From: a virus
Lineage: Duplodnaviria; Caudoviricetes
DNA: 52,477 nt
IMG/VR virus record: IMGVR_UViG_3300033182_000988
Coordinates: 1 to 52,477 of that record
Direction: 5' to 3' (one strand)
Position 1 is the stretch's first letter. Each line of letters starts with the position of its first letter. A program made the translations under genes and the position numbers. The notes beneath the pieces are model-generated. The model saw nothing but the letters and a program-made list of their open reading frames with translations. It had not been told where the DNA came from and made no database searches. Shown in pieces: positions 1-52,477 of the stretch.

Positions 1-243
1 AGTAACATCTCCAGTTAAATTCTTTGTAATCGTAGCAGGAAGTCTATCATTACTGATAGTTCCTGTTGTAATATTAGCACCATCAGCAAGATTAGTGGCA
101 GTCGTTGCCGTGCCAGTAACATCACCAGTAACATTACCCGTAATATTTCCAGTCAGATCACCAGTGAAACTTGTGGCAGTAACAACACCAACACTAAAAT
201 TTTGCTGTTGGATTAGGTTACCACTAACTTTAGTAAGTGCCAT
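1..243 (-). CDS. Tail fibre-like protein, N-terminal part (runs off window edge)
   Basis: Manual translation from ATG at 243: MALTKVSGNLIQQQNFSVGVVTATSFTGDLTGNITGNVTGDVTG..., with G(N/D)xT repeats typical of fibres. Confidence 0.65.
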   Translation of the reverse strand, partial: MALTKVSGNLIQQQNFSVGVVTATSFTGDLTGNITGNVTGDVTGTATTATNLADGANITTGTISNDRLPATITKNLTGDVT

Positions 244-255
244 ATCGTTTTATCC

Positions 256-588
256 TTATGGTGTGACTTCCATAATAGTCAAAGCAACATCAAGACTATT
301 GTTTACATCACTATATGCTGTGACCGTATCGTTTGTTTCTAATACAACTTTGTTTCCTTGCATGAATTCCAAGGAGGAACCCTGAGGAAGTGGGACATTT
401 TTCAGAATGCTGATGTTGTCCGCTGATGGTCTTGTGATTCCAATACCAACGTTAATTGATGAACCAGAGACGTTTGCTAGTGTGACACCAATAATGACCG
501 TTGCAGTGACGGGAGAAGTTGCAGTGTAAATCCCAACAGTCGTTACACCTACATTCGCTTTTGTTTTTAGTTTAAAGGTATTTGCCAT
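256..588 (-). CDS. Small virion structural protein (hypothetical)
   Basis: 110-aa beta-rich ORF, tightly packed with tail-fibre-like neighbours. Confidence 0.6.
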   Translation of the reverse strand: MANTFKLKTKANVGVTTVGIYTATSPVTATVIIGVTLANVSGSSINVGIGITRPSADNISILKNVPLPQGSSLEFMQGNKVVLETNDTVTAYSDVNNSLDVALTIMEVTP

Positions 589-594
589 CTTTTA

Positions 595-1404
595 TTATCC
601 TAATGCGATTGCAAGTGCGACTGCATCATTTTCTGCAGTTGTGAGAACACTGGTTCCATTGATAGTAACATCCGTACTGCTATTTATAGTGCCATCAACA
701 TCCAGTGTTGTGGTTGGAGCAGTAGAATTGATTCCAACTAAACCTCCAGAAGTGGTGGTGATTACAGTACCACCAGCACCTACATTAAGTAATATAGTTG
801 TAGTAATTCCACTGGCATTGACATCGGTTACATCTAATCGGTTATAAACCGTAATACCAATACCACTGGTTTCAAGTTTTAAGTTTCCATTATAATAAAG
901 TCCTACTTCTGCACCAGTGTTTGCAATAATCTTTGATGCACCAGCAGAAGATAATATTTCAACATTATCTCCAGCGATCTTAAGATTTCCACTTCCAGAA
1001 GAATTCTGTATCCAACTGTCAAGAGTATTGTGGAAAATCTGAAGATCTCCACTATCTCCAGCGGCACCGCCAAAGTGAAGTCTATCGCTATCTAAAAGGT
1101 GTACCTTATCTCTGAATGTAGAGACACCAGATACATTTACGTCTCCATTGATATCAAGAGTAACTGTCGGATTGGTTGTTCCAATACCAACCGAGTTCTC
1201 ATAATAAATTGATGTAGCACCGAAATTTTCAGTCCACGGAGTCAACAATGTGATTGTTGTACCTATCCCGACACCGCCAGTGTCTCTTTCTGCAAATAGG
1301 TAACCGTCGTTAAAGTTAAGGGCTAATTCTCCCTTCTGCAGATCAGAAAGTCCAGGTCGCTTTCCAGATACAGCAGATCGTTTTAACCTAAAAGGTGTGG
1401 ACAT
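595..1404 (-). CDS. Tail fibre-like protein
   Basis: N-terminal RLKRSAVSGKRP...GELALN motif typical of fibre N-termini; VGIGTTNP and GDLQIFHN repeat modules. Confidence 0.7.
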   Translation of the reverse strand: MSTPFRLKRSAVSGKRPGLSDLQKGELALNFNDGYLFAERDTGGVGIGTTITLLTPWTENFGATSIYYENSVGIGTTNPTVTLDINGDVNVSGVSTFRDKVHLLDSDRLHFGGAAGDSGDLQIFHNTLDSWIQNSSGSGNLKIAGDNVEILSSAGASKIIANTGAEVGLYYNGNLKLETSGIGITVYNRLDVTDVNASGITTTILLNVGAGGTVITTTSGGLVGINSTAPTTTLDVDGTINSSTDVTINGTSVLTTAENDAVALAIALG

Positions 1405-1427
1405 TTATGTATCTCGGTATGTACCAA

Positions 1428-1455
1428 AAAAGGAGACTTATATAAGTCTCCTTTT
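1428..1455. terminator. Perfect 28-bp palindrome, probable intrinsic terminator
   Basis: AAAAGGAGACTTAT/ATAAGTCTCCTTTT directly after the stop of the 1461-1628 ORF. Confidence 0.7.
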
Positions 1456-1460
1456 ATTTA

Positions 1461-1628
1461 TCAGTCTTCAGAATCTCCCTCTTCTACCAATGTCAGTGCT
1501 TCAATTGCACCTAGGATTTTGAGATATTGTTCTTTCTTTGCATTGAACTGTCTTTCAAGATCAACCAATTCATTCCTGAGATTTTTTTCTCTCTCATTCA
1601 GTTCTGTGAGCATTGATTCAGGATTCAT
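1461..1628 (-). CDS. Small coiled-coil hypothetical protein (55 aa)
   Basis: Manual translation MNPESMLTELNEREKNLRNELVDLERQFNAKKEQYLKILGAIEALTLVEEGDSED*; late promoter upstream and hairpin downstream. Confidence 0.7.
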   Translation of the reverse strand: MNPESMLTELNEREKNLRNELVDLERQFNAKKEQYLKILGAIEALTLVEEGDSED

Positions 1629-1648
1629 TTACTTACATATATGGCAAT

Positions 1649-1670
1649 CTATTTATTATACAATAAATAG
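1649..1670. promoter_or_regulatory. Back-to-back T4-type late promoters (AATAAATA on both strands)
   Basis: CTATTTATT-ATAC-AATAAATAG between divergent starts at 1628 and 1686. Confidence 0.7.
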
Positions 1671-1685
1671 TAAAAAAAGTCAAAA

Positions 1686-3857
1686 ATGGCACGTAAAATA
1701 TTCAAAAGGGTCGGTCTGAGAAGGGACTTTAACTTTTCCGATCTTTCTGATTCTAAAACTGCTCTGAATAACTTACTTGATACGCTTGTTGACGATCAAA
1801 CTGCTACATTCATATCTGAAGACTTGGATGCAATCAGAAATGTCTTTGCAGAGGGAATGTCCAGCGAAGACTATCAGAACGTAATTGGTAGTGCGGTTGA
1901 AAATACGAATGCAAATGGAATCAACCAACCAGTATTCCCAAGAATTACATATCAGAATCGTTTAGATAAGTTTGAAGTTTTTTCTGGTGATCCAAGATTT
2001 GATGGTGGTAATGGTCTCACTGCCACATATTTTAATGAAGACCAGGTAGATGATACAACATCAGGAATCTTTGTAGGAGTTACAACTGGTGGAATTATTC
2101 CAGGTGATACTTTCTGGGAGGATGGGAACTTTAATTATACTGGTAAAATTCACCCACAATCTGTAAACGCAAATGGTGGTGTACTGTGGGAAGGATTCTT
2201 TGTTCCTACTCAAACTGGAAGTTATACTTTTAATACAAGTGCAAGTCTTGGTTTTACCATGGACTTCCAAACTGAAGGATATGTCTCTGGTATCAATACT
2301 TATACTGAATATCAAAGAGTTGGGCTTGCAGTAACAGTTACGGCAACAACTTCTGGCACAAATGTAGTCACTATTCCAACTGCTAATGTTCCGAATGTTG
2401 GAATTGGAATGTCGGTAAGTGGATCTGGTATTCTTGCTGGTACAACTATCGGTGAAGATAATTCTATTGATAGGACGACAGGAGAGATTACACTCACGAA
2501 TGATTCTGGAGATCCAATTACTACTGCTAACTCCAACATTCCAGTTACGTTCTTCAGAGATCCTGGAACATCAGTAAGTACAACTTTCTCTACTTATGTT
2601 TTGGAAGCATTTGAGAGATATAGAGTCAGATTTAGATTCTACGTTCCTCAGAGTGTCAATGCAATTGGTGTAGATAGAAATATTGACTTTAATTATAATC
2701 CTCCTGGTGGATCAACCACAGATTTGAGATATAACAATCTTTATTCTCTTAACTATGATTTTTCTGAATCTGCAAAGGGAAGTTTCAATAATTTCTATGA
2801 CCAGTCTATTCTCTTTGGTGGTGGATTGATTGGTGGATCAGCAAACTCAAATGCATATGTGAAAGTCAAGTCAACCAAGAAAATTGACATCAAATATTCA
2901 CCAAAAACCTCACTGGCGGCGATTACTAAGGCATCACCAACTGCATCAACCACAAATAATTCAAAAGTTGCATCTTTGACTGATACGTCAAATATTGAGA
3001 TTGGTAACTATGTCTTTGGAACAGGAATTCCAGCAAATACAAGAGTTACTGAAATTATTATTAATGACTCCTTTATCATGAGTAATGCTGCGACAAGCAC
3101 AACAGCATCAAATGCACTAACAATCATTGATCATCGTGGATTCGTAAAAAGAGCAACAGGAAGTGCGAGTAGCGGAACTATTACTCTCTCCACTGGTGAT
3201 ACATCAGATCTTAAAACTGGAATGATCGTTATTGGTAATGGTATTACTCAATATACTGGAATTACCACATCTGCATCTGCAACTCAAGTCACAATTGACC
3301 CAAGTCAAGGATTTGCGAACAGAGCATTATATTTCTATGAATCTAGAGGTCTTGTAGACGAAGCACTGAATGCATTCTGTGTTCCTGCAAATACAAGATG
3401 TATGATTGTGACTTCTGATACTCCTGCAGGATCAACATCAATTCCAGTTCAAGATACAACTGGTGTTGGTAATGGATGGAAAGTTCAAGGATTCCAATTT
3501 GCAAGCGGAACCACTGTAAATGGAGCACCTTTAAGTAATACAATTGCACTTAGTGCAGCGACAACAAAAAATCTCATTGCAGGGGCAAACTTTACAGTTA
3601 CGAATGCAAGTGGAGATAGACAACTCTGTTGCCCACCAACAGATACTTCACCACCATTCAACCCAACTGAAGAAGGCCTTGACACAACTTCTTCTGAGCA
3701 AAGTCTGAGGATTGAAGAAGGTAATGTCGTTTTTGATGCTTTGACTGCAAATGTTACTGCATCAAAAATCACAAACTATGCTTCAAGTGACAAATCTAAT
3801 AGTAGACTTGAATTAAGAGCAGGAGACGGCACTACCTATAAGGTTTTGTGCGTATAA
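1686..3857 (+). CDS. Virion structural protein with PA14-like domain
   Basis: GNGLTATYFN...VLWEGFFVPTQTGSYTF resembles PA14; repeated GMxVxGxGI modules. Confidence 0.65.
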   Translation: MARKIFKRVGLRRDFNFSDLSDSKTALNNLLDTLVDDQTATFISEDLDAIRNVFAEGMSSEDYQNVIGSAVENTNANGINQPVFPRITYQNRLDKFEVFSGDPRFDGGNGLTATYFNEDQVDDTTSGIFVGVTTGGIIPGDTFWEDGNFNYTGKIHPQSVNANGGVLWEGFFVPTQTGSYTFNTSASLGFTMDFQTEGYVSGINTYTEYQRVGLAVTVTATTSGTNVVTIPTANVPNVGIGMSVSGSGILAGTTIGEDNSIDRTTGEITLTNDSGDPITTANSNIPVTFFRDPGTSVSTTFSTYVLEAFERYRVRFRFYVPQSVNAIGVDRNIDFNYNPPGGSTTDLRYNNLYSLNYDFSESAKGSFNNFYDQSILFGGGLIGGSANSNAYVKVKSTKKIDIKYSPKTSLAAITKASPTASTTNNSKVASLTDTSNIEIGNYVFGTGIPANTRVTEIIINDSFIMSNAATSTTASNALTIIDHRGFVKRATGSASSGTITLSTGDTSDLKTGMIVIGNGITQYTGITTSASATQVTIDPSQGFANRALYFYESRGLVDEALNAFCVPANTRCMIVTSDTPAGSTSIPVQDTTGVGNGWKVQGFQFASGTTVNGAPLSNTIALSAATTKNLIAGANFTVTNASGDRQLCCPPTDTSPPFNPTEEGLDTTSSEQSLRIEEGNVVFDALTANVTASKITNYASSDKSNSRLELRAGDGTTYKVLCV

Positions 3858-3880
3858 TACCCAAAAAGGTCTCAGATCAA

Positions 3881-3912
3881 ATTTTTGGTGGAATTTTTTT
3901 TCCGCCAAAAAT
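3881..3912. terminator. Hairpin between convergent genes, probable bidirectional terminator
   Basis: ATTTTTGGTGGAA...TTCCGCCAAAAAT inverted repeat. Confidence 0.6.
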
Positions 3913-3934
3913 GGTTTTAAAAGTTGATTTTGGT

Positions 3935-4855
3935 TCAGGTAGACAACAATAAGTAATAAGTCTCCCCGTTGATAGCAACAGGAACTTTATGGGTGAACGA
4001 AGTCACGTTTACTTCTGATCCTGATACAGTGCTGACTCCAGTGATTGTAATGTCATTATAAAAGAAGAGATCACCAATTGTAACTTCTTCACTAAGAGTT
4101 CTCAGTGTGCTTCCAGAGATTTCCCATGGATTGTTGTCTGCTGAGAATGCACGAGTGTCACCAATAAAGATACCAGGTGATTGTGCATCACTTAATTGAG
4201 TTTGACTAACGTTAAACTGTGCTGGGTCAAAAAGATTAACAGTTCCTTCAAACTTAATTTCTTTATTTGTCTCTGTATTTTCTGTTCCTTTATATTTTTG
4301 TCCGATGAAGTATCTTGCTGACTCATTATTTGCCTGAGTCGTATCAAAAATACTATTGATGGATCCTGCCAGATATCCACCAAAATCTTCAGTATCTTGA
4401 ATATCTGGTTGAATATAGTTAACTAAGTTAGTCTGATGAACTGCATCCTTACGAATAAAGTTAAATGATGTTGGAGATACTGAAGTAACTGAGATCGTAT
4501 TGATTCCAAGGTTTGATGTACTTGGAGTGGTTGATAATTTGAATTGAGTTTCTGTATTTGAGTTGCAGATATAATAATCAGTTCCTGCAGATAATGTGGA
4601 TGAACCAACATTTACGTCAGTGCTTACCGTGACAACATCATCATTTGTGAAAACGAATTCATTATCTGGGAAAGAAAAGAATCCATTTGTAAAAGTTACA
4701 AACCCAAGAGTAGATGTATTTCTTAAGTTATTCTGAATGACTCTTAAATCATTTGCAAGACCAACTCCACCAAGGTTACTTAATGCCTGTGTGTCGTTTG
4801 TATTCTCTTGAAAGTTTAAATCTTTTCTAAATCCTTGGTTCTGTCTTACTGCCAT
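3935..4855 (-). CDS. Virion structural / tail-associated protein
   Basis: 306-aa ORF; LSAGTDYYI...FKLS module; N-terminus resembles that of the 723-aa protein. Confidence 0.6.
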   Translation of the reverse strand: MAVRQNQGFRKDLNFQENTNDTQALSNLGGVGLANDLRVIQNNLRNTSTLGFVTFTNGFFSFPDNEFVFTNDDVVTVSTDVNVGSSTLSAGTDYYICNSNTETQFKLSTTPSTSNLGINTISVTSVSPTSFNFIRKDAVHQTNLVNYIQPDIQDTEDFGGYLAGSINSIFDTTQANNESARYFIGQKYKGTENTETNKEIKFEGTVNLFDPAQFNVSQTQLSDAQSPGIFIGDTRAFSADNNPWEISGSTLRTLSEEVTIGDLFFYNDITITGVSTVSGSEVNVTSFTHKVPVAINGETYYLLLST

Positions 4856-4856
4856 T

Positions 4857-7310
4857 TTAACTATGTGTAATGTTCCAGCCTTTAGATCTTAAAATTGCAA
4901 TCTTATCTAATGTATCCTGATTAGGTGCAGAATTTCCACGTAAGTTTACAGTTACACGACCACGATTTACTGAATTATAATTCTCAAGTAAATCATTAAT
5001 CATCTGTTCAATTGCTTGCTCAGTCAAAGAGTTATTCGCTAAATCTATATATCTGATTCTGTATAATTGTGCGAATGCACCTTGCTTATAGTTTGTAAAC
5101 TGATTGTTGAATAGAATCAGGTAGTATAAGTATGGGCAATCAGTGAAGTCAGGAATCTCACCAGCAATTTGATTATTATGTGCGTAGAAGTATCTCAGTC
5201 TTGGTAAGTTCTGGAAAGTTCCAATTGATGTGAAACTATTATTGTAGAGATACAGATAAGTAAGGTTAGAAAGATTTTTATATGATGGAATCTGTCCGCT
5301 CAGTTGATTATAACCAAGTTGTACATAATAGATGTTTGGATTCGCGGCAAAGTTGGGAACCGAACCACTAAACTTATTATGATACATCCAAATGTATCTT
5401 AAGTTTGCGTTCGCTGCAAAACTTGGAAGAGATCCTGTTGTTCTTCCACGAGAACGATACCAGAAATAATAGAGACTTGAGCATGTGCTCAGAGCATTTG
5501 GGTGGATTGGTGAAGTCAGAAGATTTCCAGAATCCAACAGAATATAATAGACTGAAGTGAGATCCTTGAATGTAATCTCTGGAATTACATATGTAGTATC
5601 ACCACTTGGGGATCCACCAGTAATGCTAGTATATCTTAAATCAAGATAATAAAGTGATGGGTTTGTAAATCTTGGCAACGCACCAGTGACACCTGACGCA
5701 TAGCAGTGTAAGTATCTTAGTGATCCGCAACCATCAAACTTATATGATGTACCATTTAGAAGTGAACCAAGACTTCTACAATAATATGCATAGAAAATTT
5801 GAAGAGACTGTTTTCCAGAAACTCCTGTTGGAATTGGAAGATTAGTTCCTTGAATGTAAATGTTTACAATAGAATTGTTATTATTATTGATTGAGAAACT
5901 ACCATCAGACAGGTAATAGTTACTTCCTAGATTTAATGTCTGAAGATTTGTAAGTTGCTTTACGTTGTAAGTATTTCCAGATCCACTTGCTGTGTTATCA
6001 ATTGCTCTGAAGTCATTTGATACAACACTGTACGTTGTACAAGTATTTGGAACGTTTGGAATTGTGCAACTTGAATCATCAGAGTCTGGGTGGAAATATG
6101 CACCGCCACCTCTACCTAGATTTAGAGTAGTGAGTTGTGTGAAACGATTTGCAATAATGTTTTGAGTGATAGAACCATAGAAGGTTCCTTCCATATAAAG
6201 TTCTCTAAGTCCAGATGGAATCTTATTTACAACTGCCTGATTGAGTTTTCTTTCACTCTCGGTCTCACTTAAGTAGAATGGATTCCTCATCAAGTACAAA
6301 TTCTGTAGTGATGGAGCAATAAAATTCAGATCTGGGAAATTCTTAAGGTTGTTATATGCAAAGTCAAGTGTGGTTGCATTCAGGAACTTGACGGTTGGAA
6401 GTTCTGCAATGTTTGCAGATCTGATTTGAATCCTTGAAATATTATCTGGATTGTAGTAGAATTGAATATATCTTTCTCTTGATACCGAAGATCTATATCT
6501 AATTGTGGATGTTGTTCCACCTTGGTCTGCATAGTTTGTATAATTATTTGCATTACCTGTCTCAACAATCTTCCAGCTTGCTGAGATATTATCAATCAAT
6601 GATGATAAATTGACTGTTGCATCCAAGTTTCTAAAGAATCCTGTAAAGATAACAGGGATTCCTTTCATCGCATAAAGAGTTACCGTCTGCCCACCAATGC
6701 TACATTGAATTTTTGAAGTTGGAAACTCTGAATTAAATTCTTTTGCTTGAGGAACAATGGATGTCTGAAGTCTTGGTCCACTGATTGCAGTAGACTGTGT
6801 ACCAAACTGCAAAGATCCACCAGTTGTGATACCAACTCTAGCACCATAGGATATTCTTGCCTTTGCTTGAGTTGCCAGATCTGTACTGGTTGCTCTGGAA
6901 TCACTTGAACTCCATGCACTGATTCTTGACGTTGAAATGTCTGCAATCTTTACGGTAGCACCTGTCCCAGTACCGCTGATATAGCGATAGCGAATTGCAG
7001 AACCACTAAGTGCTCCGTTGATGCTTAAGTTACCGAAAAGAACACTATCGGTTCCTGCTCTCCTCTGTAGAATTCCGTTGTATTGTTCCGAATCTCTATA
7101 ATATCTGTCTAATGTTTCATGAAGAGGGACACTTAGCCTTGAAAAACTAATCCAATCATGTCTTGTTGCTCCTGCGTTTGCAGAACCAGCAATCACCTCA
7201 AGGTCAAGAGGTGGCAGATTGATTGCTTGCAGAGCGGCAGTCTTATTCTCTACGTCTGCAAAAAGACTTAAGACATTAAGTCCGAATAGTTTTGGGTTTC
7301 TAAGTGCCAT
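4857..7310 (-). CDS. Leucine-rich repeat protein, probably virion/tail associated
   Basis: Many LRR units, e.g. LGYNQLSGQIPSYKNLSNLTYLYLYNNSFT and LRYFYAHNNQIAGEIPDF. Confidence 0.8.
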   Translation of the reverse strand: MALRNPKLFGLNVLSLFADVENKTAALQAINLPPLDLEVIAGSANAGATRHDWISFSRLSVPLHETLDRYYRDSEQYNGILQRRAGTDSVLFGNLSINGALSGSAIRYRYISGTGTGATVKIADISTSRISAWSSSDSRATSTDLATQAKARISYGARVGITTGGSLQFGTQSTAISGPRLQTSIVPQAKEFNSEFPTSKIQCSIGGQTVTLYAMKGIPVIFTGFFRNLDATVNLSSLIDNISASWKIVETGNANNYTNYADQGGTTSTIRYRSSVSRERYIQFYYNPDNISRIQIRSANIAELPTVKFLNATTLDFAYNNLKNFPDLNFIAPSLQNLYLMRNPFYLSETESERKLNQAVVNKIPSGLRELYMEGTFYGSITQNIIANRFTQLTTLNLGRGGGAYFHPDSDDSSCTIPNVPNTCTTYSVVSNDFRAIDNTASGSGNTYNVKQLTNLQTLNLGSNYYLSDGSFSINNNNNSIVNIYIQGTNLPIPTGVSGKQSLQIFYAYYCRSLGSLLNGTSYKFDGCGSLRYLHCYASGVTGALPRFTNPSLYYLDLRYTSITGGSPSGDTTYVIPEITFKDLTSVYYILLDSGNLLTSPIHPNALSTCSSLYYFWYRSRGRTTGSLPSFAANANLRYIWMYHNKFSGSVPNFAANPNIYYVQLGYNQLSGQIPSYKNLSNLTYLYLYNNSFTSIGTFQNLPRLRYFYAHNNQIAGEIPDFTDCPYLYYLILFNNQFTNYKQGAFAQLYRIRYIDLANNSLTEQAIEQMINDLLENYNSVNRGRVTVNLRGNSAPNQDTLDKIAILRSKGWNITHS

Positions 7311-7311
7311 A

Positions 7312-7890
7312 TTAGGTCGTTCTCATGATGAACGCAAGTGCATAGTATGGTGGAAGGTTTGCATTGGTTGCAGAAACTGCACCAGATGGTGTGCCAGTTG
7401 TACCTGAAATTGAGATTGTCTCTGTTCCAACTCCTTGATCACCTGCCTTCAAGAAGTTAGATGCTGATTGTGTTGTGGATGGACCATTAGAACTTGAGAA
7501 ACTATCCGATCCACTAAAAGAGTGAGTGTGAGTGACAATAGCTGCATCAGCACTACCACCAGTAGCATCAACAGAAAGACCTGGGTATGTTGTGTCCCCA
7601 GTTCCACTGCTAGCACCAACAACAAATCTATTCCTTAAGTCAGGTGTACTATTACTACCGTCACATAGGGCCCATCCACTAGGAATGGAAGTAACAGAAC
7701 CAGACCACATGATGATTCCACCAACTGGAATCGTTCCCCCACCAACAAAACTTCCAGCAGTAACACTGCTAGATGCAGTCATACTTTCCGCAGTAATACT
7801 ACTATTTGGCAGACTTAAATCATCAGAATCAGTTAACTCCTGAATCTGACCTGCACTTGAATTTACAATTAAAGGTCTACGAGATGCCAT
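7312..7890 (-). CDS. Phage tail-collar domain protein (short tail fibre-like)
   Basis: IPVGGIIMWSGS...PSGWALCDGSNSTPDLRNRFVVGA and C-terminal NLPPYYALAFIM. Confidence 0.85.
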   Translation of the reverse strand: MASRRPLIVNSSAGQIQELTDSDDLSLPNSSITAESMTASSSVTAGSFVGGGTIPVGGIIMWSGSVTSIPSGWALCDGSNSTPDLRNRFVVGASSGTGDTTYPGLSVDATGGSADAAIVTHTHSFSGSDSFSSSNGPSTTQSASNFLKAGDQGVGTETISISGTTGTPSGAVSATNANLPPYYALAFIMRTT

Positions 7891-7914
7891 TATTGACTCT
7901 TTTTTCTTTATTTA

Positions 7915-10900
7915 TTATTGTTCTTTAAAGTTCAAACTTGCTTGAACTGATCCACTTGCACCAGCATCAAGTTTCTTGGCAACTATAAATGTTGCCTCTG
8001 CATTATTGTTGTCTGGTGTGATTACGTTTCTGTCTGCACCAAAGACCTTAGACATATCAATTTCTTGTGTTGAGTTAGCACCAACATAAAGAATGTCTCT
8101 GGTTGTTCCTGGTCTCAGTTTCTGCTCATTCTGTGTATCAATTAATGCAGAAGAAAGACGATTGATTTCTGTGAAGTTCGTTGGTGCAGCACCAGTAACA
8201 TCAGCATTTCCATCTGCATTAGTAATTTCAACATTACCAAGAGTATAGAACTTAGGTGAGATTGTTCTTTCAAATCCACCAACAGTTTCTTTTACTGAGA
8301 TATTATTGATTGCTGCATTGTCTTTCAACTTCATAACGAGATATAGTGGATATGGACTGTAGTTATACAGTTTAGACTTCGTATTCATTCCATTGGCAGA
8401 GATTTGAACTGGGCGAATCAGAATTGTAAAGTCAGCACCAACAGATCCAAGAGATTGATCAATCTGAATGTACTGGAATGATGTAGTTGCTGTTGAATAA
8501 GAACTTACGATACCAACGAATCTGGTATTAGTTACAGTAACTGTTCCTCCAGAGAACAATGCAATCTGACCACCATCAAAAGTAACTCCTGCTGGGAAGT
8601 TACCTTCAATCTGAATCCAGTGTCTACCTAAAGAGTCTGTTCCTGTTCCATTAGGTGGTGGGTTGCCTGGTTCATAATCAAACTGATTTAGATTTGTAAT
8701 TTCTACTGGATCTAAAATCTCAATAGTTGCTTTGGAGCAAATGCCAGGGGATGGTGAAGGTAAAGTTGGGATTCTATAGTCAATACCCATTCTGACTTGT
8801 GGGTTAGTTGGTGCCCAACCCTCTCCAGTTTCAACACCATCTTCATCCAATGATGCATAAGAGTGAGTGTGCTCACCATAAAGAATGTTACTGTTTGGAA
8901 GCACTGTAGTTGTTGCAGAACCGATTACAAATCCATTCAAAGTATCTGGAATTGAAACATCAGGTTTAATGTCAGTAACACCAATCAGAAAGTCTGAGAA
9001 ATGTGCATAGTCATCTTTTTGATTTGGATTGACAAATTGAAGTTCAATCTTAGAACCAGTGAACTTAAAGTCTGATGCAACATAGTGATCATAGTTGCTG
9101 AGACGAACAGCGTATGGATATGTTGTGATACCTACAGTGGTAGTGACACCAGTGACTCTATCCAATGCTTCAATTCCCGCCAGTGCTCTTGATGCACTTG
9201 TTACTGGATATGCATTATATCCTGGTCCCCATCCCTGAATCTTTGCACTCTCAAATGAACCAGCAGTTCCGACTGGATCACTTACGCTTACAACGTATGC
9301 ATTATAGATTGAAGGTGCGATGACCTTTGCGCCGATGTCACTCTCATAGAAGTATGAATCATTGATTGCTGCGAGATCATTTCCACTTGTGAATTCAAAC
9401 TCTACACTTCTACCACTCTCAGTTGATGCCACTCCAGGTGTATAAACATGACCAAATCCAGGACATGCAGTACAGTTGACAACTTTAACTTCAGTAAGTG
9501 AGTCTGTTGTAACATTAAGTCTGGTTGGGATGATTAATTTTTTGTTTTCAATTTCAGTACCAACACTATTCAGAATGAAGTTCTTGGGTGTAAGACCCAT
9601 CAGAGTTCTGTAGTCTGAGGTATTGGTTGCCCTTTCTCTTGTGCTTACAGAATAAATTTGAGATGTTCCTTCATCTCCACCATCAATATAGTATGAAGCA
9701 CCGTACTTATACAGGAACTGTGGAGTTCTGATGTCAGCAGTGTTTGCAATGTTCAGAGAATACTTCAGTCTAAAATATGAATCCTCTAAACATGGTGAAC
9801 CAAGAGAGTTTTCAATGACTAAGGTATGAATAACAACCCATCTTGCTTCTCCAGGGCCTGCAGGAATATAAGCATAGAATCTAGCACCAATTGCACCATA
9901 CCAACCAAACTCAATCTTATACATTGTGACTTTGTTTGGTTGAATCAAATACCCAGAAGGACCGTTACCATTCAGTGGGTCGCCATTAAACTTATCTCTG
10001 GGGATTTCAATTGTCCAATACTGAGTGTCATCAAATGGATCACCAGATACTTTTCTGACCTGATCCAGAATTGACAAACCACTTCTGGCAAGAGCGGCAG
10101 ACTCAAGAGGAATTGTACTTCTACGAATGATCTTGAGTTGCCCAGCATCAATCTGGAAAACATATTGGTCGGTTGGGTTTGTGATACCCCACTCTAATGT
10201 AATACCACTAACAGGTTCTGTTGATGACTTAAGACCAAAAGTAAATCCACTAATTCTACCTGGTTGGTATCTGAATACTCTTCTTGATTGTAAGAATGAA
10301 TACCTGATATCGCTTGAACTGTATCCTGGTCTCGTTGAAGTGGAGTCTACACTTGAATTAAGAACACTGTTGACCTTTGCAAAGTTAAATGTTGATCCAT
10401 CAGTAGGGTCAATCAATAAACTGTCCTTAATGTCTCTCCAGGTATCAGTCCATGTATCAATCTCTGCAAAGGATGTTGAAATGCCAGCAGCATATTCTAC
10501 GTCACCAGACTGAACATATACATTAGTCTTATTTAAAAACTTCTCTTTCCAACCTGCAGGATATCCAGAACCTGCACCAGTATTATAATAATCGTACAGA
10601 TCGTTGCCGAGTTGAATGAATGTGAGGTATTGGTTGAACAGATCTGAATTATATCCACCAAGGTTTGCAAACTTAGGTCCAAATGGATATGAGTATGGTG
10701 GTGGGAATGCCTCTAGTCTAATCGCAGACTCTTGAACCTCTTCAGTTCTTGTTGCAAGATAGCGATTACCATAAATTTCATTTGCTCTGTTATCCCAACT
10801 ACTAAAACTAATTCCACCATTGAAACTATAGAACTCAAACTCATCGGGATCTAATCCATAAGATGATACGTTTGAGAACAAACTTAACTGAGTTTCTGCA

Positions 10901-11610
10901 CGGGGAACACCAAGGAGAGTTGTACTAACTTCACTGGTCTCTTTGAATTGCTCCTCAATCTTCCAGACATTGTTTGCTGCCTTAAGATTTCTTGTTGCTC
11001 TCTCAATTAAAATATTATTAGTATGAATGCCAGCAAAGGTAGCATTGTTTGACAGTATAATTCTAGATGGATTGACTTTAGTTACAAATGTTCCATCAGG
11101 AATATATCTACCAGAAACTTTATCAAATGGTTTGACGCCAATAATTGTAGAGATTCCTATTGAATCATCAAAGTACATTCTGTTCCTTTCGGAACCCTGA
11201 TCAGCAACAGTTTTGACTTCAAGATATGGGTACTCATCTAAGTCAACAACTGTTCCACTAGTCATCAGAACAGTGGAAGCGAAACTAACAGTGCCGCCAC
11301 TGGTTGTTCCTGCTCCAGTTGTTACATAAACATCAAGATCACCGCAATAAGTTGCAGTGAAAATACCAACATTAGCATGGTCTACTCTTGTGTATGGTGT
11401 GGCGGCATTCTGATCAAAAACAATAGATGTAGATCTCTTTGCCGTTGTGTCTGGAATAAAGTATTGATCAACCTCTGTAATCAGAGGAGTGCCGAATTCA
11501 TCAGTTAATATTTCACCGTTTGCAATGTTATAAAGATTATCCTCATTAGAAGGAATAATGGAGACGGGTCTTTTATCGTCTCCAAGCCTTATATCTTTTC
11601 CCCCATTCAT
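7915..11610 (-). CDS. Large virion structural protein (paralog of 11614-15177)
   Basis: 1231 aa; shares RYQPGR, KVTMYKxEFxWYGA and KYGASYYIDGGD with its neighbour. Confidence 0.7.
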   Translation of the reverse strand: MNGGKDIRLGDDKRPVSIIPSNEDNLYNIANGEILTDEFGTPLITEVDQYFIPDTTAKRSTSIVFDQNAATPYTRVDHANVGIFTATYCGDLDVYVTTGAGTTSGGTVSFASTVLMTSGTVVDLDEYPYLEVKTVADQGSERNRMYFDDSIGISTIIGVKPFDKVSGRYIPDGTFVTKVNPSRIILSNNATFAGIHTNNILIERATRNLKAANNVWKIEEQFKETSEVSTTLLGVPRAETQLSLFSNVSSYGLDPDEFEFYSFNGGISFSSWDNRANEIYGNRYLATRTEEVQESAIRLEAFPPPYSYPFGPKFANLGGYNSDLFNQYLTFIQLGNDLYDYYNTGAGSGYPAGWKEKFLNKTNVYVQSGDVEYAAGISTSFAEIDTWTDTWRDIKDSLLIDPTDGSTFNFAKVNSVLNSSVDSTSTRPGYSSSDIRYSFLQSRRVFRYQPGRISGFTFGLKSSTEPVSGITLEWGITNPTDQYVFQIDAGQLKIIRRSTIPLESAALARSGLSILDQVRKVSGDPFDDTQYWTIEIPRDKFNGDPLNGNGPSGYLIQPNKVTMYKIEFGWYGAIGARFYAYIPAGPGEARWVVIHTLVIENSLGSPCLEDSYFRLKYSLNIANTADIRTPQFLYKYGASYYIDGGDEGTSQIYSVSTRERATNTSDYRTLMGLTPKNFILNSVGTEIENKKLIIPTRLNVTTDSLTEVKVVNCTACPGFGHVYTPGVASTESGRSVEFEFTSGNDLAAINDSYFYESDIGAKVIAPSIYNAYVVSVSDPVGTAGSFESAKIQGWGPGYNAYPVTSASRALAGIEALDRVTGVTTTVGITTYPYAVRLSNYDHYVASDFKFTGSKIELQFVNPNQKDDYAHFSDFLIGVTDIKPDVSIPDTLNGFVIGSATTTVLPNSNILYGEHTHSYASLDEDGVETGEGWAPTNPQVRMGIDYRIPTLPSPSPGICSKATIEILDPVEITNLNQFDYEPGNPPPNGTGTDSLGRHWIQIEGNFPAGVTFDGGQIALFSGGTVTVTNTRFVGIVSSYSTATTSFQYIQIDQSLGSVGADFTILIRPVQISANGMNTKSKLYNYSPYPLYLVMKLKDNAAINNISVKETVGGFERTISPKFYTLGNVEITNADGNADVTGAAPTNFTEINRLSSALIDTQNEQKLRPGTTRDILYVGANSTQEIDMSKVFGADRNVITPDNNNAEATFIVAKKLDAGASGSVQASLNFKEQ

Positions 11611-11613
11611 GAA

Positions 11614-14600
11614 TCACTGCTCCTCCCATGTCAGACTTGCTGAAATTTCTGCTGCTGGACTACCTGAATTATATGTAGACTGGGTTGAACCACAGATGTA
11701 GAGACTCTCAACTTTATTAGTGAGGGGGAATGAGAGATACTCTTTATTGTAGTCAAAGTATGGGGAGAGATCATACTCTTCACCTGATGCAGGAACAAAG
11801 ATACTCGCCACGATAGTTCCAGTCTTTGGAATTGGACTTCTTACTTGTGGATTAACCTTAATGGAAGACAACTGAGCAAGAGTAAACTCTGTTGTGATTC
11901 CAGAAACACCATCACCAACTGGATTTGAATTCTCTTCTCTTAAGAATGGTTCAGTCGTAGTAAGAATAATGTTATCTGCTGTTGCATTCAGAGCATAGAA
12001 GTAGTAACCATCAGTCTGAACGTCTTTGGTTCTATCTGATCCTCTGTTCTCAAGGTATCCAAGGACAGAGATTGGTCTCTGAGATGCATCGTTCTCAAAG
12101 TATCCTCTAAAGTAACCATAGGTTCCACCACCAATGTCTCTGATGTACTCTGCGTATGCTTGTCCAACATTAACAGTGAATGTTGTGCTGTTAGTTACAG
12201 TAACAGCAGTGGTTACTCCAGAGATTGGGTCAGTGGATCTTGGGTATGAGTGGTTGGTTGCGTAATTATCAAGTGAACATGTAAGTGTAATCGCACCATT
12301 TGCAATGTCAACTGTATCATTCGTTGACATTCCGTGAGCAGTGCTAGTTACAATGGTCAGAACTCCAGTTCCGCCATCATAATCAGTTCCAGTCGTTGCA
12401 GTCAGTGCTGCACCTGCTGCTGCTCCACTCTGAACTGTGATTGCACCAGCAGTTCCAGAAACAAAATTATGATTACCAGTGTAGATAACCAGTGGCAGAT
12501 CAACCTGAGTTGGTTTGCCTCTCTTACCGATATTAACTGAAGAGTTCAGTGTCAGTGCAGAAAGAGTTGGTTCTACAATGACTGAAGTTGTCTGGAAGAT
12601 AGGTGACTTCAAAAGGTCAACCTTAACAACCCCAGTAGAACCAGTTGAGAGTCTAGTTGGATATACCTGAGTTCTATTTCTTACGTTTCTACCAGTGCTG
12701 CTCTGGATAAAGTCTCTACACTTGATACCAACCAGAGGAGTTACACGGTTTGGAATGATATTGATGGTTGAAAGTGAAGATGAATTCAGAGGAGCATTGA
12801 GATGCAGTCTATTGTTTGATGGATTGACATAGGTGATCTCAATGTTTTGATCAAGTGGATCAGATGTGATGACCTTTGCACCAACATAGTATGATGATGT
12901 CAGCCCAGAAGTTGCACCTGCAGTGATGTATGGATCTGAAGAATCAGTTGCATTAGTGAGTGCTGCTTCAGTTGTTCCCGATCCAACTGTATAAGTTCTC
13001 TTAAGACCATACACATCTGTATTGGTTGGTGAACCATAACTAAACAGTTTTACCGTACCACGGTCACCACCATCAATGTAGTATGAAGCACCATACTTAA
13101 CAATGTGCTCAGAGGATGAACCATAAGAGAATGATGTTGCTGCTCTCAGAGCATTCGCATAACCATTTCTATTTGCTCCACCTCCACCATAGACCATGTA
13201 GGTGATAGGAAGAGTCGCATTGCCCAGTGAGGAGACCTTCAACTGGTTTGATGCCCTCAGGTGGTGTACACGTACCCAACGTGCCTCACCGTTGCTTACA
13301 GGGACGTATGCGAGGAACAGAGCACCAACAGCACCATACCATGAGAACTCAACTTTGTACATGGTAACCTTGGTCAGGTCAATGTCCCAGATACTGGTAT
13401 CAGTTAATTGTTCTCCAGTATCAGCATCGGTTACAACTTGTCCTGCTCTCTTATCTGATACTGCATCACTGTAAAGTAAGTCATCCGTTTCACCATCTAA
13501 TCGGTCACCACTAAATCTAGATCTTGGGATACGATATTCGTAAACACCCCAATAGTTAATGTCAACGTTCTGATTAACCCACTTCTTATAATATGTGTTG
13601 ACTGCATCAATCTGGGCCTTGAGTGTTGCTGTATCTGCAACCGATAATGACGTATCAATATAACCTTCATTGTTATTATCTGCATCGGTATACATGTAAG
13701 GGAACATGCCCGTTGCCTTTACAGTTGTATACTTAGTTCTACCTGCTGCAATCAGAGTACCATTTGTTGGTTGTACAAATGGAACAGGAGTTACCAGAAC
13801 GTGTGATGAAATACCAGTGAACACTTGGTTGGTAAGTCCAGTTACTGCAGTTCCACCAAGGTCTTCTAAAGTAACCGTACTGATTCCTGTACTTGAGTTG
13901 ACCGTTACTGATCCAACTCTATAGATCTTGTCATCGGTGAATCCACCATGTGCAGAGGATGCAGTTCCCTTTGAGTAGGAAACATATTGATCGGTTGAAA
14001 GACCAACTACATGTCCACCACTATGATAGAAAGTAGGAACAGTTGAAACACCAACGTTAACTGTGAATGAAGTTGCCGAGTCAACCTTTACAATATTGTA
14101 TCCTGTAGTTCTGTTTGGATATGTCTTTGGATTGACTGGATCCAAGTAGCAAGTCATTCCGATTCCAGTCAGAGTGACAAACTTACCATTCTTGAATCCA
14201 TGTTCATCACTGGTGGTGACGACCATCAAACCAGTGTTAATGTTATAAACAGCGTTAGTGACACTCTTCGCCAATCCTGCCATGGAAATTGTATTTCCAT
14301 TAAAGATTGAAGTGATTCCTACCTTGTGCTCTGGTTGTAACAGTGATGGATCATAGACACCAGCATGTGTCATCATCAAGTTATCTCTTACGATAACAAG
14401 ATCACCAAGTTCTGCATTAGTGTATCCAGTTGGGACTGAAGTTGCACCAGCACCAACAGATTCGGATGCTCTTGGATCAAGTGGATCGTAAGGATTTGTT
14501 ACGCCATAGTCGGCAGTCTGCTCAGAAGCACCAGTTCCAAAATCTACTGGATTTCTGAAGGTAATAGACTGTGTTCTTCTTACTACTGAAAAGTTATCTG

Positions 14601-15177
14601 CTTCTCCGTTATTTCTTGATTCCCAATAATAACCATCGTAGTTATCAAAGATACCGTACTTACGAATCGCAGGGTTCTGGACACTGGATCCATCTGCACC
14701 AATCAGAGTTGTCTTAACGCCAAAGGTAGCGGAAGAAACACGACCAGGTTGATATCTGAAGAATCTCTTTGAAGTCAGGATTGCAGTCTTATCTGCAGGA
14801 GCTTCAAGAAGAGCACCAGATTCTTCGGGTACATGAGTGAGACCCCAACCCATTGTCTGAGCAACACCAACATAGTTGCCATCATTACCAACAGTGGCAA
14901 ACTGTTCTGGTGTCGCTGTCCATTCAGTTGGGTTTACATCATAAGTGTTAACGTCAGCGAAGATACCAAGAGCAACCTCCGATCTGGGAATACCCAGAAG
15001 GGAGAGTGCAACTTCGGACTGGACTTTATTCTGTTCAGCAACTGGAATAGTTGACTGGTCACTTGCAATAACAACAGGGATTGACTTTTCAGACTTTTGT
15101 TGACCAGGAGGAACAGGAGCAGTTCTACCTACAACAACAACTGCTGAATTATTATTTACGTTAGTATTGTCTGGCAT
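11614..15177 (-). CDS. Large virion structural protein
   Basis: 1187 aa; shared motifs above plus TTxxxHG...G repeat modules. Confidence 0.7.
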   Translation of the reverse strand: MPDNTNVNNNSAVVVVGRTAPVPPGQQKSEKSIPVVIASDQSTIPVAEQNKVQSEVALSLLGIPRSEVALGIFADVNTYDVNPTEWTATPEQFATVGNDGNYVGVAQTMGWGLTHVPEESGALLEAPADKTAILTSKRFFRYQPGRVSSATFGVKTTLIGADGSSVQNPAIRKYGIFDNYDGYYWESRNNGEADNFSVVRRTQSITFRNPVDFGTGASEQTADYGVTNPYDPLDPRASESVGAGATSVPTGYTNAELGDLVIVRDNLMMTHAGVYDPSLLQPEHKVGITSIFNGNTISMAGLAKSVTNAVYNINTGLMVVTTSDEHGFKNGKFVTLTGIGMTCYLDPVNPKTYPNRTTGYNIVKVDSATSFTVNVGVSTVPTFYHSGGHVVGLSTDQYVSYSKGTASSAHGGFTDDKIYRVGSVTVNSSTGISTVTLEDLGGTAVTGLTNQVFTGISSHVLVTPVPFVQPTNGTLIAAGRTKYTTVKATGMFPYMYTDADNNNEGYIDTSLSVADTATLKAQIDAVNTYYKKWVNQNVDINYWGVYEYRIPRSRFSGDRLDGETDDLLYSDAVSDKRAGQVVTDADTGEQLTDTSIWDIDLTKVTMYKVEFSWYGAVGALFLAYVPVSNGEARWVRVHHLRASNQLKVSSLGNATLPITYMVYGGGGANRNGYANALRAATSFSYGSSSEHIVKYGASYYIDGGDRGTVKLFSYGSPTNTDVYGLKRTYTVGSGTTEAALTNATDSSDPYITAGATSGLTSSYYVGAKVITSDPLDQNIEITYVNPSNNRLHLNAPLNSSSLSTINIIPNRVTPLVGIKCRDFIQSSTGRNVRNRTQVYPTRLSTGSTGVVKVDLLKSPIFQTTSVIVEPTLSALTLNSSVNIGKRGKPTQVDLPLVIYTGNHNFVSGTAGAITVQSGAAAGAALTATTGTDYDGGTGVLTIVTSTAHGMSTNDTVDIANGAITLTCSLDNYATNHSYPRSTDPISGVTTAVTVTNSTTFTVNVGQAYAEYIRDIGGGTYGYFRGYFENDASQRPISVLGYLENRGSDRTKDVQTDGYYFYALNATADNIILTTTEPFLREENSNPVGDGVSGITTEFTLAQLSSIKVNPQVRSPIPKTGTIVASIFVPASGEEYDLSPYFDYNKEYLSFPLTNKVESLYICGSTQSTYNSGSPAAEISASLTWEEQ

Positions 15178-18100
15178 TTAGATGACTCCGACTCTTCCTT
15201 TGGCGATTGTAAATGTTCTCCTTATAGATATATATCCACTCTGGTTACCATCAATTACAGAAGTTGTTGTAAATCCAGTCAGTGCGAGTTCAACAGAGGT
15301 GATACCAACAGTTGTCTTAGACTGAACAGTGAGACTGTACTGCGAAAGACTTGGAGATACTGAGTGGTTGACAAGTTTCACAACGTCACCAGTGGAGATT
15401 CCACTTGCTTGTGTATAGTCATCAAGTGTAACCGTGTAAGTAGTTGCACCTGCACCGATTGTGTTCCAAACACCTGTTCCGATTCCAATGTAAGTTGAGA
15501 ATCCAGAAGGTTGCTGTAAGAATTCTTGTGCAACGATATCGTATCCAAGAGCACTGCTGAGACCCAGAGTACTGGTGTTTGCAAGTGGCATTGAGAGTTG
15601 AATGTATCCATTCTGTCTGCCAAATGTTCCAGTGTCTGGAGTTGTGATGTTGAAACTCAGGAATGGAGTACCAAGAGTTTCGTTTGTGGTTCCCTGACCA
15701 ACGATGGTTCCGATTCCAGCAGAAGTAATGGAGACTTTTCCGCTGCTGATATCCTTGGCATCACCATCCACAATGTACTGAAGAACAGGACCGAAGAAGT
15801 CAGCAGTTCTATCAATCGTGATATTGACTGAGTTGTAGTCGCTGTCATAGATGTCTGGTGATGGGATGTACTCATCGGATGGACCAAGAATGATGTTGTT
15901 GGTGGTTGTGATCTTACCAGTTGCGTAAGTCCTCAAACCAGTTCCACAATTGCGGATGATGTTACCGCCAGTGGAGACAATAGAAGTAACAGAGAGGTCA
16001 ACAGGACCAGGATAATTCTCAAACAGAGAATCATTGATTCTCAGAACTTCAGATTCTTGTGCTTGGATTGGTTCAAATGGATATCTATCAGTCAGTGATC
16101 CATCAACAAACGATGAGTTCTCAACTGAAACTCTGTTTGAATCATAGATGTAGAGACCGTGTGCGGGACTGTTGCGGATCTCAAGATCTTTAAAGAGTGA
16201 AGAAGAAATACCCCTGAAGTAAACCAGATAGTTATCTAATTCTCCATCAAAGAGAATGTTGTTGCCATTATTTCCATCAATCGTGATGTCCTTGATGGTT
16301 ACATCCGATGCATTTGTGGTTCCAATTCCAACAAAGTTTCCATCAAAGTCAAGGCTGTTTCCGCCACCATCTGTTTCATCATTTGCAAAGTACTGCTGCT
16401 TGATGATAGTATTCTTTCCGTTTCCACTAAGAGTAAATCCAGTTGGAATAATAATCTTATTGGCAAGATAGGTTCCACTTGGCATATCAAGATAGTTACC
16501 ACCAGATGCTACAGTGTCATCAATCGCTGCACTGATTGCATAAGTGTTATCATGGACAACGGTTACTGCATCGGTAGTTCCAAATCCAGTTGCATTGTTA
16601 AAGTTATATGCACCGTTGACAGTGATTGTGCTTGCACCGATAGAAACGATTTCATCTAATGCCCAACCTCTTCTCTGTCCAGTGGTTGCAATGTTGGGGA
16701 AGTGAATCTGATCCGAATCATATTCATTCTTCGTACCCTTGGTTGACCAGGTGGTTTTCTCATAAACACCGTAGTCTTTCCAGAGAATACCAGCAGTTGC
16801 ATTGGTCAGTTCCTTAGGACCAAGGATACCAACTAACTTCGCATCATTAATATTAGTTGTTCCTGCACCAACACTCTCTTGTCTGTAAACAAGAATACCA
16901 TGATTGGTATCAGTTCTTGCAAGAGTCAGAGTGATGTGATCAAGATCATTGAAGTTCTCAATGGATGTCATTCCAATTCCAGAGGTTGGAGAAATCTGGG
17001 AAGAAACACCGACCTTACCATTTCTGTAATTGTATTGTGCAATCCAGTAGCGATAGGTTGAAACGGTAGCAGAAGTACCAACCTGTGCGAAACTAGAAGA
17101 ACCAACAACAGGACCAGATACGGTAACCGAATCAGAGGTGCTGGTTACACCGAAGAGTTTAACCTTCTCTCCTACGTTGAACTTAGCAGTAGCGATACCA
17201 CTAACTACCAGTTTACCACCTACAGTGCTACCAGTTCCGACATAAACTGTTGGGTCATTGCTGATATTGTAACTTCTTAACTTGAATGCATTAAGTTCAT
17301 GTGCGTCAACTAACTCATATCCATTACCAGCACTGTTGACTTTCAGAACACGATCCCTCTTGAAGGTCGTCTCTTCTGTTGAAGTGTTAGGAAGATCAGA
17401 TAACTTGAAGTTTTCGTAAACATTTGCACGGATCGTTCCGTTAACATCCAATTCATAAGAAGGGGTTGCAGTCTTGATACCAACAAACTCACTAGACTGA
17501 TTAACAATCAGTGATGGGTTTGCATCAGGACCAATCTGGAAGAATGGATTGACAGTGTTGTTACCCTTGAGGAGTAACTTGATTGCGTTGATTCCATCTT
17601 CAGCATCAGTAGAAGTAATCTTATTGGTAAAGTTTACTGGTCCTCTGAATTCTGATGGAAGGTTTCTGTTTGCACCACCACCAACACGGAGAGTGTTACG
17701 AACATAAACATCGTCAAAGGTTGCAGTGAGATCTGATCCAGTCTCACCCAGGAACAGTTCTCTTGCAGTTGCTCTCTCGCCAGTGAAGAAGTCACCACGA
17801 TCATTCATACCAGAGAAGAATACGATACCGCCTTTCTCTTCCTTAGAAACTGAGAGAAGTTCCTCTTCCTGAGTCAGAGTTCTTTGAATTCTCTGAGGGA
17901 GTGCAGTGGAGTAGTTACCAGGACCATAACCAACGTATTCAAAGGTGTGACCCGAAGCACGGATGCTGGAGAATCTACGAACCTCAGAAGGAATGACCTT
18001 AATGTTCTTGACAACAGATCCATTATCGTGTGGTTTTGCAATTGTACCAAGTGTACCTCTGATTACGGTGAGGTTTGAATCACTTGCAACTGCAGAAACT

Positions 18101-21100
18101 CTGATGACTTCATCATCAACTTGGAGGAATGAACCTGTTGAGAATCCAACAGTGCTAGTAACCTGTAGGGTAGTTGCCGTTGTGCTGATACCAGCGGACA
18201 TTGTGGTGCTGATACCAGCGTTCATGCTCAGCAGACTTCCACCGATCTTCTCACTTTGGAGAGAAGTGTCTTCACCAAATGCACCAATACCATACTTATA
18301 AACTTCTGCAGATCCGATTGCAGTTGTGGTGATACCAACAGTTGGTTTGATGGTGAAACTAAACTGACTGACTTTTTCCTTAACGATGAAGTCAGCATTG
18401 TAAGTATCAGCAGCAGATCCAGTAACTCCAGTGATCTTGATTCTGTTACCAACCGAAAGACCATGGGCCTTGGTAGTGGTGACAGTTACGATTCCCGCAA
18501 GAGTTGTTACTGCAACACCAGTAACTGTACTAATTGGAAGTGCTTCATCAACAACGTAGAATATACCACTTGAAGTCGTATAGATTCCAGGGTTTGTTCC
18601 TGCGGTGTAGGTTACAGACTTGGAACTTGGAACGTCAGTGATCTTATACAGTCCGTTGTAACCACTGTTGTTGCGGTTCTGGGTTGTACCAATACCAACA
18701 ACCTGAATGACATCACCGATGTTATCGTTGATTGAATTGATGCGGAGAACACCACCAGTACCAGTTGGAACACTCAGGGTATTACCGACACCGTATGCAC
18801 CACCGCCATCTACAATCTGAACTGCGGTAATCGTTCCTGCAGCACTGACAGTAACGTTTGCGGTTGCACCAGATCCATCACCACCAGAAAGTGAGAGGTT
18901 GTAGAGAGTGGTTACAATACCAGCACCATAACCTGTTCCTGCTTCAGAGATTCCAAGACCAGTGATAGTGTTGAGGTTATGGTCTAAAGCACTATATACG
19001 GTGGAAACACCAGAAGTACTTGAGATTGCACCAGTGACTGCAAAACCAATTCTGTTATCATCAAGATAGTTGATAGCAAATTCTTTGGTGATGCTGTTCA
19101 GTGGATCATTGACAACAACCTTACCGAGCAGTTTGTCAGAAGCAGCGGACACTGCCTGCTCTGGGTCATTAACTGGGTTGTCAATGTCAACAGTTGGGTA
19201 GAGGTAGTTCAGGTTCTGCTTGAACTTGAGGCTTGAGAACTCAGAAACTGTTGGTGAGATGTTTCCGATCAAGCAGGTCAAATAGTAGATACCATCTTGA
19301 ATACCCGAAACATATTCTTGAACTGTTTCTACTTCTTGGATTGTATATGTTGTGTCGTACTCGTTTCTCTCAAATACAGGAAGTCCAGAACCTCTGGTTG
19401 AAACATTATCGGTGAATGCTCCACCGTCATTTGCATTTGTATAAGTGAATGTCTTTGTATCACTTACTGAAGTTACATAGTAGTAACCATTAAAACCTGC
19501 TTCATCAGCACCAGTGGTGTTGGTGGAACTCTTAACATTCTTGATGTGAACTCTGTCATTGACACTCAGACCATGTGGTCTCTCTGAAGTAACAGTGACA
19601 GTTGAACCAGAAGTTGAGATGCCAGCAATGACACGAGGATTACGGTTAGAGTTTACATCAATAATTGTTGACTCTTCTGAAACCGTCTTGGATTCTTGAA
19701 GTACAAAGTTCTTTGAAGGTGCCTTTGCATTTGAGAATTCCTTAGGAACAACATAACGTAACTTATAGATTCTGCTGTTCAGGTCACGATTCTCAGAGAG
19801 TCTTCTAACATAAGTTGAGGAGTTATTGCTTGCAATCTCTGTTGAGAAACCAACAAATCCATTGTAGATTGTATTAGTTGCAGTGGTAGAAGAACTCAGT
19901 ACGTACCAGTTGTTTTGTGCAGAATCATACTGAACAGGGTGTCCAAGTTCACCAGGAATCTTATCGGTAACTCTGCTGACCAGAGTTAGGATGCCGCCAT
20001 TGGTGTTCTTGATATCAACAACCGTGCCATTGTTAGCATTGTTCAGTGACTTTGCCAGTCTGATTTCAGTTGCAGAACTTGAAACAACATAGTACAGTTG
20101 GTTGTTCTCCAGTCCACCAGGAACAACACCGTTGTCACTATAGAGTCTTACTGATTCACCAGTGAAGAAGTTATGAGCGGAGTCTAAAGTTAAGGTATCA
20201 CTTGAAGCATCAATTGATGATACAGTAAATGACTTTTTCGTTGAAGGACCATCACCAGATGGAACCTGCATCAGAATTGGTGCAGAGTATTGGGTATTCG
20301 TACCACCAATGTTGGCGTCAAGATAGAGAAGTTCGCTATTTCTTGAACCAACTCTGAAACCGTTAGTGATGTTTGATGGTGGGTTATCAAAGTCAGTCTC
20401 ACCGAGGAGATAAAGTCTTGAAGTAGTAGCGGCACTTACAGTTGTAGTTGGATCTAAAGTTCTCCACAGAACGTTGAACTCTGCTTCCTGAGTATCCTTT
20501 GGGGGAACAATGTGAGTGACGTAACCAGTATCATCACGATCAAAGGATTGCTTTCTGAATCCCTTAGAGATCAGTGACTTGTTACCAAAGTTTGAGTTGG
20601 AGTTTGTGATAGATTGGTCTGCTCCATCTTCTGCCAGGAAGTGGTTGGAGAAACCAATTGCGAAAACTGAAACTGCCTGAATAACAGCATCATTTGATGC
20701 CTTGACATGGAAGTTCTCATAACCAGTCTTATAGACGGCATCCTGGTTGATGTAGAGTGGTTTCAGAGTACCAGTAGGAGCGGTATCATTAGTATCATAA
20801 AGACCAGTTGTGTCATTGTAGATCACAAATGCATTGGTGTCCTTCTGAAGACCGATACCAGTGAACTGTGCGACAACCATGGACTTGAATCCAGTTGCCT
20901 TAGCACCGTCAGCATGTAATCCACACATGCCGTAGGTGGATCTCAGTGAGCAGTTGAAGATGTATGGTGAAGCACCTGTTACGTTGTCTGCTTCAATGAC
21001 AACTTTCTCGTTACCACCAATCGTAATGACGCTATCAACTGGTGTATCAAGCAGAGTGTAGGTGAACTTGGTAGCACTGGAGATACCAGAGACCTTGTAA

Positions 21101-22062
21101 CTTCCGTTGTAGAGATCAGATCCAACTCCAGTTACACGGAATGAATCATCAACGTTGAGGTTATGTGCAACATCGGTTACGATACTTGCAACAAGTCCCG
21201 ATGAGGAAAGTTCAGTAACACCAAAGTCATTCGCAGAAAGATCACCAACGATCTTGAACTCAGGGCTGTTGGGTTCAAAGTCAGTTACAGTTGGGTAATC
21301 TGTAATCTCTCTGTTGCCAGTATCATCACCATAAGCATTCATCAACTTGAAGTAATACATATCAAGGTCAGTCAGACCTGTCAATGCCTTCTGGTTGACA
21401 CCATCTGCATACTCAAAGCAAGTCAGTTTGTGGTGAGAGAAACTTGGGTTTGCTTTTTGTGCGAAGTTTTTGTTATAGAATACTGATCTATCAGCATCAA
21501 ACATGGAGAATTGCCAGAAGTAGCAACCACCAGTTACACGGAACAATGCCGATCTGTCAATAGATGCATTGGTTGGATCAGGAACATACAGAGGTCTGAC
21601 CTTTGTCTTTCTCAGATCAAGACCAACAAGTGAGGTTCCCTTTGGAACAATGACACCACCATCAACAGAGTTGAACTTATAGAGAACGTTTGATGCGTTA
21701 TCTAAGTCAAAGATGGTATTGTTTGTTAACTCAAGGTCTGGAGATGCTACTGAATTCTCATTGACATCAAAATACTGTGGAGAACCACCATTATTTTTGA
21801 TGTAATATCCAGGTCTATTATCAATTAAGTGTGTTCCAGGATACAATAGGATGGTTGTCCTATCAAATCTGTCGTTATTTGCTCCACTCTGATAGGCAAA
21901 TCTCGCTGCCTCTATCAGTGCTCTCTGGATTGTTCTGAATGGTCTTGTTAAGGAGTTTCCCTTATTATCAAAACTATCAGTTGCGTCTAAATCTGATGGA
22001 TTTACATAAAGAATATTACCATCTGTGTTAATTAGAAAATTTTCTAACCTGGAAAGAGGCAT
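15178..22062 (-). CDS. Very large virion structural / tail fibre-like protein with probable beta-helix regions
   Basis: 2294 aa; MPLSRLENFL...LYVNPSDLDATDS N-terminus typical of cyanophage structural proteins; C-terminal IKDITIDGN...FKDLEIRNS resembles a pectin-lyase-like fold. Confidence 0.75.
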   Translation of the reverse strand: MPLSRLENFLINTDGNILYVNPSDLDATDSFDNKGNSLTRPFRTIQRALIEAARFAYQSGANNDRFDRTTILLYPGTHLIDNRPGYYIKNNGGSPQYFDVNENSVASPDLELTNNTIFDLDNASNVLYKFNSVDGGVIVPKGTSLVGLDLRKTKVRPLYVPDPTNASIDRSALFRVTGGCYFWQFSMFDADRSVFYNKNFAQKANPSFSHHKLTCFEYADGVNQKALTGLTDLDMYYFKLMNAYGDDTGNREITDYPTVTDFEPNSPEFKIVGDLSANDFGVTELSSSGLVASIVTDVAHNLNVDDSFRVTGVGSDLYNGSYKVSGISSATKFTYTLLDTPVDSVITIGGNEKVVIEADNVTGASPYIFNCSLRSTYGMCGLHADGAKATGFKSMVVAQFTGIGLQKDTNAFVIYNDTTGLYDTNDTAPTGTLKPLYINQDAVYKTGYENFHVKASNDAVIQAVSVFAIGFSNHFLAEDGADQSITNSNSNFGNKSLISKGFRKQSFDRDDTGYVTHIVPPKDTQEAEFNVLWRTLDPTTTVSAATTSRLYLLGETDFDNPPSNITNGFRVGSRNSELLYLDANIGGTNTQYSAPILMQVPSGDGPSTKKSFTVSSIDASSDTLTLDSAHNFFTGESVRLYSDNGVVPGGLENNQLYYVVSSSATEIRLAKSLNNANNGTVVDIKNTNGGILTLVSRVTDKIPGELGHPVQYDSAQNNWYVLSSSTTATNTIYNGFVGFSTEIASNNSSTYVRRLSENRDLNSRIYKLRYVVPKEFSNAKAPSKNFVLQESKTVSEESTIIDVNSNRNPRVIAGISTSGSTVTVTSERPHGLSVNDRVHIKNVKSSTNTTGADEAGFNGYYYVTSVSDTKTFTYTNANDGGAFTDNVSTRGSGLPVFERNEYDTTYTIQEVETVQEYVSGIQDGIYYLTCLIGNISPTVSEFSSLKFKQNLNYLYPTVDIDNPVNDPEQAVSAASDKLLGKVVVNDPLNSITKEFAINYLDDNRIGFAVTGAISSTSGVSTVYSALDHNLNTITGLGISEAGTGYGAGIVTTLYNLSLSGGDGSGATANVTVSAAGTITAVQIVDGGGAYGVGNTLSVPTGTGGVLRINSINDNIGDVIQVVGIGTTQNRNNSGYNGLYKITDVPSSKSVTYTAGTNPGIYTTSSGIFYVVDEALPISTVTGVAVTTLAGIVTVTTTKAHGLSVGNRIKITGVTGSAADTYNADFIVKEKVSQFSFTIKPTVGITTTAIGSAEVYKYGIGAFGEDTSLQSEKIGGSLLSMNAGISTTMSAGISTTATTLQVTSTVGFSTGSFLQVDDEVIRVSAVASDSNLTVIRGTLGTIAKPHDNGSVVKNIKVIPSEVRRFSSIRASGHTFEYVGYGPGNYSTALPQRIQRTLTQEEELLSVSKEEKGGIVFFSGMNDRGDFFTGERATARELFLGETGSDLTATFDDVYVRNTLRVGGGANRNLPSEFRGPVNFTNKITSTDAEDGINAIKLLLKGNNTVNPFFQIGPDANPSLIVNQSSEFVGIKTATPSYELDVNGTIRANVYENFKLSDLPNTSTEETTFKRDRVLKVNSAGNGYELVDAHELNAFKLRSYNISNDPTVYVGTGSTVGGKLVVSGIATAKFNVGEKVKLFGVTSTSDSVTVSGPVVGSSSFAQVGTSATVSTYRYWIAQYNYRNGKVGVSSQISPTSGIGMTSIENFNDLDHITLTLARTDTNHGILVYRQESVGAGTTNINDAKLVGILGPKELTNATAGILWKDYGVYEKTTWSTKGTKNEYDSDQIHFPNIATTGQRRGWALDEIVSIGASTITVNGAYNFNNATGFGTTDAVTVVHDNTYAISAAIDDTVASGGNYLDMPSGTYLANKIIIPTGFTLSGNGKNTIIKQQYFANDETDGGGNSLDFDGNFVGIGTTNASDVTIKDITIDGNNGNNILFDGELDNYLVYFRGISSSLFKDLEIRNSPAHGLYIYDSNRVSVENSSFVDGSLTDRYPFEPIQAQESEVLRINDSLFENYPGPVDLSVTSIVSTGGNIIRNCGTGLRTYATGKITTTNNIILGPSDEYIPSPDIYDSDYNSVNITIDRTADFFGPVLQYIVDGDAKDISSGKVSITSAGIGTIVGQGTTNETLGTPFLSFNITTPDTGTFGRQNGYIQLSMPLANTSTLGLSSALGYDIVAQEFLQQPSGFSTYIGIGTGVWNTIGAGATTYTVTLDDYTQASGISTGDVVKLVNHSVSPSLSQYSLTVQSKTTVGITSVELALTGFTTTSVIDGNQSGYISIRRTFTIAKGRVGVI

Positions 22063-22092
22063 TGTATCAGCACACTAATTTTTCTTCTGCTT

Positions 22093-22100
22093 TATTTATG
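22093..22100 (-). promoter_or_regulatory. Late promoter (CATAAATA) for the structural operon
   Basis: T4-type ATAAATA motif about 30 nt upstream of the ATG at 22062. Confidence 0.65.
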
Positions 22101-22129
22101 AACAACAAAACTATGTAAAAAAAGTACAT

Positions 22130-22195
22130 ACAAGAAGACCCCCCAAATGGGAGGTCAACCTGCACACGGAAGGTTTTGGTTCGGCAGTATCGCCA
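22130..22195 (-). ncRNA. Candidate small non-coding RNA (about 65 nt)
   Basis: Sigma70-like promoter TGGACA-N17-TATAAT at 22201-22229, followed by a short sequence ending in hairpin GACCTCCC-ATTT-GGGGGGTC plus TTCTT. Confidence 0.45.
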
Positions 22196-22259
22196 AAACT
22201 ATTATACACTATTTTAATAACTTTGTCCAGAAGCATATCTCTCTCTCTCTCTTTAGTTA

Positions 22260-22344
22260 AGCTGGAGACAGGATTTGAACCTGCGGTGTCCTTTCGGAGC
22301 GGCATTACAAGTGCCGTGCGTTCGACCTCTACGCTAACTCCAGC
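22260..22344 (-). tRNA. tRNA-Thr(UGU) with long variable arm
   Basis: Acceptor GCTGGAG/CTCCAGC, D stem GCGT/ACGC, anticodon stem CGGCA/TGCCG with loop CTTGTAA, T arm GCAGG-TTCAAAT-CCTGT. Confidence 0.85.
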
Positions 22345-22347
22345 AAA

Positions 22348-22617
22348 TTAATCAGCAGGTAACAGTTCTGGGTTCTCCAGATCCAATTCAAACATAAGAG
22401 GATGACACTCTTCATCAATCAAATAGAACGATGCGTAGTATAAATCTTCTGGTTCAAATCTTCTTTCGTTATCTGCGACTTGTAGAACTTCCTTATCGTA
22501 ATATAAACTTTCAGGAACTTCATCAAAAGTAAATGGAACTTGCTGGATGAAATACATGAGAACCAACATTGATTCCTTATTGTACCAAACATATTTGGTG
22601 TCAATACGGTATTTCAT
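22348..22617 (-). CDS. Conserved cyanophage hypothetical protein
   Basis: Start moved to MKYRIDTKY because the longer ORF overlaps the tRNA; CTAAATA late motif upstream. Confidence 0.7.
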   Translation of the reverse strand: MKYRIDTKYVWYNKESMLVLMYFIQQVPFTFDEVPESLYYDKEVLQVADNERRFEPEDLYYASFYLIDEECHPLMFELDLENPELLPAD

Positions 22618-22665
22618 TCCTGTTCCGTACTTTTGTTTATTTAGGAATTGGTTAAGAACTCCTAA

Positions 22666-22739
22666 TAGGCGTGGTCGGATTCGAACCGACACTGGATCGA
22701 TTTTAAGTCGATTTTCTCTGCCTGTTGGAATACACGCCC
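22666..22739 (-). tRNA. tRNA-Leu(UAA), short variable loop, intronless
   Basis: Acceptor GGGCGTG/CACGCCT, anticodon stem ATCGA/TCGAT with loop CTTAAAA, T arm GTCGG-TTCGAAT-CCGAC. Confidence 0.9.
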
Positions 22740-22746
22740 AAAAAAC

Positions 22747-22902
22747 CTATTCAGGTTTATAAGTAGATGGATTCATCCTACAGTATTCATTGAAAGTAAT
22801 CTTCATCTCCTTCCAAGTCAGTCCACAATTTTCTGCTGCTTTTGGAACATTCCACTTTGCTGCGAACAGCATTTGCATAGATTCCCTTGTTTCTGGACGC
22901 AT
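22747..22902 (-). CDS. Small hypothetical protein (51 aa)
   Basis: Manual translation MRPETRESMQMLFAAKWNVPKAAENCGLTWKEMKITFNEYCRMNPSTYKPE*. Confidence 0.7.
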   Translation of the reverse strand: MRPETRESMQMLFAAKWNVPKAAENCGLTWKEMKITFNEYCRMNPSTYKPE

Positions 22903-22959
22903 GTGAATAGTACTTTAAGATTTCTTGGTAGTGCTTGTAAGAATACTCAATCATTTCAA

Positions 22960-23130
22960 TCAATCAATCAACATGACATCACCACGAAGTTCGGCAAGTT
23001 TGATCTCAGCAAGAGTCTGAACACAAGTCCAGTATGCTTGACCACTGATGCAATTTTCATCGCAAAAGTACTCTGCCATGTCTTCTTGCAATTCACGAAG
23101 AGGAATCAGATCTTCTCGGTTGATTCGCAT
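22960..23130 (-). CDS. Small hypothetical protein (56 aa)
   Basis: Manual translation MRINREDLIPLRELQEDMAEYFCDENCISGQAYWTCVQTLAEIKLAELRGDVMLID*; consensus promoter upstream. Confidence 0.7.
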   Translation of the reverse strand: MRINREDLIPLRELQEDMAEYFCDENCISGQAYWTCVQTLAEIKLAELRGDVMLID

Positions 23131-23155
23131 GGTGTCGTCGTTTGATTACCTGCAT

Positions 23156-23184
23156 ATTATAACAGGTCCGAGTCCTGGTGTCAA
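23156..23184 (-). promoter_or_regulatory. Consensus sigma70 early promoter
   Basis: TTGACA-N17-TATAAT. Confidence 0.85.
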
Positions 23185-23187
23185 GCG

Positions 23188-23952
23188 TCAGTCAAAATAG
23201 GACTTGTTGGAGGGGTCACTCACAAAGTCCTTGAGTTGCTCCAATGCGTCTGCTCTCTCCTGGGTCTTTACCTTTGCGTAGTTGTACGCATGTCTCCTTG
23301 TATACTGTTCTTTGAGTTCAGTTTTTAAGATACCTACTCTGAATGTAGTCAGTCCAACTCGTTCTGCTCTTAACGCTGCCAATTCTCCTGTAAGGACATC
23401 TAACTCAGCACTCAATGCCGAACAGGTTTTACCAGGACAGGTAGCGATACCACTGGCATTTGCATCAACAGTGAAGATTGAATTACCAACACCACTTAGT
23501 GTTACAATTTGAGTATCAACTCCAACACCATAATATGTTGATGCAGTTGCAGTATCAGATCCGATTCCCGTTGTAAGATTTGCTGTCCCTAAGTTGTCAG
23601 TTGCATATGGATTGGTTCCTGTGAAGGTTGGATCTTCCGAATCTTGTCTTGGTGCCTGTACTCTTTCGTAGTATGAAGTAGTACCGAGAGCAATTGCAGT
23701 TCCACCAGCACCAGCAACTGTAGTTGCACATCCACAATAGATGATTTCGTCAGACTTTACGTCAATCTCATACATCTTTTGATTGATTGCAACCGTCAAC
23801 TCAGCAATCTTCTGGTCATACTTTGCCGCAGGAACAATCAAATCATCAATCTTATCCTGAATCGGGGTGACTAATGTTGGAAGATCTCTAATTTGTTGTG
23901 CTTGTATATCATATTCTTCACTTACAAACTTTATAATATTCTCTTTAGACAT
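23188..23952 (-). CDS. Hypothetical protein in baseplate operon
   Basis: 254-aa ORF with coiled-coil ends; start overlaps the stop of the upstream gene. Confidence 0.6.
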   Translation of the reverse strand: MSKENIIKFVSEEYDIQAQQIRDLPTLVTPIQDKIDDLIVPAAKYDQKIAELTVAINQKMYEIDVKSDEIIYCGCATTVAGAGGTAIALGTTSYYERVQAPRQDSEDPTFTGTNPYATDNLGTANLTTGIGSDTATASTYYGVGVDTQIVTLSGVGNSIFTVDANASGIATCPGKTCSALSAELDVLTGELAALRAERVGLTTFRVGILKTELKEQYTRRHAYNYAKVKTQERADALEQLKDFVSDPSNKSYFD

Positions 23953-24767
23953 TATTTTGTACCTCCGATCTCAGTTCCTTCGTACTCTGGTACTAATTTA
24001 TTAACATCCTTTCTCTCTGCAAACACAGTGTAATGATAATTGAACTGTGTTTCTCCCTGAACTATGACTCCACCACCTACTTTGATTTGATTATCTTTAA
24101 TATATTCTACATAAAGGTTTTGGTTTTGTCCAATAGGAGTTAGATTTACTGTGATTGTATCTTCATGAACTAAATCTTTCCAGTAGTCAGGAAGAGTAAT
24201 CGTATTGGTTTTGGATTTACCACGGAAGTAAACTCCAATCTCTGGGCCCTCAATGCAAGCATGTCTTAATCTGTATCCAGTTTTAGATGGATGTAAGATA
24301 TCAAATTGCTTGAATGGTGCAGCAACTGATGAAAATGTTGCTAGTCCAGTAACAGTAAGTGTTCCATTAACAAATGTTGATCCATTGATTGTTGTTACAC
24401 CATTGATTGTTGCTGCACCATTAAAAATACTGGCGGCATTGACAGTATTCACTCCATTGGTAGTCTGTGTTCCATTAAATATGGATGCACCATTGCAGGT
24501 ATAAAGTCCTAACTGGTTGGTATTTCCAACAAAATTAGATACACCAGTGACTTCTAATGAGAAAGGTAATGCACCAATACCAGGAATTGCAGCAGGTGGA
24601 CTAATAGTAACTCCTGCTCTGACTGTTCCGATCTGAGTTGATGCACCAAAAATACTAACTCCAGGATTGGTCAGTAACCCAGCACTTGTGTACCCAGCAA
24701 AAGTGAATACGGATGCATCAAAAGCACCAATAGCAAGTTTCGCTGCCTGAAGATATGATAATCTCAT
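23952..24767 (-). CDS. Baseplate spike-associated protein with beta-repeats and chaperone-like C-terminus
   Basis: xxxNG hexad repeats followed by KQFDILHP...LRHACIEGPE...LPDYW. Confidence 0.55.
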   Translation of the reverse strand: MRLSYLQAAKLAIGAFDASVFTFAGYTSAGLLTNPGVSIFGASTQIGTVRAGVTISPPAAIPGIGALPFSLEVTGVSNFVGNTNQLGLYTCNGASIFNGTQTTNGVNTVNAASIFNGAATINGVTTINGSTFVNGTLTVTGLATFSSVAAPFKQFDILHPSKTGYRLRHACIEGPEIGVYFRGKSKTNTITLPDYWKDLVHEDTITVNLTPIGQNQNLYVEYIKDNQIKVGGGVIVQGETQFNYHYTVFAERKDVNKLVPEYEGTEIGGTK

Positions 24768-24771
24768 ACCA

Positions 24772-25377
24772 CTACCTCTTGAAAAATGCTCTTGCTTTAT
24801 TTAAAACATTAAACACTGTATCAAATATAGTTGGACCAAGAATAGAATCAACTCCTGTTGCAGTTTGAACTGGTGCTGCTTCGGAGTATAAAGATAGATT
24901 ACCACCCGATAAAAGCATATCCAAAGTAGCACTGGCAGTAAACATTGTGCTATCAACTATAAATTCTGGTGTTCTCATGTATACAATTTTATTAGATTGT
25001 ATAGAAACACCACCATCAGCAGATGTGGAATTGATTAAAACATTACGACCTTCAAGAATTAAATCTCCGGCCTCTGCGGTGATTTTAATTTTTCCCTGAT
25101 CTGCACTGATTACAATAGAAATTTCTTTGTCATTGGAATCTTCACCAGAGCGAATTTCCATTGACTTGTTGGAAACTACTTTGGCGACACCACTCTTATA
25201 GAAATGAATTCCCTGAAGATTGTCAGTTGATACACAATAATCAGTTTCACCATGACCAATTGTCTTACTACCAGAAGTCACTTCAAATCCAGGGTGTGCT
25301 TCTCTATAGTAATCTGGACTGAAAGATTTCAGTTCATTTTGTATTAATTTTTTTACTTCTTCTTCTGTCATATACAA
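24772..25377 (-). CDS. Probable gp5 C-terminal beta-helix-like protein
   Basis: Directly downstream of gp5; GKIKITAEAGDLILEGRNVLI beta-repeats. Confidence 0.5.
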   Translation of the reverse strand: MYMTEEEVKKLIQNELKSFSPDYYREAHPGFEVTSGSKTIGHGETDYCVSTDNLQGIHFYKSGVAKVVSNKSMEIRSGEDSNDKEISIVISADQGKIKITAEAGDLILEGRNVLINSTSADGGVSIQSNKIVYMRTPEFIVDSTMFTASATLDMLLSGGNLSLYSEAAPVQTATGVDSILGPTIFDTVFNVLNKARAFFKR

Positions 25378-27617
25378 TCAATAACACTTGTAATACCAAC
25401 CAGAGTTCTTCTCGTACCAGAGGCAAGATTGTCCTTATTGGACAGTGGTTTGTATGCCATAATTGGTATCAAGGATGCTCCTCGTCCAGTGTCTGTATTT
25501 ATGGTGATCTCTGGATAGTCATCAAACTCAAAGTTAAATCCACTTGGAACTTGAATCTTAATAATTGATCCATTTGGAGTAGTCAATAATGGGAATTGAA
25601 CATCATTACCATTGATAGATGCAGTATCATTGTCACTATTATACCCGACCCCTGGTGCTTGAATGAATATATCATCTACAGTTCCTCTGACATTCTCATC
25701 AACAGATCCCTGAGTAGAACCAGCACAGTATCCAAATCCTGGATCAATGACTGCTACTTTATCAATAGATCCATCCTTCAATATCAATTTGACTCTTGCA
25801 CCAGTTCCATGTCCAGTGTTATCAATAACTGCGACTGATGTATCATTATCATATCCAGTTCCACCATTAACAATTTGTACCGAGAATATAGTTCCAAATT
25901 TAGAAACAATTGGTATCAATGATGCACCAGAACCATTACCAATGACTTCTATTTCTGGTGGAATACATTTATTATATGTGTATCCAAGTGGCATTGGGAT
26001 TATTTCACTCTGACTTGTTGGGTTATTGATCTTCTGATTACATGCATCAAAGACTGTATTATCAGTACCGAATAAAGTTGACGTTGCAACCGCACTTTCA
26101 ATAGATCCAAGTCCTTTATTAAGTTCCTCTGAAGAACTTCCTCCAGTTAAACCATCAACAGTAGTTAAGATACTATCAACTCTCATACCATTGTATTCTG
26201 GTATATTATTTTCTTCATCTGTGCCAAAGAAATTATCAATATCGTCTTCTATTGTCTGCCCAAACTGTGCAAGATCATTTGCAATATTATCAAAGACATC
26301 AACCTGATCTAGTTGCTTTTGCCAATCTGTAGCAGCAGTCTGAAGTGCAGCATTAGTTGATGAGATCCACTTACTTGGGGTGCTACACTTAAGGCCATCA
26401 CATCCAATAAAACTATAGATTGCAGTTGCAACGCTGCTTACTTGTCTTAATATATCTCTTACCTCTCCTATTCCACCCATCAACCATTCAAGTCCAGATA
26501 AGACAGGTGCTAATGCTTCTTCTAATAAATTAAATACCTTTGCAAAAATTGCAGACACAAACTGTTCCGCTGCACAGACTGGTCCGTTAATGATATTTCC
26601 AATTAAAGTTTCAAATAGATGAGTTAAGAACCCAATAATGTCTTGAATTAATTTTTCAAAGATACAAAATATCGTTGCCAGGGTTTGCATGAACCCCTTT
26701 TGTGCTGCAGGATCTGTTAAGTATGATGCTGGATTTTTTAAATTTGCAGTTCCCAACCATGTACTAAAAGTTACAGTTAGTTTTCCAATCAATCCATCTC
26801 TAATATTATTGATCACACTCTTGACCACAGATTGTGTTGTGCTTACAATCTTTTTGATCTTTGCTGGCATGTTTACCACTTTATTGAGAAGTGGATCTAC
26901 GAATGCACCAGCAGCAAAGTCTAGAGTATTTGTAAATGCAATGAAGTCTGTAAGTATTTGAGTTAGTTTTCCAATTGCATCATCGCCACAATTACTTGGA
27001 ATTATTTCAGTCTTAGTTGATTTTCTTTCAATTCCATCTTGTGCTGGACTTCCAGTTCCTCTTGGGTAACATACTGATGCTTCTGTTTTATTTGAACCAG
27101 GAGGAAGTGGATCTACTTTACCTTGATTTCCTTGATCAATTGGTTGGGTAGTAAGTTTTTTTATATTTGTTGGTTTACTTCCTCTATTACCTGTGAATGG
27201 TTGGAATCTAGAACTCTTCTCTTGCTTAAGTTCTTCATTAGTGAAACTATTTTCTACTTTTTCGTTACGATGAAGTAGACCCATGATGACAGGTTGTTGT
27301 GCCTCTTCTCCATCCATGAAGAATCCAACACAAGTTTCACCACCCTGAAGTGAAAGTACTTGCCCCTGACCACCTTGACCACTTCCACTTATGGGATCCA
27401 TCATCACATCTGCCCAAGGAAGATCTTCCTCCTTGAGCGTATTATCAAATGGATGATAGCCAATAATTCTAACTTTACATCTCTGACCTTTTTCGCCAGA
27501 TTGATCCATTACGGTGTTGATTGCTTTCCAGTAATCTGGATGTGCAACTCTTCCTATCCACCATACGAATCCATCTCTACCGAGAAGGTTAGATTTAAGT
27601 AAAGATTCTTCAATCAT
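25368..27617 (-). CDS. gp5: Baseplate hub subunit, gp5-like
   Basis: FVWWIGRV...RCKVRIIGYH...LPWA...GFFMDGEEAQQPVIMG gp5 N-terminal OB-fold signature. Confidence 0.85.
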   Translation of the reverse strand: MIEESLLKSNLLGRDGFVWWIGRVAHPDYWKAINTVMDQSGEKGQRCKVRIIGYHPFDNTLKEEDLPWADVMMDPISGSGQGGQGQVLSLQGGETCVGFFMDGEEAQQPVIMGLLHRNEKVENSFTNEELKQEKSSRFQPFTGNRGSKPTNIKKLTTQPIDQGNQGKVDPLPPGSNKTEASVCYPRGTGSPAQDGIERKSTKTEIIPSNCGDDAIGKLTQILTDFIAFTNTLDFAAGAFVDPLLNKVVNMPAKIKKIVSTTQSVVKSVINNIRDGLIGKLTVTFSTWLGTANLKNPASYLTDPAAQKGFMQTLATIFCIFEKLIQDIIGFLTHLFETLIGNIINGPVCAAEQFVSAIFAKVFNLLEEALAPVLSGLEWLMGGIGEVRDILRQVSSVATAIYSFIGCDGLKCSTPSKWISSTNAALQTAATDWQKQLDQVDVFDNIANDLAQFGQTIEDDIDNFFGTDEENNIPEYNGMRVDSILTTVDGLTGGSSSEELNKGLGSIESAVATSTLFGTDNTVFDACNQKINNPTSQSEIIPMPLGYTYNKCIPPEIEVIGNGSGASLIPIVSKFGTIFSVQIVNGGTGYDNDTSVAVIDNTGHGTGARVKLILKDGSIDKVAVIDPGFGYCAGSTQGSVDENVRGTVDDIFIQAPGVGYNSDNDTASINGNDVQFPLLTTPNGSIIKIQVPSGFNFEFDDYPEITINTDTGRGASLIPIMAYKPLSNKDNLASGTRRTLVGITSVIDCI

Positions 27618-27829
27618 CAGTCGTCATATACTAAACATTCTGGTGCTTCTGGATTTGCATCACAATAAAGTTCTAATGCTGTAGGATCATGAGAATCTTC
27701 TGGATGATGCTCTTTGTATGATTCTAATGCCTTCAACTCTTCTTGAGTATGACGACGCATCTGTGGTGAGATTGTAGAGTCGTCTAAAATTTCTTTGTCT
27801 TTCTCAATGTGCTTGTCAATGTTTTCCAT
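27617..27829 (-). CDS. cp12: CP12 Calvin cycle inhibitor
   Basis: C-terminal PTALELYCDANPEAPECLVYDD motif. Confidence 0.9.
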   Translation of the reverse strand: MENIDKHIEKDKEILDDSTISPQMRRHTQEELKALESYKEHHPEDSHDPTALELYCDANPEAPECLVYDD

Positions 27830-27837
27830 GTTTCTCC

Positions 27838-29127
27838 TTATTGATTTGGTCCGTAAAGTCCATAGGAATCTCTCATCAGTTTGAGAGATGTTGTGTTTTG
27901 TTGAGCGGAAAAATGATGTCTCAACTCCCTTATAACATAATTGCCACTTGTTTCTGAATCAACTTCTCTTGTTTTTCCAGAATTCATTTCGGGAAATTCA
28001 CAATAGATTATATCTCCTACTTTTAGATTTATGTTACATGGTATAAGAATATTTAGTGCCTGTGTGAACAGCAAATTATATCTAGAGTATGCTTTTGCCT
28101 GATCTGAAATATCTCTTCCCGACTGTGCAGTTCCGCCAGCAGGTGCCAATATACCATGATCAGAAGTTCTAACCATAATTCTGGAAAATGATTTTCCTAG
28201 TCCCTCAGATACAGCAATACTTTCTTGGTTGCCAAGTTGAGAAGCATTTTTAATTTCATCTTGAAGATAGTAGTTATAGATTGAGAATGTATGATTCTCT
28301 CTATTATAGAAGTATGTTTTGTTGGCATACATTCCAACACGTAATGCTTTTCTCAGGTCAATATTTTTCTCAAAGAAGTAATTCAAAATTGAGAAATTGT
28401 TTTCAATGTTTCCCGCTTCAATTACCTTACCATTATACTTGTAACTATACTTACTTTCTGTCTTTGTTACAATTTTGTCAATACTTCTAAAGTTGAATCC
28501 ATCCTTGTTCTCATAGAACAAGAATCCTGCAGTTCCTTTCGCAAGGCCTTGTTCTGTTTTATCTGCGCCATCAGTTCCAGTTTTCTTTGTGGCAGTAGAT
28601 ATAGACTTTGGTCCTAACCATTGCAAAACATGCAAAGGTTTCTTCATGTTACCAATGAAACTAAAAGTATTTGATGTTTCTTCTATGTTCTCAGACTTGA
28701 AGTTGGTCGTCTTTAAATCCTCTTTCAGGATCTTTGTTACAGTTTGATTTACTTTTCCCGAATATTTGGTGGCACATCTTGCAGTCTCATTTGTGAGAAA
28801 CTCTCTAGATACCAAATGCAAGGTAAAGTTCTCTGCTGTTTTCTCTGCTTCAAGTCCACTCACTTTGTAGACATACATCTGGTCAACAGCAAATTCTCCT
28901 GATGCAGTCTCTGCTTCTAGGAATAATCTTTCGCCTCCACGAATAGGAAGTCCATTAAACAATCCATATGCATTTGTGATTTGCATTGTCATTGTCACAC
29001 ATGGTTCCAGAATATCTTCAAAATAATCTACCGACAATACAGCATTAGAAATATCAAATGCATTGCCCCCATCAAGAGATTGTAAGACAACCGATCTATA
29101 TTGTAAACCCGATACTGCTTCTGCCAT
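27838..29127 (-). CDS. Baseplate hub / tail protein
   Basis: YFEDI...LPIRGGE, FLFYENKDGFNFRSID and SGNYVIRELRH motifs of hub-like proteins. Confidence 0.6.
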   Translation of the reverse strand: MAEAVSGLQYRSVVLQSLDGGNAFDISNAVLSVDYFEDILEPCVTMTMQITNAYGLFNGLPIRGGERLFLEAETASGEFAVDQMYVYKVSGLEAEKTAENFTLHLVSREFLTNETARCATKYSGKVNQTVTKILKEDLKTTNFKSENIEETSNTFSFIGNMKKPLHVLQWLGPKSISTATKKTGTDGADKTEQGLAKGTAGFLFYENKDGFNFRSIDKIVTKTESKYSYKYNGKVIEAGNIENNFSILNYFFEKNIDLRKALRVGMYANKTYFYNRENHTFSIYNYYLQDEIKNASQLGNQESIAVSEGLGKSFSRIMVRTSDHGILAPAGGTAQSGRDISDQAKAYSRYNLLFTQALNILIPCNINLKVGDIIYCEFPEMNSGKTREVDSETSGNYVIRELRHHFSAQQNTTSLKLMRDSYGLYGPNQ

Positions 29128-30992
29128 TACGTTGAAGAAAGTTTAGTTAATAGGAGAGTATTCCACAAACTATTTAATAGGACAACTTCAGGTATTGATG
29201 CTACAGCAACACCTCCACCACCTCCACCCATTGGGATTGGGATTGGGATTTGTTGTGGTATTACTTGTGGTCCTCCACCTTGTCCTTGTGTGATAATTAC
29301 TGTTTGCTGTCTTCCTGATGATTGTGACGCTGGTACTCGTGCTTGTGCTTGTGCTTGTGCTTCTGGTGGTTGTACTTTTGTTCTTACTGCAGATTCTGTT
29401 TTTTCTCCTGGTTTAGATTTGGCAGTAAAGAATGGATCGCTGAATTTATATGCACTAAGAGGATCAAAGCGACCTGTTATTTGCGCTCCATTCCATCCAG
29501 TCCCAGTTTCCCAATGTAGGTGTGGACCAGATGTTCTTCCAGTCATTCCAACTTTTCCAATAATATCTCCCTTCTTGACTGGACCACCTCGTTTATACCC
29601 TTCTTGCATATGACCATAAAGATGATGAATACCTTTGTCATCCCTAAAGACTAAGAAATTTCCCCATCCGCTTTCATAATCAGAGTCTACAACTTCACCA
29701 TCGGAAATAGCACGAAGAGGAGTTCCTTGTGCTGCTGCAATATCTTCTCCTTTATGCATTCTATCTCCACGCATTTGCCCATAAGATCCCTTAGGAGTTA
29801 AGGTTATCCCAGTATCAGGATCGGTATACTCGTATCCACCACCTTCTTTTGGTGCTCCATATAATGAGTGCTGAAGATTGAAACTGGGACTATAAGTTAA
29901 AGGTCCTTCTTTTTTATCGGATGTTCTTCCTTGAGCAAAAGTCAAAAGACCATCAACCGCCTCACCAAATGTTTTGAGTAAAGAAGAAAATTCTTTTTCG
30001 TTCTTTATATCTCTTTTTTCATTTTCTTTGATTTGATCTATTTTTTTGTCAGCACCTGTGAGTTTATCTGCAACACCACTCAATAAACTTGATCCTGCTA
30101 TTCCACCAATAAGTGCAGAAGCACCAACTGCCAATGCATAGACTACTCTAGAACCAGGAACAGGAGTAACTATGAGTGGGGATAGTGCAGCTGCAGTTCC
30201 CTTTGCAGCAGCGATCCCTGCTGCAGCACCTGCCCACCCACCAACTCCTCCAGCAACTGCCCCACTAATTGCTTGAGTTTGTGTCTGCCCTTCCGATAAT
30301 CTACTTCCATAATCATATGCAGCAAGACCAGCACTTAATAGTCCACCTCTAAGTCCAATCCCTCCAGGTTTTCCTCTGGGGACATTTGTGCCACCACCAA
30401 CTTGTGGTTTACCACCTCCAAATCCTGGAAGTTTAAATCCTTGCCCCTTTAATGCTCCTTGTGCATTAAATCCACCCTTTGTGAAAAGTCCAGATGCACC
30501 AATATGACCTCTTCTGAAAAGTCTAAGGCGATCACCTAAATTTGATTTACCAGAAATATACCTAGAGAAAGAATCATTAAGTCTACTCAGACTCTTAGGA
30601 TTTAATTTTGGTATTTTTATCCCACCACCGTTGGTTGACTTTGGTTTGGGTTTACCTTTCGGTGGTTTTGCTCTCCTAATGAATGGGATATCTGGTCCAC
30701 CAAGACTAGGAAGAAACATGCCTGGGATCCCACCAAGCAATCCAAGTAGTCCGCCAAGACCACCGCCTCCTCCTCTGTCCATCTCAAGAACTAGTTTTTC
30801 TAGTTTCTTGATTTCTTTCTTTGATGGAATCTTTATCTTCTCTAGATCTTTTGTACTAGAGTCTATCCATTTGATAAATTTCTTGTACTCGGACTTCTTA
30901 TCAAAGTCTAGCGCCTTAACCATTCTGGTTTGAGGCGAAGCTACAATATTATTTGCTGAATTTTTGAGTGGAGACTTTATGAGAGTAACCAT
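29127..30992 (-). CDS. Tail-associated protein with M23 peptidase domain
   Basis: HKGEDIAA (HxxxD) and GRTSGPHLHWE (HxH); Gly/Ala-rich hydrophobic segment. Confidence 0.85.
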   Translation of the reverse strand: MVTLIKSPLKNSANNIVASPQTRMVKALDFDKKSEYKKFIKWIDSSTKDLEKIKIPSKKEIKKLEKLVLEMDRGGGGGLGGLLGLLGGIPGMFLPSLGGPDIPFIRRAKPPKGKPKPKSTNGGGIKIPKLNPKSLSRLNDSFSRYISGKSNLGDRLRLFRRGHIGASGLFTKGGFNAQGALKGQGFKLPGFGGGKPQVGGGTNVPRGKPGGIGLRGGLLSAGLAAYDYGSRLSEGQTQTQAISGAVAGGVGGWAGAAAGIAAAKGTAAALSPLIVTPVPGSRVVYALAVGASALIGGIAGSSLLSGVADKLTGADKKIDQIKENEKRDIKNEKEFSSLLKTFGEAVDGLLTFAQGRTSDKKEGPLTYSPSFNLQHSLYGAPKEGGGYEYTDPDTGITLTPKGSYGQMRGDRMHKGEDIAAAQGTPLRAISDGEVVDSDYESGWGNFLVFRDDKGIHHLYGHMQEGYKRGGPVKKGDIIGKVGMTGRTSGPHLHWETGTGWNGAQITGRFDPLSAYKFSDPFFTAKSKPGEKTESAVRTKVQPPEAQAQAQARVPASQSSGRQQTVIITQGQGGGPQVIPQQIPIPIPMGGGGGGVAVASIPEVVLLNSLWNTLLLTKLSST

Positions 30993-30997
30993 ATCCC

Positions 30998-32689
30998 CTA
31001 TGCCTCAACAATATTGTACAACATCTTTGCACTCAATCCAGCATAACTATCAAAATTATTAGAAGGTAAGAATGCAATTGATGGTCCTTTAGTTTGAGCA
31101 GGTATTGATGATACTCCTCCAGTTGAAGGTGCTGCCTGAACTCCACCAGAATCACCAGGTATTTGTATTACTGATACTTCTGCACCTGGGCGAGATTCTC
31201 CTGGCGTTCTTACTCCATTTGGGTCTGGATTAATTCCATACATCCCCTGAACCGTATTATACCAATCTCTTGATCTTTGTAATGGTATACTTTGGTTATA
31301 AACGAAATACTTATCTTTGAATAGTTGCCTTACCCTGTCTTTTTCAGCATCAGTTAGAGTTTGTTTCTGAAGAAGATCAAGCAATTCAGTATGACCTCTT
31401 GCTTGGATCTCTTTAATCATTGCAGCAGCATTTGCTTTAATTCCTTCGTCGCCGCTTGCTTTTAATCCTGCTTCGGTTGGATCAATTCCTCTTGCTTTTA
31501 ATTCATCCAGTAATACTTTTTCTCTCCCACCCTGCCAACTTACTGCTCCATATGCCTTCACTCCATTATCCATATGAGTTCCCAGAATAAGATCTCTTCT
31601 TAGACTATTCTCTCTTCCAATTTCTGCGGTAGCAAGTTTTGCACCTTCTTCGGAAAGGCCTTGTGCTTTAAATTCCCCAGTAAGTAAATTTGCAACCTCT
31701 TTTTGGGAAGCACTGGTTGGTGCTGCATTTGATGGACTGGTAGGAATTAATCCAGTTTGAGGTACTACTGGTGAATCATCTTGTCCATCTTGTTTTGTCT
31801 TTCCACCAGACAGCAATAGATCTACTGCTTGTTTAAACTTATTAATAATTTTTTCAAATGTGGTTGTATTTTTTTCACGAGTATCTGTAGTTTGTGATTC
31901 TTCTTTTCTCTGAATATCAAAGTCTGCTTCTTGTGCATTTACTTTATTCATAAAGGAAGATCCAAGTCCAAGGACACCAAGAACTCCTAAACCACCTAGG
32001 GTCATCCTAGGTAAAACTTTCATTGCTGTTCCACCTAATCCGATTCTAGAAAATAGAGAAATTATTCCCCCAATAACAGATCCTACTAATTTTAGAACAC
32101 CACCAATAAGACCTGCAATTAAACCTAAGGCACCACCACCGCCGCCGACAGCAGAGATGGATGGGATATCTTTTAACTGCTTAGCAATTCTATTGATTGT
32201 GATTCGTAAAAACTTAGCAATCTCAAAAGTTTCTGTCAGAGAATTTCTAAGTCTTTGTACACTCTTTCTTAATCTTCTTTCTGTTTTCTTAGATCCAAAG
32301 AAGTCTAAGATATCATACCCAGTTGCTCTACCATAACTTTTAGTATTTGAAATATTATTAATTACTGAACCAAGATTATTCTGACTAGGTGGAGATATAT
32401 TATTTCTTTGGAAACTGACAATATTATTCCTAGCACCAGATACTATAGATGCACCTGGTTTAGATCCACCTGATATAAAATTAACTGCCGCCGCTAATGG
32501 ATCACCCTGTTCTTTTATTATTTTATCACTATAATCTTTTGGTGAAAGATTTGAAGATAAAGGTTTTGGTTTATAAAATTTTCTAGTGGAGGGCAAAATT
32601 GTTTTAAGTCCTTTAAGTCCCGTAGATCCCTTAGGTCCAGTATCCCTAAAGGTTCTTTTATACTTTATAATGGGACGTTTTTTATCCAT
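30998..32689 (-). CDS. Tail-associated protein with possible phage tail-lysozyme-like domain
   Basis: GLSEEGAKLATAEIGRENSL...AYGAVSWQGGR; hydrophobic Gly-rich segments. Confidence 0.5.
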   Translation of the reverse strand: MDKKRPIIKYKRTFRDTGPKGSTGLKGLKTILPSTRKFYKPKPLSSNLSPKDYSDKIIKEQGDPLAAAVNFISGGSKPGASIVSGARNNIVSFQRNNISPPSQNNLGSVINNISNTKSYGRATGYDILDFFGSKKTERRLRKSVQRLRNSLTETFEIAKFLRITINRIAKQLKDIPSISAVGGGGGALGLIAGLIGGVLKLVGSVIGGIISLFSRIGLGGTAMKVLPRMTLGGLGVLGVLGLGSSFMNKVNAQEADFDIQRKEESQTTDTREKNTTTFEKIINKFKQAVDLLLSGGKTKQDGQDDSPVVPQTGLIPTSPSNAAPTSASQKEVANLLTGEFKAQGLSEEGAKLATAEIGRENSLRRDLILGTHMDNGVKAYGAVSWQGGREKVLLDELKARGIDPTEAGLKASGDEGIKANAAAMIKEIQARGHTELLDLLQKQTLTDAEKDRVRQLFKDKYFVYNQSIPLQRSRDWYNTVQGMYGINPDPNGVRTPGESRPGAEVSVIQIPGDSGGVQAAPSTGGVSSIPAQTKGPSIAFLPSNNFDSYAGLSAKMLYNIVEA

Positions 32690-32867
32690 TTACCGCCTGT
32701 TGTGCTTTTAGATTTTCCTCTTCAATATGTTGATTCAGAAGTGCAAGATAGATATCTCGCTCCCAAGGCATCATGTTTTCAATCTCTGTCAAACTGTATT
32801 TATGATGCTGCATCAAGGCAAAATTAAGTTTATAGAATGACTCAAGGTCAATATGAGCCATGATCAA
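32682..32867 (-). CDS. gp51: Baseplate hub assembly protein, gp51-like
   Basis: FYKLNFALMQHHKYSLTEIENMMPWERDIY; adjacent to gp26. Confidence 0.75.
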   Translation of the reverse strand: MIMAHIDLESFYKLNFALMQHHKYSLTEIENMMPWERDIYLALLNQHIEEENLKAQQAVNG

Positions 32868-33589
32868 CCGAAAAAACTTGACAGTCCCTCCAGCGTCACT
32901 TCACTTTCAACTTCGGTATTTGGATTGGTAACCTTAAACGTATGAGAAAGTTTTGGCATGGTAGCAAAGAACTCTTCAATTTGTTTAAACTGACTTGAGT
33001 TCAATCCATCTAACCAAGACATCAATTCTTTCTTGGTGCAATCTGCAGCAGACCAGCACTCATCTGCATCAAAGATCATATCAATACATGATGCAATAAT
33101 TTCAAATGACTTCTCAAGTGAAGATTCATCATCCGTATTGAAATCAAAGTTGTTCTGAATGAATTGATTCAGAGATGGATACTTCATACGCAATGTGAGT
33201 TTACCATCAAGATTAATATCTGTAGTATGATTTAGATCTTTCTGTACAGAAATCTCATCAATGTAAACCTTGACTGGAACTGTAGTCTCCCCATCATCAG
33301 GGCAAGTTACAACCAGATCAATTGCTTCTCCAACTGACTTGCCACGAACATTTAAGAAGACATATTCAATGTCAAATGTAGGAAGTTCTTCTACTTTAAC
33401 TCCTCTTGTTTGAATGCAATCCTTCAGCGTTGTTTTGATTGCACTTGTAATTTGATCTACATTCTCACTCTCTAGTGCAAGAATCAGAATCTTTTCTTCT
33501 CTGACTAAAAATGGTCTGTATTTAATCTTCTTTCCAGTTGAAGGTAATTCCAACTCATATGTTGGTGTGGAGATCTTTGGTAAAGGCAT
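32864..33589 (-). CDS. gp26: Baseplate hub subunit, gp26-like
   Basis: MPLPKISTPTYELELPSTGKKIKYRPFLVREEK...FDIEYVFLNVRGKSVGE. Confidence 0.8.
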   Translation of the reverse strand: MPLPKISTPTYELELPSTGKKIKYRPFLVREEKILILALESENVDQITSAIKTTLKDCIQTRGVKVEELPTFDIEYVFLNVRGKSVGEAIDLVVTCPDDGETTVPVKVYIDEISVQKDLNHTTDINLDGKLTLRMKYPSLNQFIQNNFDFNTDDESSLEKSFEIIASCIDMIFDADECWSAADCTKKELMSWLDGLNSSQFKQIEEFFATMPKLSHTFKVTNPNTEVESEVTLEGLSSFFG

Positions 33590-33620
33590 AATATCCTATA
33601 GAGTTTTCAGGTATGATTAT

Positions 33621-34520
33621 TTAGTTCATTGGTGAAGGTGGTCCTGCTATTTCTGCAGTAGCAGGAGTTCCACCCTGTTCTCTAATTCTATTTTGAGATC
33701 TGATTATCATTTCTCTAATTTCACTAACAGAATCAGTGATAGATTGTGGACTAGGTTGTTCTGGATTCGCCTTGTTTGTTGTGGGTGTTCCGTTAGGAGT
33801 TGTAGTTTGTTTATCAAATCCAGTTTTCTCTACAATATATCTACTATAATTAAATGAAGCAGTAACTTTTGTGATAGTGCTAGACTCATAAGAAAATGGA
33901 AGGGCAACAATATTCATTGGGAATGCATCAATGAATGTATACTTGACTAATGGTTGTGATCTAAAACCAGAATTAGAAACATTTGGATTTGCCAGGAAGT
34001 TTCTTTCAAACTTAACTACTGATATAGGTCTCTTATAATCATTTGGATATTTCATTCTGTAAAAATTATTACGCTCACTGAATCCAGTTTGACCACCACT
34101 AGATCCTTGGTACTCACCGCCAGTTCCTGAATAAATCGGGTCAATATAATTCATCCATTCTTCCAAAAGACGAAGTGAATTGTAATCCTTGTCAACATAA
34201 AAAGTCAAATCAAAGTCTGTATAAATTCTTCTCGTTGCAAATCTTTCAATAACTCCTTGGCGACTACCACTTTCTTCACTCATGTCAAATGATGATCCAG
34301 GAAGAGTCACATCAGAGCAGAGTAAATTATATGACTCTAGTGACTCTTTTTTATTAAGTAATCCAGAAGATGTTAAGTGCGTATAGACACCACCCTTTTC
34401 TTTATCTTTACTTGGTGCCAAATTCAAATTCACCATGAATTGAGATGTCTGAGACAGTTTTCCGATAAGAGCGGAAACATCAGACATCTTTTTATAATAG
34501 AGTTCGGCGGACTCTGACAT
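33621..34520 (-). CDS. Tail tube-fold protein (gp19/gp54-like)
   Basis: LLCSDVTLPG, LTFYVD...EEWMNYI and YTFIDAFPMNI motifs. Confidence 0.65.
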   Translation of the reverse strand: MSESAELYYKKMSDVSALIGKLSQTSQFMVNLNLAPSKDKEKGGVYTHLTSSGLLNKKESLESYNLLCSDVTLPGSSFDMSEESGSRQGVIERFATRRIYTDFDLTFYVDKDYNSLRLLEEWMNYIDPIYSGTGGEYQGSSGGQTGFSERNNFYRMKYPNDYKRPISVVKFERNFLANPNVSNSGFRSQPLVKYTFIDAFPMNIVALPFSYESSTITKVTASFNYSRYIVEKTGFDKQTTTPNGTPTTNKANPEQPSPQSITDSVSEIREMIIRSQNRIREQGGTPATAEIAGPPSPMN

Positions 34521-34552
34521 CTAAATACTTTGAAACTACTTATATTATATGT

Positions 34553-34990
34553 ATGTCATATCATGGACGTTACCTTCCAGAGAACCCAACAAAGTACAAA
34601 GGTGACCCCACAAATATTGTTTACAGATCTTTGTGGGAACGGAAGTTCATGAGGTATTGTGATCTAACTGAAGAAGTTGATCAATGGCAATCAGAAGAAT
34701 TTTGGATTCCTTATATCTCACCAGTTGATAATAGAGTTCATCGTTACTTTCCAGATTTCTTTATCAAGTATAAAGACAAAACAGGAAGACATAGAACAGT
34801 GGTTGTTGAAATCAAACCCAAAAGACAAGTAGAGATGCCACCACAAAATCCCAAGAGAAGAACAAAGGCATGGGCCAATTCAGTAAAGACTTGGGTGGTT
34901 AATCAGGCAAAGTGGAAAGCAGCAAGAGAGTTCTGTGCTGATCGTAATTATGAATTTAAAATTATGACAGAAGACGACCTAGGAGTATAA
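34553..34990 (+). CDS. gp4: Head completion nuclease gp4
   Basis: KYKGDPTNIVYRSLWERKFM...HRYFPDF...EIKP; CTAAATA late motif at 34521. Confidence 0.92.
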   Translation: MSYHGRYLPENPTKYKGDPTNIVYRSLWERKFMRYCDLTEEVDQWQSEEFWIPYISPVDNRVHRYFPDFFIKYKDKTGRHRTVVVEIKPKRQVEMPPQNPKRRTKAWANSVKTWVVNQAKWKAAREFCADRNYEFKIMTEDDLGV

Positions 34991-35751
34991 TGGAAAAGTC
35001 ACAATCATTCATAGACAAACTTGCTGTTACGATTAAGTATGGAAAAAATCGTATTCCATTAGAGCGTCATGACACAGATGAGTTAAAAGCGATAGCAAAG
35101 AACCTTGGTTTTAGGGGGTACAGCAAATTAAACAAAAAAGACTTACTCTTAGTTATTAGACTAAATCCAAAATATGAAAGGAGTTATCATCCTAAAACTC
35201 TAAAAAGAGTACAGTCAATCAAAGAAGTACAAGAAACAATTGATTTATATGATGAAGAAGAAGATTATATTGAAGATACAACCATTGAACAAAGAATAAG
35301 AGAAAAGGCAATTGGTGAACCAAACACAGATGAAGACTGGTACGCTTCTCAATTATATTCGGAGTTAGAATCAGTAGCAGCGGAACAAAGATTACCTTCA
35401 ATAGGAGAATTCTGTTTCTTTGGTTATAGTGCAGCGTATCCAGATCGGTACGAATACTACGACCAAAGACCACTAACATACATATTAGAATATCAAGAAG
35501 ATAAAATCCTTGGCGCAAACGTTCATTACCTGAATCCAAGTTATCGTGATTCCGTTGCAACTTCCCTTCTAAATAAAGGTGGAGCAGCATATGTACCAAA
35601 AAAAACATTGCACAGTTACTTCATCAGCAATATGGATAATCTCTTTATAATTCCAGATAGAGATCTGGAAGGTATTGCTAGGTTAGTAACCGAAAGATTC
35701 GTAGATCGTGATGGCGTTAAAGTAGAACTTCAAATGGTCTGGGATAGTTAG
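34990..35751 (+). CDS. DNA end protector gp2-like protein with N-terminal extension
   Basis: YYDQRPL...GANVHYL resembles gp2; ELKAIAKNLGFRGYSKLNKKDL resembles Rho-N. Confidence 0.6.
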   Translation: MEKSQSFIDKLAVTIKYGKNRIPLERHDTDELKAIAKNLGFRGYSKLNKKDLLLVIRLNPKYERSYHPKTLKRVQSIKEVQETIDLYDEEEDYIEDTTIEQRIREKAIGEPNTDEDWYASQLYSELESVAAEQRLPSIGEFCFFGYSAAYPDRYEYYDQRPLTYILEYQEDKILGANVHYLNPSYRDSVATSLLNKGGAAYVPKKTLHSYFISNMDNLFIIPDRDLEGIARLVTERFVDRDGVKVELQMVWDS

Positions 35752-37461
35752 ATGGCAGAATTAAAAGATCTTATAGATTTAGAACCAACTGGTTTTGGGA
35801 AAAATCCCAAAAAAGGTACAGTTATTTTAAATAAAAATTATGTGAATGATGGTAATAGTTATGAATTGAGATATGCTCCAGAAAATGGAACATTAGTTTT
35901 ATATAGAAAATATGGTAATTCTTATAAAATTTTATTCCAATCTACATCAGATGGAAAATACCAGTTTTCAGTTGAAGCAGATACCCTTTTAACTGCTAAT
36001 CTGTTAAAGGCAGGAGATGGAACGGTTTTGACCAGAGATACTTTATATCAAAGACTTAGATCTGATGCCGAAAAAGCGGCCAAAACAATAAAATTACCAG
36101 ATAACATAAAAACAGTAGTAAATCCAATAGTAAATAATCCAACTAGTCCAGAAACTTTAGTTGGTGTTGCTGATGGATTAAGTGAAGATGGAGAGTTTGT
36201 AGAACCAGAAAAGACTGATGGTGAGGAATCTAATGACAATAATTCCTCCCTTTTAGATCGGGCTAATGAACTAGTTGAAGGAGTAATTAATACAATAGAA
36301 ACAAATATTCTTGGAGGAGATCTCAAGTTAGATGATTTTCTACTTAAAGGTAATTTAGATGTAAAATTTGGTGCAGTTGATGACGCAATTAGAGGTACAT
36401 TTAAATACCCAGAAGATGCAATTTATGATAAATCGGATTTTACTCAAGACTATATTCAAATAGTTCAATTCAGTTATAAACCTCCATATAAAGAGAATAT
36501 ATTTTCTGGGAAGGGTGGTGCCGTAAATATATTGACTGGAGGAAGTGAAAGAACAACTCCCTTTAAAAAATATATTGGAATGGTAAAACTTCCAATGCCA
36601 AATAGTATTTCAGATTCCAACTCCGTGAATTGGGGTGAGGATCAAATGAATGATTTGAATATGGCAATACTAAATTCATTTGCAAGTGCTCCAAGAGATG
36701 TTATCAAGGCTGCTGCTGTTGGTGGTTTTGCATCTTCCCTTGGACTTGGTGGAGCAGGAAGACTTGCTACTTTCCTCGCACTACTTAAAAATGCTGGGGG
36801 AGTAGAAGGACTAAAAAATATAATAAAATCCCCAAATTCTGGTGGTCTAGTTCAAAGTGCAGTATCATCCAGAGTATTGGCACTAGCAGGCATACAAGTT
36901 TCTCCAGAATCTATATTGGCAAGAGGATTTGGTGTAGTTCCTAACAGCAATATGGAATTACTATTCAATTCACCAACATTAAGATCATTCCAATTCTCAT
37001 GGAAGTTAAGTCCTAGAGACAAAAACGAGGCATTGATGGTGAATAAAATTGTCAGATTCTTTAAACAAGGAATGGCAGTTAAAAAACAAACAGGAACTAG
37101 TGGTGCTGCTGGGGGAAGATCTTTATTCTTAGGAACACCAAATATATTCAAACTTAATTTCAAAACTCAAGGTGGTAGTGATATCTCTGGAGTAAATAAG
37201 ATAAAAGCATGTGCTATTAAGTCATGCAGTGTGAACTATACTCCAGAACAAATTTGGGCATCATACGAAAGAGGTCAACCTGTTAGTATTCAGATTTCAC
37301 TGACAGTTCAGGAACTCGAACCAATCTATGATACTGATTATCAAGAAGTCACTGATGAAAAACGATTATTTACTGTTTCTGAACCACCAACATCCAATGG
37401 TAATTTTGGGGATTTAGATTCAATTAGAGCAAACAAGGACACATACGACGTAGGTTACTAA
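35752..37461 (+). CDS. gp48: Baseplate tail tube cap gp48
   Basis: LPMPNSISD, NMELLFNSPTLRSFQFSWKLSPR and VNYTP motifs. Confidence 0.85.
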   Translation: MAELKDLIDLEPTGFGKNPKKGTVILNKNYVNDGNSYELRYAPENGTLVLYRKYGNSYKILFQSTSDGKYQFSVEADTLLTANLLKAGDGTVLTRDTLYQRLRSDAEKAAKTIKLPDNIKTVVNPIVNNPTSPETLVGVADGLSEDGEFVEPEKTDGEESNDNNSSLLDRANELVEGVINTIETNILGGDLKLDDFLLKGNLDVKFGAVDDAIRGTFKYPEDAIYDKSDFTQDYIQIVQFSYKPPYKENIFSGKGGAVNILTGGSERTTPFKKYIGMVKLPMPNSISDSNSVNWGEDQMNDLNMAILNSFASAPRDVIKAAAVGGFASSLGLGGAGRLATFLALLKNAGGVEGLKNIIKSPNSGGLVQSAVSSRVLALAGIQVSPESILARGFGVVPNSNMELLFNSPTLRSFQFSWKLSPRDKNEALMVNKIVRFFKQGMAVKKQTGTSGAAGGRSLFLGTPNIFKLNFKTQGGSDISGVNKIKACAIKSCSVNYTPEQIWASYERGQPVSIQISLTVQELEPIYDTDYQEVTDEKRLFTVSEPPTSNGNFGDLDSIRANKDTYDVGY

Positions 37462-37462
37462 A

Positions 37463-38122
37463 ATGTCATACTTCAGAGAACTACCTAACATATCTTACGT
37501 CTCTCGTTTGCCTGGTGCAAATAGAAGCGATGAACGAATTGAAGTTAAAAATATTTTTAAGAGAGCAAAACTTAGATCTGATATAGAAAGTGCAATCACT
37601 GCATTTAGTTTTGGAACGATTCCAGAAGGTGCAAGACCAGATGTAGTTGCACAAAATGTTTATGATGATCCAGAATTGGATTGGGTGGTGCTCATCACAA
37701 ATAATATAACCAGTATTAGGGACCAATGGCCTCTGAGTCATAATGATTTGGAGAGTTACCTGCTTGATAAGTATGGTTCTACCGAAAACATCTACGCTGT
37801 TCACCACTATGAAACTTTTGAAATCAGAGATGAGTACAATAGAACTATTCTAGAAGGTGGTTTAGAAGTAGACTCAGACTTCCAGTTTACATATTCAGCA
37901 TTTGATGGGACAATCAAAACTGTAAATCCAGTTGGACCAGTTACGAACTATGAATATGAAACCAGAATAAATGAAGCAAAAAGAGTCATAAGAATACTGA
38001 AACCAGAATACTTGGCAGCATTTGTAACTGACATGAGAAACATGATGAGACACCAAACCTCTTCACAGTATGTCAATAGAACCATGAAGAGGTCATATAA
38101 TCCTAAGGATTCTGGGGTATAA
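37463..38122 (+). CDS. gp53: Baseplate wedge subunit gp53
   Basis: MSYFRELPN...RPDVVAQNVYDDPELDWVVLITNNI...QWP. Confidence 0.9.
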   Translation: MSYFRELPNISYVSRLPGANRSDERIEVKNIFKRAKLRSDIESAITAFSFGTIPEGARPDVVAQNVYDDPELDWVVLITNNITSIRDQWPLSHNDLESYLLDKYGSTENIYAVHHYETFEIRDEYNRTILEGGLEVDSDFQFTYSAFDGTIKTVNPVGPVTNYEYETRINEAKRVIRILKPEYLAAFVTDMRNMMRHQTSSQYVNRTMKRSYNPKDSGV

Positions 38123-38145
38123 AAAAACCCTCCTTTCGGAGGGTT
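38121..38145. terminator. Intrinsic terminator after gp32
   Basis: AACCCTCC-TTTC-GGAGGGTT with poly-A on the plus strand (U-tract on minus). Confidence 0.8.
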
Positions 38146-38151
38146 ACTGAA

Positions 38152-39078
38152 TCAGGAGTTGACCAGTCGGGCGAAGTAGTTGAGGGAATCATCTTCTTCA
38201 TCCGAGTTATCAGAATCATAACTCGGCAGTTCAGGTTCAGAACGGGAGACAGTCGGTTCAGAGTAGTCACCACTACGCTCACGTTCCCACTGTGCCTCTT
38301 CTTCCTGGACTTCAGGATCCATAGACTTGGGAACGCCACGGACACCCAGAGTGTAGTCAAGACGCTTCTTCAGATCATCATAGGACTTGAAGTTCTTAGG
38401 ATCAAGGAACTCATTCAGATCGTGAAGTGAGTTGTAGATACGCTCCAGTTTGTCATCGTCATCAAACAGAGCAGAAGGACGATCAAACTCAGACTTGTCG
38501 TAGTTCTGATAACCTTCAACCTTACGGATCTTCAGTTTGAAGTTAGCACCTTGCCAGAAGTCAAAGGGGTTGATGGGTTCTTCATCAGCGAACTCGGGCT
38601 TCATTGCTTCCATGATCTTGTCAAAGATCTTCTTACCAAACTTGAAGAGGAAGACTTTACCTTCGTTGTCAGGATTTGCGGGATCAGCGACAACGTAGAT
38701 GTTGGAGTAATATGACAGTTTGCGCTTTTGCTTACGTGCCTGTTCTTTGCCAGCATCAGTACCATTATTCCACAGAGTGGAGTTGTACTCGCAGACAGGG
38801 CACTTCTGTTCCTTGGTGGTGAGACATTGGTCAATCAACCAACCACCAGGACCTTGGAATGCGTGAGTATACACTCGTGCCCAAGGGAGATCGCAACCCT
38901 CAGGTTCGGGGAGGAAACGAATGATGGCATAACCATTACCAGACTTATCAACTGCTGGTTTCCAGATACGCTCGTCTGCACCACTGCTTGCCTTGTCGTT
39001 GAGTTTTTCAACAGACTTGATCAGTTTGTCGGTGAGGGAACCAGAGCGAGACTGCTTCTTGAGATTTGCGAAAGACAT
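38152..39078 (-). CDS. gp32: Single-stranded DNA-binding protein gp32
   Basis: DERIWKP...GNGYAIIRFLP...HAFQGPGGW; acidic C-terminal tail. Confidence 0.96.
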   Translation of the reverse strand: MSFANLKKQSRSGSLTDKLIKSVEKLNDKASSGADERIWKPAVDKSGNGYAIIRFLPEPEGCDLPWARVYTHAFQGPGGWLIDQCLTTKEQKCPVCEYNSTLWNNGTDAGKEQARKQKRKLSYYSNIYVVADPANPDNEGKVFLFKFGKKIFDKIMEAMKPEFADEEPINPFDFWQGANFKLKIRKVEGYQNYDKSEFDRPSALFDDDDKLERIYNSLHDLNEFLDPKNFKSYDDLKKRLDYTLGVRGVPKSMDPEVQEEEAQWERERSGDYSEPTVSRSEPELPSYDSDNSDEEDDSLNYFARLVNS

Positions 39079-39127
39079 ACGGATTAATTAGGATAGATTA
39101 GGATGTGTCGGATTTGACGACAGGTCT

Positions 39128-39156
39128 ATTATAGGGCAAGTGCCCTCACCTGTCAA
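39128..39156 (-). promoter_or_regulatory. Consensus sigma70 promoter of gp32
   Basis: TTGACA-N17-TATAAT. Confidence 0.85.
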
Positions 39157-39478
39157 GGGATTTCTCCAGGTTTTTGATTGTGGAATCAAGTTGCTCAAAG
39201 AACTTGTCCATGCCATCAATTTCATTGTAACCAAACATTTTTGCTGCGTCAAGAACTCTTTGCTTAATCTCCAGTGCATCTGGATCATCAGAAAGAGAAA
39301 TGCGGAAGAAGAAAATCTTTTGCTTCTCTAAAAATGTTTTTAGAGTTTCTAAATGTTCTCTCTTTTCTTCAGCAGAAAATGTGTGGATGTTCATCATCTC
39401 ACTGTAGAGTTTTTGTTGAAGTTCTTCTAGTTCAAGAACTGACTCTCTTACTACTTCAGAATCAAAAAATCTGCTCAT
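39146..39478 (-). CDS. DUF1825-like protein
   Basis: FFDSEVV...KQKIFFFRISLSDDPDA. Confidence 0.7.
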   Translation of the reverse strand: MSRFFDSEVVRESVLELEELQQKLYSEMMNIHTFSAEEKREHLETLKTFLEKQKIFFFRISLSDDPDALEIKQRVLDAAKMFGYNEIDGMDKFFEQLDSTIKNLEKSLDR

Positions 39479-40089
39479 GCTACTTGCTCTTTAAGAATTG
39501 TTTTGTATTTTTCCACATCAATATTTAGAAATGGTTTATACTTTTTAATTTTCAAACTGACGGTCTCCCACACTGGGTCACTCAGTTTTGTATCAAAATC
39601 CTTAACGTAATCAAGAATCATGTCAAGGATTACCATCGTTTCAATAGACAAAGCACCCTGGAGATACTTTTTCAATATCTCAGGATGCGATTGACCTTTG
39701 ATTCTGAATAATTCTTGAAAGGTTTCTCTATGAACAAAGACTTCTACCTCTGTCTTGAACAGATCGGTAAGTCCCCGAAACCTCTTCAACCAAGAGGAGT
39801 GACTATCATTGCCAGTCTGAATGATCTCGCCAATCCATAAGCGATCAGGATCATCACACTCTATGAAATTGGCAAGAAAAAATTCTTTGATCTCATCATC
39901 TGTTTTCTTCCGAGACATTCTCTCAAAGAAATAACGATCCTTACGATTGTTATATGCTTCAACAGATGCTCTGGACTTACCAGAATATTTAAAGTAATTG
40001 TAACTTACTTTAGTAAAGTGGTTCTTGAAGGCGAGATACGTTTTGTAAACATCAATCGGTGTCATCATTAATTTGGTCAAACTCTTCAA
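39475..40089 (-). CDS. gp59: Helicase loader gp59
   Basis: YKTYLAFKNHFT...YNYFKYSGK...RKDRYFFE; T4 gene order 33-59-32. Confidence 0.9.
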   Translation of the reverse strand: MKSLTKLMMTPIDVYKTYLAFKNHFTKVSYNYFKYSGKSRASVEAYNNRKDRYFFERMSRKKTDDEIKEFFLANFIECDDPDRLWIGEIIQTGNDSHSSWLKRFRGLTDLFKTEVEVFVHRETFQELFRIKGQSHPEILKKYLQGALSIETMVILDMILDYVKDFDTKLSDPVWETVSLKIKKYKPFLNIDVEKYKTILKEQVA

Positions 40090-40240
40090 TTTGTTCTGCC
40101 ATCACTTCGTGTTCGCCTGCGACGAGATACCAGTGATGACCAGAACGTTCTCCAAGATATTTTAATTCAGAATCAATAAAGACATTTTCACGCATTGCTG
40201 CCTGAATTTTAAAATGCATCAATTCACTTTTGGAAATCAT
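40052..40240 (-). CDS. Hypothetical protein
   Basis: 62-aa ORF; start overlaps the gp33 stop. Confidence 0.6.
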   Translation of the reverse strand: MISKSELMHFKIQAAMRENVFIDSELKYLGERSGHHWYLVAGEHEVMAEQIEEFDQINDDTD

Positions 40241-40491
40241 AGCGGTAGTTTTGCTCTTGTGGTTTTCTTCAAGAAGTTCAGTTGAATTGCATCATACTTT
40301 AACTTCTCTTTCAATGGTTTTGAAATCAGTTTAGACACGGATTCCATTTCAATCTTGTTTTCTTCACAGAATGTAAGAATAGCATCAATGTAATTGAAAC
40401 CATTTTTCTTTACAAGACTTTCAATTTCCTGAGCAAATTTTGCTTGGCATAGAAATTTTTCCTTGATGAGATCTTCAACCTGATTCTCCAT
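40237..40491 (-). CDS. gp33: Late transcription coactivator gp33
   Basis: FAQEIE...YIDAI...KLISKPLKEKLKYDAIQLNFL; start set at MENQVEDL. Confidence 0.88.
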   Translation of the reverse strand: MENQVEDLIKEKFLCQAKFAQEIESLVKKNGFNYIDAILTFCEENKIEMESVSKLISKPLKEKLKYDAIQLNFLKKTTRAKLPL

Positions 40492-41161
40492 GGGTTCCTG
40501 TTTTGTAGTCAACAAATTTTCTGATGTACTCTGTGAGAAGTTTAATATAGTGACCCTTGTTACGCTTTTCATAGACGACACATTCTCCATTTTCAGCTAC
40601 CATAATAGTAATAAGTTTTTTCACTGGTATACCAGTCATTTCATAATACATGCAAGCGTATGCAGTCTCTTGCACAAAATAATTTTGAATCCATTCCTCT
40701 GGTTTTATTTTTGTTGCCGTCTTAAAGTCAATGACTGCGAGTTCGCCATCGTACTCTGCAATGCAGTCAACTCTACCTGCAAGACCAAGGTAGTCACTAT
40801 ACAGTGACTTCTCTAAAGCATGTATATTATTTATACGGTCCAAATAAGGTTTAGCCGCAAGGAGGAGAAACTTTGTTGAAGGAAGCATCTCAATCTCACT
40901 GATTGGGGTGTTCCTCATGTAGTGTTCTACACAATCATGAAACTTTGTTCCTCGGAATGTAGACTCTCTAGTGATCTTGTTTGCCTTTTCTTCACCGACT
41001 TTCTTTCTCCATTCAACGAAGACTTCACGGTTATAAAAACTTGTGACCGAAGTAATTGACGGATACATCTTCCCAGATGGGACTTTGTAAAAACGAGTCC
41101 CATCTATATTAGATGCTTCTAGATCAACTTCATCTTTCAAATAATCTAAATGAACAAACAT
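40475..41161 (-). CDS. PD-(D/E)XK exonuclease
   Basis: YPSITSV, RGTKFH, GRVDCIAEYDGELAVIDFKT and QETAY motifs. Confidence 0.85.
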   Translation of the reverse strand: MFVHLDYLKDEVDLEASNIDGTRFYKVPSGKMYPSITSVTSFYNREVFVEWRKKVGEEKANKITRESTFRGTKFHDCVEHYMRNTPISEIEMLPSTKFLLLAAKPYLDRINNIHALEKSLYSDYLGLAGRVDCIAEYDGELAVIDFKTATKIKPEEWIQNYFVQETAYACMYYEMTGIPVKKLITIMVAENGECVVYEKRNKGHYIKLLTEYIRKFVDYKTGTHGESG

Positions 41162-41922
41162 CAGATACCTAGTGCAATTTTAGTCATAATGTAATTACGG
41201 ACGAATCCAGAGCGGACAATATCATTAACATCGTACTCAACAGACTCAAAGTCTTCTGTCATCGCCATAATAATCTTTTTGAAATCAAGAATACCATTCC
41301 TTTCATTAGTCTTCACAAGGTCAGACTGTGCAGCATCACCACAAAAAATAATCTTACAGTTCTCACCAACACGAGTGATAATAGAATCAAGTTCGTGGAA
41401 GTTCAGGTTCTGCATCTCGTCAACGATAATGATACAGTTGTCCATGGTAGTGCCACGGAGGAAAGAAGTAGACCAGAAACGAATCGTCTCTTGTGCTTTC
41501 AACGCTCCGTAAAGCATTTCAAACTCTTGATCATCTGCCATCTCAAACATGTACTTGACCATGTTCTTGTATGGGATTTGATAGAGAGAAGATTTATCTT
41601 CATGGTCTCCAGGAAGAAAACCAATCTCACGAGTAGCAACTAGAGAGCGAACCACATAAACTTTTTCATATGGAGTCATTACATTCAGAACTTCTTTCAG
41701 TGCAAGGTAGAGTGCAATGAATGTCTTGCCAGTTCCTGCTGCTCCATATGCAAACAGGTTCTTACCTGCTTTGTATGCGTCAAAAAACTTCTTCTGGTTA
41801 TCGGTCAACGGTTTGATGTCAACCATTATGTCCGAATTAATCGGTTTCTTTCTCTTCATTTGTCGTGAACTCATGCTACCAATACCGCTATTGGAGTCGT
41901 TCTTTCTTTTTCCTGCAGGCAT
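41161..41922 (-). CDS. phoH: PhoH-family ATPase
   Basis: GAAGTGKT Walker A, IGFLPG, VDEMQN and GDAAQSD. Confidence 0.95.
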   Translation of the reverse strand: MPAGKRKNDSNSGIGSMSSRQMKRKKPINSDIMVDIKPLTDNQKKFFDAYKAGKNLFAYGAAGTGKTFIALYLALKEVLNVMTPYEKVYVVRSLVATREIGFLPGDHEDKSSLYQIPYKNMVKYMFEMADDQEFEMLYGALKAQETIRFWSTSFLRGTTMDNCIIIVDEMQNLNFHELDSIITRVGENCKIIFCGDAAQSDLVKTNERNGILDFKKIIMAMTEDFESVEYDVNDIVRSGFVRNYIMTKIALGI

Positions 41923-41924
41923 AC

Positions 41925-42173
41925 TTAGATTTTCTTTACTCGTGAACCAGGCATTTTGGATGCCCTATGTAAAACATCATTCCAACCAGGATTGCGGTTG
42001 ATCAGTTTATCTTTCCACTCACCGACTTCCCCAGGAGAAGGACAAGTAGAAGGATCTGACCAATCCCGAATCCAGTCTGGATTATCCTCTAACCACTGAT
42101 TCCAGTCGTGAATACTCATCACAACTTCTTTTTGCTCACCAGTGGTCTTATTCACTACGGGGTATGTTGCCAT
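41925..42173 (-). CDS. Conserved cyanophage hypothetical protein
   Basis: 82-aa ORF MATYPVVNKTTGEQKE; late motif upstream. Confidence 0.7.
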   Translation of the reverse strand: MATYPVVNKTTGEQKEVVMSIHDWNQWLEDNPDWIRDWSDPSTCPSPGEVGEWKDKLINRNPGWNDVLHRASKMPGSRVKKI

Positions 42174-42197
42174 TGTTATAAAATCAAGATAATTTAT

Positions 42198-42836
42198 TTA
42201 GACCCACTCCAGTGCTTCCGCAACTGTAGGGAATTGTTCAACAAATACTTCTTTACATGCATTTGCGATGTCCATGTGTTCCTTCTGAGTTCCATGTGCA
42301 GATCTCAGATCAATGTAGTGAATCCAGGAACGGCAAGAACCACTCATGTAGATACGAGTGGGAGTACACAGAGGAAGCACATTACGAGCACACTCTTTGG
42401 CAACACCTGCTTTAAGCATCTGTTGATACAGTGCCATAGATGAATCAAACAGAGTATTCATCTGCTTCTCCAACCTATCAATAATGAGCGGATCCAAGTC
42501 ATCAATACTGTTCTGACGATTCTTGGTGTCCTGACGACGAAGTTCTGGGAGAGGGATCGCCTTTGATAGTAGGGAACTATCAGCATAGCGTTGGGAAAAC
42601 TCTTGAAATGTGAAACTACGGTGACGCAAAATTTGGGCTGCGATAGCACGAGTAGTCTCAATCTCAAGAGTCATGAAAGACTGTTCAAACACACTCCAGT
42701 GATTGTGCTTGATGCAGTAACGCAAAAGACCTGCATAGTTTTCATTTTGCTGATTGGCAGGGTTGGAGACTCGGGCAACATATGCCATTGTCTGCTCTGC
42801 ATCAGGAGTCACACTTACAAGTTTAACAGTCATCAA
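42198..42836 (-). CDS. thyX: FAD-dependent thymidylate synthase
   Basis: QILRHRSFTFQEFSQRY ThyX motif. Confidence 0.96.
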   Translation of the reverse strand: MMTVKLVSVTPDAEQTMAYVARVSNPANQQNENYAGLLRYCIKHNHWSVFEQSFMTLEIETTRAIAAQILRHRSFTFQEFSQRYADSSLLSKAIPLPELRRQDTKNRQNSIDDLDPLIIDRLEKQMNTLFDSSMALYQQMLKAGVAKECARNVLPLCTPTRIYMSGSCRSWIHYIDLRSAHGTQKEHMDIANACKEVFVEQFPTVAEALEWV

Positions 42837-43015
42837 AAGTCCTCGTTTAAATCGCTATCTTCAAATACTTCATCATACTCATGGAGGTACGATGCTATTT
42901 GATTATAATCTGGTTTAGGTTTGTATGCATCAATATCAGAATAGATTTCTGCTTTGAGAGAATCTACCAACAATTCCAGATTCCGAATCATTAATTTTAG
43001 TTTGTCTCTGTCCAT
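42833..43015 (-). CDS. Hypothetical protein
   Basis: Start set at MDRDKLKLMIRNLELLVDSLK, downstream of the promoter at 43037-43065. Confidence 0.7.
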   Translation of the reverse strand: MDRDKLKLMIRNLELLVDSLKAEIYSDIDAYKPKPDYNQIASYLHEYDEVFEDSDLNEDF

Positions 43016-43036
43016 AAAATAGATTTCTCTCATGAC

Positions 43037-43073
43037 ATTATACACAAAAAAAGAGGGAGAGTCAATCCCCCTC
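43037..43073 (-). promoter_or_regulatory. Sigma70 promoter overlapping an intrinsic terminator
   Basis: TTGACT-N17-TATAAT; the -35 lies in the loop of GAGGGGGA...TCTCCCTC plus T-tract. Confidence 0.7.
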
Positions 43074-43217
43074 AAACTTAAATAATTTGTCAAACCATTC
43101 ATCTAGATGAATTAGGTAGCATGACCAGTAGTTACAACCTCTGTACTTTAATTGATAGCAGGCAGGTGGTCTGTTATCTTTATCCATATCATCATAATGA
43201 TACCGATAATTTTCCAT
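43062..43217 (-). CDS. Small protein, DUF4278-like (51 aa)
   Basis: Manual translation MENYRYHYDDMDKDNRPPACYQLKYRGCNYWSC...; LxYRG motif. Confidence 0.6.
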   Translation of the reverse strand: MENYRYHYDDMDKDNRPPACYQLKYRGCNYWSCYLIHLDEWFDKLFKFEGD

Positions 43218-43303
43218 TACTTGTTCAGCAATAGTACTTCCACATAAATTAAGAGAATGAAAGCAGTTGAACCAAGAACAATCCCACCAATTAGAGAAAT
43301 CAT
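43217..43303 (-). CDS. 28-aa single-TM peptide
   Basis: MISLIGGIVLGSTAFILLIYVEVLLLNK*; ATGA and TAATG overlaps with neighbours. Confidence 0.6.
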   Translation of the reverse strand: MISLIGGIVLGSTAFILLIYVEVLLLNK

Positions 43304-43425
43304 TTTTTCCTTACCTGGCAGTGTCCCGCCATACAAAGTTGAGCATTATGAAGTTTTTTGTCCTTTACTTGCTTTGCCTTAATGACAGAAAGCCAGTTGG
43401 TTTGGTGAACTTGAGGTTGTGTCAT
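43300..43425 (-). CDS. 41-aa basic peptide
   Basis: MTQPQVHQTNWLSVIKAKQVKDKKLHNAQLCMAGHCQVRKK*; ATGA overlaps and GAGG RBS. Confidence 0.6.
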   Translation of the reverse strand: MTQPQVHQTNWLSVIKAKQVKDKKLHNAQLCMAGHCQVRKK

Positions 43426-43568
43426 GATACCACCTCTACCTTCTTGGTATAAGAACCACCACGATAGTTCATGGTGAATTCTTTAACTTCGTGCTTGTGC
43501 TCAGTATGAGTATCATACTTTACACCACGATAAGAAGTGTTGGTGTTGTACAGATTTAAGATTTGCAT
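43422..43568 (-). CDS. DUF4278-like small protein (48 aa)
   Basis: Two YRG motifs (SYRGVKY, NYRGGSY); AGGAG RBS; directly downstream of the riboswitch. Confidence 0.7.
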   Translation of the reverse strand: MQILNLYNTNTSYRGVKYDTHTEHKHEVKEFTMNYRGGSYTKKVEVVS

Positions 43569-43604
43569 GTACTTACTCCTGAAATACTAAGGTTAATTAA
43601 AACC

Positions 43605-43860
43605 CGTTCCTTCAGTCGTTTGCGTCCTTGTTATCAAAACAATGAGGGTCTGTATGATCCATCCAGTGTGTGAGAATTTCAAGTTTCTCACTTGGAGTGA
43701 AGAAGTCAACCCTCGCTAGACCATTTGCTAACCAATCAAAGTCCTCACACCTAAGGTACATCTCAGGTGGGACATGACTAAAGAGAATTAGAGCAAGTGA
43801 TAACATAGGATCAACGGAACCGTTGCGCGACTTACTTGCGTCTGGTTGCCCAGATGAACG
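43605..43860 (-). ncRNA. Glutamine riboswitch (glnA / Downstream-peptide type) with large insertion
   Basis: P1 CGTTC/GAACG, P2 TCTGG-GCAA-CCAGA, CGCAAGTA, P3 AGTCG/CGACT, GAAG. Confidence 0.8.
43612..43806 (-). CDS. 64-aa hypothetical protein nested inside the riboswitch
   Basis: ATG start with hydrophobic N-terminus; its final codons KDAND* are the 3' riboswitch strand. Confidence 0.65.
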   Translation of the reverse strand: MLSLALILFSHVPPEMYLRCEDFDWLANGLARVDFFTPSEKLEILTHWMDHTDPHCFDNKDAND

Positions 43861-43867
43861 TATAGGT

Positions 43868-43896
43868 ATTATATACCTTATAATTTATATAGTCAA
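43868..43896 (-). promoter_or_regulatory. Sigma70 promoter of the riboswitch operon
   Basis: TTGACT-N17-TATAAT ending 7 nt before P1. Confidence 0.8.
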
Positions 43897-43994
43897 GTTG
43901 TTATTTTTTATACATTTACAGTATCAATAGAATACACAAATTTTCTATTGCTGACTACATCTCGTATCAAATCATCAAATAATTGTCTATTTTT

Positions 43995-44171
43995 TTACTC
44001 AACCAAATCACTAACACCTTCCATCAGTTTGGAGATGACCTTTTCGTTTCCGTCCATCTTCTTGACTTCAAAAAGAGGAGAACGCATATACTTTTTAAGT
44101 TTCTTATACTTTTTCTTTACACCTTTAATTGCATCAAGATCAATTCCGATGTTTAAGTTGTTGTCAGTCAT
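43995..44171 (-). CDS. Small Lys-rich hypothetical protein (58 aa)
   Basis: Manual translation MTDNNLNIGIDLDAIKGVKKKYKKLKKYMRSPLF...; ATGA overlap. Confidence 0.65.
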   Translation of the reverse strand: MTDNNLNIGIDLDAIKGVKKKYKKLKKYMRSPLFEVKKMDGNEKVISKLMEGVSDLVE

Positions 44172-44428
44172 TTCTTTTTCTTAGTTCCAGGGGGATTCCA
44201 TAGTTTTGGATTTGTTCTTCCTTCTGATTGTTTAAATCCAATCAGGTCTTCACGATACAAATCCCAATAGTAATCAAAGATATCTACCTTTTTAGTGCAT
44301 ATAACCAGATCCCATTTAGTTACACCATCAGAGATATACTCTACCAAGTAACTGGTACAGGGTAGAGATCTATCATTTGCGGCTTCTGGGTCGCAGTCCT
44401 TTTGTATAAATTTAATCTTAGGACTCAA
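44168..44428 (-). CDS. Conserved hypothetical protein
   Basis: 86-aa ORF overlapping both neighbours by 4 nt. Confidence 0.65.
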   Translation of the reverse strand: MSPKIKFIQKDCDPEAANDRSLPCTSYLVEYISDGVTKWDLVICTKKVDIFDYYWDLYREDLIGFKQSEGRTNPKLWNPPGTKKKK

Positions 44429-45054
44429 CTTCTACCACCCCACTGAATATCTGGATATGCTTCGGATACTACTTCCTTAGAAATACTATACCTACTTTCC
44501 AGATTCTTATCCTTAACTAGGCAAAGGATTTCAGCATCAAGTGGATGGAGTCCTTCCAGAATTTGAATGAACATCGTCTCCCTACGAAGAGACTTTAATT
44601 GATCATTACCACCCTTGATGAAATTATAAAACCTTCTCCATTCCTTTCGGATGGTAGTCTTGCCTTGTTTCAAGTCAGCAGCATTACCAAGAGATACAGT
44701 ATCAAAATAATCCATAGTACCAACCAACTGGTTGATCTTAGTACTGAGGGTTCCGTTTGAAACTTGTTCGTCTTTCAAACTAGAGTAAGGAACTTCTCCA
44801 GGGGGAAGCATAGAGATTACACTCTCATCAAAATTCCAAATGAACAATGCTTTGAGTGATTCATGCTCATACTTTTTCAGCACTTCAACTTTCTTTGCTT
44901 TTGTTCTTTGCTTTGATGCAAGAGTAAGAACTTCAAATGCAAAAGGATTTGCTGGCAGATCAAGCGTTGACTGAACAGACCGAGTAGTCTGAGTAGTTTT
45001 TCGCTTAGTCGTAGTCTTCGTCTTCGCTGTTGTCTTCGTAGTCATAGTATCCAC
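44425..45054 (-). CDS. Conserved T4-like phage hypothetical protein
   Basis: WNFDESVISMLPPGEVPY...RRETMFIQILEGLHP. Confidence 0.75.
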   Translation of the reverse strand: MDTMTTKTTAKTKTTTKRKTTQTTRSVQSTLDLPANPFAFEVLTLASKQRTKAKKVEVLKKYEHESLKALFIWNFDESVISMLPPGEVPYSSLKDEQVSNGTLSTKINQLVGTMDYFDTVSLGNAADLKQGKTTIRKEWRRFYNFIKGGNDQLKSLRRETMFIQILEGLHPLDAEILCLVKDKNLESRYSISKEVVSEAYPDIQWGGRS

Positions 45055-45077
45055 AATCTAAAATGATTATACCGTAT

Positions 45078-45671
45078 TTAGTTTATAGAGTCAAGGAGTT
45101 TATTTTTTCTTTTTCTTTCAAGTATTCTATCTCTATTTTTAGCATAATATTCTCTTTCTTTCCTTCTAACTTCTTCTCTATTTTTCTCTCTATACTCTCT
45201 TTGCTTTTCATTTATTTTATCTCTATTTTTATCAGCATATTCTTTTTGTCTCTGATTTAAAATTTCTCTTCTCTTTGCATTCCTTTCATTTGTTTTTCTA
45301 TTAAATTCTTCTCTGTTTTCTTCTCTCCATCTTTTCAATTTTTTAGCAGCGTTTATTTTATTCCTCAATAATGCATTTTCTTTTTCTTTTTTAGTTAAAT
45401 ATTTTCTTGCTCCACCTTTTCCTCCATGAACCATATTAACTAAAATTCCACCTTCACATTTTCTTCCATATAAAGCAATCAAATACTGTTCGTGTTTATA
45501 TGCTTCATCTTCTATTTCAAAGTTTTTGAGTATTAGTATTTGATTTCTATTTTTTGGTAATAAATTTTGACCATTATTTCTTATGTGTTTCCGATAAGCT
45601 CTATCTCCCGATCCCTTTCCAATATAATAGGGAGTCCTATATTCACGCAAATAAGCGTAAGTGTAATACAT
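45078..45671 (-). mobile_element. Free-standing GIY-YIG-like homing endonuclease gene
   Basis: YYTYAYLRE...PYYIGKG...R...H...EAYKHEQYLI...LVN; AT-rich; C-terminal (K/R)EYxxKNR repeats. Confidence 0.75.
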
Positions 45672-45695
45672 CTACTCTGTTGTGATTCGCAATAG

Positions 45696-45703
45696 TATTT
45701 ATA
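45696..45703 (-). promoter_or_regulatory. Late promoter TATAAATA for the endonuclease
   Basis: Exact T4 late consensus 25 nt upstream of the ATG. Confidence 0.8.
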
Positions 45704-45706
45704 CAA

Positions 45707-45730
45707 GAAAAGGTGCCGAAGCACCCTTTC
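45707..45730 (-). terminator. Intrinsic terminator with UUCG loop
   Basis: GAAAGGGTGC-TTCG-GCACCTTTTC. Confidence 0.75.
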
Positions 45731-45764
45731 ACCTGATAGTTGCGAATCACACAGGTATTACTAT

Positions 45765-45998
45765 TTATTCATCAATTTCATCATCGTACTCTTCATCATC
45801 AAAATAATCGGGATTAAATGAAACTGCCAAAACTTCATCAGGAATTACATTTCCATTTTGATCATAGAATTCTGGATGCAACTTTGGAATCTCCCTGTAG
45901 TTCATCATGTATTCTCTGGCAACCCAACCACTTATGAGTCCCACAACAAGAAAGAGAAACGTCATTAATGAAAAGATCGTTATAGTTGCAGCAGTCAT
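45765..45998 (-). CDS. Membrane hypothetical protein
   Basis: N-terminal TM segment, HPEFYDQNGNVIPDE and acidic tail. Confidence 0.7.
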   Translation of the reverse strand: MTAATITIFSLMTFLFLVVGLISGWVAREYMMNYREIPKLHPEFYDQNGNVIPDEVLAVSFNPDYFDDEEYDDEIDE

Positions 45999-46321
45999 AG
46001 TTCTTCTCCGAGAGATTTTTTCTTAATTAAAAAAGAGGCTTCAAATGAAAAGTGTATCTCTCTTCGGAAGAAGGAGACCATCTTGGCAAATTTTAAATAA
46101 AAATTGCCTCTTTGGGGTTTCGGTCTCCCTCCTAATATTAGTTCTACACCTCTATTTATTTCAAGATCAGAGGATCTTTTTTTCTTGGAGGTATCTAATT
46201 GTGTCACTACATCCTCCCAGTTTGGTTTGATCTGCAAGAACTTGGGGGAAAGTTGTACCATTTCCAAACTCATTATAGAATTCTTCTCTAGTAAAATCAT
46301 CTCCAAGTTTATATTCAACAT
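45995..46321 (-). CDS. Hypothetical protein (true start probably near 46200)
   Basis: 3' half INRGVELIL...FFRREIHF fills the gap; 5' half overlaps glutaredoxin. Confidence 0.45.
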   Translation of the reverse strand: MLNINLEMILLEKNSIMSLEMVQLSPKFLQIKPNWEDVVTQLDTSKKKRSSDLEINRGVELILGGRPKPQRGNFYLKFAKMVSFFRREIHFSFEASFLIKKKSLGEEL

Positions 46322-46403
46322 ACTCCAAGTTTAACTTTTCTAAAACTTGAACTGTCTTTGTGCAATATGGACAACCATATTTGGAATAAACTGTAAACTT
46401 CAT
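46167..46403 (-). CDS. Glutaredoxin (NrdC-like)
   Basis: CPYC, TFPQV and LGG motifs. Confidence 0.93.
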   Translation of the reverse strand: MKFTVYSKYGCPYCTKTVQVLEKLNLEYVEYKLGDDFTREEFYNEFGNGTTFPQVLADQTKLGGCSDTIRYLQEKKIL

Positions 46404-46738
46404 TTCTTTTCGTATGGGTGTGCTTGTTTGAATTCTCCTTCAGCAAAAGGTTTAGAAGGTTCAAAGGGACTACGAGAGAGGTTCTTGATTACAATGAATG
46501 CATCCTTATTGTATTTGCGGGTGCCTTTGAGTGGTGCCCACTTAGTGCCAGCACCATCAATACCATAGACTGATGTACCACCAATCTCTACGGCAACATC
46601 ATCATAACAATCCCATCCAAGTTCTGCAATAGTCTCTTTGACTTTATCATGTATTGACTTCATCACAGCAGCAGATTTACGTTTTGCAATCAACTGATCA
46701 TTCATTACTCTTTCTTCTGGTTCCAGATTTCCGTTCAT
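46400..46738 (-). CDS. Conserved hypothetical protein
   Basis: 112-aa ORF; stop overlaps the glutaredoxin start. Confidence 0.7.
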   Translation of the reverse strand: MNGNLEPEERVMNDQLIAKRKSAAVMKSIHDKVKETIAELGWDCYDDVAVEIGGTSVYGIDGAGTKWAPLKGTRKYNKDAFIVIKNLSRSPFEPSKPFAEGEFKQAHPYEKK

Positions 46739-46787
46739 AAAAAAAGGAGGATTACTCCTCCCATTATATCAGAGAATATTTTTTTAA

Positions 46788-47441
46788 TCAACCGTGAACA
46801 GAATACCAATCTTTTTGAAATTGTTCTAATCCTTTATCTGTCAGTACGTTGTTATACATTCCCCAGAAAACTTTAGAAGGAATAGTAACAACATCGGTTC
46901 CTGCCAAAGCACATTGTTCAACTTGACGAACATCACGAAGAGATGCACTCAGAATTTGAGTTGTTGTGAACTGTCCATTGCCAGTATATACCTGACGAAT
47001 GTTTTTGATAAGTTCAACACCATCAATTCCATTGTCCACCCAACGACCGACGAATGGTGAGACATATGCAGCACCTGCCTTCTCTGCCAAAATTGCTTGG
47101 GCAACAGAGAACACAAGAGTCACATTGACTTTATAATTAGTCATTGCAAGGGCAGTACATGCCTTCAGACCTTCTACAGTACATGGAACTTTAATGGCGA
47201 CATTCCAGAGTCCATTAAATTCTTGTGCTTGATCAACCATCTCTTCTGCAGTGTCAGCAACAACCTCGGCAGAGATTGATTCAAGACTTGCAAAAGAAGA
47301 GGAGATCTCTTTAATAACTTCAACAGGATCACGACCACTCTTTTTAATCAGAGTTGGATTAGTCGTGACTCCATTGATCAATCCAGTTTCATGTGCCTTT
47401 GCGATTTCGGCAACATCAGCAGTATCTAGAAAAATTTTCAT
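46788..47441 (-). CDS. talC: Transaldolase, TalC type
   Basis: MKIFLDTAD, GVTTNPTL, IKVP, NVTLVFS and YVSPFVGR. Confidence 0.95.
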   Translation of the reverse strand: MKIFLDTADVAEIAKAHETGLINGVTTNPTLIKKSGRDPVEVIKEISSSFASLESISAEVVADTAEEMVDQAQEFNGLWNVAIKVPCTVEGLKACTALAMTNYKVNVTLVFSVAQAILAEKAGAAYVSPFVGRWVDNGIDGVELIKNIRQVYTGNGQFTTTQILSASLRDVRQVEQCALAGTDVVTIPSKVFWGMYNNVLTDKGLEQFQKDWYSVHG

Positions 47442-47566
47442 TAGTTCGGAAAGTAAATCAAGGACAATGTAAACACAACAAAAATGATAACAGTAAAGAT
47501 CATCAATCCTACTCCTGCCCAAGGAACCCAGTCGGGCATAGGTTCGTAGTTGTGATTGTGAGACAT
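47441..47566 (-). CDS. 41-aa single-TM peptide coupled to talC
   Basis: MSHNHNYEPMPDWVPWAGVGLMIFTVIIFVVFTLSLIYFPN*; TAATG overlap; TTGATT-N17-TACACT upstream. Confidence 0.65.
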   Translation of the reverse strand: MSHNHNYEPMPDWVPWAGVGLMIFTVIIFVVFTLSLIYFPN

Positions 47567-47607
47567 AAGTAGTGTAACATCTACTGGACTATAAATCAAG
47601 TCCTCTA

Positions 47608-47820
47608 TTATCTAGGGGGTTTCTTTTTCAAGGGGAATAGTTCTGATGGATTTGTTAGGAATTGCTGATGCACCATTTCACCCAGTTCATCAGCACACTG
47701 ACACCACACCTTTCTCAGTTCTTTTGCTGCTGGGTCTTTATTAGAAAGCAACTCAAACCATTCTCGCCAGAGGGCAGCACATTCATCAGACTTCTTTTGG
47801 AGATGAGGTTCCTTGTACAC
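47608..47820 (-). CDS. Hypothetical protein
   Basis: 70-aa ORF, GTG start, TATAAATA at 47863-47870. Confidence 0.65.
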   Translation of the reverse strand: MYKEPHLQKKSDECAALWREWFELLSNKDPAAKELRKVWCQCADELGEMVHQQFLTNPSELFPLKKKPPR

Positions 47821-47944
47821 TGGAACCCTCTGTATGGGTTGTGTGCCCTAGACTTCTGTTACTATTTATACCAGGACGAAACAATTGGGGCCATGTGTCC
47901 TGAATGATTTCTCTAAGTTTATCTGGTGTTTCAGAACTAATCAT
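47786..47944 (-). CDS. Small hypothetical protein (52 aa)
   Basis: Manual translation MISSETPDKLREIIQDTWPQLFRPG...; ATGA overlap with upstream gene. Confidence 0.55.
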   Translation of the reverse strand: MISSETPDKLREIIQDTWPQLFRPGINSNRSLGHTTHTEGSSVQGTSSPKEV

Positions 47945-48141
47945 TTAACACAAGAAGTTTGTTGGTAGTTTATGTCATTCCAATGTCTCACCGCATTAGC
48001 CACGATAGCGACATTAGTAACCAGGTAAGAAACAAAAATAAGGGTGCGTATCCAAGCAATAGTATCTGATTCTCGGTCATTTCGTCCATGCTTCTCACCT
48101 AATGCCTTTGCCCAAAGTCTCCAGAATTTACCCTTTCGCAT
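47941..48141 (-). CDS. Small membrane protein
   Basis: WRLWAKALGEK followed by a TM segment. Confidence 0.7.
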   Translation of the reverse strand: MRKGKFWRLWAKALGEKHGRNDRESDTIAWIRTLIFVSYLVTNVAIVANAVRHWNDINYQQTSCVK

Positions 48142-48310
48142 CTACTTTCATCTCTCTCATTCCTTTACATTCAACTCCACGTCTAAACATTGACATCATT
48201 GATTCTTGTGCAGAGATCATATCAAAGTAAACGGCAACTTTATCTTCACCCTGGTAAACATAATCAACACAGTAGAACCCAGTTTGAAGAGGATCTTTTC
48301 TTTTTTTCAT
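48128..48310 (-). CDS. Hypothetical protein
   Basis: ORF from ATG at 48310 (MKKRKDPLQ). Confidence 0.55.
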   Translation of the reverse strand: MKKRKDPLQTGFYCVDYVYQGEDKVAVYFDMISAQESMMSMFRRGVECKGMREMKVDAKG

Positions 48311-48312
48311 AT

Positions 48313-48447
48313 TTACCAATTATGATAAAGTTTCGGAGAAAGATAAGGACGTTTAAAAACTTGCTTTAGAGTAAGAGTTTCCAATTCTTGTTTTTGTTCT
48401 TGAGAAAGTTTACCCCAACGAAGAGTAGCAATAAGATTTTTTAGCAT
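48313..48447 (-). CDS. Small hypothetical protein (44 aa)
   Basis: MLKNLIATLRWGKLSQEQKQELETLTLKQVFKRPYLSPKLYHNW*; AAAGGA and TGcTATAAT upstream. Confidence 0.55.
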   Translation of the reverse strand: MLKNLIATLRWGKLSQEQKQELETLTLKQVFKRPYLSPKLYHNW

Positions 48448-48479
48448 TCCTTTATGTTTGTAAAGAACCATTATAGCAT

Positions 48480-48502
48480 AAAAAAGACCCTTTCGGGTCT
48501 TG
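48480..48502 (-). terminator. psbD terminator
   Basis: AAGACCC-GAAA-GGGTCTTTTTT. Confidence 0.85.
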
Positions 48503-48506
48503 ATAA

Positions 48507-49568
48507 TTAAAGTGCGTTGCCCCTCGGCAAGACTTCCTCTGGGAAGATAAAGTTTTCGTGTGGTTGGTCAACTGGTGCCATCCAGGCACGAAGACCTTCG
48601 TTAAGAAGAATGTTCTTAGTATAGAACGTCTCAAATTCTGGATCTTCTGCCGCTCTAATCTCCTGACTCACAAAGTCATAAGCACGCAGGTTAAGTGCAA
48701 GACCGATAATGCCGATAGAAGAAACCCAAAGACCCATAACGGGTACAAAAAGCATAAAGAAGTGAAGCCAACGCTTATTGCTAAAGGCAATACCAAAGAT
48801 CTGAGACCAGAAACGGTTCGCAGTAACCATTGAATAGGTTTCCTCTTCTTGGGTAGGTTCAAAACCTTTGAAGGTATTTGCTTGTTCACCATCTTGATAG
48901 AGAGTATTCTCTACTGTAACACCATGAATTGCAGAAAGCAATGCACCGCCAAGGATACCTGCAACACCCATCATATGAAACGGGTTGAGCGTCCAGTTGT
49001 GGAAACCCTGTAGGAAGAGTAAGAAGCGGAAAATCGCTGCAACACCAAAGGAAGGTGCGAAGAACCAACTGGATTGTCCGAGAGGATACATGAGAAACAC
49101 ACTGACAAAAACAGCGATAGGCCCAGAGAATGCGATTGCGTTATAAGGTCTGATACCAACCAGACGAGCAATCTCAAACTGACGTAACATGAATCCTATA
49201 AGAGCGAAGGCTCCGTGGAGCGCCACAAAAGTCCAGAGTCCCCCAAGTTGGCACCATCGGACGAAATCCCCTTGAGCTTCAGGACCCCAGAGAAGAAGAA
49301 GAGAATGACCCATAGAATCTGCTGGAGTACTAACTGCCGCAGTAAGAAAGTTTGCACCCTCAAGATAGGAGGATACAATCCCATGAGTGTACCAACTCGT
49401 AACGAAAGTTGTCCCAGTAAGCCAACCACCAATAGCAAGATAAGCTGTGGGAAAAAGAAGAAGTCCAGACCAGCCAACAAAAACGAAACGATCTCTCTTA
49501 AGCCAATCGTCAAGGACATCAAACCACCCCCTTTGTTGAATAGGTTGTGAAAGTGTTGAAGATACCAT
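48507..49568 (-). CDS. psbD: Photosystem II D2 protein
   Basis: [17 protein letters not shown]...[10 protein letters not shown]; uninterrupted. Confidence 0.99.
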
Positions 49569-49590
49569 TATCCTCCTAAGTAACTTTTCT

Positions 49591-49624
49591 TATTTAGTTT
49601 ACATTACTTTACAATATAAGTCAA
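49591..49624 (-). promoter_or_regulatory. psbD promoter: TTGACT-N17-TAAACT with overlapping CTAAATA late motif and HLR1-like repeat
   Basis: Motifs read directly; TTTACATT-AC-TTTACAAT at 49598-49615. Confidence 0.65.
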
Positions 49625-49701
49625 TAGGAAGTTTTACTTATGGTGATTAAGGTAGTTTATTAGGTTTTGTAGAGTTTGTGTATCTTCTCCACACCAACCT
49701 A

Positions 49702-52197
49702 TCATACTATTACAGTTGATAGATTTCCAGAGTCGTCCACGATCAGTCTGTACTCGGTTCCGTTTGGAGATGTAAGAACCAGTCCAACTGAAGTGTTAAC
49801 GCCAACATTAACATCACTCTGGAATGTAGAAATACCAGATACATTCAGAGTGTCTGTCTCTGTGTGACCTGTTACATCAATACCAGAAGCAGTAGTATTA
49901 AGTTTTTTATTTCCTAAATGATAGAGTTGTGCTTCACCAGTAGAACCTTCTACTTGAATTCCAAGGAAAGCACTAGTCTTATATGCCCAGAGTCTTAAAT
50001 TTTCATTAGAAGCATATTGATTGATATCAAATCTACCAGTGTTATTCTGAATAACAGAATAGCTATTCCACCAAAGAGAAAGATTATTATCAAAGTCTAA
50101 TACACCAGTTCCATCAATACTTACATTATTTTGGAATGTAGAAATACCAGATACATTTAGAGTGTCTGTCTCTGTGTGACCTGTTACATCAATACCAGAA
50201 GCAGTGGTTTTAAGTTTCTTGGAGTTGTCGTAGTAAAGTTCAAAAGCACCATTATGTAAACCTTGAGCAAAAATACCATATCCTCCACTAGAATCATCTT
50301 GAAGGTATACGTTGTTACCACGTAATGTTAATCCACCAGTACCAACATCTTCAATGATATTGGAGAAGCCATTATGATAAATTTGCAAATCTTCTCCATT
50401 ACCTAAAATAATCTTATCATTATCACCAAGATATACATCATCACTAAATGTAGAAATACCAGAAACAACCAGTGAGTTAGTTCTTACGTCGGCGGTTGTA
50501 ATACCACTGCCACCAGATCCATTAGAAGCAGCAGTAATACGTCCTTGAGCATCAACAGTGATATCTGCATTAGTGTATGAACCAGCACTTACCGCAGTGT
50601 TAGCAAGTTCATCTGGTCCAATAACATTGTCATCAATAGTCCAAGTAGCACCAGAGTTTGAAACTGTGATATCTCCTTTGTCACCATCACTGATTCCACC
50701 ACCGCCGCCGCCAGATGAAGTAATGGTTACGTTTCCTGTGGATTGATTAATAGAAATACCAGAGCCAGCAGTGATAGATGTTACTATTCCAGTTAAACTA
50801 GAACCAGATGCACCAGCAGTAATGAACCCAACATTATTAGTTAAGTCTCCAGTATCTGATGGGATAGTCGGTTTGTTGGTAAGGTCATTATAGTCGCCAG
50901 AGAATGTTGCAACTCCCGCAACAGCACTAGTGACGTATCCTTCTGTTGCGTATCCAACTACACTGTGGTCTCCCCAAGAGTATGCGGTATTCCAATTAGA
51001 AATCTGAATGTTTGTAATAGTGCTTGCGGCACCAGTAAAGGTTGCCGAAATACCAGTTAAGTTTGATCCATCTCCAGAGAAAGAAGTCGCAGTAATTACA
51101 CCAGAATAATTTGCATTTCCAGAACTAGTGATTGTCAGACCACTACCAATAGTAATTGAGTCATCATAACCATCTAAAGTTATGGATCCAGTTCCAATGG
51201 TCAGAATGCCAGTTACTCTAGCGTCTCCAGTTACAACAAGTTCTTCTGAAAAAGTTGTAGAACCACCAACACGAACTTTGGTGGAAGTTACAATCCCAAC
51301 ACTCATTCCCAGAGAAGAAGTGTTCCCCAAAAGGAGAGTATCATTTAAATCTTGTGACCCTGCACCAACAGAAGAAAACTCAAACTTACCAATTGTATGA
51401 TTATACTTTAAAAACTTACCATCATAAAAAGATGGGTTAGTTGCGATACCAACTATATCATCAAGATATTGGAGCTTTGTTTCTCCACCACCACCTATGG
51501 TAGAGAGTTGTTGCTGAACTCTATTAATAAAAAGTTTGTAATGTGCCTGTAGTTGATCAAGGGTAACAAAGTTCTGATCTAATGGTGTCAGTGAATCATT
51601 ATTATCAGTTGAAGGAGGCTCGTTTAGAAGACCTTCTTGTAGAGTTTGATACTCTACACCAATCTTATCTAACTTCTCATTGATGAGATCTTCGTTTGCT
51701 TTAGTGTTCTTTCTAAGTTCTTGGAATACCTCTTCTCTTAACGCATAAAGAGAACTTGAAGACTTTTTAATATACTCTTCTACTGCAATAACACTTGCTC
51801 TAAGTTTATTAACATCCTTAATCTCTTCTCTGAAGTAGACCTTAATTGTTTCTTCAGTCTCAGCAATTCTTTCTTCAAGAGTTTCATACAACTCTTTCTT
51901 GAGTTCTCTAATTCTGGTTTCAGTTCTTAAATCAGATTGTAGAACTTGCTTCTTATACTTGGGAAGTTGATTCTGTTTAATGTCATTACAGATATTATAT
52001 ACTTCAATGACATGATCTTTGTAGGAAGAAAGTTCTTTCCTATTAGAATTTAGAATTTGCTCTTGAATATTTTTAAAGGCACTATCAATCAAAGACACTG
52101 AATGAGAAATGTCTTCTTCCAGTGTTTGTTTTTCAGATTCTTCTACAACTTCAATGACTTCATTCGTTTTGTCAAAAAGTTGGGATGGACTAATCAT
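49702..52197 (-). CDS. Coiled-coil plus tail fibre-like protein
   Basis: About 190 aa of coiled coil, then fibre modules (GDYNDLTNKP, TVDAQGRIT, DLQIYHN); CTAAATA upstream. Confidence 0.7.
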   Translation of the reverse strand: MISPSQLFDKTNEVIEVVEESEKQTLEEDISHSVSLIDSAFKNIQEQILNSNRKELSSYKDHVIEVYNICNDIKQNQLPKYKKQVLQSDLRTETRIRELKKELYETLEERIAETEETIKVYFREEIKDVNKLRASVIAVEEYIKKSSSSLYALREEVFQELRKNTKANEDLINEKLDKIGVEYQTLQEGLLNEPPSTDNNDSLTPLDQNFVTLDQLQAHYKLFINRVQQQLSTIGGGGETKLQYLDDIVGIATNPSFYDGKFLKYNHTIGKFEFSSVGAGSQDLNDTLLLGNTSSLGMSVGIVTSTKVRVGGSTTFSEELVVTGDARVTGILTIGTGSITLDGYDDSITIGSGLTITSSGNANYSGVITATSFSGDGSNLTGISATFTGAASTITNIQISNWNTAYSWGDHSVVGYATEGYVTSAVAGVATFSGDYNDLTNKPTIPSDTGDLTNNVGFITAGASGSSLTGIVTSITAGSGISINQSTGNVTITSSGGGGGGISDGDKGDITVSNSGATWTIDDNVIGPDELANTAVSAGSYTNADITVDAQGRITAASNGSGGSGITTADVRTNSLVVSGISTFSDDVYLGDNDKIILGNGEDLQIYHNGFSNIIEDVGTGGLTLRGNNVYLQDDSSGGYGIFAQGLHNGAFELYYDNSKKLKTTASGIDVTGHTETDTLNVSGISTFQNNVSIDGTGVLDFDNNLSLWWNSYSVIQNNTGRFDINQYASNENLRLWAYKTSAFLGIQVEGSTGEAQLYHLGNKKLNTTASGIDVTGHTETDTLNVSGISTFQSDVNVGVNTSVGLVLTSPNGTEYRLIVDDSGNLSTVIV
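49820..50205. repeat. 74-bp in-frame direct repeat (49820-49893 and 50132-50205)
   Basis: One mismatch, 312 bp apart; encodes TASGIDVTGHTETDTLNVSGISTFQ. Confidence 0.9.
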
Positions 52198-52269
52198 TCT
52201 ATGATATTGACCTTTTTAGTATTTAGATAATAACAGAAATCTATTAGTTTTGCAAGTGCTTGATTCCAT

Positions 52270-52299
52270 AAAAAAGGGTCTCAATGAGACCCCCTTTTT
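52270..52299 (-). terminator. psbA terminator
   Basis: GGGTCTCA/TGAGACCC hairpin with flanking A and T tracts. Confidence 0.8.
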
Positions 52300-52320
52300 A
52301 TTATTCAGTTTTTATGAAAC

Positions 52321-52477
<157 letters not shown>

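Follow-up and report, generated by a model that had tools for sequence, protein, structure and literature searches.

A conserved small gene lodged in a putative double glutamine aptamer of cyanophages

Results

Organization of the locus

The window analyzed here is a 52,477-nucleotide stretch of phage DNA. On its minus strand, a near-consensus promoter is followed by every conserved part of a glnA-type glutamine aptamer, with the two halves split by 209 nt (43827-43619), and then by a gene for a short DUF4278-like peptide (Table 1). This order had been described in a first-pass annotation, and it proved to be real when all coordinates were re-read on the minus strand. The promoter agrees with the consensus at 11 of 12 positions, and no other of the three promoter-like sites between 43200 and 44200 is as good (mean number of sites in shuffled sequences, 3.1). 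Its -10 region is kept in relatives, and the transcript is predicted to start near 43861, 1 to 3 nt ahead of the aptamer. A candidate NtcA-type box (GTA-N8-TAC) was seen in some relatives upstream of the -35 element (11 of 90, within 43 nt of upstream sequence); in the window it is degenerate.

Table 1. Features of the locus, with positions in the window
Feature	Position	Strand	Remarks
Sigma-70-type (early-type) promoter	43868..43896	-	TTGACT 43896-43891, 17-nt spacer, TATAAT 43873-43868
Aptamer read-out, 5' part	CGTTC 43860-43856; A 43855; TCTGG/GCAA/CCAGA 43854-43841; CGCAAGTA 43840-43833; AGTCG 43832-43828	-	
Outer P1 5' strand CGUUC	43856..43860	-	Pairs with 43605-43609; matches RF01739 consensus
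P2a hairpin UCUGG/GCAA/CCAGA	43841..43854	-	In minimum-free-energy fold
Joining strand CGCAAGUA, E-loop 5' strand	43833..43840	-	Same 8-mer in uninterrupted phage aptamers
P3 5' strand AGUCG	43828..43832	-	Pairs with 43614-43618 across 209 nt; 99.5% of cells paired
Middle hairpin CAACG/GUUC/CGUUG	43812..43825	-	Each of the two aptamer units contributes its P1-like strand
Inner core	CGTTG-A-TCCT 43816-43807 ... AGGA-CGCAAA 43628-43619	-	
P2b 5' strand: UCCU, bulged A (first base of AUG), UGUUAUCA (rest of codon 1 through codon 3)	43798..43810	-	Pairs with 43625-43636
Nested gene, 64 codons, phrog_13397 (function unknown)	43612..43806	-	Stop UGA 43614-43612
Covarying hairpin inside ORF, codons 14-19	43750..43767	-	RNAalifold columns 121-125/134-138, CG41/GC32 and UA37/GC33; in the window's fold
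P2b 3' strand: UGAUAACA and AGGA, codons 57-61	43625..43636	-	
Inner joining strand CGCAAA	43619..43624	-	CGCA(A/C)A in all relatives
P3 3' strand CGACU, E-loop strand GAAG, outer P1 3' strand GAACG	43605..43618	-	Matches RF01739 consensus GAAGGAACG
Aptamer read-out, 3' part	CGACT 43618-43614; GAAG 43613-43610; GAACG 43609-43605	-	
Likely expression platform	43576..43615	-	CUGAAG 43615-43610 can pair with UUUCAG 43584-43579
Small inner hairpin of platform	43605-43590	-	Minimum-free-energy fold
DUF4278-like (IF17-like) peptide gene, 48 aa, two YRG motifs	43422..43568	-	Presumed regulated gene

The downstream 48-amino-acid product scored 24.8 bits against the Pfam family PF14105 (DUF4278; cut-off, 25.3 bits; E = 2.9e-05) and matched phrog_5049 with an E value of 1e-11. 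DUF4278 genes have been reported as the main partners of glutamine aptamers, and glutamine binding was postulated in the same study to open a helix that blocks ribosome access (PMC6212724). In the minimum-free-energy fold of the likely expression platform, UUUCAG overlaps the Shine-Dalgarno sequence of the peptide gene, AGGAG (43580-43576). The platform pairs found by RNAalifold (columns 288-293/347-352 and 298-300/339-341) showed mostly one-sided G-C/G-U changes. This helix would compete with the aptamer.

The outer junction and its relation to known glutamine riboswitches

The glnA-type layout is supported: the order of elements, CGUUC-A, P2, CG(C)AAGUA, P3, GAAG, and GAACG, agrees with the consensus and the structure line of RF01739, and the RF01739 joining strands CGGAAGUA and GAAG are matched by CGCAAGUA (43840-33) and GAAG (43613-10). 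The G-to-C variant in CGCAAGUA is common to phage members that score 39.5 to 60.3 bits against RF01739. The CGCAAGUA ... GAAGGAACGGG core is common in phage aptamers that are not interrupted: these were found in at least 120 viral stretches, and all five of those tested scored in that range (cut-off, 35 bits). The RF01739 copies of cyanophages also have the phage-typical CGCAAGUA and GGAACGGG variants in common with the window and likewise lie right after a promoter, ahead of a DUF4278-type gene. The difference lies in P3, which is a short capped hairpin of 3 to 8 bp in RF01739 but, in the window, a 5-bp long-range helix around 209 nt that hold a second junction and a gene.

At the Rfam gathering thresholds, the whole window gave two tRNAs and nothing else. 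RF01739 scored 15.2 bits (gathering score, 35), with the model covering the 5' part only, and RF01704 (Glutamine-II/Downstream-peptide) scored 20.2 bits (gathering score, 33); the relatives also stayed below the gathering scores, with 28.5 bits as the best value. The thresholds are missed because the models cannot span the insert. The locus shares with RF01704 the series CGUUCA, hairpin, CGCA..., GGAACGG, and CGCAAACGAC of the inner unit resembles the joining strand of that model. Unlike RF01704, however, it has no second hairpin enclosing GGAACG, which serves the pseudoknot in that model, and its scores of 20.2 to 28.5 bits compare with a cut-off of 33; in relatives (23 to 28.5 bits) the second stem has just 3 bp. 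The RF01704 motif goes with short DUF4278 peptides in marine Synechococcus and Prochlorococcus, according to two published studies (PMC2864571, PMC6212724).

All 15 loci examined in cultured Synechococcus myoviruses had the split layout; carriers of the ORF-bearing form include S-RSM4, S-RIM8, S-WAM1, S-H9-1, and others. It recurred with the same spacing in 124 usable sources, which represent 95 distinct versions, out of 135 (134 loci plus the window); the remaining 11 were left out because they were cut by contig ends or had no 3' anchor. Since order and spacing are the same in the cultured phages and in the 124 sources, and the order matches RF01739, the layout is not due to chance. Alignment A2 comprises the 87 distinct ORF-bearing environmental versions and is the basis of the counts out of 87 below.

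Pairing of the outer junction was then judged by its variation. The five standard pairs of the outer P1 were invariant in 87 of 87 distinct sequences, so that this helix has no covariation of its own, whereas P3 does covary in relatives. A search pattern that put no constraint on the ten P3 bases retrieved 78 distinct ORF-less relatives, in which P3 reads AGUCG/CGACU in 62, the wobble-compatible GGUCG/CGACU in 14, and the compensatory AGUCU/AGACU in 2, and none was broken. These changes support AGUCG and CGACU as a helix. The two carriers of AGUCU/AGACU (L364 and L375) are near-identical to each other. One ORF-bearing relative has CGAUU as its P3 3' strand, and two relatives (L033 and L051) have matched 3-nt insertions on both P3 strands together with a C-A mismatch. 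P2a, which is replaced in some relatives by a 65-codon ORF (a second ORF, in the outer P2), changed on both sides at three of its five pairs across the 87 sequences.

A conserved gene between the aptamer halves

The 64-codon frame was open in 87 of 87 distinct sequences and matched phrog_13397 over positions 1-64 of 64 (PHROG profile; E = 2.5e-34). When the protein was used in a tblastn search, full-length matches were obtained in 41 of 43 matching phage records. A homologue search gave 48 close clusters only, all metagenomic, of 52 to 65 aa and with uninformative names. Synonymous divergence is high (median dS, about 1.3), and yet dN/dS had a median of 0.156 and was below 1 in all 221 usable pairs; the variation is three-base periodic (codon-position entropy of 0.66/0.37/1.01), and every indel has a length divisible by three. 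Of the 87 ORF-bearing forms, 79 have GGAG ahead of the ORF, and in the corresponding loop of ORF-less loci GAG was found in only 4 of 80. AlphaFold predicted three helices with a mean pLDDT of 77.7. Taken together, the pattern of substitution supports the nested ORF as a conserved protein-coding gene.

That these 195 nt are instead an untranslated, structured RNA domain that is open by accident would fit several observations: a covarying hairpin lies inside the ORF, a 12-bp helix sequesters the start codon, a GGAG or other Shine-Dalgarno-like motif before the ORF is absent in the window, and searches gave no Pfam family, no PDB structure with an E value below 2.6 for the AlphaFold model, and no usable match in the protein Atlas. 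However, a frame that stays open at this dS, with dN/dS below 1 in every usable pair, coding periodicity, in-frame indels, an upstream GGAG in most relatives, and a predicted three-helix fold makes this explanation very improbable in our judgment.

The first-pass annotation had also placed the end of the ORF on the 3' P3/E-loop strand. In the window this is correct, as the TGA shares one base with the end of CGACT and two with the start of GAAG. The overlap is not universal, since 8 or 9 of the 87 sequences have a UAG that ends the ORF five codons sooner, giving 59 or 61 aa, and for the same reason the last five codons are dispensable for the protein. At third positions, codons 1, 3, and 60-64 are frozen; codon 2 varies.

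The inner junction

The nested ORF had been described as lying in the P3 loop. A conserved coding gene does lie between the aptamer halves, but the 209-nt stretch is more than a simple loop and forms another aptamer-like three-way junction, with a 5-bp hairpin, an A, the arm P2b, and CGCAAA as its parts. The nested ORF of the window fills the apical loop of P2b. The second, internal core noted earlier is present, and ORF-in-P3 and ORF-in-inner-P2 describe one structure. P2b is a covarying long-range helix of 12 bp that closes the inner arm with the AUG within it; its pairs varied as UA45/UG27/CG6, AU69/GC4/UA4/GU3/UG3, and UA86/CG1, and both P2b and the middle hairpin are part of the window's minimum-free-energy fold. 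Many double changes were seen in P2a and P2b alike.

The inner junction belongs generally to a phage-specific double motif and usually occurs without an ORF. In this putative double glutamine motif, as our analysis defines it, the outer three-way junction has the canonical glnA sequence, and P3 leads on to the inner, aptamer-like junction. It is mostly ORF-free, with at least 120 viral contigs and no match in the cellular genomes searched, and its ORF-less forms are 79 to 103 nt long. Each of the two arms can hold either an ORF or a hairpin, and all four resulting arrangements occur. ORF-less joined forms were also present in metatranscriptome contigs of relatives from three runs; metatranscriptome contigs overlap mainly 43576-43677 and, being contigs of relatives, cannot show transcription, ends, or strand.

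The arm combinations suggest cassette-like gain and loss, and an ORF cassette flanked by 8-bp inverted repeats might have killed the riboswitch, leaving flanks that are kept only as ORF ends, translation signals, or recombination sites. The missed Rfam thresholds, the small hypothetical genes around the locus, and the promoter with its inverted repeat could be read in the same way. If so, one would not expect invariant RNA cores next to codons with a median dS of about 1.3, nor frozen third positions in five codons that the protein can do without, nor P2b pairing kept through compensatory changes. Moreover, P2a, CGCAAGUA, AGUCG, and the middle hairpin are conserved outside the ORF. We therefore give a disabled relic little credence.

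Nested versus tandem fold

The same strands can be drawn as two independent aptamer variants in tandem without functional pairing between them: unit A (43860-43821) would close on its own GAACG-like strand, and unit B (43816-43605), with the ORF in its P2, on the 3' GAACG, as in the known arrangement of tandem glutamine riboswitches. Such doublets are common, with 157 reported by Sherlock et al. 2022 (PMC9481103). These and the tandem glycine riboswitch resemble the phage locus in having two aptamer-like units in series in one leader, but the phage units are each incomplete, complementary in what they lack, and apparently interlocked via a common P3 instead of self-contained with separate expression platforms. 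Unit A lacks GAAG and a P3 partner and unit B lacks GUA and a P3 partner, so that the E-loop and P3 need both units, and AGUCG and CGACU covary between them.

The closing pair of the middle hairpin was G-C in 81 and C-G in 6 of the 87 distinct sequences, the window being among the 6, and was never broken. This swap preserves the middle hairpin and costs the tandem fold one pair in each of its two P1 helices in those six sequences. The six C-G sequences may share ancestry. Both helices that distinguish the nested fold, the middle hairpin and P3, are supported by compensatory changes, with essentially one event behind each. Over the 87 sequences, 97.2% of cells in the nested fold were paired, compared to 33 to 54% in slid controls; none of 500 shuffles reached its paired percentage, its double-change cells, or its covariation score, and 1 of 500 reached its number of pairs with a double change.

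Folding energies point in the same direction for the ORF-bearing forms. The window RNA folds with a z score of -3.8 versus shuffles; its minimum free energy is -90.0 kcal/mol, and enforcing the nested or the tandem fold gave -85.9 and -77.4 kcal/mol, respectively. The nested fold was more stable than the tandem fold in 87 of 87 ORF-bearing and in 42 of 50 compact ORF-less forms. The latter averaged -24.0 kcal/mol (nested) versus -22.5 kcal/mol (tandem), neither being the minimum-free-energy fold, and nearest-neighbor energies do not settle the choice in these compact forms. The tandem fold draws on other observations as well: Infernal split a natural ORF-less form into two tandem sub-threshold units of 33.0 and 21.0 bits and not into one nested aptamer, unit A alone reached 23 to 28.5 bits in relatives, and L033 and L051 have a direct 8-nt repeat common to the two joining strands. 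Furthermore, the first unit was self-closed (P1a) in the unconstrained minimum-free-energy fold of 67 of 87 sequences, and the outer P1 formed in only 1 of 87. Weighing these against the missing parts of each unit, the covarying P3, the swapped hairpin pair, and the energies, we consider two independent units unlikely.

Discussion

On balance, we lean towards a 5' leader of an early phage transcript that forms an interlocked double glutamine aptamer, controls translation of the DUF4278 (IF17-like) peptide, and has a small gene lodged in one arm. We observed the layout, its conservation, a coding ORF, and covariation in P2a, P2b, P3, and the middle hairpin; we infer that the RNA binds glutamine, works as an ON switch, and is coupled to translation. 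Without the aptamer fold, CUGAAG would pair just upstream of the Shine-Dalgarno sequence of the peptide gene and overlap it; glutamine would stabilize P1, the E-loop, and P3 and thereby free the Shine-Dalgarno site, giving an ON switch of the kind demonstrated for cyanobacterial gifB. For ribosomes to start on the nested gene, P2b would have to be open or not yet formed. They would terminate, in the window and in 78 of 87 relatives, at a UGA inside the P3/E-loop strand, and translating ribosomes would therefore prevent both aptamer folding and formation of the anti-Shine-Dalgarno helix. Glutamine sensing and translation of the nested gene thus probably interfere with each other.

A more far-reaching possibility, which we offer tentatively, is that the interlocked aptamer of cyanomyoviruses is a phage-only device with arms that serve as docking sites for one or two complete genes per aptamer, and that it works as a kinetic, two-input switch, because nested start codons are locked in the arm-closing helix and ribosomes cross the aptamer core. 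Nascent transcripts would then yield a burst of nested protein, and the RNA, once free of ribosomes, would refold to sense glutamine and gate the IF17-like peptide. If this two-input reading is true, it would be the first natural riboswitch with a ligand-binding domain built around translated genes.

Riboswitch aptamers are treated as compact untranslated domains, and the Rfam models, which assume so, miss this locus entirely. If the split aptamer binds glutamine, its ligand-binding fold would assemble across some 200 to 500 nt containing translated genes, ribosome traffic would be a second input to a metabolite switch, and cyanophages would adjust both a co-located protein of unknown function and an IF17-like regulator of the host's glutamine synthetase to the nitrogen status of the host. 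The article texts searched, on glutamine riboswitches in cyanophages and in tandem and on insertions in aptamers, do not describe a gene lodged within a glutamine aptamer. The short ORF-less forms (79 to 103 nt) are handy for structural and binding work, and the cultured ORF-bearing phages allow direct tests.

A complete ORF in the apical loop of an RNA helix is tolerated elsewhere: in group I and group II introns, peripheral loops carry protein genes, and the RNA core has to fold around them nevertheless. Unlike those self-splicing introns, the RNA that hosts the phage gene is a putative metabolite-sensing aptamer in an mRNA leader, and the nested product had no likeness to homing endonucleases or maturases in Pfam or in the fold search against the PDB. 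An interplay of riboswitch and upstream ORF has reportedly been described by Kipkorir and colleagues in 2024 for atypical mycobacterial B12 riboswitches, in which a riboswitch and the translation of a short upstream ORF likewise act on one leader; there the ORF is said to lie in the expression platform, outside the aptamer domain.

The locus is surrounded by small hypothetical genes, and this part of the genome is plastic. T4-type phages have promoter-early stem-loop (PeSL) cassettes, reportedly described by Arbiol and colleagues in 2010, which appear similar in their early promoter, the adjacent or overlapping inverted repeat, the small shuffled ORFs, and the plastic region. An inverted repeat also accompanies the promoter of the window, but here it straddles the -10 box instead of following the promoter.

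Locus layout and aptamer scores

The viral contig of 52,477 bases (estimated completeness, 26%) has close kin among the Kyanoviridae, namely T4-like myoviruses of Synechococcus. When its minus strand was read again, the order and coordinates of the glutamine aptamer motif proposed in the first-pass annotation proved exact to the base, and a 64-codon ORF was indeed present in the 209 nt between the strands of P3. The elements come in the same order as in the consensus structure line of Rfam glutamine (glnA). P1, the P2a hairpin (first arm) and P3 are referred to as the outer junction, and a middle hairpin and P2b (second arm), which holds the ORF in its apical loop, as the inner junction.

Features of the aptamer locus in the window
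Feature	Position	Strand	Remarks
Thy1/ThyX thymidylate synthase gene	42198-42836		window neighbour
48-aa ORF	43568-43422	minus	two YRG motifs; phrog_5049, E = 1e-11
Shine-Dalgarno AGGAG	43580-76	minus	3' of a small covarying hairpin
CGACT; GAAG; GAACG	43618-14; 43613-10; 43609-05	minus	read from sequence
Nested 64-codon ORF	43806-43612	minus	inside 209-nt gap; UGA overlaps CGACU/GAAG
P3 5' strand AGTCG	43832-28	minus	209 nt to CGACT
Joining strand CGCAAGTA	43840-33	minus	read from sequence
P2a hairpin	43854-41	minus	read from sequence
Outer P1 5' strand CGTTC	43860-56	minus	7 bases past -10 box; then A
Promoter TTGACT, 17 nt, TATAAT	43896-91; 43873-68	minus	11/12 consensus positions matched
DUF6433 protein gene	44425-45054		window neighbour

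At gathering thresholds, Rfam matched only two tRNA genes in the whole window (22261-22343 and 22666-22739, minus strand; 44.5 and 54.3 bits) and no glutamine aptamer. A permissive search gave 20.2 bits for Glutamine-II (RF01704; cut-off, 33) and 15.2 bits for Glutamine (RF01739; cut-off, 35), with matches covering the 5' part only; the first unit of relatives reached 23 to 28.5 bits. Uninterrupted phage aptamers carrying the same CGCAAGUA ... GAAGGAACGGG core served as the positive control. These are abundant (at least 120 viral stretches), with the full CGUUCA-hairpin context in most of the 62 distinct core matches listed, a handful being chance matches, and all five tested against RF01739 scored 39.5 to 60.3 bits. 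The outer elements of the window thus share the core motifs conserved in genuine members of the family, and its low score is due to the insert. A different tandem glutamine arrangement was seen at locus L206 (about 4077-4154), whose second unit scored 39.5 bits for RF01739; both of its units have an 8-nt linker (GGCCGACG / CGCCGACU) where the P3 hairpin would be, and that of the second unit resembles the AGCCGACU repeats of relatives L033 and L051.

An inverted repeat (AGGTAT-ATA-ATACCT; window 43863-43880, minus strand) spans the -10 box and lies at the same place in relatives L001 to L051; its arms covary (e.g., GGTCTATAATAGACC, GAGTCTATAATGACTC and TGGTATAATAACCA). We take it to resemble the promoter-early stem-loop cassettes of T4-type phages, or an operator. 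Directly 5' of the -35 box, some relatives (L001, L004, L005, L016, L029 and others) have a GTA-N8-TAC palindrome, presumably the NtcA-box consensus, which was found in 11 of 90 sequences within 43 nt upstream; the window's site is degenerate.

The nested ORF is a conserved gene

A tblastn search with the nested ORF hit 43 phage records, 41 of them with a full-length match (54.7 to 71.9% identity among the 40 full-length matches listed); the other two were Listeria phages, presumably chance matches. All 15 cultured-phage loci, from several Kyanoviridae genera, have two CGTTNA motifs 43 to 57 nt apart and a single GAAGGAAC about 203 nt past the second. Loci were also collected by protein similarity, independently of the RNA motifs (39 from IMG/VR and the best 80 of 217 metagenome loci). 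From 135 sources, 124 were usable, 11 being dropped for contig-end cuts or a missing anchor, and these gave 95 distinct modules. The main alignment consists of 90 rows (87 distinct) and excludes five distinct modules (seven loci) with a different first arm.

The ORF was open in all 87 (64 aa in 75, 59 to 73 aa in the rest), so that its conservation across cyanophages, proposed earlier as a check, holds in these as in the 15 cultured loci. It starts with ATG in 86 and GTG in 1 and stops with TGA in 78 and TAG in 9. The median dN/dS over codons 4 to 57 was 0.156, with every usable pair below 1 (221 of 300 random pairs drawn), column entropy by codon position was 0.66/0.37/1.01, and indels were multiples of three. 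The ORF is a genuine gene. Its product belongs to phrog_13397, a PHROG of no assigned function; a homologue search returned 48 close clusters of 52 to 65 aa and none more distant, and Pfam gave no family. An AlphaFold model has three helices (mean pLDDT, 77.7) and found no match with E below 2.6 in a fold search of the PDB. Two Cys, two His and two Trp are among the residues that never vary.

The coding region also carries RNA information. Third positions do not vary at all in codons 1, 3 and 60 to 64. Eight of the 87 ORFs end at a UAG five codons early, and thus the last five codons are dispensable for the protein; the third-position conservation of these codons is an RNA constraint. P2b forms by pairing between the two ends of the ORF: UCCU (43810-07) pairs with AGGA (43628-25), a bulged A that follows is the first base of the AUG, and the helix continues with UGUUAUCA (43805-43798) on UGAUAACA (43636-29). 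This 12-bp pairing is kept through changes on both sides across the 87 sequences (pair types include UA45/UG27/CG6, AU69/GC4/UA4/GU3/UG3 and UA86/CG1) and is present in the minimum-free-energy fold of the window (-90 kcal/mol; z = -3.8 versus shuffles), so that the start codon is buried in a stable long-range helix. A further hairpin within the ORF (43767-43750, minus strand) covaries (CG41/GC32, UA37/GC33). In it, CCUGAG/CUUAGG alternates with GUGGAG/CUUCGC, with a switch of Arg codon family and Pro replaced by Val; such coordinated changes argue that this coding region, too, is under RNA-structure constraint.

Of 87 ORF-bearing forms, 77 have GAG as the loop of the middle hairpin, and in 79, through this loop or other variants, GGAG stands 10 nt 5' of the AUG. 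In ORF-less loci GAG was found in only 4 of 80, with GAU dominant (62 of 80). The association of GAG loop and ORF suggests that the nested gene has a Shine-Dalgarno sequence here; GGAG is absent at this place from the clade of the window.

Double motifs without the ORF and genes in either arm

Contigs from three RNA-library runs contained joined forms in which 43820-43628 is missing and 18 other letters stand in its place. Therefore, we searched with a strict pattern and found 98 viral stretches with plain hairpins in both arms. Among 80 loci there were 55 distinct ORF-less versions. They have a covarying hairpin as second arm, frequently with a UUCG cap, and span 79 to 103 nt in all. A looser pattern matched at least 120 viral stretches and nothing in 185,579 bacterial and archaeal species, represented by one genome apiece, so at this stringency the double motif looks phage specific. 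The ORF-less locus L263 is the nearest natural equivalent of the ORF-deletion search suggested in the first-pass annotation. With Infernal, its second unit aligned to RF01739 with 33.0 bits and its first with 21.0, both below the cut-off; this shows the inner unit to be aptamer-like in its own right, as in the alternative that the annotation had offered.

In L034/L098, L067 and L068 (locus coordinates, about 210-465) a 65-codon ORF of a second family takes the place of the first arm, and the incomplete L070 and L084/L087 probably carry it as well. This ORF begins directly after CGUUCAUCCA, and its UAG stop overlaps GGA-CGCAAGUA. A separate long-range helix closes this ORF (-15.7 to -16.9 kcal/mol; sequence different in L034 and L067), and its product has a weak likeness to the nested protein (E about 0.02 in a three-sequence comparison). 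A similar coding sequence replaces P2a at many loci with an ORF-less P2b (upstream of L258, L266, L292, L298 and others). Thus, the two arms show all four combinations of hairpin or ORF, and some phages would have two genes per aptamer.

Nested versus tandem folding

Between AGUCG and P2b the window reads CG, CAACG, GUUC, CGUUG, A, and most relatives read CG, GAACG, GAG, CGUUC, A. There are thus two CGUUC-type and two GAACG-type strands and two ways to pair them: the first two together and the second two together, giving tandem units each with its own P1, or outer with outer, the middle two forming a hairpin, giving nested junctions. The nested structure was 97.2% paired on the main alignment (slid controls, 33 to 54%), and none of 500 shuffles reached its paired percentage, double-change cells or covariation score. 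The closing pair of the middle hairpin is G-C in 81 sequences, C-G in 6 and broken in none. The six C-G sequences, the window included, lose one pair in each tandem P1; they differ among themselves in loop (GUUC in five, GAUU in one) and in ORF sequence.

P3 is nearly invariant in the alignment (one A-U to G-U, one G-C to G-U and two C-A mismatches); the mismatched L033 and L051 have matched 3-nt insertions in both strands that lengthen P3. Covariation of AGTCG/CGACT, a test named beforehand, was sought without bias by scanning viral contigs with all ten P3 bases, and also the variable P1 bases, unspecified in the search pattern. Of 78 distinct matches, 62 had AGUCG/CGACU, 14 the wobble-compatible GGUCG/CGACU and 2 AGUCU/AGACU, a clean compensatory change in the near-identical L364 and L375; none was broken. 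GAAG is missing from the first unit, which supplies the AAGUA strand and the P3 5' strand; GUA is missing from the second, which supplies GAAG and the P3 3' strand. Only in the nested fold would the canonical aptamer's P3 and E-loop strands come together, and this sequence logic points to nesting. Energies agree modestly: enforced folds of the window gave -85.9 (nested) versus -77.4 kcal/mol (tandem), enforcing outer P1 alone also brought P3, the middle hairpin and P2b, and nested was better in 87 of 87 ORF-bearing and 42 of 50 compact forms. Against nesting, outer P1, for which covariation had also been named as a check, shows none in the alignment, about one evolutionary event underlies each helix specific to nesting, and in 67 of 87 sequences the first unit is closed on itself when folding is unconstrained; this closed state may be the ligand-free one.

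Relation to known glutamine riboswitches

Passages of PMC9602691 and PMC9964418 already report glutamine riboswitches in T4-like cyanophages, and PMC9004378 reports one in other marine phages; tandem glnA RNAs are described in PMC2864571, and 157 glutamine doublets in PMC9481103. A literature search of main texts returned no interlocked double aptamer and no protein gene inside a glutamine aptamer. Thus, glutamine riboswitches in cyanophages and tandem glnA RNAs are known, and what seems new relative to these texts is the interlocked double form with its enclosed gene. Judged from sequence comparison, the gene-bearing layout of the glutamine aptamer is real, conserved and unusual, with a putative function.

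Putative control of the downstream peptide gene

The downstream 48-aa ORF scored 24.8 bits against DUF4278 (cut-off, 25.3). Passages of PMC6212724 link cyanobacterial glutamine aptamers mainly to DUF4278 genes, describe DUF4278 as the mark of the glutamine-synthetase inactivating factor IF17 and postulate that glutamine binding melts a helix blocking ribosome access. In the minimum-free-energy fold, CUGAAG (43615-10) pairs with UUUCAG (43584-79), overlapping the Shine-Dalgarno sequence, and the helix recurs in the alignment fold with G-C/G-U changes. Since the aptamer fold uses the same GAAG, the simplest reading is an ON switch by glutamine, and we infer that the 48-aa peptide gene would be so controlled. 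Ribosomes on the nested gene would have to open P2b and, in 78 of 87 sequences, would terminate on the P3/E-loop strand, so that nested translation and aptamer folding would be mutually exclusive on one molecule. This may give a burst on nascent RNA, or it may serve to couple the nested gene with the peptide gene that lies 44 nt further 3'.

L007, L008, L036, L037, L040, L044, L046, L050 and many ORF-less loci have an insertion of about 30 nt between GGAACGG and the Shine-Dalgarno sequence. It holds a covarying hairpin (ACGGAUCC-stem-GAAA-stem-GAGAAGG) and adds a further GAAGG-like element past the aptamer. A 41-aa ORF 3' of the DUF4278-like gene (window 43300-43425, minus strand) matches phrog_545 only at the N terminus (positions 2-25 of 55), and the 48-aa ORF that precedes it matches the C-terminal part (23-55). 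Since relatives have full genes of 54 to 55 aa here, the second peptide gene of the window may be a truncated one.
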